Assembly: GCA_043803105.1 (NCBI GenBank)
Contig: JAZDKJ010000005.1
Location: 32,001-96,000 of the forward strand
DNA: 64,000 nucleotides
Source of the DNA: Candidatus Woesearchaeota archaeon
GTDB lineage: Archaea > Nanobdellota > Nanobdellia > Woesearchaeales > JAZDKJ01
Direction of reading: 5' to 3'
Part shown: positions 1 through 64,000 of the stretch, piece after piece
Position numbering within the stretch: position 1 is the first letter of the stretch
Layout: the number at the start of each line of letters is the position of its first letter
Translations under genes and position numbers: made by a program
The notes under the pieces: model-generated
What the model was told of the DNA's origin: nothing
Database searches by the model: none
What the model saw: the letters and a program-made list of their open reading frames with translations, nothing else

Positions 1-459
1 ATAATCGCTGGAAAGTGTCCAAGGGGTTCGAATGCCCACAAACCAATTTCGCCTTGACTTGCGCATAATAAAACCCATGATTAAGAAAAGGACAGCAAAA
101 GCAGGAACAATAAGTGCATTCATGTTGTAAGTAATGCCAAGATTCCAAACAATAGTAAGAACATAAACATATAGGAGGAACAAGATTATGACAAGGACTA
201 AAAGGTCATAATAGGCCAAGAACTTCTTAATATTTTTTTTCAAGGGATCAATCAAAGGAATCACAAGGAAAAGTATCCACAATCCGGTAATAAGGAAAGG
301 AAGCCCAAAAAGGCCCCAAAACCTGGGAAGATGGCCATTAACCTGGCCTTGAGAGTTCCAGTGAGATGCAATCATAGCAGGCATCGAGGGATAAAAGTAA
401 ATTGCCAAACCATAAGAGACAAGCACAAAGAACAACAGAAGCCACAAGGTTTTCCTCAT
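1..459 (-). CDS. SdpI/DUF1648-family membrane protein (runs off the left edge of the window)
   Basis: Not in the ORF track; translated by hand from ATG at 459: MRKTLWLLLFF...IASHWNSQGQVNG...IPLIDP...RNWFVGIRTPWTLSS. HW..G..NG and N..VGIRTPWTL are SdpI-family motifs. Confidence 0.85.
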   Translation of the reverse strand, partial: MRKTLWLLLFFVLVSYGLAIYFYPSMPAMIASHWNSQGQVNGHLPRFWGLFGLPFLITGLWILFLVIPLIDPLKKNIKKFLAYYDLLVLVIILFLLYVYVLTIVWNLGITYNMNALIVPAFAVLFLIMGFIMRKSRRNWFVGIRTPWTLSSDY

Positions 460-815
460 AACAACTACCAAGCAAACTGATTATATTAATGTTTGCACAC
501 ATCAGGTAAAATAGTTCACTTCCAAAAAAGAACAACACTTCTTCTGGAAAAATTTTCTTGGCAAGCTAAAAAACAATAATTCGAGGATTATACAAGTCCT
601 GTTTCATTTGGAAGAGATGCGTTTCCTTTGGAAATACGATTTCTTCCAATGGAAGACCTTGGTGAAATCGACCAAATAAAAGTCCTTAAACAAAAGAAAG
701 CAAGAAGAAAGCAGTTCTCCATCTACCCTCATGTTTGTTGCAGAATATATTTTGAAAGTTGATATTACTTAAATATGAGTGAGTACAAAAGAAGAGGTTG
801 CTTTTTTTAGGTGAT

Positions 816-3110
816 ATGGTGTCCACAGCAGAAGTAATAAAGGCAAATGGCAAGCGTGAACCTTTTTCTGAAGAAAAGCTAAGCTTTGCACTGGCAAGGG
901 CTGATGTGCCGAAAAAAGATATAGACAGGATTGTAGCAGAAATAACACAGAAGGTGTACAATCTTATTCCAACAAGCCAGCTCAGAAAGTGGGTAATTGA
1001 TGAACTCGATAAGATAGACCCAAAATACAGCCATGGGTTCAAGTATAAGAAAAAAGAAGTCCATGTAGTAGGCGGTTTTGGGATATCACAGCTAAAAGAC
1101 GTCTATGAGACGTTCCAGAAGCAAAAAATCGTTGATTCTCTAATCAGGGAAACAGGCATGCCACAAGAGGTTGCGGAGGAAATAGCAAACGAAGCAGAGC
1201 ATTTCCTAATCGAGACAGACATACGAAACATCTCAGGATCGATGATCAGAGAGATAGTCAACTACATACTGATCTCAAGAAACCTGGAAAAGTATTATGC
1301 AGACTATACGAAGATCGGCATGCCTGTTTTTGAAATAACCAGACTGATGAGCAGAGCAAGCCATGACAACGCAAACCAGCAGTACAACCCGGAAACAGTG
1401 CACAAGCTAATCGCTGACACAATATCCAGGAGCTACTCACTCACAAAAGACCTGCCACAAAGGCTAAGGGACGCTCATATACATGGGGAGCTGCACATAC
1501 ATGACCTGGACTATTTTTCAACAAGACCTTTCTGCTTCTCTTATGACCTGAGGTTCTTCCTCCAGCATGGGCTAAAACCAGACGGAACTGGAGTACACGC
1601 TGCAATGGCTGGGCCGGCGCAAAGCGCATCAGTTGCAATACTTCATGCAGCAAAGATTTTGGCATGCGGCCAAGTCAATTGCGCAGGAGGCCAAGGATTC
1701 AACTGGTTCAATGTGATACTTGCTCCGTACCTGAGAGGGCTTGACTACAAGCAGATAAAGCAGATGGCGCAGATGTTCATATACGAAATGAGCATGATGT
1801 ATGTTTCGCGCGGAGGGCAGGTTGTATTTTCAAGCATAGACATAGAACCAGGAATACCGAAAACACTCGCAAACGTTCCAGCAGTGCAGCCAGGAGGAAA
1901 GGTAAGCGAGAGAGTAACTTACTCTGATTACCATGACGAAGCAAACAAGTTCTTCAGGGCAATCACAGAGGTGTACAACAAAGGAGACTTTAATGGCAAG
2001 CCTTTCAGCTTCCCAAAATATGAGCTAAAGGTCTCAAAGGAAGACTTCAGCAAATACCCTGAAGAGATGAGGCTTGTAAGCGAGCTAGCTGCAAAGAACG
2101 GCGCACCATACTATTTTGTGCAGCAAGACTATCTGCCAGAATACAGCTGCTACCAGTGCTGCGCATACCTGATGCCATTATCAGAACAGAACACAGACGA
2201 TGATGTTTTCAACGGGACAGTAAGGGGCGGAGGGCTTCAGGTGGTGACAATTAACCTGCCGCAAATAGCTTATGAGGCAAAGGGAAATGATGACAAATTA
2301 TTCACACTCCTCAGAGACCGCATGGACAAAGCAAAAGAAGTGATGCACATTAAACAGGAGATAATTCGAAGAAGAATGGAGCAAGGCCTGCTGCCATTCC
2401 TATCACAGCCTATAGACAACAAAGGCACCCCCTATCTACTAGTGGACAAACAGGGGCTGGAAATAGGAATGGTAGGCCTTAATGAAATGCTTAAGGCGCA
2501 CATAGGGAAGGAACTGCACGAAAGCAAAGAGGCATGGAGCTATGGGCTAAAAGTCATACAGAGAATGAAAGAAATCGCAGCAGAATACAAGAAAGAGACA
2601 GGATACCTTTTCGGAATATCAAGGACTCCGGCAGAGACAGCAGCATACAGGCTTGCAAAGATAGACATGAAAAAATACCCTAATGCTGTAGTGCAGGGAG
2701 ACAAGACAACAGAGGCTGTATATTACACAAACTCGACACACATAAGACCTAGCGCAAACGTTGCACTAGGTGAAAGGATAAAGACAGAGGGAAGCTTTCA
2801 TCCATTGCTTGACGCCGGCGCGATGAGCCATGTGTGGCTCGGAGAAGGAGCACCTGACCCAGAATCTATTACAAAACTTACTGAAAGAATAGCCAGGAAC
2901 ACACTTACAAGCTACTTCGCTTACACAAGAGACCTCACGATATGCAACAACTGCTTATTCACTGTCGCAGGGGTGCTGCACACATGCCCGAAGTGCAAGA
3001 GCAAAAACATAGACTGGCTATCAAGAATCACAGGATATTACCAAAGAGTAAGCACTTGGAACAAGGGAAAAAGACAGGAATTCCTTGATAGGCAGAGGTA
3101 CACCTTATGA
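816..3110 (+). CDS. nrdD: Anaerobic (class III) ribonucleoside-triphosphate reductase, paralog 1, with two N-terminal ATP-cone-like domains
   Basis: HIHDLDY..RPFC, GGQ, finger loop YQCC, TPAE, YYTNS, CxxC..CxxC Zn site and glycyl-radical motif SRITGYY. SD-like AGGTGAT lies just before ATG 816. Confidence 0.95.
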   Translation: MVSTAEVIKANGKREPFSEEKLSFALARADVPKKDIDRIVAEITQKVYNLIPTSQLRKWVIDELDKIDPKYSHGFKYKKKEVHVVGGFGISQLKDVYETFQKQKIVDSLIRETGMPQEVAEEIANEAEHFLIETDIRNISGSMIREIVNYILISRNLEKYYADYTKIGMPVFEITRLMSRASHDNANQQYNPETVHKLIADTISRSYSLTKDLPQRLRDAHIHGELHIHDLDYFSTRPFCFSYDLRFFLQHGLKPDGTGVHAAMAGPAQSASVAILHAAKILACGQVNCAGGQGFNWFNVILAPYLRGLDYKQIKQMAQMFIYEMSMMYVSRGGQVVFSSIDIEPGIPKTLANVPAVQPGGKVSERVTYSDYHDEANKFFRAITEVYNKGDFNGKPFSFPKYELKVSKEDFSKYPEEMRLVSELAAKNGAPYYFVQQDYLPEYSCYQCCAYLMPLSEQNTDDDVFNGTVRGGGLQVVTINLPQIAYEAKGNDDKLFTLLRDRMDKAKEVMHIKQEIIRRRMEQGLLPFLSQPIDNKGTPYLLVDKQGLEIGMVGLNEMLKAHIGKELHESKEAWSYGLKVIQRMKEIAAEYKKETGYLFGISRTPAETAAYRLAKIDMKKYPNAVVQGDKTTEAVYYTNSTHIRPSANVALGERIKTEGSFHPLLDAGAMSHVWLGEGAPDPESITKLTERIARNTLTSYFAYTRDLTICNNCLFTVAGVLHTCPKCKSKNIDWLSRITGYYQRVSTWNKGKRQEFLDRQRYTL

Positions 3111-4756
3111 ATCTCAAGCTGATCGAAGAAGAGCAGAGCTCTGACGGAAGAAAGGGATGGCCATGCGCAGTACATGACAGGATAGCCTACCCTAAAGAGA
3201 AAAAAGCGAGCGAAGCAAACGTTACTGTAACATTCCTATGGACAATGAGAGACGAGGTGCTGCCAAAACTAGAGAAAAAAAACCTAGCGCTTGCAAGCAA
3301 CTTCTACACGCCAGCCGGCCTTGTAGGCATGGTAAGGAACATACTTGGCAACCCATACATAAGGTATATAATATTGTTGGGTGAAGAATATGCATCGAGA
3401 GCAGCTGACGACCAGAAAACAGAATTGACATCAGCAAACGCGTTACGGGCATTCTTTGAGAAAGGGATTGACAAGGACAGAAGAATAGCGGGCTTTGAGA
3501 ACTCAGTGCACTTTGACAAGAACATACTTACAGAGATGATAGAACTAGTGAGAAAGAATGTGGCGCTGATCGACCTGAACAAGAAAATGCCCAAGGCAAG
3601 CTTGCTCGAGAAAATAAGCGAAGCAAACAGGTTGATAACCAGCCTTGAGAAAAAACCAGCTTTCATGGAAAAACCGGCTGTGTTTGAATATGAGAAAACA
3701 ACAGAGGCAATGCCTTACGAGGGAGGCCCAATAATCATACATGGCAATAAGATACCAGAAACATGGGTTGAGGTAATACACAATATATATAGGTACGGAA
3801 GGCCAAACCTGATGAACGCAAACACAGACAGGTGGGTAAAGGAAATCAACAATCTGGTGGCAATAATTCATGAACCACAAAGCATTGACTTAGCCCTGAA
3901 CCCGTTCCTTGTGCCGATGACAATGGAGAAAATCGAGGCGTACAAAAAGGAGGTATTATCACCAATACTTCCTGCAGGAAAGGCATACACCTACGGAAAC
4001 AAGCTAAGGGCATACACATGCCTAGGCCAAGACGTGAAGAGACTAAGGAATGCCACAGAATACAAGGACTTTGAGTTCGGGCAAGGGCCACATGTAGACG
4101 CAAATGTGAACTACATAGGAGAGATATGCGAGGTAGACCAGATAGCTGACATAGTAGAAGTGCTTAAAAGAGACCCTTACTCAAAGGCATGCGTAGCAAT
4201 CACATGGCATGTGCAGGACGAACTTATGAGAAAACACAAGAGCAGCCCGTGCCTTGCGATAATGCAGGCACTGGTGCAAGACGAAAGACTACAGCTAATG
4301 GTCTTTTTCAGGAGCCATGACATGGTACAGGGATGGCCAGAGAACGCTTACGGCTGCGCAGCAATACAAAAATTCATAGCAGACGGCATAGGAATTGAGA
4401 CTGGCTTACTCACAATAATATCAGGAAGCGCACACGTGTATGCACACTACTATGCGCAGGTAGAAGAGATGCTCAAGAAGCACAGAAGGCTTACGGTTGA
4501 CTACAAGGACCCAAGGGGAGACTACACGATAGATGTGAAAAACAAAAAAATAATTGCCACACTAGTTGATGCAAACAACGGGAAAGAGCTCGAAAGATTT
4601 GAGTCGGCAACAGCGCTCGAGTGCGCAAGAAAAATAACAGCAGCAAACAACTTCAACGCACAGCACGCAGCATACCTAGGGATAGAACTATCAAGAGCAG
4701 AACAAAGCATAAGAAACAACATTGCCTACAGGCAGGACGCAGAAGATGAAAGCTGA
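3107..4756 (+). CDS. thyA: Thymidylate synthase (ThyA fold) fused to an N-terminal MtrA-like domain and a C-terminal DUF4346-like domain
   Basis: ThyA motifs YTYG..LR, SPC (catalytic Cys), RSHD..GWPEN, SAHVY. N-terminal RNILGNPYIRYIILLG resembles MtrA. C-terminal DPRG..HAAYLGIELSRAE resembles DUF4346. Confidence 0.8.
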   Translation: MNLKLIEEEQSSDGRKGWPCAVHDRIAYPKEKKASEANVTVTFLWTMRDEVLPKLEKKNLALASNFYTPAGLVGMVRNILGNPYIRYIILLGEEYASRAADDQKTELTSANALRAFFEKGIDKDRRIAGFENSVHFDKNILTEMIELVRKNVALIDLNKKMPKASLLEKISEANRLITSLEKKPAFMEKPAVFEYEKTTEAMPYEGGPIIIHGNKIPETWVEVIHNIYRYGRPNLMNANTDRWVKEINNLVAIIHEPQSIDLALNPFLVPMTMEKIEAYKKEVLSPILPAGKAYTYGNKLRAYTCLGQDVKRLRNATEYKDFEFGQGPHVDANVNYIGEICEVDQIADIVEVLKRDPYSKACVAITWHVQDELMRKHKSSPCLAIMQALVQDERLQLMVFFRSHDMVQGWPENAYGCAAIQKFIADGIGIETGLLTIISGSAHVYAHYYAQVEEMLKKHRRLTVDYKDPRGDYTIDVKNKKIIATLVDANNGKELERFESATALECARKITAANNFNAQHAAYLGIELSRAEQSIRNNIAYRQDAEDES

Positions 4757-6812
4757 GAACGGAAAAACACTACTAACAGCATTCGGTGACATAGGAGAGC
4801 TATCACAAGAGAAGATAGAGGGATCACTGCTGAAAGAGACATCAATAGGACAGGAAAAGGCGCATGCAATAGCACAAGAGTCGTACGAAGAACTCGTAAA
4901 AATGAAAGTGCCAAAAACAACAAACCTTGTAAGAGAGGTAGTGTGCATAAAACTCCTTGAAAACGGGCTGGAAAAAGAAAACAAGGAATATGCAAGACTG
5001 GGCATGCCTGTGTATGACATAAAGAAGACCATATTCGTGAAAGACAAGGAGAACGCAAACACAAATTATAACCTTGACTCAATCCACAAGAAACTGGCTG
5101 ACTCTATATCAAGCCAATACACTCTGTTCTATTTATTACCGCCTGAAGTAAGCAAGGCGCACATGACAGGACAACTGCACATACACGACCTTGATTATTT
5201 CCCGACAAGGCCGTTCTGCTTCGAGCATGACATACGATTCTTCCTAAAAGAGGGATTCATGTCAGACGGGAAAGGCGTACACACCGCTGTTTCCGGGCCT
5301 GCAAAGTCGCTTGCGGTTGCATTGATACATGCAGCAAGAATATTGATACTGAGCTCAACATACTTCTCAGGAGGCCAGGGGTATGATTCGCTGAATGTTT
5401 TCCTCGCGCCTTATGCAAAAGGCCTCAGCTTTGATGAGCTCAAACAGGCAATACAAGCATTTGTATTTGAACTGGACCAGTTGGATGTAGTGAAGGGAGG
5501 GCAGACACCATTTACCTCGGCATCACTTGAGTTCAACATACCAAAATACCTGAAGGACATCCCTGTAGTACTGCCAGGGGGAAAACAGACAGAAAAAGAA
5601 AGCTATTTTGATTACCAAGACGAATCAAGAAGGCTAATTGATGCATTCACAGAAGTGATGATGAGGGGAGATTATGCAGGCAAGAGCTTCCACTTCCCAA
5701 AACCAGAATACAAAATCAGAAACGAGACACTGAAAGACCCAAGCGCAGAAGACACTCTGGCGAAAGTGCACAAATTGGTGGCAAAATACGGAACACCCTA
5801 CTTCCTGAACATGGCTGCACCGTACATGCCTGAGGCATTGCAGAGCCAGTGCTGCAGGTACTTCCTAAGACCTGACGGAGACTTCTGGGATGACATCAAG
5901 ACAGGAACGGTTCGAGGCGGAAGCATACAATCAGTAACAATAAACCTGCCGAATGTGGCATACCAGGCAGGAGACGAGTCAAGGATATATGAAGTGATAG
6001 ACCAGAGGCTTGCATTATGCAAGAAAGTGTTTGATGTTAAAAGAACCTGCATCAAACAGGTAATGGAATCGGGAAACGCATCATTCCTGACAATGGACTG
6101 CTATGGAAAACCATACTACAAGCTTGACAAGTCAACAAACTCTGTCGGATTTATCGGGCTAAACGAGATGGTAAAATCCCTGACAGGCGAGGAACTGCAC
6201 GAAACAGACTCTGCGTGGAAACTGGGATTAAAGATAATAAAATACCTTTCAGACAAGATAGATGAATACAAGGAAACCACGGGAGAGAGATGGGGAACAG
6301 TGCAGACTCCAGCAGAGTCGGCAGCATACAGGCTGGCAACACTTGACCTAAAAAATTTTGGGAGCAAGGCAACAGTGTGCGGGAATGTAAAGGAAGGCGA
6401 TGTATACTACACAAACTCGAGCCATGTAAACTATGGGGCAAACATACCCTTGTTCACAAGGCTAAAAATCGACTCAAGCTTCCATCCACTGGTTCAAGGC
6501 GGGGCAATATCGCACATATGGCTTGGAGAAGCAGACCCAGACCCTGGAGCATTGCTAAAGCTCACCAAGAGAATATGCACGCAAACACTGACAAGCTATT
6601 TTGCGTACACCAAGGACACAACATACTGCCACAGTTGCAAAAGAACATTTGGCGGAGTGTTTGAAAAATGCCCGAACTGCAAAGCAAGCGGAGACACAAT
6701 ATCATGGTATTCAAGGGTCACAGGATACATAACGCCGGTAAAGAGCTGGAACAAGGGAAAACTGCAGGAATTCCTTGACAGGAAAAAGTATGATATAGGA
6801 AAGGTGAGCTAG
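4746..6812 (+). CDS. nrdD: Class III ribonucleoside-triphosphate reductase, paralog 2
   Basis: HIHDLDYFPTRPFC, SQCC, TPAE, YYTNS, CHSC..CPNC, SRVTGY. ATG 4746 overlaps the thyA stop. Confidence 0.93.
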   Translation: MKAENGKTLLTAFGDIGELSQEKIEGSLLKETSIGQEKAHAIAQESYEELVKMKVPKTTNLVREVVCIKLLENGLEKENKEYARLGMPVYDIKKTIFVKDKENANTNYNLDSIHKKLADSISSQYTLFYLLPPEVSKAHMTGQLHIHDLDYFPTRPFCFEHDIRFFLKEGFMSDGKGVHTAVSGPAKSLAVALIHAARILILSSTYFSGGQGYDSLNVFLAPYAKGLSFDELKQAIQAFVFELDQLDVVKGGQTPFTSASLEFNIPKYLKDIPVVLPGGKQTEKESYFDYQDESRRLIDAFTEVMMRGDYAGKSFHFPKPEYKIRNETLKDPSAEDTLAKVHKLVAKYGTPYFLNMAAPYMPEALQSQCCRYFLRPDGDFWDDIKTGTVRGGSIQSVTINLPNVAYQAGDESRIYEVIDQRLALCKKVFDVKRTCIKQVMESGNASFLTMDCYGKPYYKLDKSTNSVGFIGLNEMVKSLTGEELHETDSAWKLGLKIIKYLSDKIDEYKETTGERWGTVQTPAESAAYRLATLDLKNFGSKATVCGNVKEGDVYYTNSSHVNYGANIPLFTRLKIDSSFHPLVQGGAISHIWLGEADPDPGALLKLTKRICTQTLTSYFAYTKDTTYCHSCKRTFGGVFEKCPNCKASGDTISWYSRVTGYITPVKSWNKGKLQEFLDRKKYDIGKVS

Positions 6813-7061
6813 GTGAAACTGATAGTATACTATGGAAAGAGCTGCCCAAAATGCCCGGCAGCAAAAAAAGTGGCAAAAGAGGCAGCTGCAGAAAAAAAGC
6901 TTGAATATGAAGAAAGGGACATAGAGCAGAACATGATAGAGGCATTGCAGCTTCAGATAGCGTCAACACCGAGCATAGTGCTGGACAACGAAGTGCTGTT
7001 CAGGAGCGAGGCTCCAAGCAAGCAGGAACTTTTGGCTGAGATAGAAAAGAGGTGCGATTAA
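6813..7061 (+). CDS. Thioredoxin/glutaredoxin-like protein (NrdH-like RNR reductant)
   Basis: CPKC motif, cis-Pro motif STP, 82 aa, located inside the RNR operon. Confidence 0.85.
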   Translation: MKLIVYYGKSCPKCPAAKKVAKEAAAEKKLEYEERDIEQNMIEALQLQIASTPSIVLDNEVLFRSEAPSKQELLAEIEKRCD

Positions 7062-7135
7062 TGACAGTAAGCTACAAGACAATACGAGAGAACAAGACGC
7101 TCACAGAATTTGTGGAGGAGGAAGAAGAATCTTAA
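7061..7135 (+). CDS. Putative 24-aa acidic small protein MTVSYKTIRENKTLTEFVEEEEES
   Basis: ATG overlaps the upstream stop (TAATG), is preceded by SD-like GAGGTG, and fills the gap before nrdG. Confidence 0.5.
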   Translation: MTVSYKTIRENKTLTEFVEEEEES

Positions 7136-7162
7136 GGTGAAGTAGATTGAGCGGGGTGCTAA

Positions 7163-7918
7163 ATGCAGGCATACATAGGGGGCATAGTCCAGATGAGCAC
7201 AGTGGACTGGCCAAAAAACGTATGCACGGTTGTTTTCTTCGCAGGATGTGACTTCAACTGTCCATACTGCCAAAACTCCACAATAATAGAGTTCAAGGAA
7301 GAATTCTTGAAGGATCTGAAAATAGTAAAGGAGGACATAAGGAAGAACCTTGACTTCATCGATGCAGTTCTTTTTTCTGGAGGAGAGCCATGCCTGCAAA
7401 GAGGGCCGTTGCTCGAACTCGCATCGTACGCAAAGAAGCTGCACCTCAAAGTAGGCATTGAGACAAACGGGTCAAAGCCTGAAGTGATAATGAACATGTT
7501 GAACGAAGGGCTTCTTGACTTTGTCGGCCTTGACATCAAGGCACCGCTAAATGATGTCAAACTCTTTGAGAAAGCGACTAAGTCGCAAACCTTCTTCAAG
7601 ACAACTGACGAGGTGGTGCAAAACCTCAGGCAGACACTAATGATTTTGAAGCAGAACCAAGACAGGCTGCAGATAGAGATAAGGACAACAATATGCCCTG
7701 GGATAACCTACAAGAAAGAGGACTTACTCGCAATAGCAGAGGAGATAAAAGAGCTAGACTGCAGGTGGTCACTGCAACAATTTCGGCCAGACATAGGGAC
7801 AATACTTGACCCAATGCTAAGGAATGTCAACTCTCCGACAAAGGAGTTCCTTGAGAACATGAAAGAGGCTGTCCTGAAGAAATACCACAACATGAGGATT
7901 GATGTGAAGGCGGTTTGA
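7163..7918 (+). CDS. nrdG: Anaerobic RNR activating enzyme (radical SAM)
   Basis: GCDFNCPYCQN (CxxxCxxC), SGGEP, ETNG, DIKAP, EIRTT; operon context. Confidence 0.92.
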   Translation: MQAYIGGIVQMSTVDWPKNVCTVVFFAGCDFNCPYCQNSTIIEFKEEFLKDLKIVKEDIRKNLDFIDAVLFSGGEPCLQRGPLLELASYAKKLHLKVGIETNGSKPEVIMNMLNEGLLDFVGLDIKAPLNDVKLFEKATKSQTFFKTTDEVVQNLRQTLMILKQNQDRLQIEIRTTICPGITYKKEDLLAIAEEIKELDCRWSLQQFRPDIGTILDPMLRNVNSPTKEFLENMKEAVLKKYHNMRIDVKAV

Positions 7919-7998
7919 GAATAAAAGGAGAACCATAAATAATCCCATCTTGTTGAAAGATGTGAAATTTTCTATGTACGCTAAATTAATCTAACCAT

Positions 7999-8721
7999 CT
8001 AGTAAACAGGATGATAGAAAGAAACAATTGTGTCTCCCGGTTTTGAGATGATATCTACAGGAGCCCTCAGATATTTTGATGCCATCTTCACAAAGTGCAA
8101 GCCAAAACCATCTCCTTTCTCAGGAATAGACCTCTGGAAATAGTACTCTGGAGATTCTGGAAATGGCCTGCCAGCATTTCTTACTTTGAATACGATAAAA
8201 TGGCTGTACTTGGTTGCATTTTCAGGAATAAAAACAGAATGGTCTGGAAAGACTGAAGGCTCAACAGCAACCTCAATTGCCTTCCCAAAATCTGGAGAAG
8301 ACCTTTGTGCTGACCCGCCGTTCTTTACGAGATTAAAGACAACGCTGTGCATGAGAGGCCTAAGCGTTAGGAAACGCGGCACTTCTTGAACTGAACCTTG
8401 GAGAGGGACATCATAAGATATCTGGCCCATATCAGAAATGAGGCGTTCAATACTAGCCTTGTCCAACCTTGTGTTGTAAAAAGCGTCAGTGAGAAAAATG
8501 CAATCATACTGGCTAAGAGCCTCAATGACTGCCTCGCCGCAAGATAAATGATCAAGAACAGCATGATATTGTTTGCTGTCAAAATCCTTACCTCCAAATT
8601 TGCAAGCAGCAGGCATTTGACTTAGCACAGCAAAATATGTCATAGAATCATGACCACATAACCTTGGTAAGCTTAGGCGTTCTTCAATTGTCAAAGGGTT
8701 GTTAAGCTCGACTTCTTTCAT
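7999..8721 (-). CDS. Orphan histidine-kinase-like (HATPase_c) protein with no sensor domain
   Basis: H-box-like GHD, N-box NLVKNG, degenerate G1 RNAG, G2 GDGFGL. Confidence 0.65.
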   Translation of the reverse strand: MKEVELNNPLTIEERLSLPRLCGHDSMTYFAVLSQMPAACKFGGKDFDSKQYHAVLDHLSCGEAVIEALSQYDCIFLTDAFYNTRLDKASIERLISDMGQISYDVPLQGSVQEVPRFLTLRPLMHSVVFNLVKNGGSAQRSSPDFGKAIEVAVEPSVFPDHSVFIPENATKYSHFIVFKVRNAGRPFPESPEYYFQRSIPEKGDGFGLHFVKMASKYLRAPVDIISKPGDTIVSFYHPVY

Positions 8722-8785
8722 GACACAGGAAACGCGATTAGGTCTTTTAAAGGTATTCCCAGAACAACAACTATTTATACCATAT

Positions 8786-8986
8786 TTAAGCAGTCTGTGC
8801 TTCCAAAAGCGTTTTTTTGTTAACTATCTTGCTGGCGTTCAATATTTCAAGGCCCAGCAATTTACCCTTTTCATCCAAATCAAGAATAATATCTTCCTTG
8901 AGCTCAACAGTCTTCTTTACTGGTCTGGGAGGATACTCCAAATAGATATAGGCTGCGTCAACTTCCTTGTCATATTCGAATTTCAT
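8786..8986 (-). CDS. DUF2283-family small protein (putative antitoxin)
   Basis: YDKEVDAAYI...IILDLDEKGKLLGLEILNAS signature. Confidence 0.85.
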   Translation of the reverse strand: MKFEYDKEVDAAYIYLEYPPRPVKKTVELKEDIILDLDEKGKLLGLEILNASKIVNKKTLLEAQTA

Positions 8987-8990
8987 GGTC

Positions 8991-9038
8991 TTAAATAACG
9001 GTAACTATCTTTATAAAAGTTTCTTCTTCAGTATAGAC
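8991..9038 (-). pseudogene. Possible 3' remnant of a DUF4258-like toxin gene
   Basis: Reads VYTEEETFIKIVTVI*, ending 4 nt before the DUF2283 ATG; an in-frame TAG lies immediately upstream. Confidence 0.4.
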
Positions 9039-9138
9039 CTATGGGAGGTGATTGCATTATACAATGTGAGCCTTAGAAAGAAAAGCAACAACATTCCTTG
9101 CGACAACTTTTTATACCACTCATTACTGAAAGCTTATT

Positions 9139-9924
9139 ATGAGCCAATACAAAAAAAGAGCGGCTGAGAAAGTGAAGGCTGCAAAAAAGGCTGAACCTAT
9201 CAATATTGACAAGGAGAGGGCTGAGGCAAGACAGGCATATCATTCTGAGCAGCACATAAAAAGCGGAAGCAATCTGAGAGACTTCATACTGGGCTTCAAT
9301 GACGGACTTGTCAGCATATTCTCGCTTTTAACTGGAGTTGCAGGAGCAAACGTCTCACCTAAGATAGTAATACTCGCCGGATTTGCAGGCCTATCGGCAG
9401 GGGCCACATCCATGGGATTGAACAACTACATATCATACAAGTCACAAATAGAGTTTTACAAGAGCGAGATAGAAAGAGAAGAGAACGAGATAAAGAGAGT
9501 GCCCCAAAGGGAAAGAGAGGAGATCTGTGAAATATACAGGAAAAAAGGATTCAAGGGAACAGAACTGGAAAGGGTTGTGGCAAGGATATGCTCAAACAAA
9601 AAGGTATGGACAAAGGTCATGGTTGAGGAAGAGCTGGGATTAATCGAAGACAAGTTTGACAGCCCGGTAAGGATAGCAATAATTACAGGGCTCGCATTTA
9701 TCCTTGGTGCAATGATACCGATAGCCCCGTATCTTTTCATAAGATCAGCTTCTACTGGATTTATGCTGTCCATAACATTCAGTATAATCTTCATGTTCAC
9801 TGTTGGGGCTGCAAAAACAGTAATAACCAAGAAGTCCTGGCTGAGGTCAGGGGCTGAGATGATATTAGTAGGAGCTGTATCTGCAACTGCAGCATTTTTT
9901 ATCGGAAGGCTGTTTACACTATGA
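9139..9924 (+). CDS. VIT1/CCC1-family Fe/Mn transporter
   Basis: RDFILGFNDGLVS, GATSMGL..Y.S, Glu-rich cytosolic domain, EEELG. Confidence 0.92.
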   Translation: MSQYKKRAAEKVKAAKKAEPINIDKERAEARQAYHSEQHIKSGSNLRDFILGFNDGLVSIFSLLTGVAGANVSPKIVILAGFAGLSAGATSMGLNNYISYKSQIEFYKSEIEREENEIKRVPQREREEICEIYRKKGFKGTELERVVARICSNKKVWTKVMVEEELGLIEDKFDSPVRIAIITGLAFILGAMIPIAPYLFIRSASTGFMLSITFSIIFMFTVGAAKTVITKKSWLRSGAEMILVGAVSATAAFFIGRLFTL

Positions 9925-10394
9925 AAGTAAAATACTTCAGCTTTGGGGCAACATCTGCTGTAATCACAGGGCTTGCGGTGATAGTTGGCTTTAGCGGAAC
10001 AGCAAATGCAAAGATAAGCATCATTTCAGCACTACTCCTTATTGCTATAGCGGACAACATCTCAGACTCTTTCGGGATACACGTACACGAGGAATGCCAA
10101 AGCAAGTCAATCAAGGAAAACAGGCGAACAACATATACAAACTTCTTGACCAGGATCTTGGTTGTGGCAGTCTTTGTCATTTTTGTGCTGAGTCTGCCGA
10201 GCACACTTGCTATCGCATTATCCATAACCTTTGGGTTGCTGGTGATCACGTGGATGAGCTACGCAATTGCAAAGCAGCAGAAAGCCAAAACTTACAGGGT
10301 GATATTCCATCATGTCTTGTTAACAGTAGTTGTTATGACAGCGAGTTTCATCTTGAAAGAAGTGGTTTCCGGAGGGATTCAGAGATTCTTGTGA
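9921..10394 (+). CDS. Short VIT1/CCC1-like membrane protein
   Basis: FSFGATSAVIT, IADNISDSFGIHVHEE, about 5 TM segments; ATGA overlap with the upstream gene. Confidence 0.7.
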   Translation: MKVKYFSFGATSAVITGLAVIVGFSGTANAKISIISALLLIAIADNISDSFGIHVHEECQSKSIKENRRTTYTNFLTRILVVAVFVIFVLSLPSTLAIALSITFGLLVITWMSYAIAKQQKAKTYRVIFHHVLLTVVVMTASFILKEVVSGGIQRFL

Positions 10395-10449
10395 CGGTGT
10401 AGCAACACTATATTCACCAAATTTCTTGACGTTTTTTTCAAGGTTTTTC

Positions 10450-10659
10450 TTAACTCATAGAAATGGCCTTGTGCTTACATGCGGAAACGCAGGCACTGCA
10501 CTCTATGCATGTTTTGGGATCAAGCACAACACGCTTCTCTCTTTTCAAGGCACCAACAGGGCATGCCTCAACGCAACCGACACAGGCAGAGCCGCAAGAG
10601 CAACTCGAGCATTTACCATCCTTCCAGCAACATTTTTTATAATCAATAACTATTGGCAT
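10450..10659 (-). CDS. 4Fe-4S dicluster ferredoxin, unusually Cys-rich
   Basis: CVGCVEACP and CIECSACVSAC motifs; 12 Cys in 69 aa. Confidence 0.85.
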   Translation of the reverse strand: MPIVIDYKKCCWKDGKCSSCSCGSACVGCVEACPVGALKREKRVVLDPKTCIECSACVSACKHKAISMS

Positions 10660-10700
10660 GAAATCACACTCTTAGGGTACTTAATATAGTTTTTCATCAA

Positions 10701-11159
10701 TCACCAATATTGGATTTCTATCATCTCCTCACAAAAACCTAAATCGGCATGGGGGCGGATTTTCTTATAATTCCTGGAAAAGACAAGGTGCGGGTTTACC
10801 TGTTCCACGAACAGCTGAACAGATTGCTCATAACCCCGCTTGCACACTTCGCGAGTATCATAACCGCCAAGCTGGCAGGCTTCAAGAACTGGGCATGGAT
10901 TCCTTGAATGCCAAATAATCTTCTCCCTGTTCTCAAAAACAACAGGGGCTTCAAGTGTCGTAACATCAAGCTTTGCCATCAAGAGAAGATAAGCCCGGCG
11001 AACATCAGTAATTGCATCAGGGAACATATTCCAATGTTCTGCAAGCCATGCGAGGCGCTTTGTGGAAAGCTCTTGATTTATTGCAGACCAGTTGTTGGTC
11101 TTGATTGCGAGAGTAATCTTTTCGAGAGTTTTTTGGACTATGTCATCTGTTACAAGCAT
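10701..11159 (-). CDS. Hypothetical protein with a CPxLEAC..DTRxVC..CEE probable metal-binding motif (V4R-like fold possible)
   Basis: Cys spacing looks conserved; TATA-like TTATAA lies upstream of ATG 11159. Confidence 0.55.
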   Translation of the reverse strand: MLVTDDIVQKTLEKITLAIKTNNWSAINQELSTKRLAWLAEHWNMFPDAITDVRRAYLLLMAKLDVTTLEAPVVFENREKIIWHSRNPCPVLEACQLGGYDTREVCKRGYEQSVQLFVEQVNPHLVFSRNYKKIRPHADLGFCEEMIEIQYW

Positions 11160-11239
11160 GGAACAGTGAAAGCAAAAGAGGCTTATAAAACTAACCCGGC
11201 AGACAGAATTAAATAGTGGATTAATCAATTAAAGGAAAA

Positions 11240-11590
11240 ATGAAAAGACCCAACACCAATCTCTTGCTGTACTGGAGCCCTCGTATTTTGGCGATAATGT
11301 TCATAATATTCATCAGCCTGATTGCATTGGATTCTTTCGGTGCTTCTGGCACATTCTGGCAGAAGACAGGCAATTTTGTTGTTCACCTGATTCCATCCTT
11401 CATCCTTATAGCAGTTTTGGCCATCTCATGGAAGCACGAACTAGCTGGAGCAGCAATCTTCATTTTGTTTGGGCTTGCCTACATCAGCATGATGAGGAAC
11501 TTTCCTGTGCTGGTGTACATCATGATTTCGGGGCCTGCAATCGCAATAGGAGTACTTTTCCTTGCAAACTGGTATAAGCGAATGAACTAG
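11240..11590 (+). CDS. Small 4-TM membrane protein
   Basis: WSPRILAI..HLIPS..AISWK; four hydrophobic segments. Confidence 0.75.
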   Translation: MKRPNTNLLLYWSPRILAIMFIIFISLIALDSFGASGTFWQKTGNFVVHLIPSFILIAVLAISWKHELAGAAIFILFGLAYISMMRNFPVLVYIMISGPAIAIGVLFLANWYKRMN

Positions 11591-11645
11591 AGAAGCGAAA
11601 TTTATTTAAAGCATGATTGTTGCTGATATTTTTTTGGGTGGTATT

Positions 11646-11948
11646 ATGACAACATTCTATGGGCGCGAAGTGCCGCCAAGCGAAGGAGAGATGGGCTTCT
11701 TCCAGAAAGCTGGCAACGGTTATGTCTTCATTTCGGTTGACGAAAAGACTTATGAAGGATTGGCAAAACACAAGCCGATGCCTGCCTTTTACGAGGAAGT
11801 GACTGAATTGAGGCTCAATGCAGAATGCCAAACCAGTTGGAAACCTGATTCCATGTTAGGCATTGAAATGACCCCAGCAGCTATTCAAAAAATAGAGAAC
11901 CTTGCGCAATGGACCTCACAAGTAGTAGAGGCACTTTCAGGGAAGTAG
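11646..11948 (+). CDS. Hypothetical protein
   Basis: ORF with an upstream TATA (TTTAAA) and SD-like GGGTGGT; no recognisable motif. Confidence 0.55.
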   Translation: MTTFYGREVPPSEGEMGFFQKAGNGYVFISVDEKTYEGLAKHKPMPAFYEEVTELRLNAECQTSWKPDSMLGIEMTPAAIQKIENLAQWTSQVVEALSGK

Positions 11949-11952
11949 CTGC

Positions 11953-12429
11953 ATGGTTTTTACACAGGAATTCGAAAAGCTGGAGCAATTGACTGATAAG
12001 GCTTATGAGCTATTAATCCCGAGCATTATAAGACCGGCCGTGACAAAAACCCAAAGAGCATTAAACTTTTTTAAGAACGGATTCTATACAGAACTAAACA
12101 GAACAGCCACAAAATACCATTCCAAACCGCTCGAATGGACGATTGGAAGCGAAATTGGGAAACAATTCAACAGAATTGCGCTGCCCTTTATAGTTGGTGG
12201 CTTGACAGCAAAAATGGCGTATAAGGTTGCTGTAAACAAAGGAATGGGGATTCAGCTTGTGCCACAAAAGCTTGAAATAAACCCGCTAACGCAGGCATTG
12301 CAGGTTGAGACTACTTCTTACCGGGAAATTGTGCAAATATCAGCAGAATTGTTTCACAGCCACAACTTTGCTGAGCTTGTCTCTGCATTAAACTATGTTT
12401 CACAACAATATCCTTTAACCAGGACATAG
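11953..12429 (+). CDS. Hypothetical protein
   Basis: 158-aa ORF starting 4 nt after the previous stop. Confidence 0.55.
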   Translation: MVFTQEFEKLEQLTDKAYELLIPSIIRPAVTKTQRALNFFKNGFYTELNRTATKYHSKPLEWTIGSEIGKQFNRIALPFIVGGLTAKMAYKVAVNKGMGIQLVPQKLEINPLTQALQVETTSYREIVQISAELFHSHNFAELVSALNYVSQQYPLTRT

Positions 12430-12447
12430 AGACTTCTTGAGTAAAAA

Positions 12448-13191
12448 CTATTGATGAAGAAGGCTCTCAAGCACAATCCTTGTGGCAGTGCCTTTTGGAG
12501 CGCGGGATTCTTCTATATCTTGTCTAGAAAGCTTGGGAACATTCTGGACACGGTCGCTTATGCCAAGAAGGGCAGCAACAGCATTAAGATTTTGGTCAGC
12601 ATAATCAATGACGCGTTGGACGGTGGCTTGAGGGATATGGCCAAGAGACTTGCCGCCTTTGAATACATACTCAGGCAAAATTGTCTTGCATCCATCAAAA
12701 TGAGATGGTGTGGCAAGGTAAATGCGACCGTCAAAAACCTCTTTATCATCAGCAAAAACAGAATATGCGCCAGTGTTTATAGGTGCAAAATCATAAGTAG
12801 CAAGAAATTCAGAATATTTCTTGAAGATTTTTTGGTCATCTACAAGAGAAAGCTCATAATCAAACCTTCGGTAGCCATGGTCGGGCTTTCTTACTTGTAA
12901 CTCAAAAAGCTGATCTGTTCGTTCCTTACCTTTGGATATGGATAAATATTCCAATTCGAGAAGAAAATTTGTCTTGTCAGGAGCACTGAGGCTTACACCA
13001 TATAATCGGTTATGGGAACCTTGGGCTTTACAGTCGCGGACAAGCTGCTTTTTCTTGTATGCAATCTCCCAAATCTGGTCCATCAGTGCAGCTCGCTGAT
13101 AAGACCTTGAGGGCTTGGCCTGCACATGACCAACTAACAAATGCTGCGCTACTAAACCTAAAGCCGCCTTCAGAACTGTCCTTCTCTCCAT
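12448..13191 (-). CDS. Hypothetical protein with a twin-arginine-like N-terminus
   Basis: MERRTVLKAALG...VQA resembles the Tat consensus (S/T)RRxFLK. Confidence 0.55.
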   Translation of the reverse strand: MERRTVLKAALGLVAQHLLVGHVQAKPSRSYQRAALMDQIWEIAYKKKQLVRDCKAQGSHNRLYGVSLSAPDKTNFLLELEYLSISKGKERTDQLFELQVRKPDHGYRRFDYELSLVDDQKIFKKYSEFLATYDFAPINTGAYSVFADDKEVFDGRIYLATPSHFDGCKTILPEYVFKGGKSLGHIPQATVQRVIDYADQNLNAVAALLGISDRVQNVPKLSRQDIEESRAPKGTATRIVLESLLHQ

Positions 13192-13322
13192 TCGTTAAAA
13201 AATTGCGCAGGAATTTAAGAAGATTATGGAATCAATACATCTCAGGAATCGAGATATTTTCTATATAGAAAATAATAAAAGGTACAAAACCTTTTAAAAA
13301 CAGTAAGAAATTCTGCAGGAAG

Positions 13323-15083
13323 ATGAAAAAACAGCTAGCGTTAATGATTCTGTGCTTGTTGCTCTTGACAGGAGTTGCATCAGCAAAGCAAGGCCACCTT
13401 GTGCTCCTGGCAGTCCACCAGGAGGACGGAGAGCAAATAGGCGCAACAGCTGACCTTAACCTTGAGATAAAGCCTGGAAACGGCAACGTGTACCTAAATA
13501 CAGTACCGTTGACACGAATCGATACGCAGATTTCTACAAGATTTGCAAAAGACATAGCCTGTAGCTATCTTGACATGGACTGTAGGGGATATGATTTCTT
13601 CTACAGTATAAAAGCTGACTCGAGCATAGTAGGAGGACCAAGCGCTGGTGCGGCAACAACAGCACTCACAGTATTCCTCTTAAACAACATGAAGTATGAT
13701 GAAAAAATCATGGTAACAGGAACGATCAACTCAGGAGGAATAGTGGGGCCTATAGGCGGACTGGAGGCAAAGCTTCAGGCAGCATCAAAAGTCATCGGAG
13801 CCAAAAAGGTGCTAATACCAATGGGAGAGAGATTCATCAAGGAAGGAAACCAGACAAAAGACGCTGCGGTCTACGGCCAGAACCTCAGCCTTGAAGTTGT
13901 TGAGGTTGCAACAATAGATGATGTTGTGTACGAGTTCACAGGCAAACACATCAAGCCAAAAGAGCAAAACCTGACAATTGACCCAAGCTATCTTGACACA
14001 ATGAAAAACCTTGCAACACAGCTATGCAACAGAACGGGAATGCTAGCCAACCAAGCACAGGAGAAGACGGGGCTTGCCACAAGACTAGGAAAACCGTACA
14101 TAGACAATGTCAAAGCAGGAAAAAACCTGACAGCGAGGGGAAGGGTTGCAATCAACAACAGCTTCTATTATTCAGCAGCATCATACTGCTTTGGAGCAAA
14201 CGTCAGATACCAAGAGATCATACAAAGGACCCTAAACGGAAGCGAACTTGCAGATGCAATCAACGAAACAAATGAGAGCATCAAGATATTTGAAAAGGAA
14301 CTTGTGGCAAGGCAGTTGAATACTATAACAGACCTGCAGGCATTCATGGTTGCATCTGAGCGGCTAAATGAAGCAAAGGAGCAGCTCGGGCTGGCAGAAA
14401 GACAGAATAATAGTAAGGCAGAATATCTTGCGCTTGCAATAGAGAGGCTGCAGAGCTCACATGCATGGAGCAGGTTCTTTGGAAACTCTGGAAAAGAGTA
14501 TATACTAAACCAAGAGGTGCTAAAAGGCTCGTGCCTGGCAAAGATCGCGGAGGCTGAAGAGAGCTACCAGTATGCCACACTATACTTACCAAACCTGCTT
14601 GACTCAGCTGCAACAGATATCAGTGATGCGTACAAGTTCTTAGCCAACAAACAATATGCGCTCTGCCTTTCAAAGGCATCAAACGCAAAGGCAAACGCGA
14701 ACTCTGTCTTAGGCGTAATCGGCGTGCAGGAAGACCAAGTGGAAACATTGATCGACGAAAAGCTTGACGTAGGCAAACAGCTCATAATAAAACAGGCAAA
14801 AGACAACAGCTTCCCAATACTCGGATATAGCTACTGGGAATATGCAACTTCGCTCAAGGCTTATGATAAGTATTCAGCACTACTGTATTCTGAATATGCG
14901 CTGGAGCTCTCAAACCTGGACATATATTTCCAGAAAAAACAGATGATAAAGATTGAGATAGACCCGACCTTTTACTGGGTGTTTGCACTCGGATTATTCA
15001 GCGGGATACTCATTGGTTGGAGAATCAAGGCAGGGCATCGCAGCGGGAAGAGTAATAGGAGCCGCAAGGTTGGGAAAAAATAA
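13323..15083 (+). CDS. Archaeal Lon-like (S16) serine protease, secreted and membrane-anchored
   Basis: Signal peptide, GGPSAG catalytic Ser, TGTIN.GG.VGPIGG..AK catalytic Lys, C-terminal TM helix. Confidence 0.88.
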   Translation: MKKQLALMILCLLLLTGVASAKQGHLVLLAVHQEDGEQIGATADLNLEIKPGNGNVYLNTVPLTRIDTQISTRFAKDIACSYLDMDCRGYDFFYSIKADSSIVGGPSAGAATTALTVFLLNNMKYDEKIMVTGTINSGGIVGPIGGLEAKLQAASKVIGAKKVLIPMGERFIKEGNQTKDAAVYGQNLSLEVVEVATIDDVVYEFTGKHIKPKEQNLTIDPSYLDTMKNLATQLCNRTGMLANQAQEKTGLATRLGKPYIDNVKAGKNLTARGRVAINNSFYYSAASYCFGANVRYQEIIQRTLNGSELADAINETNESIKIFEKELVARQLNTITDLQAFMVASERLNEAKEQLGLAERQNNSKAEYLALAIERLQSSHAWSRFFGNSGKEYILNQEVLKGSCLAKIAEAEESYQYATLYLPNLLDSAATDISDAYKFLANKQYALCLSKASNAKANANSVLGVIGVQEDQVETLIDEKLDVGKQLIIKQAKDNSFPILGYSYWEYATSLKAYDKYSALLYSEYALELSNLDIYFQKKQMIKIEIDPTFYWVFALGLFSGILIGWRIKAGHRSGKSNRSRKVGKK

Positions 15084-15305
15084 CAGAATGATTATAAAAC
15101 CCAACTCGCAAGCTTTTTTTGCTCACGCAAAAAAACCTTGGAAAAATAACCAATGATTATAAAACCCAACAAGCATCTCCGAAGAGATGCTCGTCGGGAA
15201 AAAGAGGTGATCATGAAGGGTTTTTAAAACCCGGCAGCCACCCTTTGCAGGACAGCTGCAGGGAAAAAGAGGTGATAGATTGTGAAGCACCCCCAACCCT
15301 ATCTT
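15066..15305 (-). ncRNA. Candidate structured non-coding RNA: three-hairpin array with a terminal closing stem
   Basis: Three 14-15 bp stems capped by GCAA, C(UUCG)G and GUGA. G-U pairs work only on the minus strand. The 5' and 3' ends are complementary, and a BRE/TATA lies upstream. Confidence 0.7.
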
Positions 15306-15327
15306 TACTATAGAGTGGTATAACTAA

Positions 15328-15342
15328 TATATAAACTTTTCG
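15328..15342 (-). promoter_or_regulatory. BRE-TATA promoter (CGAAAAG TTTATATA) for the candidate ncRNA
   Basis: Matches the archaeal BRE/TATA consensus about 30 nt upstream of the structured region; no convincing minus-strand ORF follows. Confidence 0.65.
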
Positions 15343-15387
15343 ATGTTGTATCATTCAAAAGTGGTAACTAAGTAATACTATTTCATA

Positions 15388-15912
15388 ATGAAACAAACTC
15401 AATGCCTAAAATGCCACAGAAAGGCAGAGGCTCTTCTGCTTTGCAGAGCCTGCTTTGGCACAACAATAGAGAAAAGAATAAGGAAATATGTCAGAATCAA
15501 CAAGATATTCTCAAGGGGTGACAGAATAGCAGCAATAGGAGAGATAAACCAGTACCTAATTCCAAGAATAATCCCTGGGTTGCCTGTAAGGATATTCAAG
15601 AAAGAGCAAAAAGGGACAAAGGTTATAAGGAACTGGACAGCAGATGATGAGGCATGCGCGTTCCTTGAACAGGTGTTTACAGGAAAAAAGAGCAAGAGAC
15701 CACTGTCAATAGTGAATTGGACTACTGACAAAGAACTTGAGAGCTTTGCGAAATTCAAGGGCTTGAAGTTCAAGCCAAACAAGAAAAACCAGGATATACT
15801 TAAAATGTTAAACACACTTGAAGAAAAACACCCTGAAACAAAATTCTCCCTGATAAAGAGCAGCCAAGAACTGGAAAGGATTGGGATAAAGCGGAAAAAA
15901 TTGATTTCTTAA
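15388..15912 (+). CDS. Truncated TtuA/Ncs6-like protein with the Zn finger kept and the PP-loop absent
   Basis: CLKC..CRAC, IEKRIRKYVR, TADDEA, RPL, LEEKHPETKFS; no SGGKDS motif. Confidence 0.6.
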   Translation: MKQTQCLKCHRKAEALLLCRACFGTTIEKRIRKYVRINKIFSRGDRIAAIGEINQYLIPRIIPGLPVRIFKKEQKGTKVIRNWTADDEACAFLEQVFTGKKSKRPLSIVNWTTDKELESFAKFKGLKFKPNKKNQDILKMLNTLEEKHPETKFSLIKSSQELERIGIKRKKLIS

Positions 15913-15951
15913 TGTATCAAGCTTAATAGGCAGGAACAGTTGGGCAATCTG

Positions 15952-16881
15952 ATGAAGCGATTTTTAGTGCTTACCTTGTTGTTGATTAGCGGATGCACTG
16001 GAGATGTTGTACATCAAACCCCTTTTGAAGCCACAAAAGAACCAAAGGTTTATTTCTGCCCTAAAGACAACTGTACTGCAAGATTGGTTGAGCTGATAGA
16101 ACAATTTGCATCAGCAGACTGTGCCTTATATAACCTGCAATCAAAGGAGATAATCGAGGCTTTAGGGAAGAAGCAAAGCAGATTAATCATTGATGATATT
16201 TATGCTAACAAGAAGCTCAATCTAAACTACATAAGTGATGATGGCAAACAGATAACACATAACAAATTCTGCGTCTTTGACGCAAGAACTGTATGGACAG
16301 GAAGCTTTAACCCAACAGAAGAGGTTGACAACAACAATGTGGTTGTAATCCAATCAAGGTATTTGGCTGCAAATTATGAGCAAGAGTTTGATGAGATGTG
16401 GAACAGGGTGTTCGGAGGAGGAAAGAAAACTGAAAACCCCATGATTGTAATAAACGGAAAGATGGTAGAGAATTATTTCTGCCCAGAGGATAGCTGCAAG
16501 GCGCATGTGCTAGAGAACCTTGCAAGAGCAAAAAGCAGCATACGCTTCATGGTTTTCTCGCTTACAGACAAGGAGATAGCACAGATGATTGTGGAAAAAT
16601 CAAGGAACGGATTAAGAGTGCAAGGAATCATGGAGAAGCAGCGCATCAATATGAAGTATGAGCAGTACAAATACCTGAACTCAAGCGGAGTAGAGGTAAA
16701 GCCCGACAAGAACAAGCACCTGATGCACAACAAGGTCTTTATAATAGACAATGAGACAGTCATAACAGGAAGCTACAACCCGACACAGTCAGGCAATGAA
16801 AGGAATGATGAAAACATACTGATAATACACGACAGGGAAATAGCGAAACAATATGTGGAGGAATTTGAAAGGCTTTGGTGA
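15952..16881 (+). CDS. Phospholipase D/nuclease-family lipoprotein with two HKD motifs
   Basis: HNKFCVFD..WTGSFN and HNKVFIID..TGSYN; lipobox-like ISGC. Confidence 0.9.
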   Translation: MKRFLVLTLLLISGCTGDVVHQTPFEATKEPKVYFCPKDNCTARLVELIEQFASADCALYNLQSKEIIEALGKKQSRLIIDDIYANKKLNLNYISDDGKQITHNKFCVFDARTVWTGSFNPTEEVDNNNVVVIQSRYLAANYEQEFDEMWNRVFGGGKKTENPMIVINGKMVENYFCPEDSCKAHVLENLARAKSSIRFMVFSLTDKEIAQMIVEKSRNGLRVQGIMEKQRINMKYEQYKYLNSSGVEVKPDKNKHLMHNKVFIIDNETVITGSYNPTQSGNERNDENILIIHDREIAKQYVEEFERLW

Positions 16882-16945
16882 GGGGCAGTGCAAAACTGAG
16901 CACAAAACAAATTATTTAAATACATTGAAGGTCTCCATCTATATA

Positions 16946-17467
16946 ATGAAATACATTATCACAGGAGGGCCTTGCACAGGAAAGACCACTATCATCAATG
17001 AGCTGAAGAAGCTCAAATTCAGCACAGTGCCTGAACTGGCAAGAAAGGTAATAACAAAAGAGCAGAAGAAGGGAAAAAAAGGGATATTGCCATGGACTGA
17101 CCTAAAAAGCTTTGAATTGATACTCATACAAGAGCAGGTAAGACATGAGAGCAAGACAAAGAAGATGCCAGTGTTCCTGGACAGAGGGTTGCCTGACATA
17201 ATCGCATACTCAAAGCTTGGCAAGGTGAACCTGCCAAAAGAGATATTCAGGCATATCAAGGAAGCAAAATACACAAAGGTATTTTTCCTCGAGCAGCTAA
17301 CCTTCTTCGAAAACGATGCGCAAAGGTTTGAGGCAAGCAAGAAAGAGGCAGACAAGGTGCATAAGACAATACACCAAACCTACAAGAGGCTTGGATATGA
17401 AATAGTGAGAATACCGCCAGTAAGCGTACAGGAACGAGTAAAGATAATTCTTGAACAATCAAGGTAG
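16946..17467 (+). CDS. P-loop ATPase/kinase (AAA_28, NadR-like)
   Basis: ITGGPCTGKTT, PE.AR, FLDRGLPD..AY. Confidence 0.85.
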   Translation: MKYIITGGPCTGKTTIINELKKLKFSTVPELARKVITKEQKKGKKGILPWTDLKSFELILIQEQVRHESKTKKMPVFLDRGLPDIIAYSKLGKVNLPKEIFRHIKEAKYTKVFFLEQLTFFENDAQRFEASKKEADKVHKTIHQTYKRLGYEIVRIPPVSVQERVKIILEQSR

Positions 17468-17508
17468 AGTTCAAAAAGTATTTATATGATTGAAAAAAAG
17501 AGCAACAT

Positions 17509-19050
17509 GTGGCAGAGGAATCAAAAAAAGGAAGGTATGAGGCCAAGCTCTACCAAAAACTGTCAAGGCCTGAAGACAAGAAACAGGTAGCAATAAAGGA
17601 AATAAGCAGGGTATTGAATGACATAGAAGAATCAAACAAGACAAGAAAAATAATCTACTTCTCAAACATCTGCAAGAAAAACATCTTCGATAGCCTTGGA
17701 AAAAAAGTCGGAAGGCTAAACGACCTGGCAATATCTGGCGGGGAGAGGTTCCCTGAGGTATCGCACATACAGCTTGAGAAAGACAAGACTTTGATAAAAT
17801 GGCAAGAAGTGAAAGAGTTTGAGCATGTAATAAGGCTTGAGAAACCATACGAGAAGACAGAAAAAAGAGCAACCAGCACTGAAGACATACTGTTGAACGA
17901 GCATATACTTGACAAGCAGGTTGTTGACGTAAACGGGCTAAAAGTAATCAGGGTAAATGACCTTGCGCTAACCTACATAAAGCAAAAGCTGGCTGTGGTG
18001 AGCATTGACATAGGCACAAGGTCAATATTCAGAAGACTAGGATTTGAAAGACTGGGGGAAATGCTACATGCAACAGACCACCCTATTCCTTGGGACACCA
18101 TAGAGCCGTTAACAAGCTCTCTAGAGAAGGTGCATCTGAAAATACCTTGTCCAAGAGTTGCGGACCTGCACCCAGCTGATGTCGCAGAATTGTTTGATGA
18201 GCTAAGCCACAGGGAAAGAAGAACACTACTTAGGTCGATGAAAAGCGAGACAGCAGCAAGAGTGCTACTGGAGTGCGAGCCAGGGGTGCAGCAATCAATA
18301 CTGAAAGGGCTAACCTCAAGAAGGATTGCATCCATTGCAGAGAAAATGCCTGCAAACGATGCAGCAAACCTCTTAAGCGAGCATGACAGGCTTAACAGGA
18401 TACTTCGGGCAATGAACAAGGCTTTGGCAATAGAACTGCAAAAGGCACTTTCGTACAAGCCAGGAACTGCCGCAAGGTACATGGACCATTGCATCAGCGT
18501 AAGACAGGATACAACAATAAGGAACACAATCGAGGAGATAAGGCAGAAACAGGAGCACCCGGACAACTTCTATTATGTATATGTCACAGACGAAGAGGGA
18601 GCACTCACCGGGGTAATCTCGCTAAAACACCTGATACTTGCAGACCCTGAGGCAAAGGCTGAAGACATAATGGTGATAAAGCCTTACAGCGTAGAGCTCA
18701 GCGAACCCTTAGAACTTGCCACAGAGCTATTGACAAAATATGACCTCATGGCAATACCGGTTGTTGATATTTCTGGCAGGCTGCAGGGAATGATAAACAT
18801 TGAAGCAGTGCTGGATGTGGCAATAGAAAGGACAAAGGCAAAAGAGCCTTTCGAACTAACAGAAGAGCAGAAAATCCAGTACAATAAGAGGTTCAAGAAT
18901 TATTACCTGGCGCTTGTCAGAGACGTAGGACAATTCCTAAGGGACCTTGAGCCATTGAAACTAAGGAGAAAAAATGGTGAAAATAGACAGGACCCAGATC
19001 ATGCTAATTCTGAGCATAATCGGGCCTGGAATAATAACAGCAAACGTTGA
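17509..19050 (+). CDS. MgtE cytosolic-domain protein (PRC-barrel, MgtE_N and CBS pair; no TM domain)
   Basis: ILDKQVVDVNG.KV.RVND, LHPADVA, YYVYVTD..G.L.G.ISL, YDL.AIPVVD. Confidence 0.88.
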   Translation: MAEESKKGRYEAKLYQKLSRPEDKKQVAIKEISRVLNDIEESNKTRKIIYFSNICKKNIFDSLGKKVGRLNDLAISGGERFPEVSHIQLEKDKTLIKWQEVKEFEHVIRLEKPYEKTEKRATSTEDILLNEHILDKQVVDVNGLKVIRVNDLALTYIKQKLAVVSIDIGTRSIFRRLGFERLGEMLHATDHPIPWDTIEPLTSSLEKVHLKIPCPRVADLHPADVAELFDELSHRERRTLLRSMKSETAARVLLECEPGVQQSILKGLTSRRIASIAEKMPANDAANLLSEHDRLNRILRAMNKALAIELQKALSYKPGTAARYMDHCISVRQDTTIRNTIEEIRQKQEHPDNFYYVYVTDEEGALTGVISLKHLILADPEAKAEDIMVIKPYSVELSEPLELATELLTKYDLMAIPVVDISGRLQGMINIEAVLDVAIERTKAKEPFELTEEQKIQYNKRFKNYYLALVRDVGQFLRDLEPLKLRRKNGENRQDPDHANSEHNRAWNNNSKR

Positions 19051-20209
19051 CAATGACGTGGGCGGAATAGCCACTTACTCGCTGGCAGGCTCGAATTTTG
19101 GATATATGCTCCTGTGGAGCCTGGTGCCGATAACAATACTTCTCATAATAGTGCAGGAGATGTCTGCAAGGATGGGGGCTGTGACAGGCAAAGGCCTTGC
19201 GGACCTCATAAGAGAGAATTTCGGGCTGAAAATAACCTTCTATATAATGATTGTATTAATATTCGTAAACCTGGCAAACACACTATCAGAATTCGCAGGA
19301 GTGGCAGCAGCAGGAGAAATATTCGGGTTAAGCAGAGTGATAGCTGTGCCAGTTGTGGCAATAGGAATATGGCTGCTTGTGGTAAAGGGAAGCTACAAGT
19401 CAGTCGAAAAAGTCTTCTTAGTTGCGTGCCTTTTCTATCTCTCATACATAATCTCAGGAATACTGGCTAAACCAGACTGGGCAAGTGTGGCAACCAATAC
19501 AATAGTGCCTAGCTTTCAGTTCAACACACCTTACGTGATGATGCTCATCGGGCTGATAGGAACAACAATAGCTCCATGGATGCAGTTCTACCTGCAATCA
19601 TCAATAGTTGAGAAGGGCATAAGAAAAGAAGACTACAAATACTCAAGAATAGACGTGATAACAGGATGCATAATAACTGATGTGGTTGCGCTTTTCATTG
19701 TGGTGGCGACAGCAGCAACAATCTTTCATGCTGGCGGGAGCATAAACAGCGCAGCAGATGCAGCAATAGCGTTAAAGCCACTTGCAGGAAAATGGGCAAG
19801 CTATCTATTTGCATTTGGTTTACTTAACGCAGGCATATTTGCAGCATCAATCCTGCCCATATCGACAGCATACTCTGTATGCGAGGGAATGGGCTGGGAA
19901 TCAGGAGTGAACAAGAGTTTCTCTGAAGCAAAGGCATTCTACGTGTTATACACAGCAATGATAGCTATAGGAGCAGGAATAATCATGATTCCTGGGCTTT
20001 CGCTAGTAAAAATAATGTATTATTCCCAAGTGCTCAACGGAATACTTATCCCAGTGATACTAATATGCATGCTAAGGCTTGTAAATAAGACAGAGCTGAT
20101 GCATGACTACAAAAACTCCATGGCACTGAACATAATCACCTGGACGGGTGCGATACTTATAATAGGGGTAACTGTGCTAATGTTTGGACTCAGCCTATTT
20201 ACTGGTTAG
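18974..20209 (+). CDS. NRAMP-family divalent cation (probably Mg2+) transporter
   Basis: GPGIITANVDNDVGGIATYS, QEM.AR.G.VTGKGL, GTTIAPW; paired with the MgtE-like cytosolic protein. Confidence 0.92.
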   Translation: MVKIDRTQIMLILSIIGPGIITANVDNDVGGIATYSLAGSNFGYMLLWSLVPITILLIIVQEMSARMGAVTGKGLADLIRENFGLKITFYIMIVLIFVNLANTLSEFAGVAAAGEIFGLSRVIAVPVVAIGIWLLVVKGSYKSVEKVFLVACLFYLSYIISGILAKPDWASVATNTIVPSFQFNTPYVMMLIGLIGTTIAPWMQFYLQSSIVEKGIRKEDYKYSRIDVITGCIITDVVALFIVVATAATIFHAGGSINSAADAAIALKPLAGKWASYLFAFGLLNAGIFAASILPISTAYSVCEGMGWESGVNKSFSEAKAFYVLYTAMIAIGAGIIMIPGLSLVKIMYYSQVLNGILIPVILICMLRLVNKTELMHDYKNSMALNIITWTGAILIIGVTVLMFGLSLFTG

Positions 20210-20216
20210 AATAAAA

Positions 20217-20837
20217 ATGGGAAACTTTATCGATGCAATCAAGAGGCCTTTCACAGAAGTTGGAAAGCTGGCAATCGGAACACTATTGCTAATAATACCC
20301 TTTGTGAACATGGTTAGCGGAGTATTCGCCTACGGTTATATCCTAAGGTGCGCAAGAACCAAACAAGGGCTTCCTGCATGGGACAATTGGGAAGAGCTGT
20401 TCGTTGACGGCGTAATCTTGCCAGTGATCATACTTATCTATGCAATTCCTTTTGTGGGCGTTTTGCTGTTCACAGGGTTTGAGGCATTGAAGAGCGTGCT
20501 AACCGGGGAAACAGCGGGGCTCGGAAAAAGCCTTGTAATATTAGCAGGTGTAGCTCTATTGACTGCATACATCATTCCATCTGCATTGCTAAGCTATTCC
20601 AAGAATAGAAGATACTGGGAGAGTTTTGGTCCAAGGGTTTTCATAAACGCAATAAGAGCTGATTACCTTAAAGCATGGATGGCTGCGGCACTGTATGCAA
20701 GCATTGCAGGAATAATCGCGAGTTTAGCTATATTCTGGAGCTGGTCAACATTTATCCTGCCCATGTTCCTTGGCAGCTTTGCAGCAGTAGCTATAGGCAT
20801 AAGTGCTATAACAATGGTATCAGAAGGATTTCAATAA
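20217..20837 (+). CDS. DUF4013-family membrane protein
   Basis: AIKRPF, GY..R, LPAWDNW.ELF.DG. Confidence 0.8.
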   Translation: MGNFIDAIKRPFTEVGKLAIGTLLLIIPFVNMVSGVFAYGYILRCARTKQGLPAWDNWEELFVDGVILPVIILIYAIPFVGVLLFTGFEALKSVLTGETAGLGKSLVILAGVALLTAYIIPSALLSYSKNRRYWESFGPRVFINAIRADYLKAWMAAALYASIAGIIASLAIFWSWSTFILPMFLGSFAAVAIGISAITMVSEGFQ

Positions 20838-21496
20838 AATTCTACTTCCCCTTTCAGGTAAACACCTTGATGAAGCTTGACAGGCCTCCATGAATCGAAA
20901 ACAAGATTTGCCTTAAGCCAATCAGCAAGCTCCTTGGGGTTTCCGATTGTGGCAGACAAACCGATAAGCTGCATATCAGGCAAGAGCTGCCTTAACATTG
21001 TAATCAGTATCTCAAGAGTAGGGCCTCGGTCAACATCATTCAGCAGATGGATCTCATCAACGACAACCAGAGAGACCATAGAGAGCCAGGGTGAGCGATG
21101 CCTCATCAGGGAATCAAGCTTTTCAGCAGTGCAGATAATCAGGTCATAATCAGCAAGATAACTGTCAACAGAATCGATGTCGCCAATGGAAAGGGCAACC
21201 CTGAATAGATGGCCATACTTTTGCTTGAACTCCTTAAACTTCTCATTAGCAAGCGCTTTCAAGGGAACAATATAGACTGCCTTTGCCTTGCGTTCAAGAA
21301 TAGCCTGTGAAAAAGCAAGCTCTGCAACAAGGGTCTTTCCAGAGGCAGTGGGAGTACAGACAAGTTGGCTCTTTCTGTCAAGCAAGCCGTTTTCTATCGC
21401 CTTGGCCTGAGCTGGCCTCAAGTCTGCAATACCCTGGCTTAACAGGACATCGAAAAATTCCTTTGGAATCCTGCCCTTTATATCGTCCAGTTTCAT
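20831..21496 (-). CDS. Stand-alone N-terminal RecA domain of a Hel308/Ski2-like helicase
   Basis: LRPAQ, PTASGKT, PLKALA.EK, TAEK.D, DEIH, RG..LE, LSAT, WRPV.L, then stop. Motifs IV-VI are absent. Confidence 0.8.
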   Translation of the reverse strand: MKLDDIKGRIPKEFFDVLLSQGIADLRPAQAKAIENGLLDRKSQLVCTPTASGKTLVAELAFSQAILERKAKAVYIVPLKALANEKFKEFKQKYGHLFRVALSIGDIDSVDSYLADYDLIICTAEKLDSLMRHRSPWLSMVSLVVVDEIHLLNDVDRGPTLEILITMLRQLLPDMQLIGLSATIGNPKELADWLKANLVFDSWRPVKLHQGVYLKGEVEFY

Positions 21497-21514
21497 GAAC
21501 CAACAGAAGAGCAA

Positions 21515-22198
21515 CTATCTTAAAAAACTTGCGTAGAAAGACAGGGCCTTGGAGATATCGTCCTTTGCAAAGTCAGTCCATGGCTTGCCAGAAAAATAGA
21601 CTGTAGAACTGGCAGAATCCCACAAAAAAATGCCTCTTGTGCAGTTCTGGCGCCCGGTCTTTATTATCAAATCTGGAGGAATAAAATAAGAGGAATAAAG
21701 GTTCTCCTTGACATGCTCTTTACCAATGGCAGAGGGATCGAGCTTGCCCTGCTTAACAAGCCTCGCAATCACTTGGGCAGAGGCCACAATCTCCCCCTGG
21801 CCATCATAATTGACGCAGAAATTAAGGAAATGCCTGTCATAATCGCGTGTAAGATCAAGCACTGCCTTTATTGGGTCAACTACTCGACCGGGGAGATCAT
21901 ACCATTTGCCTATAACAGAGACCTTCACCTGGTTCTTGGTTATGTAGTCCCAGCTAGAAAGCACCTTGAAGAACTGGCTCAAGCCGTCCATGGCCTGCGA
22001 AAACTCTGCAGTTTGCTTGGAGGGCTCTGGCAGAAGAAGAAAACTCACGACAGGAATCTTTTGCTTAAAGCAAAACATTGCAATCTTGCCGACAAGTGCA
22101 TAATCGCGCTTGACTTCATCAGATGAATCTTCGCAAACAATCGCAATGTGCTTTGGCAAGGGTGATGTCCTGAGGAGATTCTTCAAATCCATAAGCAT
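21515..22198 (-). CDS. cis-prenyltransferase (UppS)-like protein with degenerate catalytic motifs
   Basis: PKHIAI, NYDG..EI, PDLIIKTG, FLWDS. Lacks DGNRR and the C-terminal RxG. Confidence 0.75.
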   Translation of the reverse strand: MLMDLKNLLRTSPLPKHIAIVCEDSSDEVKRDYALVGKIAMFCFKQKIPVVSFLLLPEPSKQTAEFSQAMDGLSQFFKVLSSWDYITKNQVKVSVIGKWYDLPGRVVDPIKAVLDLTRDYDRHFLNFCVNYDGQGEIVASAQVIARLVKQGKLDPSAIGKEHVKENLYSSYFIPPDLIIKTGRQNCTRGIFLWDSASSTVYFSGKPWTDFAKDDISKALSFYASFLR

Positions 22199-22242
22199 GG
22201 TTAATGGAAAAATCTTTAAAAGCTTTGTCGTTACGAAAGAGA

Positions 22243-23088
22243 ATGATAGCAATTATCGCGATTCTTGCGCTAGCCATCGCTTCTTATACAGACCTAAAAA
22301 CAAGAGAGGTACCTGACTGGCTAAGCTTCTCGCTCATAGCGGCAGCGAGCGGTTTACGGATAATCATATCAATCATCAGCTGGGACCTTACACCAATAAT
22401 TGATGGATTTTTTGGAGCACTATTGGGCATTATCCTTGCCTACATGATGTTTTACTCAGGACAATGGGGAGGGGGAGATAGCAAGATGCTCATTGGGCTT
22501 GGAGCGCTGATAGGACTTCAGTTCAGGGCCACAAGCACGCTCGTCGGCTTCCTAGTCAACCTCTTGTTCATTGGCGCATCATATGGACTTTTGTGGAGCA
22601 TAGGGCTTGCAATAAAGAACAGAAAAGAGTTCAAGAAGCAGGCAAAAAACTATACTGATAGCAGCTTTTTCAAGAGAATGCGAATAGTGACTGTGATAAC
22701 TGTAGCGATGTGCATGTTTGGGGCGCTGTTTTCTGCAGACAGGATAGTAAGATTAATACTAATAGTGTTCGCAGGATTCCTCTTCATCATGCTTTACCTG
22801 TGGATGTTCGTCAAGGTAGTGGAAGGGGCATGCATGCTAAAATGGATAGAGCCAAACAAACTCACAGAAGGGGACTGGATAGCAAAGCCAGTGTTTTCTA
22901 AAAACAAATACTTGTGCGGGCCAAAGGACCTTGGAATAACGAAAAAACAAATCGCAGAATTGCAGAAGAACAAGAAAATCAAGAAGGTGCTGATAAAGGA
23001 AGGAATACCGTTTGTGCCAAGCTTCCTATTGGCTTACATATTCACAATCTGGCTGGGCAACATCGCCCTCCTAATGCTTGGAGCCTAG
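22243..23088 (+). CDS. Prepilin/preflagellin peptidase (A24)
   Basis: SYTDLKTREVPD, WGGGDSK, LTEGDW, GIPFVPSF. Confidence 0.9.
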   Translation: MIAIIAILALAIASYTDLKTREVPDWLSFSLIAAASGLRIIISIISWDLTPIIDGFFGALLGIILAYMMFYSGQWGGGDSKMLIGLGALIGLQFRATSTLVGFLVNLLFIGASYGLLWSIGLAIKNRKEFKKQAKNYTDSSFFKRMRIVTVITVAMCMFGALFSADRIVRLILIVFAGFLFIMLYLWMFVKVVEGACMLKWIEPNKLTEGDWIAKPVFSKNKYLCGPKDLGITKKQIAELQKNKKIKKVLIKEGIPFVPSFLLAYIFTIWLGNIALLMLGA

Positions 23089-23945
23089 AAATGCATATTC
23101 TTCAATCTCGCTACCCTGGCATCAATCGACGGGTGAGTTGAGAACATGGATGCAACACCCTTTGCAGTAAAAGGATTTGCAATGAACAAGTGAGCAGTTG
23201 ATTCTGTTGCGCCAAATGCGCGCAAGGGCTTATTCTTGATATCAGAATCAAGCTTCTGCAATGCTGAAGCCAAAGGCAATCCGGTGTGCAGGGTTCTTGC
23301 AGCAGACTCATCAGCCTGGTATTCCCTGGAGCGGGAGATTGCAAGCTGAATAATCATCGCAATGATGGGTGCAACTATAGCCAACACAAGGAGTTCAATA
23401 AGATTATTACCTTGACGATCATTATTGCCTCCAAGACCTCCAAAAATGGCGCCAAACCTTGCCATCGCGGCCACGTAGGAAATGACTCCTGCAATAGTTG
23501 CAGCTATTGTGGAAATCAGAATGTCGCGGTTCTTCACATGAGAAATCTCGTGGGCAACCACACCGCGGAGCTCTTCAGTGGAAAGCAGGCGAATAATACC
23601 TTGAGTGAAGGCAATGGATGCATGACTTGGGCTCCTGCCTGTAGCAAAGGCATTTGAGTGCTCTGTCGGTATTATGTAGACCTTGGGCATCGGAATGCCT
23701 GCCCTATTGGCAACGTCACGAACAATCTTGTATAGCTCTGGCTGCTCCCTTTCAGTCACTGGCTGTGCCTTATAAATCCGCAAAACTATCTTGTCAGAGA
23801 ACCAGTAGATTCCGAAGTTCAAAAGAAGCGCAATAACAAAGGCGATTGTAAGGCCAGAAGTGCCGCCGATGAAATAACCTATCCCTAAGGCTATAACAGT
23901 CAGAATAGTAAGGAAGAAGACTGTCTTCAATTGGTTAAAGGCCAT
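23085..23945 (-). CDS. htpX: Zn metalloprotease HtpX (M48)
   Basis: NAFATGR, AHEISH..NRD, SRSREY.AD, STHP. Confidence 0.93.
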   Translation of the reverse strand: MAFNQLKTVFFLTILTVIALGIGYFIGGTSGLTIAFVIALLLNFGIYWFSDKIVLRIYKAQPVTEREQPELYKIVRDVANRAGIPMPKVYIIPTEHSNAFATGRSPSHASIAFTQGIIRLLSTEELRGVVAHEISHVKNRDILISTIAATIAGVISYVAAMARFGAIFGGLGGNNDRQGNNLIELLVLAIVAPIIAMIIQLAISRSREYQADESAARTLHTGLPLASALQKLDSDIKNKPLRAFGATESTAHLFIANPFTAKGVASMFSTHPSIDARVARLKNMHF

Positions 23946-24157
23946 GGTGTTTGAGAAAATGTTCTTGCTTATAAAAATTATGCTTAAGGATTAAGCTGAA
24001 GGCTATGGAATTTCGGTCCGATGCTCAAAATCTTAGCTTCTTAAAGGAGATTTTCCTGTTTTCTGACAGAGGGCTTTTTTAAGCAGGTCTTCCACAAAGA
24101 AACTGAATTGAAAACCTTATCAAGCGGCATTTGTGCGGAAGAGAAACAGTTAAATAG

Positions 24158-24177
24158 TAGTAAGTTATACCTTACTA
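24158..24177. promoter_or_regulatory. Inverted-repeat operator TAGTAAG-N6-CTTACTA of the TA operon
   Basis: Perfect 7-bp palindrome between a TATA-like TTAAATA and the antitoxin ATG. Confidence 0.65.
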
Positions 24178-24182
24178 ATAGC

Positions 24183-24449
24183 ATGGAATTCGCCATAGCA
24201 AAGATCAGCACAAAGGGCCAAATCGTAATACCAAGCGGGCTTCGGAACAGCATCAGCAAGGGAGACGAGTTTCTGATGGTCAAGGAGCGCGACAAGATAA
24301 TCCTCAAGAGTGTTAAGGGACTGGCAACTGACCTGGTGGAAGACTTCAAGTTTGCAGAAAAGGTTGAAAAAGCCTGGACAGATCACGACAAAGGAAAGTT
24401 CAAGAGACGTTCCAAAGATGATTTTCTTGAAGAGCTAAGGGCATGCTAA
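24183..24449 (+). CDS. AbrB/MazE-family antitoxin
   Basis: KISTKGQIVIP..R..I..GD. Confidence 0.88.
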   Translation: MEFAIAKISTKGQIVIPSGLRNSISKGDEFLMVKERDKIILKSVKGLATDLVEDFKFAEKVEKAWTDHDKGKFKRRSKDDFLEELRAC

Positions 24450-24691
24450 CAATTGAGCACAGCAAGAACTTCTTGAAGGCAGTCTGCAAGATCAAGAACT
24501 CGGCCTTGAAAGACAAGGTCAAGAAGCAGATTGAAAAGGTGTCAAAGAATCCTGAGATAGGCAAGCCGATGAAATACTCAAGGAAGGGCACCCGGGAGCT
24601 ATATATCGGTGCGTTTCGCCTGGCCTATGCTTATATTGAGAAGGATGCCACCTTGGTATTTTTGGAACTTTACCACAAGGACGAGCAATAG
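24443..24691 (+). CDS. RelE/ParE-family toxin
   Basis: F.K...K, NPEIGKP, RELYIGAFRLAY, HKD; overlaps the antitoxin gene. Confidence 0.88.
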   Translation: MLTIEHSKNFLKAVCKIKNSALKDKVKKQIEKVSKNPEIGKPMKYSRKGTRELYIGAFRLAYAYIEKDATLVFLELYHKDEQ

Positions 24692-24722
24692 CTTTATAAA
24701 AAGTACTTATCTTGCATAATTC

Positions 24723-25375
24723 ATGAAATTCGGCGCAATATTTGACTTTGATGGTTTATAGTTTACACAATTGAGATTGTCTGGCAGTCCTTTAACGAGG
24801 TCTTGAAGCCTTATGGAATCCATTTCGGGGAAAAAGATATAAGAAAGTACCTAGGCTACTCTTTAAGGGATCAATTAAGAGTATGGAAACAAAAGTATGG
24901 TATTGAGCTTGACTTTGCAGAATTTGCCAATAAATCTGGAAGAATACAGTACAAGCTGATTAAAGAGCAGGTAAGGGTTGAAAGCGGGCTAACAAGACTT
25001 CTTGATGACCTAAAAAGGAACAGGGCGCCAATAGAAATTGCCACAAACTGGACCAGGGAAAGCACAGAGAAAATACTTGACATACTCAAGATTCATGACT
25101 ATTTTCTAAACATAGTAACTGCCTATGAAGTGCCTAGGCACAAACCGTATCCTGATATTTACCGTACAGCAAGTAAGAAGATTGATATGAAACCTGCCAG
25201 TTGCATAGTGTTCGAGGATTCTGCAGACGGAGTAAGGGCAGCAAAGGCAGCAGGCATGAAGTGCATCGGGAAACTTCATAAATACAATAGCGCAAGGGGG
25301 TTGCATGAAGCGGACTTACTGATTAGCAGCTTTTCGGAAGTGAATTATGACAAGCTAGCTGAGATGGCCAAATAA
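24723..25375 (+). pseudogene. HAD-family phosphatase (beta-PGM/CbbY-like), frameshifted just after motif I
   Basis: ATG 24723 gives MKFGAIFDFDG and then a stop. The rest (KPYPDIY, FEDS..GV.AA) is in the -1 frame, consistent with one base lost near 24756. Confidence 0.75.
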
Positions 25376-25481
25376 GTATAGGAATCCTCCATAATTATCT
25401 TACGAAAGATATTTAAGCAGACATCATTTATTCAACACAAAATATAATAAGACAATATAACAAAAACATGAGGGGTGCAAC

Positions 25482-26039
25482 ATGGTAAACTTGCTTTTGT
25501 GGATACCAATAGGAATAGTTGGCATAATTCTGCTGTGGCTTATCTTCGCATACAACAGGCTGATAATCCTTAGGACAAGGATTGACAATGCATGGTCGCA
25601 GATAGACGTGCAGCTCAAGAGAAGGTATGATCTGATACCAAACCTAATTGAGACAGTAAAGGGATATGCAAAACATGAGAAGGGTGTTTTTGAGGCAGTC
25701 ACAAAGGCAAGAACTGCATTCATGAAAGCAGGAAGCCTTGCAGAAAAGGCAAAGGCTTCGAACCAGATAACGAGCGCATTAAAGTCATTGTTTGCGGTTG
25801 CGGAAAGCTATCCAACACTAAAGGCAAACGAGAACTTCATGCAGTTGCAAGAGGAGCTTTCTGGCACAGAATCAAAAATAGCGTACTCAAGGCAGTTCTA
25901 CAACGACAATGTGATGAGCTTCAACCAGTCGATAATGACATTCCCGACAAACTTGATAGCAAACATGTTCAAGTTCGTGCAAAGGGAGTACTTCAAGACA
26001 GCGGAAGGGGAAAAGAAGCCAGTCAAAGTAAAATTCTAA
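25482..26039 (+). CDS. lemA: LemA family protein
   Basis: YN.L...NAWSQIDVQLKRRYDLIPNL, ESYP.LKAN.NF. Confidence 0.95.
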   Translation: MVNLLLWIPIGIVGIILLWLIFAYNRLIILRTRIDNAWSQIDVQLKRRYDLIPNLIETVKGYAKHEKGVFEAVTKARTAFMKAGSLAEKAKASNQITSALKSLFAVAESYPTLKANENFMQLQEELSGTESKIAYSRQFYNDNVMSFNQSIMTFPTNLIANMFKFVQREYFKTAEGEKKPVKVKF

Positions 26040-26040
26040 G

Positions 26041-26937
26041 ATGCAGACAGCATATGAAAGGATCAGCGCGAACAAACGCGCTACCTTCATTCTTATAATA
26101 TTGTTTGTGATAATAGTGGCGGCGCTGGGCCTTGCAATAGGCGCATTCTTCAACAACCCTATATTCGGATTAAGCATAGCAGCAATGCTATCAATAGCAC
26201 TAACACTATTCAGCTTCTACGACGGAGACTCTGCAGTGCTGAGCCTGAGCAATGCAAGGCCTGCGACAAAAAAAGAGTTCCCATACCTGGTAAACACAGT
26301 GGAAGGCCTGTCAATCGCCGCAGGGATTCAAGTGCCAAAAATATATGTCATAGAAGAGAACTCGATAAATGCGTTTGCAACCGGAAGAGACCCAAAGCAT
26401 GCATCAATAACAGTCACTACAGGAGCAACAAAGAAACTGAACAGGGCAGAGCTGGAAGGCGTTGTGGGACATGAGATGAGCCACATAAAAAACTATGACA
26501 TAAGGCTGATGATGCTGGTTGTTGTCCTTGTAGGCATAACAGCACTACTTAGCGACCTCATACTTAGGACTCTCATCTATGGAAAAGGTAACCAGAGCAG
26601 GGAAAAAGGAAATGGGGCAGCAATATTCCTGGTTGTAGGGCTGGTCTTGGCAATACTATCGCCGATAATTGCTCAATTGATAAAACTCGCAGTATCAAGA
26701 AAAAGAGAATTCCTTGCCGATGCTGACGGAGCAATGCTCACGCGACACCCTAAGGGACTCGCGGATGCGCTAAAGAAAATAAAAAACGATGATGACAAGA
26801 TTGTGGATGCTGCAAACAAGGCAACAGCACACCTGTTCATAGAAAACCCGCTGAGGCAGCATGAAGGCTGGGTGAACTCGCTATTTGAGACGCACCCTCC
26901 GATAGACCAGAGGATTAAAGCGCTAAATGCTATGTGA
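26041..26937 (+). CDS. Second M48/HtpX-like metalloprotease (LemA-associated)
   Basis: NAFATGRDP, GHEMSH..NYD, REFLAD, THPP. Confidence 0.92.
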   Translation: MQTAYERISANKRATFILIILFVIIVAALGLAIGAFFNNPIFGLSIAAMLSIALTLFSFYDGDSAVLSLSNARPATKKEFPYLVNTVEGLSIAAGIQVPKIYVIEENSINAFATGRDPKHASITVTTGATKKLNRAELEGVVGHEMSHIKNYDIRLMMLVVVLVGITALLSDLILRTLIYGKGNQSREKGNGAAIFLVVGLVLAILSPIIAQLIKLAVSRKREFLADADGAMLTRHPKGLADALKKIKNDDDKIVDAANKATAHLFIENPLRQHEGWVNSLFETHPPIDQRIKALNAM

Positions 26938-27292
26938 GATTCTTAAGGTACTTAGACAATCCTTCAATCTGCCTGACCTTAGTGTTCTTGAAAAGGAACT
27001 CACGAAAATAATTGTCAACAGTCACTTTACGCTCAGAGAGGTCCTTTTTTAACCGTGAGTAGAGAGAACGGCCTGTCCTGTCTAGGTCAGTAAGAATAAC
27101 AACATCCTTTGAAAGAGCAACAACCTGCTCAACTACAGAATAAAGGGGTTTTTTGTTCAGGACAACAATGGCGTTAGAAATCCCCAGCTCCCTCAAGGAG
27201 CGCTCGTCTTTTTTGCCTTCAACTACAATCAATTTCCGGCTATTGTCAAGCTTTAACAGGAAGAGCTGCAGATCTTCTTTTGCACAGGACAT
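26930..27292 (-). CDS. Stand-alone Toprim-domain protein
   Basis: IVVEGKKD and LTDLDRTG. Confidence 0.88.
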   Translation of the reverse strand: MSCAKEDLQLFLLKLDNSRKLIVVEGKKDERSLRELGISNAIVVLNKKPLYSVVEQVVALSKDVVILTDLDRTGRSLYSRLKKDLSERKVTVDNYFREFLFKNTKVRQIEGLSKYLKNLT

Positions 27293-27338
27293 GCATATAC
27301 ATAATAATTATATAGTATAAATTGTTTGTCAATTACAT

Positions 27339-28610
27339 ATGCTCACTCTAAGCACTTTGCTGAAGTACTACAAAAGGGAGGATATACAGAAGGCTATAGT
27401 GCAAAACGCAAAGAACAGGGAAGTGGCGATAAGATTTGGGGAGAGCGGTTTTGGCAAAAGGCCGGATGTTCTTAATTATCCAAGAGACATAGTTGAATTG
27501 GCAAAACAAGGGGCAACATCAATCCACATCTCAGAAGAGCACTGGAAAAACCCCCTGGTCTTGATGCCAAACCTAAGAAAGCAGGAGCTTGACGATATGC
27601 GAACAGGTTGGGACCTGGTAATAGACATCGACTGCCATGTGATGGAATACTCGCAACTGGCAGCACTATTGGTTGTTGAGGCGATGAGGCATCATGGAAT
27701 CGATGCAATTAGCTGCAAGTTCTCGGGAAACAAGGGATTTCACATAGCAATACCTTACAGCGCCTTCCCCAAAAAAGTGCAGGGATTCGATTCTCGGCTT
27801 CTTTTTCCAGACGGTGCACGAAGAATAGGTGTTTATTTGAGAGAAATAATAAAAGCACCATTGAGCCAAAGGATACTGGAGCACGAAGGAGGCAACATAG
27901 GGGCAATAACACAAAAGACCAACAAGACAAAACAGGAGATATTCAGGCAAGACAAGACCATAAACACCGAGGCATTCCTGGACATAGACACTGTGTTAAT
28001 TTCAAGCAGGCACATGTACAGGAGCGTATACTCGCTAAACGAGAAATCAGGGCTTTCGAGCATACCAATAAGGCTCAAAGAACTTGAAACATTTAGCCGC
28101 GAAACGGCAAAACCAGAGAATGTGGCGGTTGAAGTGCCATGGCTAAAAGATGGGGATGCTGGAGAAGCGAGCAAGCTCTTCACATCAGCATTCGACTTCA
28201 AGCCAGTGATCAGCACAGAAGAAAAGGCAGGAGCAAAGGTCTACAAGGAACCTGAGGGAAAGGTCTCTGAAGCGAACTTTGCCCCATGCATAAAACAGAT
28301 AATGCTGGGCTTGAATGACGGAAGAAAACGGTCTGTGTTCATTCTGCTAAACTTTCTTACAGCATGCGGATACAGCTATGATGAAATAAAAGAGCTCTTA
28401 ACAGCCTGGAACAAGAAAAACAATGAACCACTAAAAGAAGTCAACCTGCTCTCGCCAGTAAGATATCACCAGGAGCACAAGAAAAAAGTGCTGCCGCCCA
28501 ACTGCTCGAGCAGCTATTACAAAGACATAGGGGTGTGCAGGCCTGACAACCTTTGCGGAAAGGTCAAGAATCCTGTCAATTACTCGAGAAGGAAGGAAAA
28601 ATACAAATAA
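27339..28610 (+). CDS. Fused PriS-PriL DNA primase (DPANN type)
   Basis: PriS motifs WDLVIDID and FSGNKGFH, followed by a PriL Fe-S C-terminus APC..DGRKR..PPNC..C.PD..C..KNP. Confidence 0.9.
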   Translation: MLTLSTLLKYYKREDIQKAIVQNAKNREVAIRFGESGFGKRPDVLNYPRDIVELAKQGATSIHISEEHWKNPLVLMPNLRKQELDDMRTGWDLVIDIDCHVMEYSQLAALLVVEAMRHHGIDAISCKFSGNKGFHIAIPYSAFPKKVQGFDSRLLFPDGARRIGVYLREIIKAPLSQRILEHEGGNIGAITQKTNKTKQEIFRQDKTINTEAFLDIDTVLISSRHMYRSVYSLNEKSGLSSIPIRLKELETFSRETAKPENVAVEVPWLKDGDAGEASKLFTSAFDFKPVISTEEKAGAKVYKEPEGKVSEANFAPCIKQIMLGLNDGRKRSVFILLNFLTACGYSYDEIKELLTAWNKKNNEPLKEVNLLSPVRYHQEHKKKVLPPNCSSSYYKDIGVCRPDNLCGKVKNPVNYSRRKEKYK

Positions 28611-28737
28611 TTCTGGCTTGAAAAGGGTATTAAAGGTTATTTCATGCCTTTATGTTAACCTATTTAACATGGGTGCAATGGGCTCAAGTCAGACAGAATC
28701 GCTTCAAAATGGCAAATCACTCACAGTGATTAGTAAG

Positions 28738-28877
28738 CTTTATAAACAAACTGAAATCCCATGAGCCTATAATAACGTGTTTAAAGAGGGTTTAAACACA
28801 GACGCCTGAAGAGAAGTTCTTTTCAGTACACAGGGAAGACTTGTTTCTCAAAAGAACTAGGCGAAAGCAGGTAAACA
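28738..28877 (+). promoter_or_regulatory. Promoter and structured 5' leader of the ribosomal protein operon
   Basis: TATA TTTATAAA at ~28739; hairpin 28777-28799; long stem 28803-28863 ending 14 nt before the L3 ATG. Confidence 0.6.
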
Positions 28878-29831
28878 ATGGCAAACATAAGATCACCACG
28901 CAGGGGCTCGATGCAGTTTTATCCTCGAAAGAGGGCAAAGAGCATAATCCCGAGGATAAACCACAAGGTCATCACAGCAGGTTTTGACGAGTTCGCAGGC
29001 TACAAAGCAGGCATGACACAATTGATGGTTACGGATAATGGGACAAACTCGATGACAAAGGGAGAGGAGATAGTGATGCCAGTAACCGTCATTGAATGCC
29101 CGCCAATGAAAGTGATGGGGATAAGGCTTTACAAGAACAATATCGCGGTAGGGCAGATGAACGCAGAACAGCTGAACAAGCACCTAGACAAAAGAATAAG
29201 AATGCCCAAGGCAAAGCAAAAAGAACAGACAAAGGACTTTGACTTCTTAAGGTTACTAGTGCATACTCAGCCGTACCTGACAACAATAGGCCAGAAGGCA
29301 CCGGACGTATTTGAGGTGTCGATGGGTGCAGGCAAGGAGGAGCAGCTAAAGAGAGCAAATGAGCTCCTCGGAAAAGAGATTATAATCAACAATGTATTCA
29401 ACGAAGGAGAACAGTTAGACATCCACTCAATAACAAAGGGAAAGGGCTACCAAGGACCTGTAAAAAGGTTTGGGATAGGATTAAGGTCACACAAATCAGA
29501 AAAGACAAAAAGGGGTCCTGGAAGCCTGGGTGGCTGGAGTGCACAAGGACATGTGATGTACAGGGTCGCGCACGCAGGACAGATGGGATTCCACCAAAGA
29601 ACAGAGTACAACAAATGGCTCCTTAAGATAGGAACAGAGCCAAAGAAAATCAACCCAAAGGGCGGATTCTTGCACTACGGAATAATCAAGAATAATTATG
29701 TTCTCGTCAAAGGCTCAATAGGAGGGCCTGCAAAAAGACTAATAATCATGACAAAGGCCATAAGGCCACGCAAGCAAACACCAAAAGAGGCGCCGTCAAT
29801 AGAATACATCAGCCTCGAGTCAAAGCAATAA
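28878..29831 (+). CDS. rpl3: 50S ribosomal protein uL3
   Basis: PRRGS..PRKRA, AGYKAGMT, TKGKG.QGPVKRFG, AGQMG.H.RTE.NK. Confidence 0.97.
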   Translation: MANIRSPRRGSMQFYPRKRAKSIIPRINHKVITAGFDEFAGYKAGMTQLMVTDNGTNSMTKGEEIVMPVTVIECPPMKVMGIRLYKNNIAVGQMNAEQLNKHLDKRIRMPKAKQKEQTKDFDFLRLLVHTQPYLTTIGQKAPDVFEVSMGAGKEEQLKRANELLGKEIIINNVFNEGEQLDIHSITKGKGYQGPVKRFGIGLRSHKSEKTKRGPGSLGGWSAQGHVMYRVAHAGQMGFHQRTEYNKWLLKIGTEPKKINPKGGFLHYGIIKNNYVLVKGSIGGPAKRLIIMTKAIRPRKQTPKEAPSIEYISLESKQ

Positions 29832-29832
29832 G

Positions 29833-30618
29833 ATGGAAGCCACAATACTAAAAATCAACAACCAGGAAGCTGGAAAAAAGAAACTTCCGAAGCAGTTCGA
29901 AGAGGTAGTGAGACCAGACCTGATCAAACGGGCAGTAATGTCAATAATAAGCAGGAAAAGGCAAGCCTATGGGTCAAAGCCTGAAGCAGGACAGAGGGCG
30001 AGCGCAAAGCTTTCAAGAAGAAGGCGCGACTACAAGGGAAGCTATGGACTTGGAATATCAAGGGTACCAAGAAAAATACTCTCACGCCGAGGCACAAGGA
30101 TGAACTGGGTAGGAGCGGTATCGCCAGGAACTGTAGGAGGAAGACGGGCACATCCGCCAAAGAGCGGCAAGGACTGGGAACAGAAAATCAACAGGAAAGA
30201 AAACCAGAAAGCGATAAGATCGTGCCTTGCGGCGAGCGTATCAAAGCAATGGGTGGAAAAGAAACCAGCCACATTCCCTTTCATAGCAGAAAAACAGCTT
30301 GAGCAAATAACAGAAACCAAGACACTCAAGCAGGCACTAAATGCATACGGAATAGAGTACGACTTTGAAAGAAACATCAGGGTAGGAAAGGCAAAAGCCA
30401 GAGGAAGAAAATACAAATCAGGGAGAGGAACACTGATAGTAGTTTCAGGACAATGCCCACTCATAAGGTCAGCAGCAAACCTCAAAGGGATAGAGGTCTG
30501 CGACATACACAAGATAAACGCTGAACTGCTTGCACCGGGAGCAAAACCGGGAAGGCTGACGATATACACAGAGGCAAGCATAGAAGCACTAGAAAAGGAA
30601 AAACTCTATGAAAGCTGA
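29833..30618 (+). CDS. rpl4: 50S ribosomal protein uL4
   Basis: VRPDLIKRAV, GGRRAHPPK, LLAPG..PGRLT. Confidence 0.97.
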   Translation: MEATILKINNQEAGKKKLPKQFEEVVRPDLIKRAVMSIISRKRQAYGSKPEAGQRASAKLSRRRRDYKGSYGLGISRVPRKILSRRGTRMNWVGAVSPGTVGGRRAHPPKSGKDWEQKINRKENQKAIRSCLAASVSKQWVEKKPATFPFIAEKQLEQITETKTLKQALNAYGIEYDFERNIRVGKAKARGRKYKSGRGTLIVVSGQCPLIRSAANLKGIEVCDIHKINAELLAPGAKPGRLTIYTEASIEALEKEKLYES

Positions 30619-30868
30619 AGTCGCAATCAAGTATCCACTGAGCACAGAAAAATCGCTCAGGCTAATGGAATCACAAAACAAGCTGATATTTGTTGTAGAC
30701 CAGGCAGCAACAAAACAGGATGTCAAGAAGGCAATAGAGGAACTATTCAAGGTAAAGGTATTAAAGGTCAATACCTACATAGCCATGGACGGAAAGAAAA
30801 GGGCTTATATAAAACTCAGCAATGAGACACCGGCAATAGACATCGCGACTAACCTAGGATTGATGTAA
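30608..30868 (+). CDS. rpl23: 50S ribosomal protein uL23
   Basis: YPLSTEK, N.L.F.V, KVNT, KKRAYI. Confidence 0.97.
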   Translation: MKAEVAIKYPLSTEKSLRLMESQNKLIFVVDQAATKQDVKKAIEELFKVKVLKVNTYIAMDGKKRAYIKLSNETPAIDIATNLGLM

Positions 30869-30870
30869 AA

Positions 30871-31584
30871 ATGGGAAAGAATCTAGTACAACAGGCAAGA
30901 GGAAAGGGAGGTCCTAGATACAGATCTCCGGGGTTTAATTTCAGGGGACAGGCAAAACACCTAAGCCTCGGGAATGAGCAACGCCAGGGGATTTTGGCAG
31001 ACCTAGTGGACTGCCCAGGCCACTCCGCACCGCTTGCAATCATAAAATATGGCACAGTAGAAAACCTGACAATAGCGCCTGAAGGAATCAGGGTCGGAGA
31101 AAGAATAAGCGCAGGGCCGGGAAGCGAGCCAAAGCGTGGAAACACGCTGGCATTAAGGGACATACCTGATGGAACACTCATCTATAATATAGAATCACAG
31201 CCCGGGGATGGGGGAAAGTTCTGCAGGGCATCAGGCACAGCAGCAAGAGTAATAGGAGAAGTTGGCGGAAGAATTATGGTCGAGCTGCCTTCAAAAAAGC
31301 AAAAACCGTTCCAGCCAGACTGCAGGGCGAGCATAGGAACAGTTGCAGGAAGCGGAAGGGTGGAAAAACCATTCCTCAAGGCAGGAGCGAAGTTCTATGC
31401 AATGAAGGCAAAGAACAAGCTTTACCCAATAACATCAGCAAGATCACAAAACGCAGTAGACCATCCATTCGGTAACAAGCGCTCAGCGCGAAAGGCAAAG
31501 CAGAGGCCTGCGCCAAGGAATGCGCCACCTGGAAGAAATGTAGGAAAACTGCATCCAAAAAGAACAGGGAGGAAGAAGAAGTAA
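30871..31584 (+). CDS. rpl2: 50S ribosomal protein uL2
   Basis: MGK...QARGKG, PGDGGKF.RASG, NAVDHPFG. Confidence 0.97.
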   Translation: MGKNLVQQARGKGGPRYRSPGFNFRGQAKHLSLGNEQRQGILADLVDCPGHSAPLAIIKYGTVENLTIAPEGIRVGERISAGPGSEPKRGNTLALRDIPDGTLIYNIESQPGDGGKFCRASGTAARVIGEVGGRIMVELPSKKQKPFQPDCRASIGTVAGSGRVEKPFLKAGAKFYAMKAKNKLYPITSARSQNAVDHPFGNKRSARKAKQRPAPRNAPPGRNVGKLHPKRTGRKKK

Positions 31585-31587
31585 ACC

Positions 31588-31965
31588 ATGGCAAAGAAAG
31601 AGTTTACCTATCACGGCAAGACACTAGAAGAGCTGCAGAATATGAGCACAAGCGATTTTGCAGCAATAACAACCTCAAGGATAAGAAGGACTATAAAGCA
31701 TGGATTCACAGAAGAGGAAAAAAAGCTGCTCAAGAACCTCCATAATGCGAATGTCGAGACGCACTGCAGGGACATGGTGATACTACCTATAATGGTCGGA
31801 AAGACAATCAAGGTGCACGACGGAAAAACCTTTGTGCCTGTAAGGGTAGAAAAGGAAATGCTCGGCCATGTGCTTGGAGAGTTCGCAATGACAAGAAAGA
31901 AAGTGTCTCATAGCGCACCAGGAATAGGCGCAACAAAATCAAGCTCAAGCATATCAGTAAAGTAA
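31588..31965 (+). CDS. rps19: 30S ribosomal protein uS19
   Basis: THCRDMVILP.MVG, MLGH.LGEFA.TR. Confidence 0.97.
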   Translation: MAKKEFTYHGKTLEELQNMSTSDFAAITTSRIRRTIKHGFTEEEKKLLKNLHNANVETHCRDMVILPIMVGKTIKVHDGKTFVPVRVEKEMLGHVLGEFAMTRKKVSHSAPGIGATKSSSSISVK

Positions 31966-31966
31966 A

Positions 31967-32488
31967 ATGGGAACATACAGATACTCAACAAACACTGAAA
32001 AAGAAGGCCTGGTAAAGACAGTAGGGATTGGCCTTGGGATATCCAGAAAGAAAGGCATAGAGATATGCAACTTCATAAGAGGCAAATCGCTTGAACGAGC
32101 AAAGAAAATCATGGACAATGTAATGGAGCAGAAAGAGGCAATACCTTACAGAAGGTTCAACAAAGACACAGGACACAAACCAGGGATAGGGCCAGGAAGA
32201 TACCCAATAAAGACATGCAAGGAAATAAAAGTGTTGCTCGAGAGGCTCGAAGCAAGCGCAAACCAAAAAGGGCTTGAGACAAAATCACTCATAATAAGCC
32301 ATATATCAGCACAGCAAGGCGGAAAGCAGTGGCACTACGGAAGACAGAGAAGGAGAATGCAGAAAAGGGCGCACATAGAAATCGTGGCGCAGGAAGCAAG
32401 GAAGCAAGAGGCCCCGAAGCAAAAGAAGCCGGAAAAAAAGGCCATAGAAGCTAAGCCAGAGCACAAAAAAACCAAGGCTAACAAATGA
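31967..32488 (+). CDS. rpl22: 50S ribosomal protein uL22
   Basis: EIC..IRG, IPYRRFN...GH, GRYP.K, HIEI. Confidence 0.96.
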   Translation: MGTYRYSTNTEKEGLVKTVGIGLGISRKKGIEICNFIRGKSLERAKKIMDNVMEQKEAIPYRRFNKDTGHKPGIGPGRYPIKTCKEIKVLLERLEASANQKGLETKSLIISHISAQQGGKQWHYGRQRRRMQKRAHIEIVAQEARKQEAPKQKKPEKKAIEAKPEHKKTKANK

Positions 32489-33228
32489 TTGAGAAAAAAT
32501 TCGTGGAACAAAAAATGAAGGAGCACCAGATTGAAGAATACATCAGCTCAAAACTCAAGAATGTGGGACATAGCCACACAAAGCTACAAAGGACCCCACT
32601 TGGAGAAAAAATCATAATCTCAACATCACACCCAGGTTTAGTCGTCGGCAGGAAAGGCGACAACATCAAAGACCTAACAATAGCACTGAAAAACGAATTC
32701 AAGCTAGAGAACCCGCAGCTCGAGATAAGCGAGGTAGAAAACCCGAACCTGGACGCAAGGATAGTGGCAGAAAGGATCGCTAGCACGCTAGAGAAATTTG
32801 GGTCAAACAAGTTCAAGGGAGTAGGCCACAAGACAATGACTGATGTGCTCAACGCAGGAGCACTTGGGGTTGAGATACTCATATCAGGGAAGATACCTGG
32901 GGCAAGGGCAAAGACATGGAGGTTCTATCAGGGTTACCTGAAGAAGTGTGGCGACATCGCAATAACCGGAGTGAAGGAAGCAAAGGTCTCTGCGCAGCTA
33001 AAATCAGGAACCATTGGCGTAAAAGTAAGGATAATGCCCCCTGACATCGTACTTCCGGACAGGATAAGACTAAGGACAGAGCAGCCACTCACAATAGAAG
33101 AAGGCAAGAAAGAGGAAATAAAAGAAGTAAAAGAAGTAAAAAAGCCAGAGGCAAAAAAGCCGAGAAGGCAGAGAAAGCAAGTAAATGAAAAGCAAAGAAC
33201 TAAAGCAGATGCAGAAGAGCGAGCTTGA
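32485..33228 (+). CDS. rps3: 30S ribosomal protein uS3
   Basis: TPLG, PGLVVGRKG, GALGVEI.ISGK. Confidence 0.97.
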   Translation: MIEKKFVEQKMKEHQIEEYISSKLKNVGHSHTKLQRTPLGEKIIISTSHPGLVVGRKGDNIKDLTIALKNEFKLENPQLEISEVENPNLDARIVAERIASTLEKFGSNKFKGVGHKTMTDVLNAGALGVEILISGKIPGARAKTWRFYQGYLKKCGDIAITGVKEAKVSAQLKSGTIGVKVRIMPPDIVLPDRIRLRTEQPLTIEEGKKEEIKEVKEVKKPEAKKPRRQRKQVNEKQRTKADAEERA

Positions 33229-33397
33229 AGCAAAGCTCTCTGAACTTAGAAAAGACCTTATGAAGCAGAACGCCCAGATAGCAACAGGAACAACCCCAAA
33301 AAGCCCTGGACAGATAAGAAATTCAAAGAGGACGATAGCCAGAATACTCACTCAACTCAATAGAGAACAAACCAAGGAGGTTGCAACCAAAGGATGA
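33185..33397 (+). CDS. rpl29: 50S ribosomal protein uL29
   Basis: K.KEL..M, PG.IR..KRTIARILT. Confidence 0.95.
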   Translation: MKSKELKQMQKSELEAKLSELRKDLMKQNAQIATGTTPKSPGQIRNSKRTIARILTQLNREQTKEVATKG

Positions 33398-33702
33398 AGG
33401 AAATATGTCCAAAATGTGGGCTGCCAAAAGAGCTGTGCGTATGTGAGACCATAGCCAAAGAGAACCAAAAAATCGTGGTGAAAGTGATACAAAAGAAGTT
33501 CGGGAAAACCTACACTGTGATCGAAGGAATAGACCCTAAGGAAATTGACTTAAAAGAGCTCATGAAAAAGCTCAAGAACCAATTCGCTTGCGGCGGAACC
33601 GTCAAGAAAGGGATAATCGAGCTTCAGGGAGATCACAAGCAAAAGGTACGCAAGGCACTCGTGCAGACAGGCTTTGCCCAAGGGACAATAGAAGTCCACT
33701 AG
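33394..33702 (+). CDS. sui1: Translation initiation factor aIF1 (SUI1)
   Basis: CPKCGLP.ELC.CE, ACGGT.K, IELQGDH. Confidence 0.95.
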   Translation: MKEICPKCGLPKELCVCETIAKENQKIVVKVIQKKFGKTYTVIEGIDPKEIDLKELMKKLKNQFACGGTVKKGIIELQGDHKQKVRKALVQTGFAQGTIEVH

Positions 33703-33712
33703 GGGGCAGACG

Positions 33713-33961
33713 ATGAACGCAGCCACAAGAGAAATAATAGGAGCAAAAGCAAAAATCACAAGCTCAACAAACAAATCAACAGAAGGGATCCAAGGCATCA
33801 TAATCGACGAGACAAAAAACATGATCAGCATACGAACAATCAGCGGAGACAAGAAAATCATCAAGAAGGCAAGTGTATTCGAGATTGATGGGGAAAGAAT
33901 AAGCGGGGATGAACTCGTTGGAAGACCTGAAGAGAGGATAAAAAGATGGATACGAAAGTAA
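33713..33961 (+). CDS. rnp1: Ribonuclease P protein component 1 (Rpp29)
   Basis: EIIG, G.IIDETKN, GRPEERIK; canonical position in the cluster. Confidence 0.92.
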   Translation: MNAATREIIGAKAKITSSTNKSTEGIQGIIIDETKNMISIRTISGDKKIIKKASVFEIDGERISGDELVGRPEERIKRWIRK

Positions 33962-34242
33962 AATGCGATGATCAAAACTGCCCAATCCACGGCAGATTAA
34001 GGACTCACGGGAAGACATTCATCGGAAAAGTCATCAAGACAGGAATGCAGAAAACAGCAACAGTAGAATGGACAAGGCTTCGAAAGGTCCAAAAGTACGA
34101 AAGGTATGAGAAAAAAAGGACAAGGATAAAGGTGCACAACAGCGCATGCATAAACGCAGCAACAGGAGACACTGTAAAGATAATGGAATCAAGGCCTATA
34201 TCAAAAACAAAGCACTTCGCGATAATTGAGAAGGTACAATGA
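33946..34242 (+). CDS. rps17: 30S ribosomal protein uS17
   Basis: C.D.NCP.HG, KYERYEK, RPISKTK.F. Confidence 0.96.
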   Translation: MDTKVKCDDQNCPIHGRLRTHGKTFIGKVIKTGMQKTATVEWTRLRKVQKYERYEKKRTRIKVHNSACINAATGDTVKIMESRPISKTKHFAIIEKVQ

Positions 34243-34640
34243 AAGCATCAAGATCATACATCACAAGGGCACTCCCGGTAGGATGCCAGGTAGAGACCTG
34301 CGACAATTCAGGGGCAAAGGTAATCAGGGTATTTAGCGCTGTCGGAATGAAGACAGTGCAGGGAAGAAAACCCAGCTGTGGGGTTGCGGACCTGGTCATG
34401 GCCTCGGTCAAGAAGGGAAGGCCAGACATGAGAAAACAGGTGGTGTACGCAATAATAGTCAGGCAGAAGAAGGAATTCAGGAGGCCTGACGGGATGCGGA
34501 TCAAGTTCGAAGACAACTCAGCAGTCGTGCTAAAGGATGAAAAGGGAAACCCAAAGGGCACGATATTCAAGGGAGCTATCGCAAAAGAGGTATGCGACAG
34601 ATGGCCTGCCATAGCAAAGATAGCAAACCTCATAGTATAA
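34239..34640 (+). CDS. rpl14: 50S ribosomal protein uL14
   Basis: DNSGAK, RR.DG.RIKFEDN. Confidence 0.97.
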   Translation: MKASRSYITRALPVGCQVETCDNSGAKVIRVFSAVGMKTVQGRKPSCGVADLVMASVKKGRPDMRKQVVYAIIVRQKKEFRRPDGMRIKFEDNSAVVLKDEKGNPKGTIFKGAIAKEVCDRWPAIAKIANLIV

Positions 34641-34641
34641 A

Positions 34642-35025
34642 ATGAAAAAAAAATATTCATCAAGCTGGAAAGGGTCGAGCAAGGCAAGAAAGCAGAGAAA
34701 ATACAGGTTCAACGCACCACTGCACATAAAGCAGAAATTCATGAGCTCGCACCTGTCAAAGGAACTCAGGGCAAAACACAAACTGAGATCAGTGCAGCTA
34801 AGGAAAGGGGACAAGGTAAAGATCGCAAGAGGGCAATTCAAGAACAAGACAGGCAAAGTGGACAGAATCGACCTTAAGAGCGAGCGAGTATATATATCAA
34901 GCATCGAGATAATAAAAAAGGACGGAAGCAAAGTACTCTATCCATTGCACCCGTCAAACCTTGTGATCCAGGAACTGAACCTTGATGACAAGAAAAGAAA
35001 AGAAAAGCTAAAGGAAACAAAATGA
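34642..35025 (+). CDS. rpl24: 50S ribosomal protein uL24
   Basis: RKQRK..NAPLH, RKGD.V...RG, HPSN. Confidence 0.96.
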   Translation: MKKKYSSSWKGSSKARKQRKYRFNAPLHIKQKFMSSHLSKELRAKHKLRSVQLRKGDKVKIARGQFKNKTGKVDRIDLKSERVYISSIEIIKKDGSKVLYPLHPSNLVIQELNLDDKKRKEKLKETK

Positions 35026-35708
35026 GCAGGTATTTCAAGAGAATAACAGCACCAAGAAGCTGGAAGGTACAGCGGAAGACAAACGTGTTCCTCTTAAGGC
35101 CACACCCAGGAGCGCACTCACTGGAGAGGGGACTGCCCCTTGCCATAATACTTAGGGACTACCTCGGATACGCAAAGAACCTAAAAGAGGCAAAGATGAT
35201 ATTGCAGACAAAAAATGTGCTCGTCGACAATGAAAGAAGGAAGAGCGAACACTTCCTCGCCGGGCTCCTTGACGTAATAACAATCAAGGAAACCAAGGAG
35301 CACTTCAGGCTCATACTCAACAAGAAAGGACACCTCGAATTGCTCAAGATAGCAGACAAGGAAGCAGGCATCAAGCCAAAGAAGATACTTAACAAGACTG
35401 TAATAAAGAAAGGGGTGCTACAGCTGAACCTCTCTGACGGGACAAACCAGATAACAAAAGAGCAAGGCTACAAGACAGGAGACACCATATTGGTGGAGTT
35501 CCCGCAAAAGATAGTGGCACACTACAAGCTGGCAAACGAGGCGGCAGTGTACATCACAGGTGGAAAGCACCAGGGAGAAAGGGCAACAGTGGAAGGAATA
35601 AGCGAACACGGAATCATGTGCAAGACTGAGCACGCCAATTATGTGGCACAAAAAAAGCATGTGTTTGTCATAGGTGACAAGCAGCCATGCATCACGCTAG
35701 GCAAGTAA
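35022..35708 (+). CDS. rps4e: 30S ribosomal protein eS4
   Basis: KR..AP.SW, PGAH, LPL..ILRD.L, ITGGKH.G. Confidence 0.96.
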   Translation: MSRYFKRITAPRSWKVQRKTNVFLLRPHPGAHSLERGLPLAIILRDYLGYAKNLKEAKMILQTKNVLVDNERRKSEHFLAGLLDVITIKETKEHFRLILNKKGHLELLKIADKEAGIKPKKILNKTVIKKGVLQLNLSDGTNQITKEQGYKTGDTILVEFPQKIVAHYKLANEAAVYITGGKHQGERATVEGISEHGIMCKTEHANYVAQKKHVFVIGDKQPCITLGK

Positions 35709-35710
35709 TC

Positions 35711-36226
35711 ATGAACCAGATGCAACAAGTTAAACTGGAGAAAATAACCCTAAATATAGGTGCGGGAAAAGACCAGAAAAAGCTAGAGCTTGGACTAAAG
35801 CTACTCAAGAAAATCACTGAGATAGAGCCTGTAAGGACAGTAACCAACAAGAGGATCCCAAACTGGGGACTAAGGCCAGGCCTTCCAATAGGATGTAAGA
35901 TAACATTGCGAAAGGCAGCTGCACTTGAAACACTAAAAAGGCTGCTTGAGGCAAAAGAGGGAAGGCTGCGGGAAAGCCAGTTCGACCAGAACGGCAACAT
36001 TGCATTTGGGTTACCAGAATACATAGACATACCAGGGGTAGGATACGACCCAGAAATTGGCGTCCTTGGCCTAGAGGTATGCGTCACACTGGAAAAGCCG
36101 GGCTTTCGGATAAAGAAAAGGAGGCTCCTAAAGAGGAAAATCCCTCCAAAGCACCGGATAAGCAGGGATGAGGCAATCAATTTCATGAAAAACAACTTCA
36201 AGGTAAGTCTAGGAGAGGAAGAATGA
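35711..36226 (+). CDS. rpl5: 50S ribosomal protein uL5
   Basis: [28 protein letters not shown]. Confidence 0.97.
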
Positions 36227-36453
36227 CAACAAGCGACTATCACAAGGTATTCAAGCAGCTAAAGGCAAAACCCTTCAAGCTGCAAAAATTCATGAAGCAC
36301 AATGCGCCAAAGAAAAGGACAATGGGCGTGGCAACAAGGCACTGCAGGAGATGCGGCAGAAACAAGGCACACATCGACAGCTACGGATTGAACTTGTGCA
36401 GGCAGTGCTTTAGGGAAGTGGCAACGCAAATCGGATTCAAGAAGTTCAGCTAA
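36223..36453 (+). CDS. rps14: 30S ribosomal protein uS14 (Zn-binding, N-terminally extended)
   Basis: [19 protein letters not shown]; extra MTTSDY..FKQL N-terminus. Confidence 0.95.
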
Positions 36454-36454
36454 A

Positions 36455-36847
36455 ATGACACTAAACGACCCAGTAGCAAACGCATTATCAGTTGTAGAGC
36501 ACCAGGAAAGGATAGGCGGCACATCATGCAAGATAAAGCCGGCATCAAACCTGATAAAACAGATACTAAAGATCCTCGCAGACGAACACTATACCGGAAG
36601 CTTCACTGAGATAAAAGACCGGAAGGGCAATGTCATAAAGCTTACCCTCACAGGAGCAATAAACAGCTGCGGGGTTGTGAAGCCCAGGTTTGCGTTGAAG
36701 AGCATAGACTACGAAAAATTCGAAAAAAGATACCTGCCTGCAAAGGGCATGGGAATACTGATTGTGTCCACAAGCAAGGGAATGATGACAAACACCCAGG
36801 CAAAGGAAAAAAAGCTTGGCGGAAAACTCATTGCCTACTGCTACTGA
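36455..36847 (+). CDS. rps8: 30S ribosomal protein uS8
   Basis: DPVANAL, KPRF, EKRYLPA, STSKG, GG.LIAY.Y. Confidence 0.97.
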   Translation: MTLNDPVANALSVVEHQERIGGTSCKIKPASNLIKQILKILADEHYTGSFTEIKDRKGNVIKLTLTGAINSCGVVKPRFALKSIDYEKFEKRYLPAKGMGILIVSTSKGMMTNTQAKEKKLGGKLIAYCY

Positions 36848-36848
36848 A

Positions 36849-37391
36849 ATGAACCAGACAACAGAAAAACTGCAGATACCAGAGGGAATAAAGGTAACAG
36901 TAGAGGGCAATTCAGTAAAGGTAGCGGGCAAACATGGCATGGTGGAGAGAAGGATAGAAGATCCAAGGATAACAATCAAACTTGAAGCCAACAGCATCGT
37001 AATCTCTGCAGATCGAACAACAAAAAGAGAAAGGACAAAGATAGGCACATGGAGGGCGCATTTAGCCAACATGTTAAGGGGGGCAGAGTCAGGCCACACC
37101 TACACACTCAAGATATGCTCAGGACACTTCCCAATGAACGTGTCAACAACAGAAAAAGAATTCACAATCAAGAACTTCCTAGGAGAGAAGGTACCAAGGA
37201 AGCTTGGCCTAAAAGAAGGGGCTAAAGTGAAGATAGAAGGAGACCTTGTGCGCATAGAGAGCACAAGCAAGGAATTAGCAGGACAGACAGCAGCAGACAT
37301 AGAGCAGATGTGTAAAATTAGGGGAAGGGACTCCAGGATATTCCAGGATGGGATATGGATCATAGAGAAAGACGGCAAACCACTCAAATGA
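36849..37391 (+). CDS. rpl6: 50S ribosomal protein uL6
   Basis: IPEG, HFPM, NFLGEK, D.RIFQDGI. Confidence 0.96.
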   Translation: MNQTTEKLQIPEGIKVTVEGNSVKVAGKHGMVERRIEDPRITIKLEANSIVISADRTTKRERTKIGTWRAHLANMLRGAESGHTYTLKICSGHFPMNVSTTEKEFTIKNFLGEKVPRKLGLKEGAKVKIEGDLVRIESTSKELAGQTAADIEQMCKIRGRDSRIFQDGIWIIEKDGKPLK

Positions 37392-37993
37392 ACTCATTAC
37401 TACAGGCAAGAAGACAACTGAAGAAAAAAAAGCCAGACTTCATAATGCAGGACAAGCACAAGAAGGCAAGGCTAAAGACAGCCTGGAGAAAGCCAAAGGG
37501 CTCAGACTCAAAAATGCGAGTCGGCTTTAGGGGATACAGAAGGTCGGTGGAGATAGGATGGGGTTCGCCAAAAGAGGTTAAGCATCTGCACCCAACAGGA
37601 TTAAGACCTGTGGTTGTCCAGAATGCCAAGGGCTTGGAGAAACTCGACAGCAAAACCGACGGGATAATAATCGGCAGCAGTGTGGGCACAAGAAAGAGGG
37701 TTGAGATAATAACCGAGGCAATCAAGAAAAACCTGAGAATACTCAACATCAAGGACCCAAGGCAATTCTTGGAAGAGACGAACAAGAGACTGCAGGCAAA
37801 AGTAGAAGAGAAGAAACAGCAGACAAAGGAAAAGGAAGAGAAAGACAAGGAAAAGAAAGCTGCAGCACAGAAGAAGGAGACAGAAAAGAAAAAAGAAGAG
37901 CCAAAGGACGAACTGGCTGAAAAAGTAGAGGAAGAAGAAAAGAAAAAACAAGAAAAAGAAGAAAAAGACAAGATACTCATCAGGAAAACATGA
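37388..37993 (+). CDS. rpl32e: 50S ribosomal protein eL32 with a long charged C-terminal tail
   Basis: KP.F, WRKPKG.DSKMR, LHPTG, VG.RKR. Confidence 0.95.
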   Translation: MNSLLQARRQLKKKKPDFIMQDKHKKARLKTAWRKPKGSDSKMRVGFRGYRRSVEIGWGSPKEVKHLHPTGLRPVVVQNAKGLEKLDSKTDGIIIGSSVGTRKRVEIITEAIKKNLRILNIKDPRQFLEETNKRLQAKVEEKKQQTKEKEEKDKEKKAAAQKKETEKKKEEPKDELAEKVEEEEKKKQEKEEKDKILIRKT

Positions 37994-38433
37994 CAAACGC
38001 AATGCAAAAACGGCTAGCAGCACAAGTGATGAAGTGCTCACCCAACAGGGTTAGGTTTGACACTGAGAAACTTGACGAGATAAAGCAGGCAATAACCAAG
38101 CATGACATACGAGGATTGGTAAGCGGGGGAGCAATATACGAAAAGCCGGAGAGGGGAGTTTCAAGGTCAAGGGCGAGATTCGCGCACAAACAGAGAACCA
38201 AGGGAAGGCGTAAGGGAGTCGGAACAAGGAAGGGATCGAAGAACGCAAGGCTCAACCAGAAAAGGGTATGGATAGAGAAAATCCGGGCACAAAAGGCATT
38301 GCTCCTAACATTAAAGGAAAACAAGACTATCACACCACAACTTTACAGAAGGCTGTACATGAGCGCGAAAGGAGGATTCTTCAGAAGCGTGAGGCACATT
38401 AAACTCTACATCAACGAGCAAATCAAAAAATGA
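37990..38433 (+). CDS. rpl19e: 50S ribosomal protein eL19
   Basis: QKRLAA, G.SR.R, G.RKG...AR, YR.LY..AKGG.F. Confidence 0.96.
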   Translation: MTNAMQKRLAAQVMKCSPNRVRFDTEKLDEIKQAITKHDIRGLVSGGAIYEKPERGVSRSRARFAHKQRTKGRRKGVGTRKGSKNARLNQKRVWIEKIRAQKALLLTLKENKTITPQLYRRLYMSAKGGFFRSVRHIKLYINEQIKK

Positions 38434-39011
38434 AAACACGAAGCATGCCATACAGGAGAAAGTTTGAAGGCAGAACCAACTACAAGAAAAGACTAAAGCT
38501 CCTGTTGTCAAACAAGCCCAGGCTGGTGATACGCAAATCCAACAAGCACATATCACTGCAGCTAATAGACTACACACCAGAGGGCGATGTGGTGATTGCG
38601 CAGGCGCACTCAGGGCAACTAAAAAAATACGGAATCGACACAAGCAAGAACAACATACCAAGCGCATACCTCACAGGAATGCTCCTTGGCAAGATGGCAA
38701 AAGCAAAGAAAATCAAGGAAGCGGTGCTTGACATCGGGCTGTACAGCTCAACAAAGGGATCGAGGCTTTATGCAGCACTGAAAGGGGCGATGGATGCAGG
38801 CCTTTACGTTATGCACTCAGAAGAGATCCTGCCCAGCAAGGAAAGAATAGCAGGTAACCACATGCAGGAACACGCAAAAGCCATATCAAAACAAGCAGAA
38901 AAATACGCAAAATACTACAGCAATTACCTAAAACAAAAGGTGGAAGCTTTACAAATCACGCAATACTTCAACACAGCAAGGGAGAAAATACAAAATGAAA
39001 CCAACAAATGA
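38430..39011 (+). CDS. rpl18: 50S ribosomal protein uL18
   Basis: EGRTNY.KR, PRLVIRKSN, N.PSAYLTG, LDIGL. Confidence 0.96.
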   Translation: MKTRSMPYRRKFEGRTNYKKRLKLLLSNKPRLVIRKSNKHISLQLIDYTPEGDVVIAQAHSGQLKKYGIDTSKNNIPSAYLTGMLLGKMAKAKKIKEAVLDIGLYSSTKGSRLYAALKGAMDAGLYVMHSEEILPSKERIAGNHMQEHAKAISKQAEKYAKYYSNYLKQKVEALQITQYFNTAREKIQNETNK

Positions 39012-39747
39012 GCCGGCTGAGGAAAGGCGAGAGCAGCCAAAGGTAGAAATCTGGCAGCCGAGAACTGAACTTGGAAGAGCAGTAAAGGACGGCAAGCTCA
39101 CAAAGATAGATGAAATCCTTGACAGCGGAAGGAAGATACTCGAAAAAGAAATAGTTGACGCACTTCTCCCGAACCTGGAATCAGACTTGCTACTCATTGG
39201 ACAATCAAGGGGAAAATTCGGAGGGGGCAAGAGAAGGGTCTTTCGCCAGACCCAGAAGAAAACAAAGGAAGGAAACAAGCCACACTTCGCAACACTTGCT
39301 GTAGTCGGAAACAGAAACGGCTACGTAGGCGTGGGTTATGGAAAAGCAAAAGAGACAGTGCCTGCAAGGGAAAAGGCGATAAGGAGGGCAAAGCTCAACC
39401 TCATAAAAATCCGCAGGGGCTGCGGAAGCTGGCAGTGCGGATGCGGAAAGCCACACTCATTACCCTTCAGCATAGAAGGAAAGTGCGGGTCAGTAGAGAT
39501 AAAACTCATGCCTGCACCAAAGGGCAAGGGGCTGTGCACAGAGAGGGAAGTGCAGAAAATACTTGCCTTAGCAGGAATCAAAGATGCATGGTCGCAGACA
39601 GAGGGGCAGACAAGAAAAAAGATGAACCTTGTGGAAGCGTGCATGAAAGCATTAAAGAAACTCACACAGACAAAGATGAGACCAGAAGAAAGGTCAAACC
39701 TATCAGTGGTTGACGGAGAGGAAAAACCGGCTGAGGCAAAAGAATGA
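38995..39747 (+). CDS. rps5: 30S ribosomal protein uS5
   Basis: W.P.T.LG, VVGN..GYVG.G, RGCGSW.C.C, PAP.G.GL. Confidence 0.97.
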   Translation: MKPTNEPAEERREQPKVEIWQPRTELGRAVKDGKLTKIDEILDSGRKILEKEIVDALLPNLESDLLLIGQSRGKFGGGKRRVFRQTQKKTKEGNKPHFATLAVVGNRNGYVGVGYGKAKETVPAREKAIRRAKLNLIKIRRGCGSWQCGCGKPHSLPFSIEGKCGSVEIKLMPAPKGKGLCTEREVQKILALAGIKDAWSQTEGQTRKKMNLVEACMKALKKLTQTKMRPEERSNLSVVDGEEKPAEAKE

Positions 39748-40148
39748 TCGCAGCAATAAGGATAAGGGGGTCAGAGGGGATACACCGTAGCGTACAAGAC
39801 ACGCTCGAACTCTTGCACCTGCACAAAAAGAATTTCTGCGCGATAATACAGAAAAAGCCGTCAAGCATAGGAATGCTCAGAAAAGCAAAAGACTACATCA
39901 CCTGGGGAGAGATAGACGATAACACCATAAAGATACTATATGAAAAAAGGGGAGAAGAATACAAGGGAAACCCGGAAAGGAAAACAAAGTACATCACAGT
40001 AAACGGAAAAAAACTGAAACCATTCTTCAGGCTCCACCCACCAAGAGGGGGTTTTGAGAGAGCGGGAATAAAGCAGCCCTACACACTTGGGGGTGCTTTA
40101 GGACAGAGAAAAGATGGAATCAGCAAGCTCATACAAAAGATGATCTAG
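39744..40148 (+). CDS. rpl30: 50S ribosomal protein uL30
   Basis: IRIRG, KDYITWGEI, FRLHPPRGG. Confidence 0.96.
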   Translation: MIAAIRIRGSEGIHRSVQDTLELLHLHKKNFCAIIQKKPSSIGMLRKAKDYITWGEIDDNTIKILYEKRGEEYKGNPERKTKYITVNGKKLKPFFRLHPPRGGFERAGIKQPYTLGGALGQRKDGISKLIQKMI

Positions 40149-40149
40149 G

Positions 40150-40560
40150 ATGACAATAAACAAAAGAAAAAAGAACTCAAGGCAGCGCGGAAGCATGAGC
40201 CATGGCTGGGGAGCAAAGAAAAAGCACAGGGGGGCAGGAAACCGCGGCGGAAGGGGCATGGCGGGCACTGGCAAAAGAGGGGACCAGAAAAAGATAAGCA
40301 TACTCAAGATAAAGAACTACTTCGGAAAGCACGGATTCAAGATCAAGGGAAACAGACCAACAATCACAGCGATAAACGTCGAAGAGCTGAACAGGTTTGG
40401 CAAAGAGACAATCAACCTCACAGAGTTAGGGTATAACAAGCTACTTGGAAATGGAAGGCCGGGCAAGAAGTACAACATAACTGTCGAATCATGCTCTGAA
40501 AAGGCAAAACAGAAAATCGAGGAAGCTGGTGGCAAGGTCAACACACCGGCAAAGGCCTGA
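40150..40560 (+). CDS. rpl15: 50S ribosomal protein uL15
   Basis: RGS..HG.G..KKHRGAG.RGGRG.AG, FGK.GF, KLLG.G. Confidence 0.96.
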   Translation: MTINKRKKNSRQRGSMSHGWGAKKKHRGAGNRGGRGMAGTGKRGDQKKISILKIKNYFGKHGFKIKGNRPTITAINVEELNRFGKETINLTELGYNKLLGNGRPGKKYNITVESCSEKAKQKIEEAGGKVNTPAKA

Positions 40561-41948
40561 TGGGAATCTGGAACGACATACTTTCAAACCTTCCTGAGGT
40601 AGCAGGGCCAACACAGAAAAAACTGTCATTCAAGGAAAAACTTAAGTGGACCGGAATCACGCTACTATTATTCTTTGTCCTCGGATATGTACCATTGTTC
40701 GGACTCGGGAAGAATGCACTGCAGCAGTTCGAGTACCTTTCGGTCATCCTTGGAGCAAAATTCGGGTCACTAATCTCGCTAGGCATAGGGCCGATAGTGA
40801 CAGGATCAATAGTGCTGCAACTACTTAACGGCTCGGGGATAGTCAAGTTCGACCTGACAACGCATGAGGGAAAAAAGACATTCCAGGGAGTGCAAAAACT
40901 ATTGTCAATATTCTTTGTCATATTCGAAGGGGCAATCTACGTGTTCATGGGAGGGCTTGCACCACCGCCAGAAATGGCTGGCACAAGCATGTATCTCTGG
41001 GTGCAGTTGTTGCTGGTATTCCAGCTCTTTGTGGGCGGAATACTCATACTATTCATGGATGAGGTTGTTAGCAAATGGGGATTTGGTTCAGGAATATCAC
41101 TCTTCATAGCAGCAGGAGTTTCTGAGACAATATTCATAAGGGCATTCTCGCCACTGGCAAGCCCGACAAACCCGAGCGTGGCAGTAGGTGCAATACCAGC
41201 ACTATTCCAGTCATTATCAGCAGGAGACCCTGTGACAGCAGGATTGATGTTAGCGGCAGTGATATCAACAATACTTGTCTTTGTGGTTGCGGTATACATC
41301 CAGGCAATGAAGATAGAAATACCGCTAAGCTTCGGAAGGATAAGAGGCCACGGAATAAGGTGGCCACTAAGCTTTGTATACACAAGCAACATCCCGGTAA
41401 TACTCGTGGCAGCGCTTCTCGCGAACATCCAACTATGGGCAAGGCTACTACAGAACTTCGGCTATCCGCTGCTTGGAACCTTTGTAGGAAACAACCCGGC
41501 AACAGGGCTCGTGGCATGGATAAACTCACCAAACATAGTGGGAAACCTAATCAAGGGAAGCATAAGCTTTGCAGACATCTGGCATTCGGGAATATACCTA
41601 TTGATTTTCATGGCGGGATGCGTGGTGTTCTCGCTATTCTGGGTACAGACATCAGGCATGGACGCAAGATCACAGGCCAAACAGATAATGGCATCAGGAC
41701 TGCAGATACCAGGATTCAGGAAAGACGAGAGAGTGCTTGAAAGGCTGCTTGACAGGTACATTGGGCCATTGACGGTCATGGGAGCAATAGCAGTAGGATT
41801 CCTCGCAGCGCTCGCAGACCTCACAGGAGCGCTTACAAGCGGAACAGGACTTTTGTTGACAGTAATGATAGTGTACAGGCTTTACGAAGAAATTTCAAAA
41901 CAGCACATGATGGACATGAACCCTATGCTAAGGAAGTTCATAGAATAA
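40560..41948 (+). CDS. secY: Preprotein translocase SecY
   Basis: LGIGPIVT.SI.LQLL, KWG.GSG.SLFI, YTSNIP, QIPGFR, GTGLLL.V. Confidence 0.98.
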   Translation: MGIWNDILSNLPEVAGPTQKKLSFKEKLKWTGITLLLFFVLGYVPLFGLGKNALQQFEYLSVILGAKFGSLISLGIGPIVTGSIVLQLLNGSGIVKFDLTTHEGKKTFQGVQKLLSIFFVIFEGAIYVFMGGLAPPPEMAGTSMYLWVQLLLVFQLFVGGILILFMDEVVSKWGFGSGISLFIAAGVSETIFIRAFSPLASPTNPSVAVGAIPALFQSLSAGDPVTAGLMLAAVISTILVFVVAVYIQAMKIEIPLSFGRIRGHGIRWPLSFVYTSNIPVILVAALLANIQLWARLLQNFGYPLLGTFVGNNPATGLVAWINSPNIVGNLIKGSISFADIWHSGIYLLIFMAGCVVFSLFWVQTSGMDARSQAKQIMASGLQIPGFRKDERVLERLLDRYIGPLTVMGAIAVGFLAALADLTGALTSGTGLLLTVMIVYRLYEEISKQHMMDMNPMLRKFIE

Positions 41949-41981
41949 AGATTTAAATATACGGAGGATTCATAAAAAAGA

Positions 41982-42740
41982 ATGGTGTTCGAATCAATAC
42001 TTAACCCTATATTCTTGCCTTTGTTTACATTACCGAGCGCAATAAGCATAGCAATAATATCAGTACTCCTGTCATTTATCGTGACTATAGTCTATAAGTA
42101 CACAACAGACCAGAAAATGATGAAGGAACTGAAAGACCACATGAAAGAGATGCAGAAAAAGATAAAGGAGCACAGGAGCGACCCAAAAAAGGCGATGGAG
42201 CTTCAAAAGCAGGCAATGGAATCAAACATGAAATACATGGTGCACAGCTTCAAGCCCACACTCATAACGTTCATCCCGATAATAATACTGTTTGGATACC
42301 TAAATTCTGTCATGGCATACTATCCAATAATGCCTGGACAAGAGTTCAGCACAACGGCGGCATTCGCAAAGGGAACAATAGGAAGGGTGACACTAACAGT
42401 GCCTCAAGGATTTGAAATGAACGGAAACGCCACGCAGCCGATAAAGGAGAACCAGGCAAGCTGGCAGCTCAAGGCACCAGCGGGAACATTCTATCTCAAG
42501 TACGAATATAATGGACAGGTGCAGCAAAAACAGGTAATAATCACAGGGCAAAGGCAATATGCGCCAGTGCTAGAAGCGTACAAGAACAGCCCAATAGTAT
42601 CAGTGAGATTAAACAACCAAGCAATACATCCTTTCGGCGGACTGTCTATATTCGGATGGATGCCAGGCTGGCTCGGAACATACATTATCTTCTCAATAGC
42701 AGCGAGCATGGTATTCAGGAAATTTCTTAATGTGTACTAA
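41982..42740 (+). CDS. DUF106 / EMC3-TMCO1 (Oxa1 superfamily) membrane insertase with an inserted beta-rich domain
   Basis: TM1, coiled coil, KP.L.T.IP, C-terminal WL..YI..S; located after secY. Confidence 0.85.
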   Translation: MVFESILNPIFLPLFTLPSAISIAIISVLLSFIVTIVYKYTTDQKMMKELKDHMKEMQKKIKEHRSDPKKAMELQKQAMESNMKYMVHSFKPTLITFIPIIILFGYLNSVMAYYPIMPGQEFSTTAAFAKGTIGRVTLTVPQGFEMNGNATQPIKENQASWQLKAPAGTFYLKYEYNGQVQQKQVIITGQRQYAPVLEAYKNSPIVSVRLNNQAIHPFGGLSIFGWMPGWLGTYIIFSIAASMVFRKFLNVY

Positions 42741-42787
42741 CACACGAAACGCAAACTTTTTAAGCCTGTGTGCAGTGACTGCAAAGA

Positions 42788-44518
42788 GTGAGAAACAAAG
42801 CAATACTAGGTTTGTTATTTCTTCTCTTCATAGGGATAGCCCAAGCAAAATCATACACCCTCGACCTTGCAGACATAAGCTTTACGGTAAATCCTGACGC
42901 AAGCATCTCTGTAAACGAAACCATCACTTACAGCTTTTCTGGACAGTTCAGCTATGCATACATCGAGCTGCAAGAAAACAAAGGTTCTGTTGATAACATA
43001 AATGTATATGATATAAGCTCTGGCAAAGCCCTCCCAGTTGCCTTTAGCATCAGCAATGCGGCTGGAGCAAAGAATGTCAGGTGGGAATTCAATGCAGCTG
43101 ATGAAAAGAAGAGCTTCCTTATACAGTACACCTTGAGGGATGTGCTATTTGTTTATAACGACGTTGCAGAATTTAACTGGAAGATTTGGGGGGATGGATG
43201 GGACCATCAACTCAAGGAAATAAGAGGAAGGTTTGAATTACCTAACAAAGCCCAGAGCAATAAGGATGTATACACGTGGGGGCATCCGGACCTTGAAGGA
43301 AGAATAGCAATCATTAACAACAAAACAGTGATCTACCAGGCATACAATGTGCCTGCACGTCAATGGGTTGAGCTGAGGGTTGTGTTCCCGAGGGAGTTAT
43401 TGCCTGGAATCAGCGATGCAGCAAAAGAACAAACAACAGGCCTTCAACAAATCATTAGCGAGGAGAGCACCTTTGCGAACCAGGCAAGAGTCAGCCTTCC
43501 ACTGCAAGTTTTGTATCTTGTCATACCACCACTAATTGTAATCTTGATATTCATCGGGCTTTACCTGAAACTTGGACGAGAACCGAAAGTGCAGGAAAAC
43601 CAGATTTATGAAAGAGAAGTGCCTTATGATTATTCTCCGGCAATCGTGAGCAGCCTAATAAGGCAGAACAGCAAAAAGCCCACGGCAAAAGACTTTGTGG
43701 CAGAGTTGCTAAACCTATGCCTCAAAGGAAAACTCAAACTTGAACTAATCAAAAAAAAGAAAATCCTTGGGATGTTTGGCTCTGACACAGACTACAAAAT
43801 AATCATAACAAACAAGACAGGAAAACTTAAGCCTCATGAAGAAAAAGTGTTAAAGATAATCAAACAATATGCAAAAGGCAGCTCGATACTCTTCTCTAGC
43901 TTGGAGAAGGAGATAAGGCAGGACAGAAGGGACTTCCAAAAGCAATTTATTGAATGGCAGGGCATGGTCAAAAAAGAAGCAATAACACAAGAGTTCTTTG
44001 CCAAACAAAATTCCTACCTTTGGTTTAACATTGGCAGTGTGGGATTGATTGTTGCTGGACTCCTACTAAACATGAGGATAAGCTTAATCGTAGCAGGAAT
44101 AGTTGGACTCATGATAAACAATATCTTCATTGACGCGCTTCCGAGAAGGACACAGAAAGGGCAGGAACACTATCTCAGGTGGATGCACCTCAAGAAATTC
44201 CTGAAAGACTTCTCTGCAATGAAAGAGCACCCACCAGAATCCATAGCTGTCTGGGAAAGATACCTTGTCTACGGAGTGACTTTGGGAGTGAGCGACAAAG
44301 TGGAGAAGGCAATGAAATTGATATTACCGGACAAGCAATACAAGTCCTCAATATTTGTCGGAGCAGTAAGCTACCATGCCATAAGCACCGCAGGTTTTAG
44401 CCATGCTGTAGATTCTTTCAGCACTTCGTTTGCAGGAGCATCGGGCACTGCAGGCGGAGGAGGCTTTGGAGGCGGCGGAGGCGGTGGCGGAGGAGGCGGT
44501 GGTGGCGGGGCTGGCTAA
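42788..44518 (+). CDS. DUF2207-family membrane protein
   Basis: Signal peptide, V.ETITY.F, ELRV.FP, WE.YLVYG..LGV, Gly-rich C-terminus. Confidence 0.9.
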   Translation: MRNKAILGLLFLLFIGIAQAKSYTLDLADISFTVNPDASISVNETITYSFSGQFSYAYIELQENKGSVDNINVYDISSGKALPVAFSISNAAGAKNVRWEFNAADEKKSFLIQYTLRDVLFVYNDVAEFNWKIWGDGWDHQLKEIRGRFELPNKAQSNKDVYTWGHPDLEGRIAIINNKTVIYQAYNVPARQWVELRVVFPRELLPGISDAAKEQTTGLQQIISEESTFANQARVSLPLQVLYLVIPPLIVILIFIGLYLKLGREPKVQENQIYEREVPYDYSPAIVSSLIRQNSKKPTAKDFVAELLNLCLKGKLKLELIKKKKILGMFGSDTDYKIIITNKTGKLKPHEEKVLKIIKQYAKGSSILFSSLEKEIRQDRRDFQKQFIEWQGMVKKEAITQEFFAKQNSYLWFNIGSVGLIVAGLLLNMRISLIVAGIVGLMINNIFIDALPRRTQKGQEHYLRWMHLKKFLKDFSAMKEHPPESIAVWERYLVYGVTLGVSDKVEKAMKLILPDKQYKSSIFVGAVSYHAISTAGFSHAVDSFSTSFAGASGTAGGGGFGGGGGGGGGGGGGGAG

Positions 44519-44557
44519 TCGCAAAGTATTTTAAGCAGTATTCTTTCTAAAGCCTTG

Positions 44558-45292
44558 ATGGAAATCACAGTGATTGCTTCAGGCAGTAACGGCAACAGTT
44601 GCTTGGTGGAAGAGAAAGGAGTAAGTTTGCTTATCGATGCAGGAAAGAGCTGCAGGGAGACAGAGGCAAGGCTAAATCGTCAGGGAAAAAGCCTGGAAAA
44701 TGTGGACGCATTACTGATAACACATTCACACGTTGACCATATCTGCGGAGCTGATGTCATAAGCAGAAAATACAATATACCAATTTACGCAACGAAGGGT
44801 ACGCAAAGAGAAGCTGCAATTGGCGGATACTGCGTAAAGCAATTTCCAAGAGACTCAACTTTTTTCATAAAAGGGCTAACAATCAGGCCAGTGCAGACAA
44901 GCCACGATGTGACAAGCTGCGGATTTACAGTCGGAAAATTCGGGATATTCACTGATACCGGCATTGTAACAGAACAAATGCAGAACATAATTCCAAAACT
45001 AGAGGCAGTGCTGATCGAATCAAACCATGACATAGACATGGTGCTAAAAGGCCCTTATCCGATATTCTTAAAGCACAGGATATTGTCTGATTCGGGGCAC
45101 CTGAGCAACATCCATGCAAGCCAATTGGTAGCTGAAAAAGGCAAGAATCTTTCCCTGGTAATGTTAGGGCATCTTTCAGCAATCAACAACACAGAAGAAT
45201 TGGCAAGAAAAACATTTGAGACCATAGTGAAGAGAAAAATAGAATATGCTGTATGCTCAAGAGACAAGGAGACTGGAAGCTGGAGCGTATAA
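44558..45292 (+). CDS. Metallo-beta-lactamase-fold hydrolase (YycJ/WalJ-like)
   Basis: SGS.GN, THSHVDH, SHD, TDTG, ESNHD, GHLSN, HLS. Confidence 0.92.
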   Translation: MEITVIASGSNGNSCLVEEKGVSLLIDAGKSCRETEARLNRQGKSLENVDALLITHSHVDHICGADVISRKYNIPIYATKGTQREAAIGGYCVKQFPRDSTFFIKGLTIRPVQTSHDVTSCGFTVGKFGIFTDTGIVTEQMQNIIPKLEAVLIESNHDIDMVLKGPYPIFLKHRILSDSGHLSNIHASQLVAEKGKNLSLVMLGHLSAINNTEELARKTFETIVKRKIEYAVCSRDKETGSWSV

Positions 45293-45358
45293 AAAACTTA
45301 AGCTGTACGGCATCAAGAAGTCTGCAAAGCACAACTATTTCAAATATGCACATCACAC

Positions 45359-46300
45359 TTAGCAGGTTTCTTCCCAGGACCTATAACACTTCTGCAATGC
45401 TTCACACCAGGAATAGCCAGCAGAGGGAATGCAGCCTTGTGCGTCGCGATCTCCACCCAGCAGATTTGCCTGAGGGCTATAAAGAGAAGAGCTTAAGCTC
45501 GATACACCAGCGTGGACGCGTATCTCAATATTTTCAGCACCCTCAACATAGTTATGCAAATAGGTGTTGCCCTGCTTTGTGAATCCAGGAAGGTCAACTG
45601 AGGAGAGACCGCTCTCAACGACAATCCTGGTTCCATAATCCTCAGGCAATTGCAGCAAAAGCTGGCTTGCGCCAATCTCAAGGTCTGCCTTTAGAGGATT
45701 ATGGCCAAGTCGCATAGTAGTGGAGGAAGCCCCAGCGTGCAACTTAAGGTCTGTCACCTGCAAATTAGAGAAATCCAGATTCGCCTTGGCAGCACCGTAA
45801 TCAAGCTTGAGAGAGTAGGCAATCCTTGGAGAAAGCTCGAGATTCCAGATGTCACTTGTGCCGAAGGCTGAACGCCTGCTCAAGATAATATGGTTGCCAT
45901 TCAAAGCCAACAGAGGGTCCTGCGGATTACCTGTAGTGCCGCTGTTTCTGACAAGATAATCACTCGAACCTTGGCTTAAGTTCAGTTCTGCAGCACCCAA
46001 AGCAAGTTCCAGTGAAGCACTATTCAAGTCCCCAGCAGGCAACTCCTGAAGAAAATGCCTTGGCTCAACAAAATTTGGTGTTGAAGGGAACAACAAAATA
46101 ATCAAGACTATAGCTATAATCGCTACAAGCCACCACTTAAGGCGAACAAGGACAGCAAAGCCCAAGACAATAATCAGAATAGGCCAGATGTACTGCCAAT
46201 TAGCAATCGAGAAGCTGAAAAAACCCATTGCCCTAAACAGGAAAAACAGGCCAATTGCTACGAGAAACGCGCCAAAAAATCGTGATGGAGCGTCAGTCAT
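45359..46300 (-). CDS. LiaF/LiaI-like membrane protein with a beta-solenoid-like region and a C-terminal Cys motif
   Basis: N-terminal TMs with WP.LII..G; repeated GA motifs; C-terminal GGDRDAQGCIPSAGYSWC...C...C. Confidence 0.75.
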   Translation of the reverse strand: MTDAPSRFFGAFLVAIGLFFLFRAMGFFSFSIANWQYIWPILIIVLGFAVLVRLKWWLVAIIAIVLIILLFPSTPNFVEPRHFLQELPAGDLNSASLELALGAAELNLSQGSSDYLVRNSGTTGNPQDPLLALNGNHIILSRRSAFGTSDIWNLELSPRIAYSLKLDYGAAKANLDFSNLQVTDLKLHAGASSTTMRLGHNPLKADLEIGASQLLLQLPEDYGTRIVVESGLSSVDLPGFTKQGNTYLHNYVEGAENIEIRVHAGVSSLSSSLYSPQANLLGGDRDAQGCIPSAGYSWCEALQKCYRSWEETC

Positions 46301-46464
46301 TTCCTCCTCCTGAAAATAATAAACAATCCGACTGCAATTATGAGAAAAGGCCAGGCATAGTTAAAGCTAAGCCAATTGAGCTGATTTAACAGGAGGCCTA
46401 CACCTACAATAAGGATCAGCACACCTGCAAGAATCCTGCCAGAAAGGTTTCTTTCCTCTTTCAT
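46297..46464 (-). CDS. Small 2-TM LiaF/DUF5668-like protein (55 aa, below the ORF-track cutoff)
   Basis: MKEERNLSGRILAGVLILIVGVGLLLNQLNWLSFNYAWPFLIIAVGLFIIFRRRK; ATGA overlaps at both ends. Confidence 0.8.
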   Translation of the reverse strand: MKEERNLSGRILAGVLILIVGVGLLLNQLNWLSFNYAWPFLIIAVGLFIIFRRRK

Positions 46465-46892
46465 TTTTTGCGCCTCCCAATCAAGTATATTCCCAAGAGA
46501 ATCAAGAGAGCAGGCCAGATGAAATTAAAGCTGAACCAGTGAAACATATTCTTCAATAGGAATAAGGCACCAATAAGAATAATAACAAAGCCAATAACGA
46601 AATGGCCTGTATGGCTCTCTTTCTTATCATGAACTGACTGCGCTTTCTTTGCAAGCTTTTTTGCAGTACGCTCTGCCATAGTGTCAACAGATGGCTTTTG
46701 GTCAGGGTTAAGTGGCATTACAATCCACAATACAATATAGATAATCAGACCGGTGCCCCACGCCAGAGTCAGAAGAACTGTTGCAAGCCTTATCCAGACT
46801 GGGTCAGCATCATAGAACTCTGCAATGCCACCGCAGACTCCTGCAATAATCTTGTCCTGGCGCGAGCGAAACATCCTTTTTTGTCCTTTCAT
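46461..46892 (-). CDS. PspC-domain protein with a C-terminal LiaF-type TM hairpin
   Basis: RSRQDKIIAGVCGGIAE...DP..IRL, YI..WI.MP; SD-like AGGTGA before ATG. Confidence 0.9.
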   Translation of the reverse strand: MKGQKRMFRSRQDKIIAGVCGGIAEFYDADPVWIRLATVLLTLAWGTGLIIYIVLWIVMPLNPDQKPSVDTMAERTAKKLAKKAQSVHDKKESHTGHFVIGFVIILIGALFLLKNMFHWFSFNFIWPALLILLGIYLIGRRKK

Positions 46893-47130
46893 GAATATCA
46901 CCTGCTCTTCAACAATAGTTTTTGGTTTATAAATTGTTCCAAGGAATCCTACATTGAAAGCTCAATCATGAGCTGCAGAATACACTCTGCCAGAACAGGA
47001 TCCATGGAATCAAGGTTTCCGTCATTCATACCTGTAAATAATCAGAAGGCCTTTATAAGCATAGGCAAGGAAAGATAAATAGGATTCCTACATAAAAGGC
47101 TTTTTATAGTAGAATAAACAATCAATAAAC

Positions 47131-47769
47131 ATGCTGCAATACATAGAAACGATATACACTACAATTGTCGTATTATCATGCCTTTTTGTAGCTGTGCGAA
47201 CTCATAAACTCTATAAATTGAGCGGGCATGAGGGCATAGGCTCTTTTCGGAACGCATTCATCTACATGGGCTTGGCGTTCATTGCCCGTTACGTGATGTT
47301 AACACTCTTCTCGCTAAAGTTTGTCACAAGCCCGACGCTCGGGTTTGCGCTGGCAACGCAATTGGCCATGATATACTTGTATTGCATAGCAGGGTTCTCC
47401 CTTGTATACAGCCTGGTATGGAAGGGCGCTGAAAAGAAGCAGGCATATCTAGTGCACCTGCTCGCTATAGGAATAGCTGTTGCAAGCATCTATAAGGCCT
47501 ATTTCCTTTACTTCTCACAGCTGGCAGTGTTTGGATATGCGGCAATATCATGCTACTCAACATACAGGGAAACAAAGCAGAGGTTCATCCAAGTGTATTT
47601 CATAGCATTGATACTTGCTTTTGCAGGATACCTGGCAAACCTTCTAAATTATTTCCTTGCGCCAATAAGTCCAACATTCGTGATTTACACGTATGGCATA
47701 ACTGTAGTAACATTCCTGATATTTGTTTATGGGGTAATAAGGGCAGAATGGCTAAGCGAGAAAGGCTAG
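47131..47769 (+). CDS. Multi-pass (about 7 TM) membrane protein
   Basis: Seven hydrophobic segments; overlaps the downstream wHTH gene. Confidence 0.75.
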   Translation: MLQYIETIYTTIVVLSCLFVAVRTHKLYKLSGHEGIGSFRNAFIYMGLAFIARYVMLTLFSLKFVTSPTLGFALATQLAMIYLYCIAGFSLVYSLVWKGAEKKQAYLVHLLAIGIAVASIYKAYFLYFSQLAVFGYAAISCYSTYRETKQRFIQVYFIALILAFAGYLANLLNYFLAPISPTFVIYTYGITVVTFLIFVYGVIRAEWLSEKG

Positions 47770-48014
47770 AGGTAATAAACGACATACTGAAGGTCATACG
47801 CGACAACAGGAGCGTAAGACCAACAAAAGTGCTCCACTCATCAAACCTAAGCCCTCAGATGTTCAAGGAGTACATAGACGAACTGCTTACAAAGAAGTTT
47901 ATTGAACAAAGAGAAGAAGACGACAAAAAATTCTATTCGCTGACAGAAAAGGGCTATGAATTCCTGCAAAAATACAAGGCAATGACAGAACTCATAGCAA
48001 ACTTCGGGCTTTGA
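47748..48014 (+). CDS. Winged-helix transcriptional regulator
   Basis: KRERLEVI.DIL, T..L..SNLS, Y.LTEKG..FL. Confidence 0.88.
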   Translation: MAKRERLEVINDILKVIRDNRSVRPTKVLHSSNLSPQMFKEYIDELLTKKFIEQREEDDKKFYSLTEKGYEFLQKYKAMTELIANFGL

Positions 48015-48038
48015 ACAGGAGTAAACTTCCAGAAACAG

Positions 48039-48308
48039 TCAAAACTGGAAGCCTTTTTTTGCAACATACGCAACAGCAGCAGCAATTCCGCAATAGAGGG
48101 ACAACTGACCGATTTTATAGCTCTTACTTTTCTCAAATTGTTTGTCAGTCTGTAGCATCTCGTTTCTCCTAAGTTGAAACTCGCCCCAAACCCAGTAACC
48201 AATCAACGAGACTCTGCCTGCTGCACGCTCCACGCCTGCAAAAAATGCAGTATGCAATGGCAAACATGCAATCCCGAAAACAACTTCATCAAGACTATGT
48301 TTTCCCAT
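48039..48308 (-). CDS. Hypothetical small membrane protein
   Basis: 89-aa ORF with an upstream TATA-like TTTAAAA. Confidence 0.45.
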   Translation of the reverse strand: MGKHSLDEVVFGIACLPLHTAFFAGVERAAGRVSLIGYWVWGEFQLRRNEMLQTDKQFEKSKSYKIGQLSLYCGIAAAVAYVAKKGFQF

Positions 48309-48340
48309 AAATAAAGGAAGTCAGCTCTAATTTTTAAAGC

Positions 48341-48610
48341 TTACTTGTCAAGCAGATTTCGCAAGCGCTGAGAAACAGCCTTTGTTTGCGAGGAAAAACC
48401 AAAGTAGCCCAAGAACCAGCCAACATAATAAGTAATCTCACCTGAGCGTGTTCTGTATATCCTACCTATATCATATACAACTCCGCTCCTCTCTTCCTTT
48501 GGAAGGTGAGGCAGCTTACGCTGTTGCCAGCCATTTGCAGCACCGTCTACAAGCGCTTCAAGCTGAGGGTGCGGTTCTTTAATGTATTTGAAGGCAAAAT
48601 ACTCTACCAT
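48341..48610 (-). CDS. Hypothetical protein
   Basis: 89-aa ORF with an upstream TTTAAATA box, divergent from uvrA. Confidence 0.5.
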   Translation of the reverse strand: MVEYFAFKYIKEPHPQLEALVDGAANGWQQRKLPHLPKEERSGVVYDIGRIYRTRSGEITYYVGWFLGYFGFSSQTKAVSQRLRNLLDK

Positions 48611-48697
48611 AAACGGAAATGTAGCAGAAGATTATTTAAAACTATTGCCAGTTCAAGCAACACAACCTATTTAAATGCTGATTCTTTCTTAACGGCC

Positions 48698-51484
48698 ATG
48701 AAAAACATAGTGATAAAGGGGGCAAGGCAGCACAATCTAAAAAACATTAACCTTACTCTGCCGAGAGATAAGCTCATAGTTCTCACAGGCCTATCCGGCT
48801 CTGGAAAAAGCACTCTTGCGTTTGACACAATCTATGCAGAAGGCCAGAGGAGATATGTGGAGAGCCTGTCTGCTTATGCACGGCAGTTCATAGGCCAGAT
48901 CGGAAAGCCGGATGTTGACTCCATAGAAGGGCTGAGCCCTGCAATATCGATAGAGCAAAAATCCACGAGCAAAAACCCCAGGTCAACTGTCGGCACTGTG
49001 ACAGAGATATATGACTATCTAAGGTTATTGTTTGCGAGGATTGGCATTCCTTATTGTCCAGAGCACAACCTGAAGATAGAAGGGCAAAGCGCTGAACGGA
49101 TAGCAGACCAGATTGAAGGCACTGTCACCATACTTGCGCCCATAATCAGGCAGAAAAAGGGGACATACGAGAAACTAGTCGAGGACCTTAACAAAGAAGG
49201 ATATGCAAAGGTAAGGATCGACAAGGTCATCCAAGGGACAGACGAGGAAGCAAAGCTTGACAGATACAAAAAGCATGACATAGAAATCGTTGTGGACAAG
49301 GTAAAGCCAAGCGAAAGGACGAGGCTTGTAGAGGCAATAGAGAACGCAATAAAAAAAGCTGAGGGGCTTGTAATAACTGTGGATGACGATGGAAAAGAGA
49401 AGTTGTACTCCAGTAGGATGGCATGCCCGAAATGTGGATTGATGTTTGAGGAACTTCAACCCAGAATGTTCTCATTCAACTCACCATTCGGGGCGTGCGA
49501 GAATTGCCATGGGCTAGGAATCAGGATGGACTTTGACCCTGACCTGATGATTCCTGACAAGGCAAAGAGCATAGCTGACGGGGCAATAACTCTGTACAAG
49601 AACGCGATGGATGGATGGAGGGTGCAATACCTTGGAGCAATAGCAAAGCACTATGGTTTTGACATATTCACTCCAATAAACAGGCTCACGAAACAACAAT
49701 TTGATGTGCTGATGCACGGTGGCAACGACAGGATAAAATACAACATGAGCATGAAAAATGGCGAATCCAACTGGTCAGGGACAGGAGAATGGGAGGGGCT
49801 GATACCCCAATCAGAAAGGCTTTATCGGCAGACAGAATCAGAGTACAGAAGAGAAGAGCTGGAAAGGTTCATGCAGGTGAGCTCTTGCGAGGCATGCAAG
49901 GGAAAAAAGCTTAAGCCAAAGGTATTGGCAGTAAAAGTAGCAGGAGAGTCCATAATAGACATAACAGACCTTTCAATAAAGGACGCGATAGAATTCTTCG
50001 ATAAAGTCCAACTAACTGAAAAAGAAAAGGAGATCTCCAAGCAAGTGATAAAGGAGATAAGGGCAAGACTTGATTTTCTGGACAAGGTAGGGCTGAACTA
50101 TCTGACATTGTCAAGGACAGCAGGAACGCTTTCAGGCGGAGAGGCTCAAAGGATAAGGCTCGCAACCCAAATCGGCTCAAACCTGATGGGAGTACTGTAC
50201 GTACTTGATGAACCATCCATAGGGCTTCACCAAAGGGACAACAAGAAACTGATAAAGACGCTGTTCAAATTGAGAGACCTCGGCAACACACTCATAGTTG
50301 TAGAGCATGACGAAGAGACGATCAGAAATGCAGACTATGTTGTGGACCTTGGGCCTGGGGCAGGGCTTCACGGAGGCAGGATAGTTGCAGAGGGAACCCC
50401 AAAACAGGTGGAGAAGGCAAAAAACAGCCTGACAGGAATGTATCTTTCTGGCAGGATGAAGATAGAAACCCCGACAAACAGAAGAAAGGCAGACAAATAC
50501 ATAAGGTTGCTGGGATGCAGGGAGAACAACCTCAAATCTATAAATGCAAAAATACCTGTAGGACTTTTAACCCTGATAACAGGGGTGAGCGGGAGCGGCA
50601 AATCTACTTTGATTTCTGAGATACTCTACAAAGCGCTGATGAAAAGGCTGTACAACTCAAAAGAGAGTGCTGGTAAGCATGACAAACTCGTGCTTGAACA
50701 AGAGATAGAAAAGGTAATCGTTATCGACCAAAGCCCGATAGGAAGAACACCAAGGAGCAATCCTGCAACGTACACAAAACTGTTTGACGAGATAAGACGC
50801 CTGTTCTCTGAAACACCAGAAGCAAAGGTTCGGGGTTACAAGCCAGGAAGATTCTCATTCAATGTTGAGGGAGGCAGGTGCGAGGCATGCCAGGGAGATG
50901 GGCTAATAAAAATAGAGATGAACTTTCTGCCTGATGTCTACATAGAATGCGAGGAGTGCAAGGGAACAAGATATAATGCTGAAACACTTGAGGTGAGGTA
51001 CAAGGGAAAATCGATAGCAGAGGTGCTTAACCTCACAGTAGAAGAGGCATACACACTGTTCGAGAACATACCATCAATCAAGGCAAAACTGGACACACTC
51101 CTCAGGGTTGGCCTGAGCTATATAAAACTCGGGCAGAGCTCAACAACACTCTCAGGAGGAGAGGCACAAAGAATCAAGATAACGAGGGAGCTTGCGAAAA
51201 GAGAGTCAGGAAAGACGGTCTATCTGCTTGATGAGCCCACAACAGGGCTTCATTTTCATGACGTCAAAAAACTGATAAATGTACTTGACGAGCTAGTTGA
51301 CAAGGGAAACAGCGTTGTTGTGATTGAGCACAACCTTGATGTCATAAAGTCAGCAGACTATATAATAGACCTTGGGCCTGATGGCGGAGATTTGGGCGGG
51401 AGAATAATAGCAGAGGGAACCCCTGAAGAGGTTGCAAGAAACCCGAAGAGCTATACTGGAGAATTCCTCAAGAGGATGCTTTAG
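48698..51484 (+). CDS. uvrA: Excinuclease ABC subunit A
   Basis: GARQHNLKN, GLSGSGKS, two LSGGEAQR signatures, Zn fingers. Confidence 0.98.
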   Translation: MKNIVIKGARQHNLKNINLTLPRDKLIVLTGLSGSGKSTLAFDTIYAEGQRRYVESLSAYARQFIGQIGKPDVDSIEGLSPAISIEQKSTSKNPRSTVGTVTEIYDYLRLLFARIGIPYCPEHNLKIEGQSAERIADQIEGTVTILAPIIRQKKGTYEKLVEDLNKEGYAKVRIDKVIQGTDEEAKLDRYKKHDIEIVVDKVKPSERTRLVEAIENAIKKAEGLVITVDDDGKEKLYSSRMACPKCGLMFEELQPRMFSFNSPFGACENCHGLGIRMDFDPDLMIPDKAKSIADGAITLYKNAMDGWRVQYLGAIAKHYGFDIFTPINRLTKQQFDVLMHGGNDRIKYNMSMKNGESNWSGTGEWEGLIPQSERLYRQTESEYRREELERFMQVSSCEACKGKKLKPKVLAVKVAGESIIDITDLSIKDAIEFFDKVQLTEKEKEISKQVIKEIRARLDFLDKVGLNYLTLSRTAGTLSGGEAQRIRLATQIGSNLMGVLYVLDEPSIGLHQRDNKKLIKTLFKLRDLGNTLIVVEHDEETIRNADYVVDLGPGAGLHGGRIVAEGTPKQVEKAKNSLTGMYLSGRMKIETPTNRRKADKYIRLLGCRENNLKSINAKIPVGLLTLITGVSGSGKSTLISEILYKALMKRLYNSKESAGKHDKLVLEQEIEKVIVIDQSPIGRTPRSNPATYTKLFDEIRRLFSETPEAKVRGYKPGRFSFNVEGGRCEACQGDGLIKIEMNFLPDVYIECEECKGTRYNAETLEVRYKGKSIAEVLNLTVEEAYTLFENIPSIKAKLDTLLRVGLSYIKLGQSSTTLSGGEAQRIKITRELAKRESGKTVYLLDEPTTGLHFHDVKKLINVLDELVDKGNSVVVIEHNLDVIKSADYIIDLGPDGGDLGGRIIAEGTPEEVARNPKSYTGEFLKRML

Positions 51485-51496
51485 GAATTATTGGTT

Positions 51497-52552
51497 TTAT
51501 TTCTTACCAATTATCAGATTTATTCTTCTCACCAGCTTTGGAGAGATATAATGTGCAACTGTTACAGTATGGCTAGGCAACCATTCTTCTGTCTTTTTAG
51601 AAAACTTTTTATGACCTAACTTCTCTGCAATTTCATTATATACTTCTTTTATTTCATTCTTTGTGGGATGCGGATTTTTTTTGAGATATTTCTCAATTGT
51701 AAAAGTTGCATAATAAGACCTAACTAAATGCGGATAGAATCTTTTTCCGCAATATTTCAAGAAAGCACTTTCAAATTCAGTATCCCTTATAACATGATGC
51801 AGACCATTAGTAAAAACATACTCGTTAGGCCTTAGAGTTCTTATTTTCTTTGCAAGAGACGTGACATAAACCTCTGGAAATTCTTCCTCTATTTTTTGCG
51901 GAACCCCATTTTTGCCAGAAAACGTGAACATTACATTATCCTTTTGTATTTTTATATCTTTTTTTCGTAGGGTTGTAAGACCTTCGTGACCATTTATTTT
52001 ATCGTACACCTCACCACCTACACGCATATAAGTTTTAAGTAAGGTATAAAGCGGAAGAGCCATGAAATCCTTATTTCTTAAACCAAACAGCACATTTCTT
52101 CTCAATTTAGGCAAAACCTTTTCAAATTCATCAACTTTTTTGTATTTGGTATCCTGCGATTTTAGTTTTTTGTCTAAAGTGTATACATACGCGTATTCGC
52201 CGTTCGGATTTTGATAGATAACGTCCCAATGATGATTATTTGTCTGATCATGAATAGTCAAATGAGGAGAGAACAAAGAATATGCTCTGTCCAGTTTTTT
52301 CCCATTTGGAAGAATGATTATCCTTTCTCCAGCAACATGGTTATTGGGCAACAAATAACCTTTCAGGAAAGCCTTATCTTTGGAGTCAAGAAGAACATTG
52401 AATCTATTATGCAATTTAAAATAATTAACTATTTTTTTAACATTGCTTATATCAAAGTGATTTTCCCGAGTCCAGCCGGCCCTTGTTTTCCTTTGCGCAA
52501 TTAAGTCCTTTGCCCTTATTCTGATTGCACTTGCAGGAATATTTTTTTTCAT
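51497..52552 (-). CDS. Short type IB DNA topoisomerase-like protein
   Basis: MRVG (Arg), GLTTL, F.GKNG (Lys), RSY.A (Arg), LGH (His), HYISP (Tyr): the vaccinia-type catalytic pentad in the correct order. Confidence 0.8.
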   Translation of the reverse strand: MKKNIPASAIRIRAKDLIAQRKTRAGWTRENHFDISNVKKIVNYFKLHNRFNVLLDSKDKAFLKGYLLPNNHVAGERIIILPNGKKLDRAYSLFSPHLTIHDQTNNHHWDVIYQNPNGEYAYVYTLDKKLKSQDTKYKKVDEFEKVLPKLRRNVLFGLRNKDFMALPLYTLLKTYMRVGGEVYDKINGHEGLTTLRKKDIKIQKDNVMFTFSGKNGVPQKIEEEFPEVYVTSLAKKIRTLRPNEYVFTNGLHHVIRDTEFESAFLKYCGKRFYPHLVRSYYATFTIEKYLKKNPHPTKNEIKEVYNEIAEKLGHKKFSKKTEEWLPSHTVTVAHYISPKLVRRINLIIGKK

Positions 52553-52652
52553 TATTTGCAGAATATGCAGTTCCAGTTAATTTAAATGTTTGCATGTTTC
52601 AATAATTCGAATTTTTGTAAGATTTATAAGGCTGGGAGTTTTTCAGAACAGC

Positions 52653-54194
52653 ATGATAAAGCTTGGGACTTTGCCAGCAAACCCTGGATGCTATTTATTC
52701 AAGGATGCAACAAAAAGAGTAATCTATGTAGGAAAGGCAAAAGAGCTGCGCAAGAGAGTTGCAAATTACTTTACCAAGAAGAATTTGGATGCAAAGACTG
52801 AGGCTCTTGTTGACCACATTGATTCAGTGGAGTTTTTTATAACAAACAATGCGGTTGAAGCGCTAATTCTTGAGAACAACCTGATAAAAAGAAACCAGCC
52901 AAAATACAACATTAACCTCAAGGACTCCAAAAGATATGCTTATATCCAGATAACAGATGAGGATTTTCCAAAACTACTCACTGCACGCAAAATCACAGAA
53001 GGAAAGTTCTTCGGGCCATTCGTGTCCGGGCTGGAAAGAGACTATGTGCAACAACTGCTTATCAGGAATTTCAAGATTCGCACATGCAAGGGATTTCCAA
53101 AAAGGCCGTGCCTTAGACACCACATCAACCTTTGTGATGCTCCCTGTGTTGGGCATGTAACAAAAGAGAGATACAATGAGAGGATAACAAGGATAACATC
53201 AATACTAAGAGGAAAGACCAGAGAACTCGCAGCAGAACTAAAAGAGCAAATGAGTGAACAATCGAAGCAGCAAAACTATGAGGCTGCCATAGAAATAAGG
53301 GATCAACTCAAAGCAGTTGAGAGCCTTAAGGAAAGACAAACAGTGGAGAGACAAAAAGAGTACAATGAAGACATCATCAACTATATTATACGAGACAACA
53401 AGGTCTACCTGCTGCTCTTCAACATCTACAAGGGAACGCTATCAAACAAAGACGAGTTTGAATTCGACTTTTCAGAAGAGTTCCTGGAAGAATTCATAGT
53501 GCAATATTATTCGGATCATGAAATACCAAGAGAACTCATCTTGCCAACAGGGGTGGATGAGTCTATCGAGCAATATCTTCATAATGTGAAGAGAAAAAAA
53601 GTCAATGTCACAATACCAAAAATAGGAGAGAAAAAAGACCTTCTCGAACTAGTAAAGAAAAACATTGAGATAAGCTTTTTTGCAGATGAATCCAAGATGG
53701 AAGAATTGCAGAAGAAACTTAAGCTGCAGGACATGCCTCGCGTCATTGAATGTTTTGACATCTCGCATCTGTCAGGAACATCCACGGTTGGCTCCATGGT
53801 ACAATTCCGCAACGGAAAACCAGACAAAAGCAACTACAGAAGATTCAAGATACAATCAGTAAATGGAATTGATGACCTTAGGGCAATAGCAGAGATTGTT
53901 AGAAGAAGGTATACACGATTAAAAAACGAAAACCTAGAAATGCCTCACTTGGTTGTCATTGATGGCGGAGTTGGACAACTGAATTTTGCGCTGGAAGAAC
54001 TAAAGAGACTTGAAATAAGTATACCAACAATATCACTTGCAAAACAATTTGAAGAAGTTCATTTGCCAGGACTGAAATTCCCTATAAAACCAGAGGGAAA
54101 GGCCTTGCGATTCCTTCAAGAGGTAAGGGACGAAGCGCACAGGTTTGCGATAAAATACAACAGACTTCTGAGGAGAAAGGAAATAATAGGTTAA
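52653..54194 (+). CDS. uvrC: Excinuclease ABC subunit C, lacking the C-terminal HhH domain
   Basis: GIY-YIG PGCY..YVGKAK, UVR domain, ECFDISH, IDGG.GQ, RDEAHRFA, then stop. Confidence 0.95.
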   Translation: MIKLGTLPANPGCYLFKDATKRVIYVGKAKELRKRVANYFTKKNLDAKTEALVDHIDSVEFFITNNAVEALILENNLIKRNQPKYNINLKDSKRYAYIQITDEDFPKLLTARKITEGKFFGPFVSGLERDYVQQLLIRNFKIRTCKGFPKRPCLRHHINLCDAPCVGHVTKERYNERITRITSILRGKTRELAAELKEQMSEQSKQQNYEAAIEIRDQLKAVESLKERQTVERQKEYNEDIINYIIRDNKVYLLLFNIYKGTLSNKDEFEFDFSEEFLEEFIVQYYSDHEIPRELILPTGVDESIEQYLHNVKRKKVNVTIPKIGEKKDLLELVKKNIEISFFADESKMEELQKKLKLQDMPRVIECFDISHLSGTSTVGSMVQFRNGKPDKSNYRRFKIQSVNGIDDLRAIAEIVRRRYTRLKNENLEMPHLVVIDGGVGQLNFALEELKRLEISIPTISLAKQFEEVHLPGLKFPIKPEGKALRFLQEVRDEAHRFAIKYNRLLRRKEIIG

Positions 54195-54238
54195 ACCACA
54201 AGCTTAGATTTAAAAACCTGTAGAGCTTCCAAGAGCAG

Positions 54239-56182
54239 ATGGAATTCAAATTAAAAGCAAGCTTTAAGCCAGCCGGTTCACAGCCGGAGGCAATAAAGAA
54301 GCTCGTTGAAGGGATCAAAAAAGGCTATGACTCCCAGACACTCTTAGGTGTAACGGGCAGCGGAAAAACTTTCAGTATGGCTAATATCATAGCACAAGTC
54401 CAGAAGCCAACACTGGTCTTGGCACATAACAAGACCCTTGCTGCACAACTTTATAACGAATTTAAGGATTTCTTTCCAGAGAACAGGATAGAATATTTTG
54501 TATCATATTATGACTATTACCAGCCTGAAAGCTACATACCGCAAAGAGACCTGTACATTGAGAAGGATGCCCAGATCAACCCAAAGATAGAGCAGATGAG
54601 GCTATCAGCAACAGCTTCGCTGATGTCCAGAAAAGACGTGATTGTGGTGGCGTCAGTATCATGCATCTATGGCCTAGGCAATCCTGAAAATTTCAGGAAT
54701 TTAGGGTTTGAACTGGCAATAAAGCAGGACATGCCAAGAGAGCAGCTGCTAAGAAGGCTCGTCGACATACAATACGAAAGAAACGATGTAGAGCTGATAC
54801 CTGGAAGATTTAGAGTAAAGGGGAACATCATAGACTTGATCCCAGGATACTACAACAACATAATCAGGATAGAGCTTGAAGAGGATAAAGTGGCAAGCAT
54901 AAAGGAACTGGACAAGAACACAATGCAGGCAATAGAAAAAATGGACCACTACTACGTATATCCAGCAAGGCACTTTGTCATAGCACAGGATGAGAAAGAA
55001 CAGGCAATAGTTGCAATAAAAAAAGAACTGCAAGAGAGGCTGCCAAAGCTAGGGCTGATTGAGGCGCACAGGCTAAAGCAAAGAACTCTATATGACATAG
55101 AAATGATAGAGGAAACAGGATACTGCAAGGGAATAGAAAACTACTCAAGGCATTTTGACAGAAGAAATGAGGGTGAAAAGCCTTACTGCCTGCTGGACTA
55201 TTTTCCAGATGACTTCTTGCTTTTTATTGATGAAAGCCACCAAACAATACCCCAACTGCATGGAATGTATAACGGAGACAAATCAAGGAAACAAACATTA
55301 GTGGATTATGGTTTCAGGTTGCCGTCTGCATTTGACAACAGGCCTTTGAAGTTTGAGGAATTTGAAACATACATGAAAAAAGTGGTCTACGTATCAGCAA
55401 CACCCTCAGAATATGAGCTAAAGCACAGCAAGCAAGTGGTTGAACAGATAATCAGGCCTACAGGGCTAATCGACCCAATTGTTGAGGTCAGGCAAAGCGA
55501 GGGCCAGATAGCTGATGTGATAAGGGAAATCAAGGACACAATCGCCAAAGGAAACAGGGTGCTTCTCACAACACTGACCAAAAAACTTGCGGAAGAGCTA
55601 AGCGAGCACTTGGCATCACGGGAAATAAAAACAAGGTACCTGCACTCCGAGGTTGAAACCCTGGAGAGAACAGAAATAATAAGGCAGCTAAGGCTTGGGA
55701 AGTTTGACGTACTCGTGGGAATAAACCTTCTCCGCGAGGGATTGGACATACCGGAGGTTGCGTTCATCGGAATACTTGATGCTGACAAGGAAGGCTTTTT
55801 GCGAGACACTAGAAGCCTGATACAAACAATAGGAAGGGCAGCGCGAAACACAGAGAGCAGGGTTGTGCTTTACGCAGATAAGTTGACTGACTCGATAAAG
55901 GCAGCGGTAGCAGAAACAAACAGAAGAAGAAGCCTGCAGATGGAATACAACGAGAAGAACAAGATAATCCCGAAAACCATCATAAAGCCAATAAGGGACA
56001 AAGAGATAGAAGTAGAGGACGTAAAGCACATACCCAAAGCAGACATACCGAACCTATTGATTCAGCTCGAGGCTGAGATGAGGGAATCTGCAGAGAGGCT
56101 TGACTTTGAGAGGGCAATAGCCATAAGAGATCAGATAAAAAGGTTCCGGGGAAGACTAGAGGATAAGCAGCAAAATTTATAA
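54239..56182 (+). CDS. uvrB: Excinuclease ABC subunit B
   Basis: GVTGSGKT, YYDYYQPE, DESH, QTIGRAARN, C-terminal UVR domain. Confidence 0.98.
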   Translation: MEFKLKASFKPAGSQPEAIKKLVEGIKKGYDSQTLLGVTGSGKTFSMANIIAQVQKPTLVLAHNKTLAAQLYNEFKDFFPENRIEYFVSYYDYYQPESYIPQRDLYIEKDAQINPKIEQMRLSATASLMSRKDVIVVASVSCIYGLGNPENFRNLGFELAIKQDMPREQLLRRLVDIQYERNDVELIPGRFRVKGNIIDLIPGYYNNIIRIELEEDKVASIKELDKNTMQAIEKMDHYYVYPARHFVIAQDEKEQAIVAIKKELQERLPKLGLIEAHRLKQRTLYDIEMIEETGYCKGIENYSRHFDRRNEGEKPYCLLDYFPDDFLLFIDESHQTIPQLHGMYNGDKSRKQTLVDYGFRLPSAFDNRPLKFEEFETYMKKVVYVSATPSEYELKHSKQVVEQIIRPTGLIDPIVEVRQSEGQIADVIREIKDTIAKGNRVLLTTLTKKLAEELSEHLASREIKTRYLHSEVETLERTEIIRQLRLGKFDVLVGINLLREGLDIPEVAFIGILDADKEGFLRDTRSLIQTIGRAARNTESRVVLYADKLTDSIKAAVAETNRRRSLQMEYNEKNKIIPKTIIKPIRDKEIEVEDVKHIPKADIPNLLIQLEAEMRESAERLDFERAIAIRDQIKRFRGRLEDKQQNL

Positions 56183-56206
56183 AGCAGACTTGCTGGAATA
56201 AGAAAA

Positions 56207-56551
56207 ATGGATGCATGGGGATGGTTTCTGGCTATTATGTTAGTGATTCTAATATTGCTTGTAGCAGCAATGGTCTTGTTCAAGCCAAAAAAGAAGACTC
56301 CCACTGATTATCATGGCCTGTTCATGATAGGCGCACTCTGGGTCATTATAGGCATACCCTTTAGGAACTATTGGCTTGCAGGAATAGGTGCGATATTCAT
56401 TGTGGTTGCGCTTGCGAACAAGCACAAATGGAAGAAAAACAAGCAAAGCTGGCAGAAGCTCAACAGGTCTGAAAAAATCACAAGACTTGTACTATACATT
56501 CTGATGGCAATTGTCATCCTGGCTGGCCTCGTAGGGTATTTCAAGCAATGA
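56207..56551 (+). CDS. Small membrane protein
   Basis: Four hydrophobic segments; TDY..LF..G..W motif. Confidence 0.7.
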   Translation: MDAWGWFLAIMLVILILLVAAMVLFKPKKKTPTDYHGLFMIGALWVIIGIPFRNYWLAGIGAIFIVVALANKHKWKKNKQSWQKLNRSEKITRLVLYILMAIVILAGLVGYFKQ

Positions 56552-57036
56552 GAGAGCTGTTCGACAATCTACCGAGAATCTCGCTACAAGACAACTGTGA
56601 CTTTCTCATAGACAGCTGCTTCTTTGTATGGATATTTGAAAAGAACAAGGAGAAGGAGTTTGAAAGGGTTCTCGAAAAAAGCATATGCGCGATAACATCC
56701 TTTAATGCAGACGAACTGGCACATATTAGCCATAGACTAAATGACAAGGTCAGGGAAAGTGCGAGAAAAGAGTTAAAGAAATCAGAGCACCTTTTCCTCT
56801 TGGATGTTCCGGTAAAGCCGGGGAACAAGATGGAGGAAATTGAGTTTGTGAAGCGGATAGTCCCAGAATTCAATTGTGTGGAGCATGACCCAAGCGATGC
56901 TGTAATCCTTGCGGCGGCGGTAAGCACAGGCGCAAATGTGCTCACACGGGATAAGCATGACCTATTCAACGCAAGAATGGCGAATTGCCTGAACAGGTAT
57001 TCTATCAAGGTTCTGAATACCTTTGAAAGGGTCTGA
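56548..57036 (+). CDS. PIN-domain ribonuclease
   Basis: Acidic tetrad: LIDS, DEL, D.SDA.I.A, LTRD. Confidence 0.82.
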   Translation: MRELFDNLPRISLQDNCDFLIDSCFFVWIFEKNKEKEFERVLEKSICAITSFNADELAHISHRLNDKVRESARKELKKSEHLFLLDVPVKPGNKMEEIEFVKRIVPEFNCVEHDPSDAVILAAAVSTGANVLTRDKHDLFNARMANCLNRYSIKVLNTFERV

Positions 57037-57194
57037 CAACCAGAATGCAACAAGGCCATCTTAGTCATTATCACTAATGATAATCAAGATCATTGTTGAA
57101 TTGTCGGATTTTATCAGGGTAGGAGAAACAATTCTTGTTGTTCAATAAGCTTAGCAACAATAGTTTTATAACAATACCAAATTTCTAAGGGAGC

Positions 57195-59129
57195 ATGGAA
57201 TTCAAAGGGTTCGTCCTTGACAAGTTCCAAGAAGAAGCAATCAGCTCGATTGAGAAAAACCATTCTGCAATAGTTTCAGCACCGACAGGAAGCGGAAAGA
57301 CACTCATAGCAGACTACATAATCGACAGGGAGCTAAAGGTCGGAAAAAGAGTGATATACACATCACCTATCAAAGCATTATCAAACCAGAAATACCATGA
57401 CTTCTGCGAAGATTATGGAGAAGAAAAAATCGGGATAATGACCGGAGACATAGTGATACGCCCTGAGGCACCGATTCTAATAATGACCACAGAAGTCTAC
57501 AGAAACAAGGCAATAGTGAGAGACGAAATGCTAAAAGAAATCAGCTATTGCATAATGGACGAAATACACTTCATAGCAGATGAAGAAAGAGGGCATGTCT
57601 GGGAAGAGTCAATCATATTTGCGCCGGAACAAACAAGGTTCCTGTTCTTGTCAGCGACTATACCCAATGCAAGAGAATTTGCATCATGGGTAACCACAAT
57701 CAAAGAACATAAGGTAGATGTTGTGGAACAAAGCGAGCGTCCTGTGCCGCTAGAAATCTCGTTCTATGACTCTGAACTTGGAATCACTACGCTTAAAAAA
57801 ATAAAAGAAAGAAAAGAGTTAGACAATATTCCTGACTATAAAGAGCTTTTTTCCAGGCATCAAAGGCATATAACAAGAATCAGGCCACCCGATCTCACTG
57901 AACTCATTACTGAACTAAGGAAACAAGAAAGATTGCCTTGCATATGCTTTGTCTTCTCAAGAGCAAAAACGCAAGAGTACGGATTAAGACTGGCAAAACA
58001 GGAGTTTTTGGGTACAGAAGAAAAAACCAAGGTTTCAATGATTGTCTCTGCAGAAATGCAAAAGCTTAGCCAGGGAGTGAAACAACTAAAGTCAACAATA
58101 AACCTTAGAAACTGCATGGCAAAGGGAGTCGCATTCCATAACGCAGGCATGCTGCCAGAGGCAAAACATCTTGTGGAAAAACTTTTTTCGATGGGACTGA
58201 TAAAAGTGCTTTTCGCAACAGAGACTTTTGCTGTAGGAATAAACATGCCTGCGCGAACAGTTGTTTTTGATTCCCTTAGGAAGTTTACAGGAACAGAGTT
58301 TCGGTCAATGAACAGCAAGGAGTTTTTCCAGCTTGCAGGAAGGGCTGGCAGAAGGGGAATAGACAAGGTGGGATATGCAATAGCAATAATCCACAGGCCA
58401 AGCGCAGACCTAGAGCAAATAGCAAAATTCACGAAGAAGGATGACATGCCCATCAAAAGCCAATTTCGGCTTTCGTATAACTCTGTCCTGAACATGATTG
58501 ACCTGCATACCAAAGAGGAGATTGAAGTAATACTAAAAATGAACTTTTTCACATTCCAGGAGACCAAAGGCAACAAGAGAATGGTAAGCCACATAAGGGC
58601 AAGGTTTGACAATCTTGCAAAGGAACTACACAAAATGAAGTATGTGGAAAATGGGAAACTAACAGCGCTTGGCAGGTTCACAACAAAGATATTTTCCAAC
58701 GAAATAGAAATATCACAATTGTTTGCTGCAACAAACCATGAATTTGACGAATATGACATGCTTTTGACACTTGGGAGCTTGGTCTATGAAGAAAAAAAAG
58801 AGCATCAATTCGAGGCAACCTATCCAACGAAAAAAATCAACAGATTGATGCTGCTGGTACAATCCAATCCATACCTGCGAAAGCACGAATGGATAAAAAA
58901 TATGGAGAAAATAACAGCAATATTGTACCCAACATACCAGCAGAAGAAATTTGAGGACATAATGAAAAACACCAACATGCCTGAGGGCGACCTGATAAGG
59001 TTTTTTGGACAGCTAACTGACAAACTGGAACAGATAGACAGGGCCTCAACTGACAGCAGGCAAAGGCAGATAGTAAGGAATTGCAAGCATCTGATAAAGA
59101 ATACTCTTTCTGGAATACAGGTACTGTAA
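57195..59129 (+). CDS. Ski2/HelY-like DExH RNA helicase
   Basis: APTGSGKT, SPIKALSNQK, DEIH, LSAT, TETFAVGINMPA, Q.AGRAGRRG, C-terminal EGD.IR. Confidence 0.93.
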   Translation: MEFKGFVLDKFQEEAISSIEKNHSAIVSAPTGSGKTLIADYIIDRELKVGKRVIYTSPIKALSNQKYHDFCEDYGEEKIGIMTGDIVIRPEAPILIMTTEVYRNKAIVRDEMLKEISYCIMDEIHFIADEERGHVWEESIIFAPEQTRFLFLSATIPNAREFASWVTTIKEHKVDVVEQSERPVPLEISFYDSELGITTLKKIKERKELDNIPDYKELFSRHQRHITRIRPPDLTELITELRKQERLPCICFVFSRAKTQEYGLRLAKQEFLGTEEKTKVSMIVSAEMQKLSQGVKQLKSTINLRNCMAKGVAFHNAGMLPEAKHLVEKLFSMGLIKVLFATETFAVGINMPARTVVFDSLRKFTGTEFRSMNSKEFFQLAGRAGRRGIDKVGYAIAIIHRPSADLEQIAKFTKKDDMPIKSQFRLSYNSVLNMIDLHTKEEIEVILKMNFFTFQETKGNKRMVSHIRARFDNLAKELHKMKYVENGKLTALGRFTTKIFSNEIEISQLFAATNHEFDEYDMLLTLGSLVYEEKKEHQFEATYPTKKINRLMLLVQSNPYLRKHEWIKNMEKITAILYPTYQQKKFEDIMKNTNMPEGDLIRFFGQLTDKLEQIDRASTDSRQRQIVRNCKHLIKNTLSGIQVL

Positions 59130-59170
59130 ATTCAACTGGCAGTAATCCAATAGATCGCTTTCTGCAAAAC

Positions 59171-59212
59171 ATTTATATATAAGTTTATATAAAAATATAT
59201 AAATTTATATAA
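59171..59212 (+). promoter_or_regulatory. AT-rich promoter/operator with iterated TTTATAT units
   Basis: ATTTATATAT AAGTTTATAT AAAAATATAT AAATTTATAT: ~10-bp periodic repeats directly before the RHH gene. Confidence 0.55.
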
Positions 59213-59213
59213 C

Positions 59214-59354
59214 ATGACCAGAAAGACAATTTCGCTGTCAGTGGACGACAGGGTGCATGCAGAATACATGGCACTATGCAAGAAGAATGGCATAGTCATG
59301 TCCAAGCAGATAGAGAACTTCATGCAGGAGATAATTAACCGGTTCAGAAAATGA
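59214..59354 (+). CDS. Ribbon-helix-helix DNA-binding protein (46 aa, below the ORF-track cutoff)
   Basis: MTRKTISLSVDDRVHAEYMALCKKNGIVMSKQIENFMQEIINRFRK; ATGA overlap with the subtilase gene. Confidence 0.85.
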   Translation: MTRKTISLSVDDRVHAEYMALCKKNGIVMSKQIENFMQEIINRFRK

Positions 59355-62300
59355 AGTGCATCTACCTTGTTGTCCTCATAATACTTCTCTGCAGTACAGC
59401 CTACGCTATTGAGATAGACAAAGGGGTTTATGATGAGCTTGGCAAAAGAGGAAGTGCATCTGTAATCGTTGAGCTCAATGACATAAAAACGCCAGGGACA
59501 CAACTTCAAGCAAGAAAAGTCGGGATAGAGCAGGCAATAGACAACACTCTTAAGAGACTGAAGAACCAGAACGGAACAATAAGAGTCATCCACGAATTCG
59601 GGAATGTGAATGCCTTTGTTGGAAATATCAGTTACGAAGCGTTATCAAAACTTGCGACAGACAGCGGCATTAAGAGCATACACCTCAAAGAAACACTGCA
59701 CATCCAACTGGCAGACACCAGGGAACAGATAAAGGCTGACGAGGCGCAAGGACTTGAGCTAGGTGGCCTTGGGATTGATGGCAGGGGGCAGACAGTGTGC
59801 TTACTTGACACAGGAGTGGACTACACGCACGAGAACCTTGGTGGAGGATATGGAATCAAGGTGATTGACGGCCATGACTATGTGAACAACGACAATGACC
59901 CGATGGATGACAATGGGCATGGAACACACGTGGCAGGGATAATCATCTCAAACCACACCACCTACAGGGGCATTGCACCTGGTGCAAAGATAGTGGCAGT
60001 AAAGGTCTGCAAAAGCAACGGAGACTGCGACAATGACAAAATCATAGCCGGAATGGACTGGTGCCTGAACAATGCGAGCAAATACAACATCTCGGCAATA
60101 AGTATCAGCATAGGAGACGGAGAAGCGTACAACAGGAGCACCTGTCCGACATGGATGGACGATGCACTAAACCAGGCAAGAGCACAAAACATAGTGGTGA
60201 GCGTGAGTTCAGGCAATGACTTCAACAAGGGCGGAATATCATACCCTGCGTGCTCGCCAAACACAACCTCAGTTGGGGCAGCATCAAAGGACAACAGCAT
60301 CACAGACTATTCAAACACAGCAAGCATACTCGACCTTATCGCTCCAGGTGGCGCACCAGGAAATGAGGTAAGGTCCACAAACCTGGGAGGGGGGTTTGCA
60401 GAAAGGTTTGGAACCTCGATGGCAGCGCCGCACGTGGCGGCAACGGTTGCACTACTCAAAGAATTCTACAGATTACAGGAAGGCAGTGTGCTAATGGCAG
60501 ATAGAGCAATAGCTGCAATGAAACAAAGCGGGACAAATATCACAGACAGCGGAAACGGGCTTGTGTTCCCATTAGTCAATGCCTATGACGCAATAAATCA
60601 ATTAGACAACAGAACTCCGATAATAAACCTGAGCCCTGAGAACGGATTCACAACCAAGAACCTAAGTTACACAATAAGGGCAACAAGCAACGAAGTGCTA
60701 AGAACTGCAATACTTGAGTGGAACGGCACAAACCTGACAATGCAGGGAAAGGGCAGGCTGTGGAACTACACAGTAACAGGAAGCACAGAGATGAGATACA
60801 AAGTCATTGCAAATGATTCTGCCAACAATTTCGGGATTTCCTCAGTCAATACAATGACCCTAAACGACTCAGCTCCAATAATCACTAACCATTATCCTTT
60901 GGCAAACAAGAGTGTCAAGGAGCCACTGAACGCAAGCTTCAACATCAGCTATGTTGAACCGAACGGCCAGGCTGTGCAGATAAACTGGTATAAGAATAAT
61001 GCAATGGTATCGAACACAACAAAGTACAATTTCCCTGGAAGCTATAGCAGCGCAGGCAACTACACAATAAAGGTAGTGCTAAATGACAGCCACTACGCGA
61101 CAATAATGGAATGGCGACTCTCTGTCAACAACACAAACAGAAAACCGACAATAGCTGCTGCGTGGATTAGCCCCACAAGGCCGGGAGACAACTCAAGCCT
61201 GAGATGCAACAACGGCAGCATCACAGATGAAGACAATGACAACATTACATTATTCTATGATTGGTACAATGGAAGCTGGAGAGGAATAAACAACCCAATA
61301 TTGATGGAAGGCAACACGAGCTGGCAGAGCAGGTGGAACTGCTCAATAAAGGCGTTTGACGGAACAGAAAACTCGACAGCAAAGGTCTCAGCTTCAGTTA
61401 TAATCAACAACACCGCACCAGCAATCATTGCTAGCAATCCGGCAGACAATCGTATCTCAATCAAGGAACCGAACAACCAGACATTCAATGTAACGGTAGC
61501 GGACAACGATCCCATAACTTTTGTTTGGACAATTAACGGGACAGATACAGGAAGCCAAGGCAGTTATGAATTCAAAGGCAATTACAGCTCAAAGGGAAGC
61601 TATGCAATAGGCGTTGTGGCAGGCGACGGCAGCCTTAATACAAGCAGGAGCTGGACTCTTGTAGTCAACCACACAAACAGGCAGCCAGAACAGACGCAAG
61701 AGCTAGTCACACAAAAACTGTACCTGAGAGAGAACAATACAATCAACCTCAGCCTATACTTCAGAGACCCTGACGGTGACAGCCTAAATTACAGCGCCTG
61801 GTCAACAAACATTACTGTCACAATAAGTTCAGGCATAGCAACCATCAAGGCAGGCAACCAGACTGGCAGTTTTCTTGCAAGCATTAATGCAAGCGACGGA
61901 CTGCTCAAGAAGGAAAACAGCTTCAACGTGACAGTGACAAAGGACAAGGACGGGGATAATCACAACTCAATAAACAGTGGAGGGGATGACTGCAATGACA
62001 ACCAAGCAGACATCTATCCCGGGGCAAGCTGCTCGTCAGAGTGCTACAGCGGGACCTACAGCGACCAATGTGCGTGCACAGGTGGCAGGAACACATGCAG
62101 GTCATCTGGGGGCGGAGGCGGCGGCGGAGGCAGCGCTGCAACGAAGCTTGCAGGCACTTCACGGTATTTTGATAGTATAGAACCTGGACTGGAGGTAAGG
62201 GTTTACACAGACATAGCAATAAGTGCTGTAGTGTTTGCAACCAACAAGCCAAAAACAGGTGTGACAATATCAGTAAAGGAAAGCAAACTCAACAGGACAG

Positions 62301-62926
62301 AAGAGGTGTACCAATACCTGCAGATTGACCATCAAAACCTTGAGGAGAGCGACATAGACCACTTGACATTAATCTTCAAAGTGAACAACTCATGGCTAAA
62401 AGACCGGGGACAGGTGTTATTGAAAAGAAGGGTGCAAAACCAATGGGAGAGGCTCAATACCACAAAGATAAATCAAACAGCAGAATACTCATTTTATAGT
62501 GCTGTGAGCAAAGGCTTGTCAGTATTTGCTATAACCGCAGAGAAGCGCATGCCTCAAAGCGCAAGCACTATGATCAAAGAGGCACCCGAACCGCAGCAAA
62601 TAATCACAGAAAAACCAGTGCAATATACAAGCGAACCAACACCGGAATCAACACAGCCTGCAAAAGAGACAAAATGGTCAACGAGTATCACAGGTGTAGT
62701 ACTAACGATTCTAGCTTGCATAATAGTCATCTCAATAGCTGCACAAAGAAGAGGGGCAAACCTCGGAGAGCTTGACAGGTACCTCGACACAAGGCTTGCG
62801 GCAGGAGAGAACGCGGAAGATATAAAGACCAAACTAAGGGTAGAAGGCTGGCCGGAAGAAATAATCGAAAAGCAGCTAACAAAGGTGAGGGGAAAGAATT
62901 CAGCCCAGGTCATCGATATTAATTAG
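59351..62926 (+). CDS. Secreted S8 subtilase with Ig/cadherin-like repeats, a PGF-pre-PGF-like domain and a C-terminal TM anchor
   Basis: Signal peptide; triad LDTG / HGTH / GTSMA; DPDGD and D.DGD..DCND...IYPGA motifs; many N-X-S/T sequons. Confidence 0.93.
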   Translation: MKCIYLVVLIILLCSTAYAIEIDKGVYDELGKRGSASVIVELNDIKTPGTQLQARKVGIEQAIDNTLKRLKNQNGTIRVIHEFGNVNAFVGNISYEALSKLATDSGIKSIHLKETLHIQLADTREQIKADEAQGLELGGLGIDGRGQTVCLLDTGVDYTHENLGGGYGIKVIDGHDYVNNDNDPMDDNGHGTHVAGIIISNHTTYRGIAPGAKIVAVKVCKSNGDCDNDKIIAGMDWCLNNASKYNISAISISIGDGEAYNRSTCPTWMDDALNQARAQNIVVSVSSGNDFNKGGISYPACSPNTTSVGAASKDNSITDYSNTASILDLIAPGGAPGNEVRSTNLGGGFAERFGTSMAAPHVAATVALLKEFYRLQEGSVLMADRAIAAMKQSGTNITDSGNGLVFPLVNAYDAINQLDNRTPIINLSPENGFTTKNLSYTIRATSNEVLRTAILEWNGTNLTMQGKGRLWNYTVTGSTEMRYKVIANDSANNFGISSVNTMTLNDSAPIITNHYPLANKSVKEPLNASFNISYVEPNGQAVQINWYKNNAMVSNTTKYNFPGSYSSAGNYTIKVVLNDSHYATIMEWRLSVNNTNRKPTIAAAWISPTRPGDNSSLRCNNGSITDEDNDNITLFYDWYNGSWRGINNPILMEGNTSWQSRWNCSIKAFDGTENSTAKVSASVIINNTAPAIIASNPADNRISIKEPNNQTFNVTVADNDPITFVWTINGTDTGSQGSYEFKGNYSSKGSYAIGVVAGDGSLNTSRSWTLVVNHTNRQPEQTQELVTQKLYLRENNTINLSLYFRDPDGDSLNYSAWSTNITVTISSGIATIKAGNQTGSFLASINASDGLLKKENSFNVTVTKDKDGDNHNSINSGGDDCNDNQADIYPGASCSSECYSGTYSDQCACTGGRNTCRSSGGGGGGGGSAATKLAGTSRYFDSIEPGLEVRVYTDIAISAVVFATNKPKTGVTISVKESKLNRTEEVYQYLQIDHQNLEESDIDHLTLIFKVNNSWLKDRGQVLLKRRVQNQWERLNTTKINQTAEYSFYSAVSKGLSVFAITAEKRMPQSASTMIKEAPEPQQIITEKPVQYTSEPTPESTQPAKETKWSTSITGVVLTILACIIVISIAAQRRGANLGELDRYLDTRLAAGENAEDIKTKLRVEGWPEEIIEKQLTKVRGKNSAQVIDIN

Positions 62927-63511
62927 CGGCACAATTGAACCTTCAGGCAACCTTGGGCAGGCAGTATTGACAAAACAGTCAACAAAATTGAAATCCTGCA
63001 GAGAATCCAGGTCAAAAGTATTGTCAATGAAGACATAAGATTTCTTGGCCAGCTTTTCGGAAAGCGCAAAGGCTTGCTTCAGATGCTCCTGGCCAGGCTT
63101 AGTACTTACAAGAAAGCCTAGAGTGGAAGAGCGCAGAAATTTTATCTTGGCAAGCTGCTTCTGCCTCAACAATGCTTGAACTGAAGAATCATCAATCCCA
63201 GAAAGCCTTGAATCAAAAGGGTTGAAGACAAATACGGGCTTTTTAGTCTTCATCTTTATCATCAAAGGATGGAACTCGCCAGTGCCAACAAAGAGAAAGG
63301 AATTGACCTTGGCTTTTTCTGCCTTAGAAACATCGCAACCTAGTACAGAACCTATAAGGATGGAACCCTTGAGCTTCCTTGAAAGAGCCTTTACCTGGGC
63401 CTCATACTGGACTGTTGTAACAAGGCCAACTGGCTTGGGAAAATCCTTGAACATGAAAAGATTAAGGTTGACCTTTTGCAGACTCGATGCTTTGATGAAA
63501 AGGGTTTTCAT
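62900..63511 (-). CDS. Short diphthamide biosynthesis Dph2-like protein
   Basis: TTVQY, GSVLGC, G.GEFHP, STKPGQ, NTACPR; only 203 aa. Confidence 0.8.
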   Translation of the reverse strand: MKTLFIKASSLQKVNLNLFMFKDFPKPVGLVTTVQYEAQVKALSRKLKGSILIGSVLGCDVSKAEKAKVNSFLFVGTGEFHPLMIKMKTKKPVFVFNPFDSRLSGIDDSSVQALLRQKQLAKIKFLRSSTLGFLVSTKPGQEHLKQAFALSEKLAKKSYVFIDNTFDLDSLQDFNFVDCFVNTACPRLPEGSIVPLINIDDLG

Positions 63512-63544
63512 GAGTTGATGAATATGTAGAATGTTAATATAGGT

Positions 63545-63958
63545 TTATAAATCCTCTTCTGAGATTACGCTAATCCCGTTTTTCTTAAGCAAGGCGGTGG
63601 TGACACCGTCTCCCTCAAGCGATTTGCCAGAAAATGTTCCATCAGGAATCCTACCTGAACCGCAAGAAGGGCTTGCTTGCTTAAGGATTGCCTCCTTGAC
63701 ACCAAACAGCTTGGCAAGCTTCAAGGTCTCGGTTGCGCCTGCAACAAACTGAATTGTTACATCCTTGCCTGACTTAGAGAAAACCTTAGCGCCGTGCTGC
63801 TCTGAAGGCTCCCTTGGTGTGGGCAGGCCGCCCAACTGTTCTGGACAAACAGGGATCAAGATTTCTTTTCTTAGCAGCTGCAGAACTTTTTCACAAGGTT
63901 TGCTCTTGCCATCCCACCTGCAAGTTACGCCCAATAAACATGCGCTACATAGCTTCAT
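63545..63958 (-). CDS. DUF523 / 2-thiouracil desulfurase-family Fe-S protein
   Basis: SACLLG..CRWDG, CPE..GGL.TPR, K..SPSCG, G.GVT. Confidence 0.9.
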   Translation of the reverse strand: MKLCSACLLGVTCRWDGKSKPCEKVLQLLRKEILIPVCPEQLGGLPTPREPSEQHGAKVFSKSGKDVTIQFVAGATETLKLAKLFGVKEAILKQASPSCGSGRIPDGTFSGKSLEGDGVTTALLKKNGISVISEEDL

Positions 63959-64000
63959 AGTCATCAGGAGAGTCCATGGCAATTTAAATCTTGCTAAGCC

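Follow-up and report, generated by a model that had tools for sequence, protein, structure and literature searches.

In Bacillota, the small RNAs RsaE/RoxS are reported to bind the Shine-Dalgarno (SD) sequences of mRNAs and to block initiation complexes (PMC6158497). In archaea, a role as translational repressors that pair with the ribosome binding site has been proposed for the intergenic small RNAs sRNA41 and sRNA154 of Methanosarcina mazei (PMC5867862). Here we describe an RNA gene from a 64,000-nt stretch of a Candidatus Woesearchaeota genome (the window), which can be compared with both. It shares with RsaE/RoxS unpaired pyrimidine-rich motifs that recur in identical form and can pair with SD sequences, conservation over a large clade and a terminal hairpin with a U tail. 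It differs in being archaeal, in having neither sequence or structural homology to them nor an Rfam match, and in the motif, which is CCCC in RsaE/RoxS and here an exact copy of the 16S rRNA tail AUCACCUC plus a U run, placed in linkers between clamp hairpins. Like sRNA41 and sRNA154, it is archaeal and intergenic, with a proposed masking of ribosome binding sites; those two are found at the level of a species or genus and have defined regulons and experiments behind them, whereas the family in Woesearchaeota is class-wide, modular (1-3 units) and known from sequence alone.

The CsrB/RsmZ sponges carry a short invariant GGA motif in their hairpin loops, which binds CsrA, and their copy number differs between lineages. 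The RNA described here is also modular, with an invariant motif repeated among variable hairpins in a lineage-variable copy number, but this motif is an anti-SD sequence in the linkers instead of a GGA in the loops. Besides rRNA, tRNA, RNase P RNA, SRP RNA and guide sRNAs, we know of almost no RNA conserved class-wide in archaea, and of nothing on RNA-based regulation in uncultured genome-reduced DPANN archaea. Full-text searches of the literature found no description of this RNA, and in the main text of two 2026 preprints term searches met with none of the names Woesearchaeota, Nanoarchaeota and DPANN.

The region is a small non-coding RNA gene on the minus strand, belonging to a family that is conserved across Woesearchaeota and sister orders. 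At 15342-15075 the minus strand contains a BRE/TATA promoter, two units of the form AUCACCUCUUUUUCCC-[hairpin]-GGGUUUU at 65-nt spacing and then two degenerate units flanking a third hairpin (Table 1). A previous sequence-only reading had delimited the promoter, the leader element, the two anti-SD copies and hairpins A to C with GCAA, UUCG and GUGA loops; all were recovered at the same positions from the minus strand, and a hand count returned the five G-U pairs it had listed in hairpins A and B (3 and 2). The 65-nt periodicity was recovered as well by a repeat search, with TTATAAAACCC / TTTTAAAACCC at 15092, 15157 and 15222, GGGAAAAAGAGGTGAT at 15196 and 15261, and a repeat of 24 nt at 15087 and 15152; hairpins B and C were found as inverted repeats. 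Transcription is predicted to start at about 15303-15308, by analogy with contig C8, where near position 2567 the ATG of a gene comes directly after a box similar to the TSS-proximal one. The RNA gene would then span from about 15305 to some U tract between 15146 and 15075, linker 4 being the likely 3' end region. The upstream box is a putative factor-binding site, and similar boxes flank the BRE/TATA at orthologous loci and at mRNA promoters of the same genome.

Table 1. Features of the RNA gene and its neighbours, in window coordinates. The two promoter boxes, the BRE/TATA and the 5' leader element were read from the sequence. R1 is a covariance model built on one unit.
Feature	Position	Strand	Remarks
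Divergent neighbour, 174-aa protein	15388..15912	+	N-terminal CxxC...CxxC; promoter region common with the RNA gene
Upstream promoter box GTTACCACTTTTGA	15355..15368	-	Half-palindrome, type TACYACTCTA|TAGAGTRGTA
BRE/TATA promoter CGAAAAG-TTTATATA	15328..15342	-	Points into the minus strand
TSS-proximal box TACCACTCTATAGTAA	15305..15320	-	
5' leader element AGGGUUGGGGG	15300-15290	-	
SD-like GGGGGUG in 5' leader	15288..15294	-	Predicted partner of the first anti-SD tract (MFE and pair probabilities)
Anti-SD tract 1 AUCACCUCUUUUU	15264..15276	-	Contains AUCACCUC at 15276-15269
Hairpin A	15230..15263	-	GCAA loop, 3 G-U pairs; R1 match 56.2 bits
Anti-SD tract 2 AUCACCUCUUUUU	15199..15211	-	Contains AUCACCUC at 15211-15204; predicted mostly single-stranded
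Hairpin B	15165..15198	-	15 bp, UUCG loop, 2 G-U pairs; R1 match 66.1 bits
Degenerate linker 3 UUUUAUAAUCAUUGGUUAUUUUUC	15141..15164	-	CACCUC core gone; no R1 match
Hairpin C	15109..15140	-	U7/A7 arms, GUGA loop
Degenerate linker 4 GUUGGGUUUUAUAAUCAUUCUGUUAUUUUUU	15075..15108	-	Ends in T6 (15080-15075); antisense to the last Lon-like codons
Convergent neighbour, 586-aa Lon_C-domain protein	13323..15083	+	Pfam Lon_C E = 5.7e-08

Within the order itself (Woesearchaeota), R1 matched 139 of 151 genomes, and 106 of the 115 with at least 90% completeness. In a phylum sample it matched 138 of 151 genomes, including 28 of 34 from other orders of the class. Divergent units are present in two families that had been scored as missing or weak for R1. 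The consensus unit is composed of a single-stranded tract (A/U)AUCACCUCUUUU(U), a hairpin of 12-16 bp closed by CCC/GGG and with an interior free to vary, and GGGUUU(U)AUAAUCA. As the sequence-only reading anticipated, hairpins with anti-SD-bearing linkers occur in variable number, with one unit in 66, two in 19 and three in 1 of 86 loci. Most relatives have a single unit, so that a local expansion accounts for the 65-nt array; the window genome contains two intact and two decayed units. The three hairpins had been taken as equivalent, which does not apply to C: it is degenerate and terminator-like, without a preceding AUCACCUC and between degenerate linkers (AAUCAUUGGUUAUUUUU, AAUCAUUCUGUUAUUUUUU).

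Orthologous loci, at which the earlier reading had advised looking for covariation, preserve the hairpin structure. Among 83 aligned units, 90% of the cells are paired and double changes occur at 14 of the 15 pairs; none of 500 shuffles attained four of the five covariation measures, one attained the fifth, and slid alignments were at most 59% paired. There are 166 G-U/U-G against 31 A-C/C-A combinations at the hairpin pairs, a surplus which indicates that the RNA belongs to the minus strand. Of 86 loci, 71 have a strict BRE/TATA pattern (GAAAn(1-3)TTWAWATA) upstream on the RNA strand, while none has it in either control, the other strand of that stretch (0/86) or the downstream sequence (0/86), which bears out the proposal of a minus-strand gene with its own promoter, from which the RNA is presumably expressed.

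The minus strand folds with -93.3 kcal/mol (z = -6.06; 0 of 200 shuffles as good) and the plus strand with -75.4 kcal/mol (z = -4.74). Anti-SD tract 2 is predicted to be open, with a mean P(unpaired) of 0.72, and the CACCUC of tract 1 to be closed (P(unpaired) ~0). In 23 of 79 loci, no more than 5 of 100 shuffles matched the duplex between leader and anti-SD; for the window locus itself, 8 of 100 did. A stem closing the whole molecule had also been suggested. Its pair probability is ~0.27 and it is absent from the MFE structure (-90.1 kcal/mol when forced, against -91.7), being possible and not favoured, and no counterpart was seen by eye in the same-genus locus, so that we do not retain it as a family feature.

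No Rfam 15 family was matched at gathering thresholds, either over the whole window or over 11 related loci. When 14800-15600 was searched by cmscan with all 4227 families and E up to 10, the only matches were three weak ones (mir-3747, tsr26 and RAGATH-32), with 21.3, 20.3 and 14.8 bits where the gathering scores are 63, 141 and 41.8. ARAGORN found no tRNA or tmRNA in the window or in a related locus (L002), and the SRP RNA and RNase P RNA of the genome sit elsewhere, on contig C12, in keeping with the original remark that the region matches none of these RNAs. The earlier reading had also suggested a likeness to the SscA RNA of Thermococcales, with which the one shared point is to be a small archaeal RNA with no assigned function. 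The cmscan search, as far as its library covers SscA, gave no such match, and the likeness is not supported.

The sequence CACCUCUUUU is invariant in all 83 aligned units. In the window genome the 16S rRNA ends in GGAUCACCUCCU, followed by U8, and the tract is equal to this tail plus the U trailer, bar one C. Among the archaeal-type 16S ends of relatives, 17 of 20 have CCUCC followed by at least 4 U. The unit's AUCACCUC-UUUUU matches the entire 16S/trailer junction, which would explain the invariant U run if the RNA imitates this end. Compared with a 16S 3' end (helix 45, anti-SD tail and D site), AUCACCUC is identical, the U run comes next and there is a stable tetraloop hairpin alongside; on the other hand, the RNA locus lies outside the rRNA operon and the hairpin follows the tract, while helix 45 precedes it. 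The resemblance is real, but the RNA is not itself a 16S 3' end or D-site substrate, that is, GGAUCACCUCC and trailer downstream of helix 45 in an rRNA operon. At the sequence level it agrees with a small RNA bearing an anti-SD seed, having a conserved tract that is complementary to SD/TIR sequences and predicted to be unpaired in tract 2. The tract is complementary to GAGGTGAT, with 37 occurrences in the genome.

Related Lon-like loci were gathered with a protein alignment as query, a single-protein query having found none. Of 80 named Woesearchaeota loci, 64 have an R1 unit in the fetched flank of the Lon-like gene, convergent with it in 62; among the loci of relatives, 26 of 30 have one. 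Homologues of the 174-aa ORF adjoin the RNA gene at many orthologous loci, as judged by eye; the protein belongs to no Pfam family and its similarity to the C-terminus of NcsA is weak (E = 0.0028, far below the cut-off). Units are also found away from any Lon-like gene, beside rio1 and in other orders. In this second locus type, the unit divergently adjoins the gene of the RIO1 kinase at all 8 loci tested, and a KH_1/KH_PNO1-type gene comes after rio1 in locus L077 and, by tblastn, in 4 of 9 loci, the rest having short flanks. In the window genome, a search with filters off found no unit next to its own rio1. Two loci from other orders were read, where the promoter is ~20 nt ahead of UUAUCACCUC, which places the tract at the extreme 5' end, followed by the hairpin and a U tail, the layout of classical seed-type small RNAs.

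The anti-SD copies between clamp hairpins suggest an undescribed control of translation or ribosome maturation. Tentatively, and at somewhat less than even likelihood, we favour a regulator that acts in trans through an anti-SD seed. The invariant tract would be the seed, kept open by the clamp hairpin, and could pair with purine-rich SD-type sequences (GGGAAAAAGAGGUGAU-like) in mRNA leaders, blocking or modulating their use. The U5-hairpin-U4 layout might bring in an Sm-like protein, and in some lineages, including the window genome, the SD-like GGGGGUG at the 5' end would mask the first seed. In a search for possible targets, 41 genomes gave 40 occurrences of the 14-mer complement GGGAAAAAGAGGTG and one of the reversed control; 31 of the 40 are in RNA genes and 9 elsewhere (tallied against R1 coordinates). 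One of these 9, at 139381-139394 of contig C5, lies in a 5' UTR that the same-genus genome shares, where no other conserved block is as long and the flanking hairpins have diverged. Most of the other extra sites have an uncertain orientation, and one is inside a coding sequence. The complementary block of 15 nt at the C5 site, in a small-protein/P-type ATPase leader, is present in 2 of 20 orthologous loci, in the genus only, and absent from the 18 more distant ones. The window genome has an LSM gene, and the layout of an Sm/Hfq-dependent small RNA (U-rich tract, stable hairpin, U tail) is present in the sequence. Against a seed, generic SD pairing needs CACCUC alone, which leaves the invariance of UUUU(U)CCC unexplained, and the CCC of the seed doubles as the base of the hairpin. 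A crude count, with a rough choice of start codons, gives an SD of at least 6 nt to about 141 of 1358 long ORFs, and in the same count the GGGAAAAAG consensus was not found in the bases upstream of GGTGA. The rio1 and KH/PNO1-like genes beside the paralogous locus also favour another explanation.

This explanation, which we consider doubtful, is a free-standing mimic of the pre-16S rRNA 3' end (helix 45, anti-SD tail and trailer) that would engage Rio1, Dim2/Pno1 and the D-site nuclease, either as a decoy or regulator or by being cut at D-like sites into hairpin units of ~65 nt with an anti-SD 3' tail. It is the main rival because the paralogous locus adjoins rio1-dim2. The unit matches the whole junction, both in the window genome (GGAUCACCUCCU and U8) and in relatives (CCUCC and a U run), the second locus type is beside the RIO1 kinase gene in 8/8 loci, and a KH_1/KH_PNO1-type gene lies past rio1 in some of them. 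Archaeal Nob1 cleaves in vitro a D-site sequence held in a loop between stable stems (PMC3326319). However, all 83 units read CCUCU where 16S has CCUCC, a U replacing the last C, the order of hairpin and tract is the reverse of that in 16S, the window genome lacks a unit beside rio1, and the gene neighbourhood of the RNA gene is weak evidence. A Nob1-type PIN_6 domain was not found in the window genome, which is 96% complete, with a model that matched 4 of 4 archaeal controls; the Nob1 Zn-ribbon model (PF08772) matched neither the genome nor the controls. In its widest form we find it unlikely that Woesearchaeota and relatives make a small RNA imitating the unprocessed 16S 3' end, which would titrate or time late small-subunit maturation (Rio1, Dim2/Pno1, D-site cleavage) or be cut at D-like sites into hairpin units whose free anti-SD tail competes with ribosomes for SD-led mRNAs. 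If true, either form would be a translation control of a kind not known so far from any domain.

A protein-binding scaffold or sponge, with the logic of CsrB/RsmZ or as an Sm-type RNP, is rather doubtful too; the likeness to the anti-SD would be incidental or due to a protein for which the 16S tail is a second binding site. Invariance covers the tract and both feet of the hairpin (CCC/GGG, GGGUUU), as in a protein footprint, and the unit number ranges from 1 to 3. U-rich flanks around a stable hairpin are an Hfq/Sm binding module, which the unit resembles, and an LSM gene is present. Nevertheless, no partner with a matching phylogenetic profile was found, LSM being the sole candidate tried; it is present in 30 of 30 genomes irrespective of an R1 match, so that its profile carries no signal. 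A chance identity of 8 nt with the 16S tail is also improbable given its invariance. Very improbable, and for the canonical units already largely refuted, is that there is no independent RNA gene and that the hairpins are cis elements, whether terminators or 3'-UTR structures that belong to the Lon-like gene, SD-hairpin cassettes or tiny ORFs on the plus strand, or the remains of a CRISPR-like array. Hairpin C does show T7 on either strand, at 32 nt from the Lon stop, and the plus strand of some units reads hairpin-GGGAAAAAGAGGUGAU-(ATG), but the G-U surplus (166 against 31) is on the minus strand, and no T run follows the canonical hairpins on the plus strand. The oriented promoter (71/86 loci, against 0/86 in controls) and the units distant from Lon-like and other convergent genes, beside rio1 and in other orders, speak against the canonical units as terminators; hairpin C alone would fit. 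By eye, no conserved ORF lies behind the plus-strand SD, and plus-strand small ORFs were rejected, as neither start nor frame is conserved. A CRISPR array has near-identical direct repeats, unrelated unstructured spacers and normally many copies; here the period of 65 nt is CRISPR-like, but there are two intact and two decayed "repeats", the "spacers" are covarying hairpins, and most loci (66 of 86) carry just one unit.

Whichever reading applies, the family is present in about nine of ten sampled genomes, with a strong oriented promoter, an invariant copy of the anti-SD tail and a paralogous locus beside genes of factors finishing the 16S 3' end. These four traits make it a testable handle on the tuning of translation initiation or ribosome maturation in Woesearchaeota and relatives, whose genomes could be annotated with an R1-type covariance model.

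The arms of hairpin C allow T7 to be read on either strand, and it is probably a bidirectional terminator for the RNA and the convergent Lon-like gene. A 36-nt copy of this hairpin, with 92% identity, is found at C12:181547 of the same genome. At the end of the Lon-like ORF, the stop codon (15081-15083) abuts the final T6 run (15080-15075).

Direct reading of the minus strand between 14700 and 15700 placed every element proposed by the sequence-only reading at its coordinates (table below). GGGUUUU is found 3' of each of the hairpins A, B and C, and the 65-nt register also emerged from a repeat search, with TTA/TTAAAACCC occurring three times (15092, 15157 and 15222), GGGAAAAAGAGGTGAT at 15196 and 15261, and a 24-nt repeat at 15087 and 15152. 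When both strands were folded, the minus strand reached -93.3 kcal/mol (z = -6.06, with 0 of 200 shuffles as good) and the plus strand -75.4 kcal/mol (z = -4.74). The RNA region is the spacer between two plus-strand genes, and the array is single-copy in this 1.56-Mb, 13-contig archaeal genome (G000), the exception being a 36-nt copy of hairpin C on contig C12.

Features of the RNA locus, its flanking genes and related loci (window positions unless a contig of G000 is named)
Feature	Position	Strand	Basis
BRE/TATA, CGAAAAG-TTTATATA	15342-15328	-	sequence reading
5' element AGGGUUGGGGG	15300-15290	-	sequence reading
Anti-SD tracts AUCACCUC, each followed by U5 and CCC	15276-15269, 15211-15204	-	sequence reading
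Hairpin A, GCAA loop	15263-15230	-	sequence reading
Hairpin B, UUCG loop	15198-15165	-	sequence reading
Hairpin C, GUGA loop	15140-15109	-	sequence reading
Lon_C-domain protein, 586 aa	13323-15083	+	domain scan
Divergent neighbour, 174 aa, N-terminal CxxC...CxxC motif	15388-15912	+	ORF and sequence
Palindromic promoter boxes	15305-15320, 15355-15368; C6:436030, C6:451514, C8:2567, C12:124081
Second R1 loci beside RIO1	L058, L064, L065, L069, L071, L073, L074, L077 (eight genomes other than G000)

The Lon-like gene, convergent with the RNA, was fetched from 40 relatives of the same order, one per family. On the opposite strand, 3' of this gene, nearly all loci carry ...AUCACCUCUUUUUCCC, a hairpin of unrelated sequence and GGGUUUAUAAUCA, and CGAAAGnTTTATATA precedes the unit. 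R1, a covariance model of one unit (anti-SD-bearing tract, clamp hairpin and GGGUUU(U) tail; 62 positions, 15 pairs, built from 29 units), matches 26 of 30 Lon-adjacent loci, with 32 strong matches. Hits were found in 139 of 151 genomes evenly sampled from the order, a tally that takes in three unpublished ones (G112, G121 and G132), and in 106 of the 115 with a completeness of at least 90%. A phylum-wide sample gave 138 of 151 genomes, including 28 of 34 from other orders of the class. Divergent units are present in two families scored as missing or weak by R1, represented by G047 (CUCACCUCUUUUCC and a longer hairpin, 3' of a promoter) and G093 (UUCGCCUCUUUUACC), and the gene pair also occurs in public records of Candidatus Woesearchaeota, Nanoarchaeota and Nanoarchaeia. 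The unit number varies from 1 to 3 among Lon-adjacent loci (1 in 66 loci, 2 in 19 and 3 in 1); since most have a single unit, the periodic array of the window is a lineage-specific expansion of a single-unit RNA.

The hairpin covaries among relatives. In 83 units aligned to R1, a fitting that favours structure, both-sided changes occur in 14 of 15 pairs, standard pairs fill 90.0% of the cells (65.3% in shuffles), and the covariation score is 0.743 against 0.267. Four of five covariation measures were reached by 0 of 500 shuffles and the fifth by 1 of 500, and shifting the partner by one to three columns lowers pairing to 31-59%. The size of the effect and these slid controls make an alignment artefact unlikely. 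The same units contain 166 G-U/U-G pairs against 31 A-C/C-A, which places the pairing on the minus strand of the window, as had been proposed. The expected promoter is also present: a strict BRE/TATA lies within 190 nt upstream, on the RNA strand, in 71 of 86 loci; the opposite strand over that stretch gave 0 of 86, as did the downstream sequence. We are highly confident that the minus strand carries a genuine small-RNA gene, both conserved and structured.

Imperfect palindromic boxes of the type TACYACTCTA|TAGAGTRGTA(AC) flank the BRE/TATA on one or both sides. They are found at the RNA gene, its orthologues and several mRNA promoters of the genome, and a general or global transcription factor of the clade probably binds them. 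A gene on C8 (~2540-2567, minus strand) has its ATG directly after a promoter-proximal box of this kind, ~20 nt past TTTTAAATA, and is apparently leaderless. This suggests that transcription of the RNA would start directly 3' of the box, at ~15303-15308 in the window. In a crude count, SDs of at least 6 nt precede 141 of 1358 long ORFs, so that generic SD use is modest; the low number of strong SDs together with the apparently leaderless gene suggests a mixed leaderless and SD-led translation regime. No GGGAAAAAG consensus was seen in the bases before GGTGA in a crude ORF-based count.

Within the unit, CACCUCUUUU is invariant (83/83), while the preceding AU, the hairpin feet CCC/GGG and the GGGUUU are nearly so; the hairpin interior is free to vary except for a purine-rich 5' arm. 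Units 1 and 2 of the window array are intact, but linkers 3 and 4 (AAUCAUUGGUUAUUUUU, AAUCAUUCUGUUAUUUUUU) have no CACCUC core. The U7/A7 arms of hairpin C read as T7 on both strands, 32 nt past the Lon stop, and hairpin C is probably a terminator common to the RNA gene and the convergent Lon-like gene. The closing stem was not sustained, with a pair probability of ~0.27, a cost of 1.6 kcal/mol relative to the MFE and, by eye, no counterpart at the same-genus locus. Across the family, the 5' leader ranges from ~10 to over 100 nt, and an SD-like run that is often present in it (GGGGGUG, GUGAUA) could pair with the first AUCACCUC; in 23 of 79 loci, no more than 5 of 100 shuffles equalled this duplex. 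In the window RNA, the first tract is predicted to be paired; the second, with P(unpaired) 0.72, would be open. Two loci from other orders have the promoter ~20 nt before UUAUCACCUC, putting the tract at the extreme 5' end.

The 16S rRNA gene of G000, on C8, ends in GGAUCACCUCCU followed by U8, and 17 of 20 archaeal-type 16S ends of relatives have at least 4 U after CCUCC. The unit tract thus corresponds to the 16S anti-SD tail plus trailer, in agreement with the earlier match of the linkers to this tail, the sole difference being the last C, which is U in 83/83 units. SRP RNA and RNase P RNA are both located elsewhere in the genome, and no Rfam family matched the window, the RNA region at a relaxed threshold or 11 related loci. 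A full-text search, limited to main texts, returned no description of this RNA, and a term search of 2026 preprints mapping prokaryotic non-coding sequence, in the parts accessible, returned no mention of Woesearchaeota, Nanoarchaeota or DPANN. A small regulatory RNA is a known kind of thing; what appears to be new is the family, which reaches across the class and displays the 16S tail in modular form.

Many genomes have further R1 matches, and 20 such loci were fetched. A group of them (see table) shares, in this order, a RIO1 kinase gene, a divergent promoter, a UAAACACCUCUUUUCCC-hairpin, a AAUCACCUCUUUUUCCC-hairpin and a Toprim (DnaG-like) gene. The kinase gene adjoins divergently in 8 of 8 tested loci, and the Toprim gene lies downstream of the RNA in 7 of 9. 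L077 has a KH_1/KH_PNO1-type gene 3' of rio1; by tblastn a KH/PNO1-like gene follows rio1 in 4 of 9 loci, the others having short flanks. The RNA is separated from dnaG by another promoter and by a leader that is conserved and rich in GC. In G000 there is no unit beside rio1; this genome encodes Rio1 and a Dim2/Pno1-like KH protein, and no PIN_6 (Nob1-type) domain was detected in the assembly (96% complete) with a model that matched 4 of 4 archaeal control genomes.

In the unit, a clamp hairpin and a U tail would follow an open tract of invariant sequence, and in minimal forms the tract is 5'-terminal. This is the layout of seed-type regulators, and since the tract is anti-SD, we tentatively favour a trans-acting regulator with an anti-SD seed. 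Among the closest functional analogues would be RsaE/RoxS, whose duplicated C-rich motifs bind SDs (PMC6158497), and sRNA41 and sRNA154 of M. mazei, which mask ribosome binding sites (PMC5867862). Alternatively, the RNA could mimic the 3' end of pre-16S rRNA, which accounts better for the invariant U run and for the rio1-KH neighbourhood, Rio1 and Pno1/Dim2 acting at the 18S/16S 3' end (PMC4231747; PMC3326319). That reading has to accommodate the C-to-U difference as well as an order of hairpin and tail that is reversed, and we consider it unlikely. We likewise doubt that the RNA is a protein scaffold of another kind, and find cis-element or coding readings highly improbable.

Targets were sought with the complement of the tract. 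In 41 genomes, this 14-mer, GGGAAAAAGAGGTG, has 40 occurrences and its reversed control one; a tally against R1 coordinates puts 31 sites inside RNA genes and 9 elsewhere, one of these extra sites falling in coding sequence. Another (C5:139381-139394; L214 ~2382-2395) is in the leader of an operon for a 94-aa small protein and a P-type ATPase, where GGGAAAAAGAGGTGT sits in a loop closed by CUUCUUGC/GCAAGAAG (L214, and L215 from contig C165 of the same-genus G001). No longer piece of this leader is conserved between the two genomes than this 15-mer, while the adjoining hairpins differ; 18 more distant orthologous loci lack the 15-mer. We regard the leader as a candidate target for the small RNA.

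Other occurrences are recorded here as observations. Two mutually orthologous extra sites, L217 (G010:C2 ~137877) and L221 (G039:C39 ~2379), belong to a further conserved non-coding element between a 137-aa gene and the gene after it, made up of a hairpin, CACCUCUUUUUCCC as the 14-mer (or, by strand, its complement) and a stem CUCCCUGU/ACAGGGAG around GGGGGUGGUU. In G000, an exact 14-mer at C10:30356-30369 (L213 ~2057-2070) is part of the leader of a gene for a small membrane protein, partly paired in a local hairpin AAAAGAGGU/ACCUCUUUU, and the adjoining 428-aa ORF looks, by eye, like a tyrosine recombinase.

In many genomes the 174-aa divergent neighbour shows synteny with the RNA gene. No Pfam family matched it, and its sole similarity, to the C-terminal part of NcsA (tRNA 2-thiolation), is faint (16.8 bits, cut-off 500; E = 0.0028). 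It resembles zinc-finger proteins of the NcsA/TtuA type, with no PP-loop that can be recognised. The hairpin C copy on C12 (92%) is in the body of a ~240-nt stretch with tRNA-like ends (L002 1370-1610; ~181416-181656), starting with GGGGACGTAGCTTAGCC and ending with GCGTCCCCA; ARAGORN and Rfam found nothing in it. A multi-intron tRNA is one possibility, an RNA of unknown type another. The 16S rRNA gene of G000 (L033, C8:148605-153202) is broken after ...CACACACCG by an insertion of ~800 nt (~3030-3845) and resumes at GCCCGTCAAACC. The insertion contains an ORF with the motif ...GLVDGEGSF..., which we take to be LAGLIDADG-like, and the 16S-23S spacer has a tRNA-like gene, apparently with inserts.
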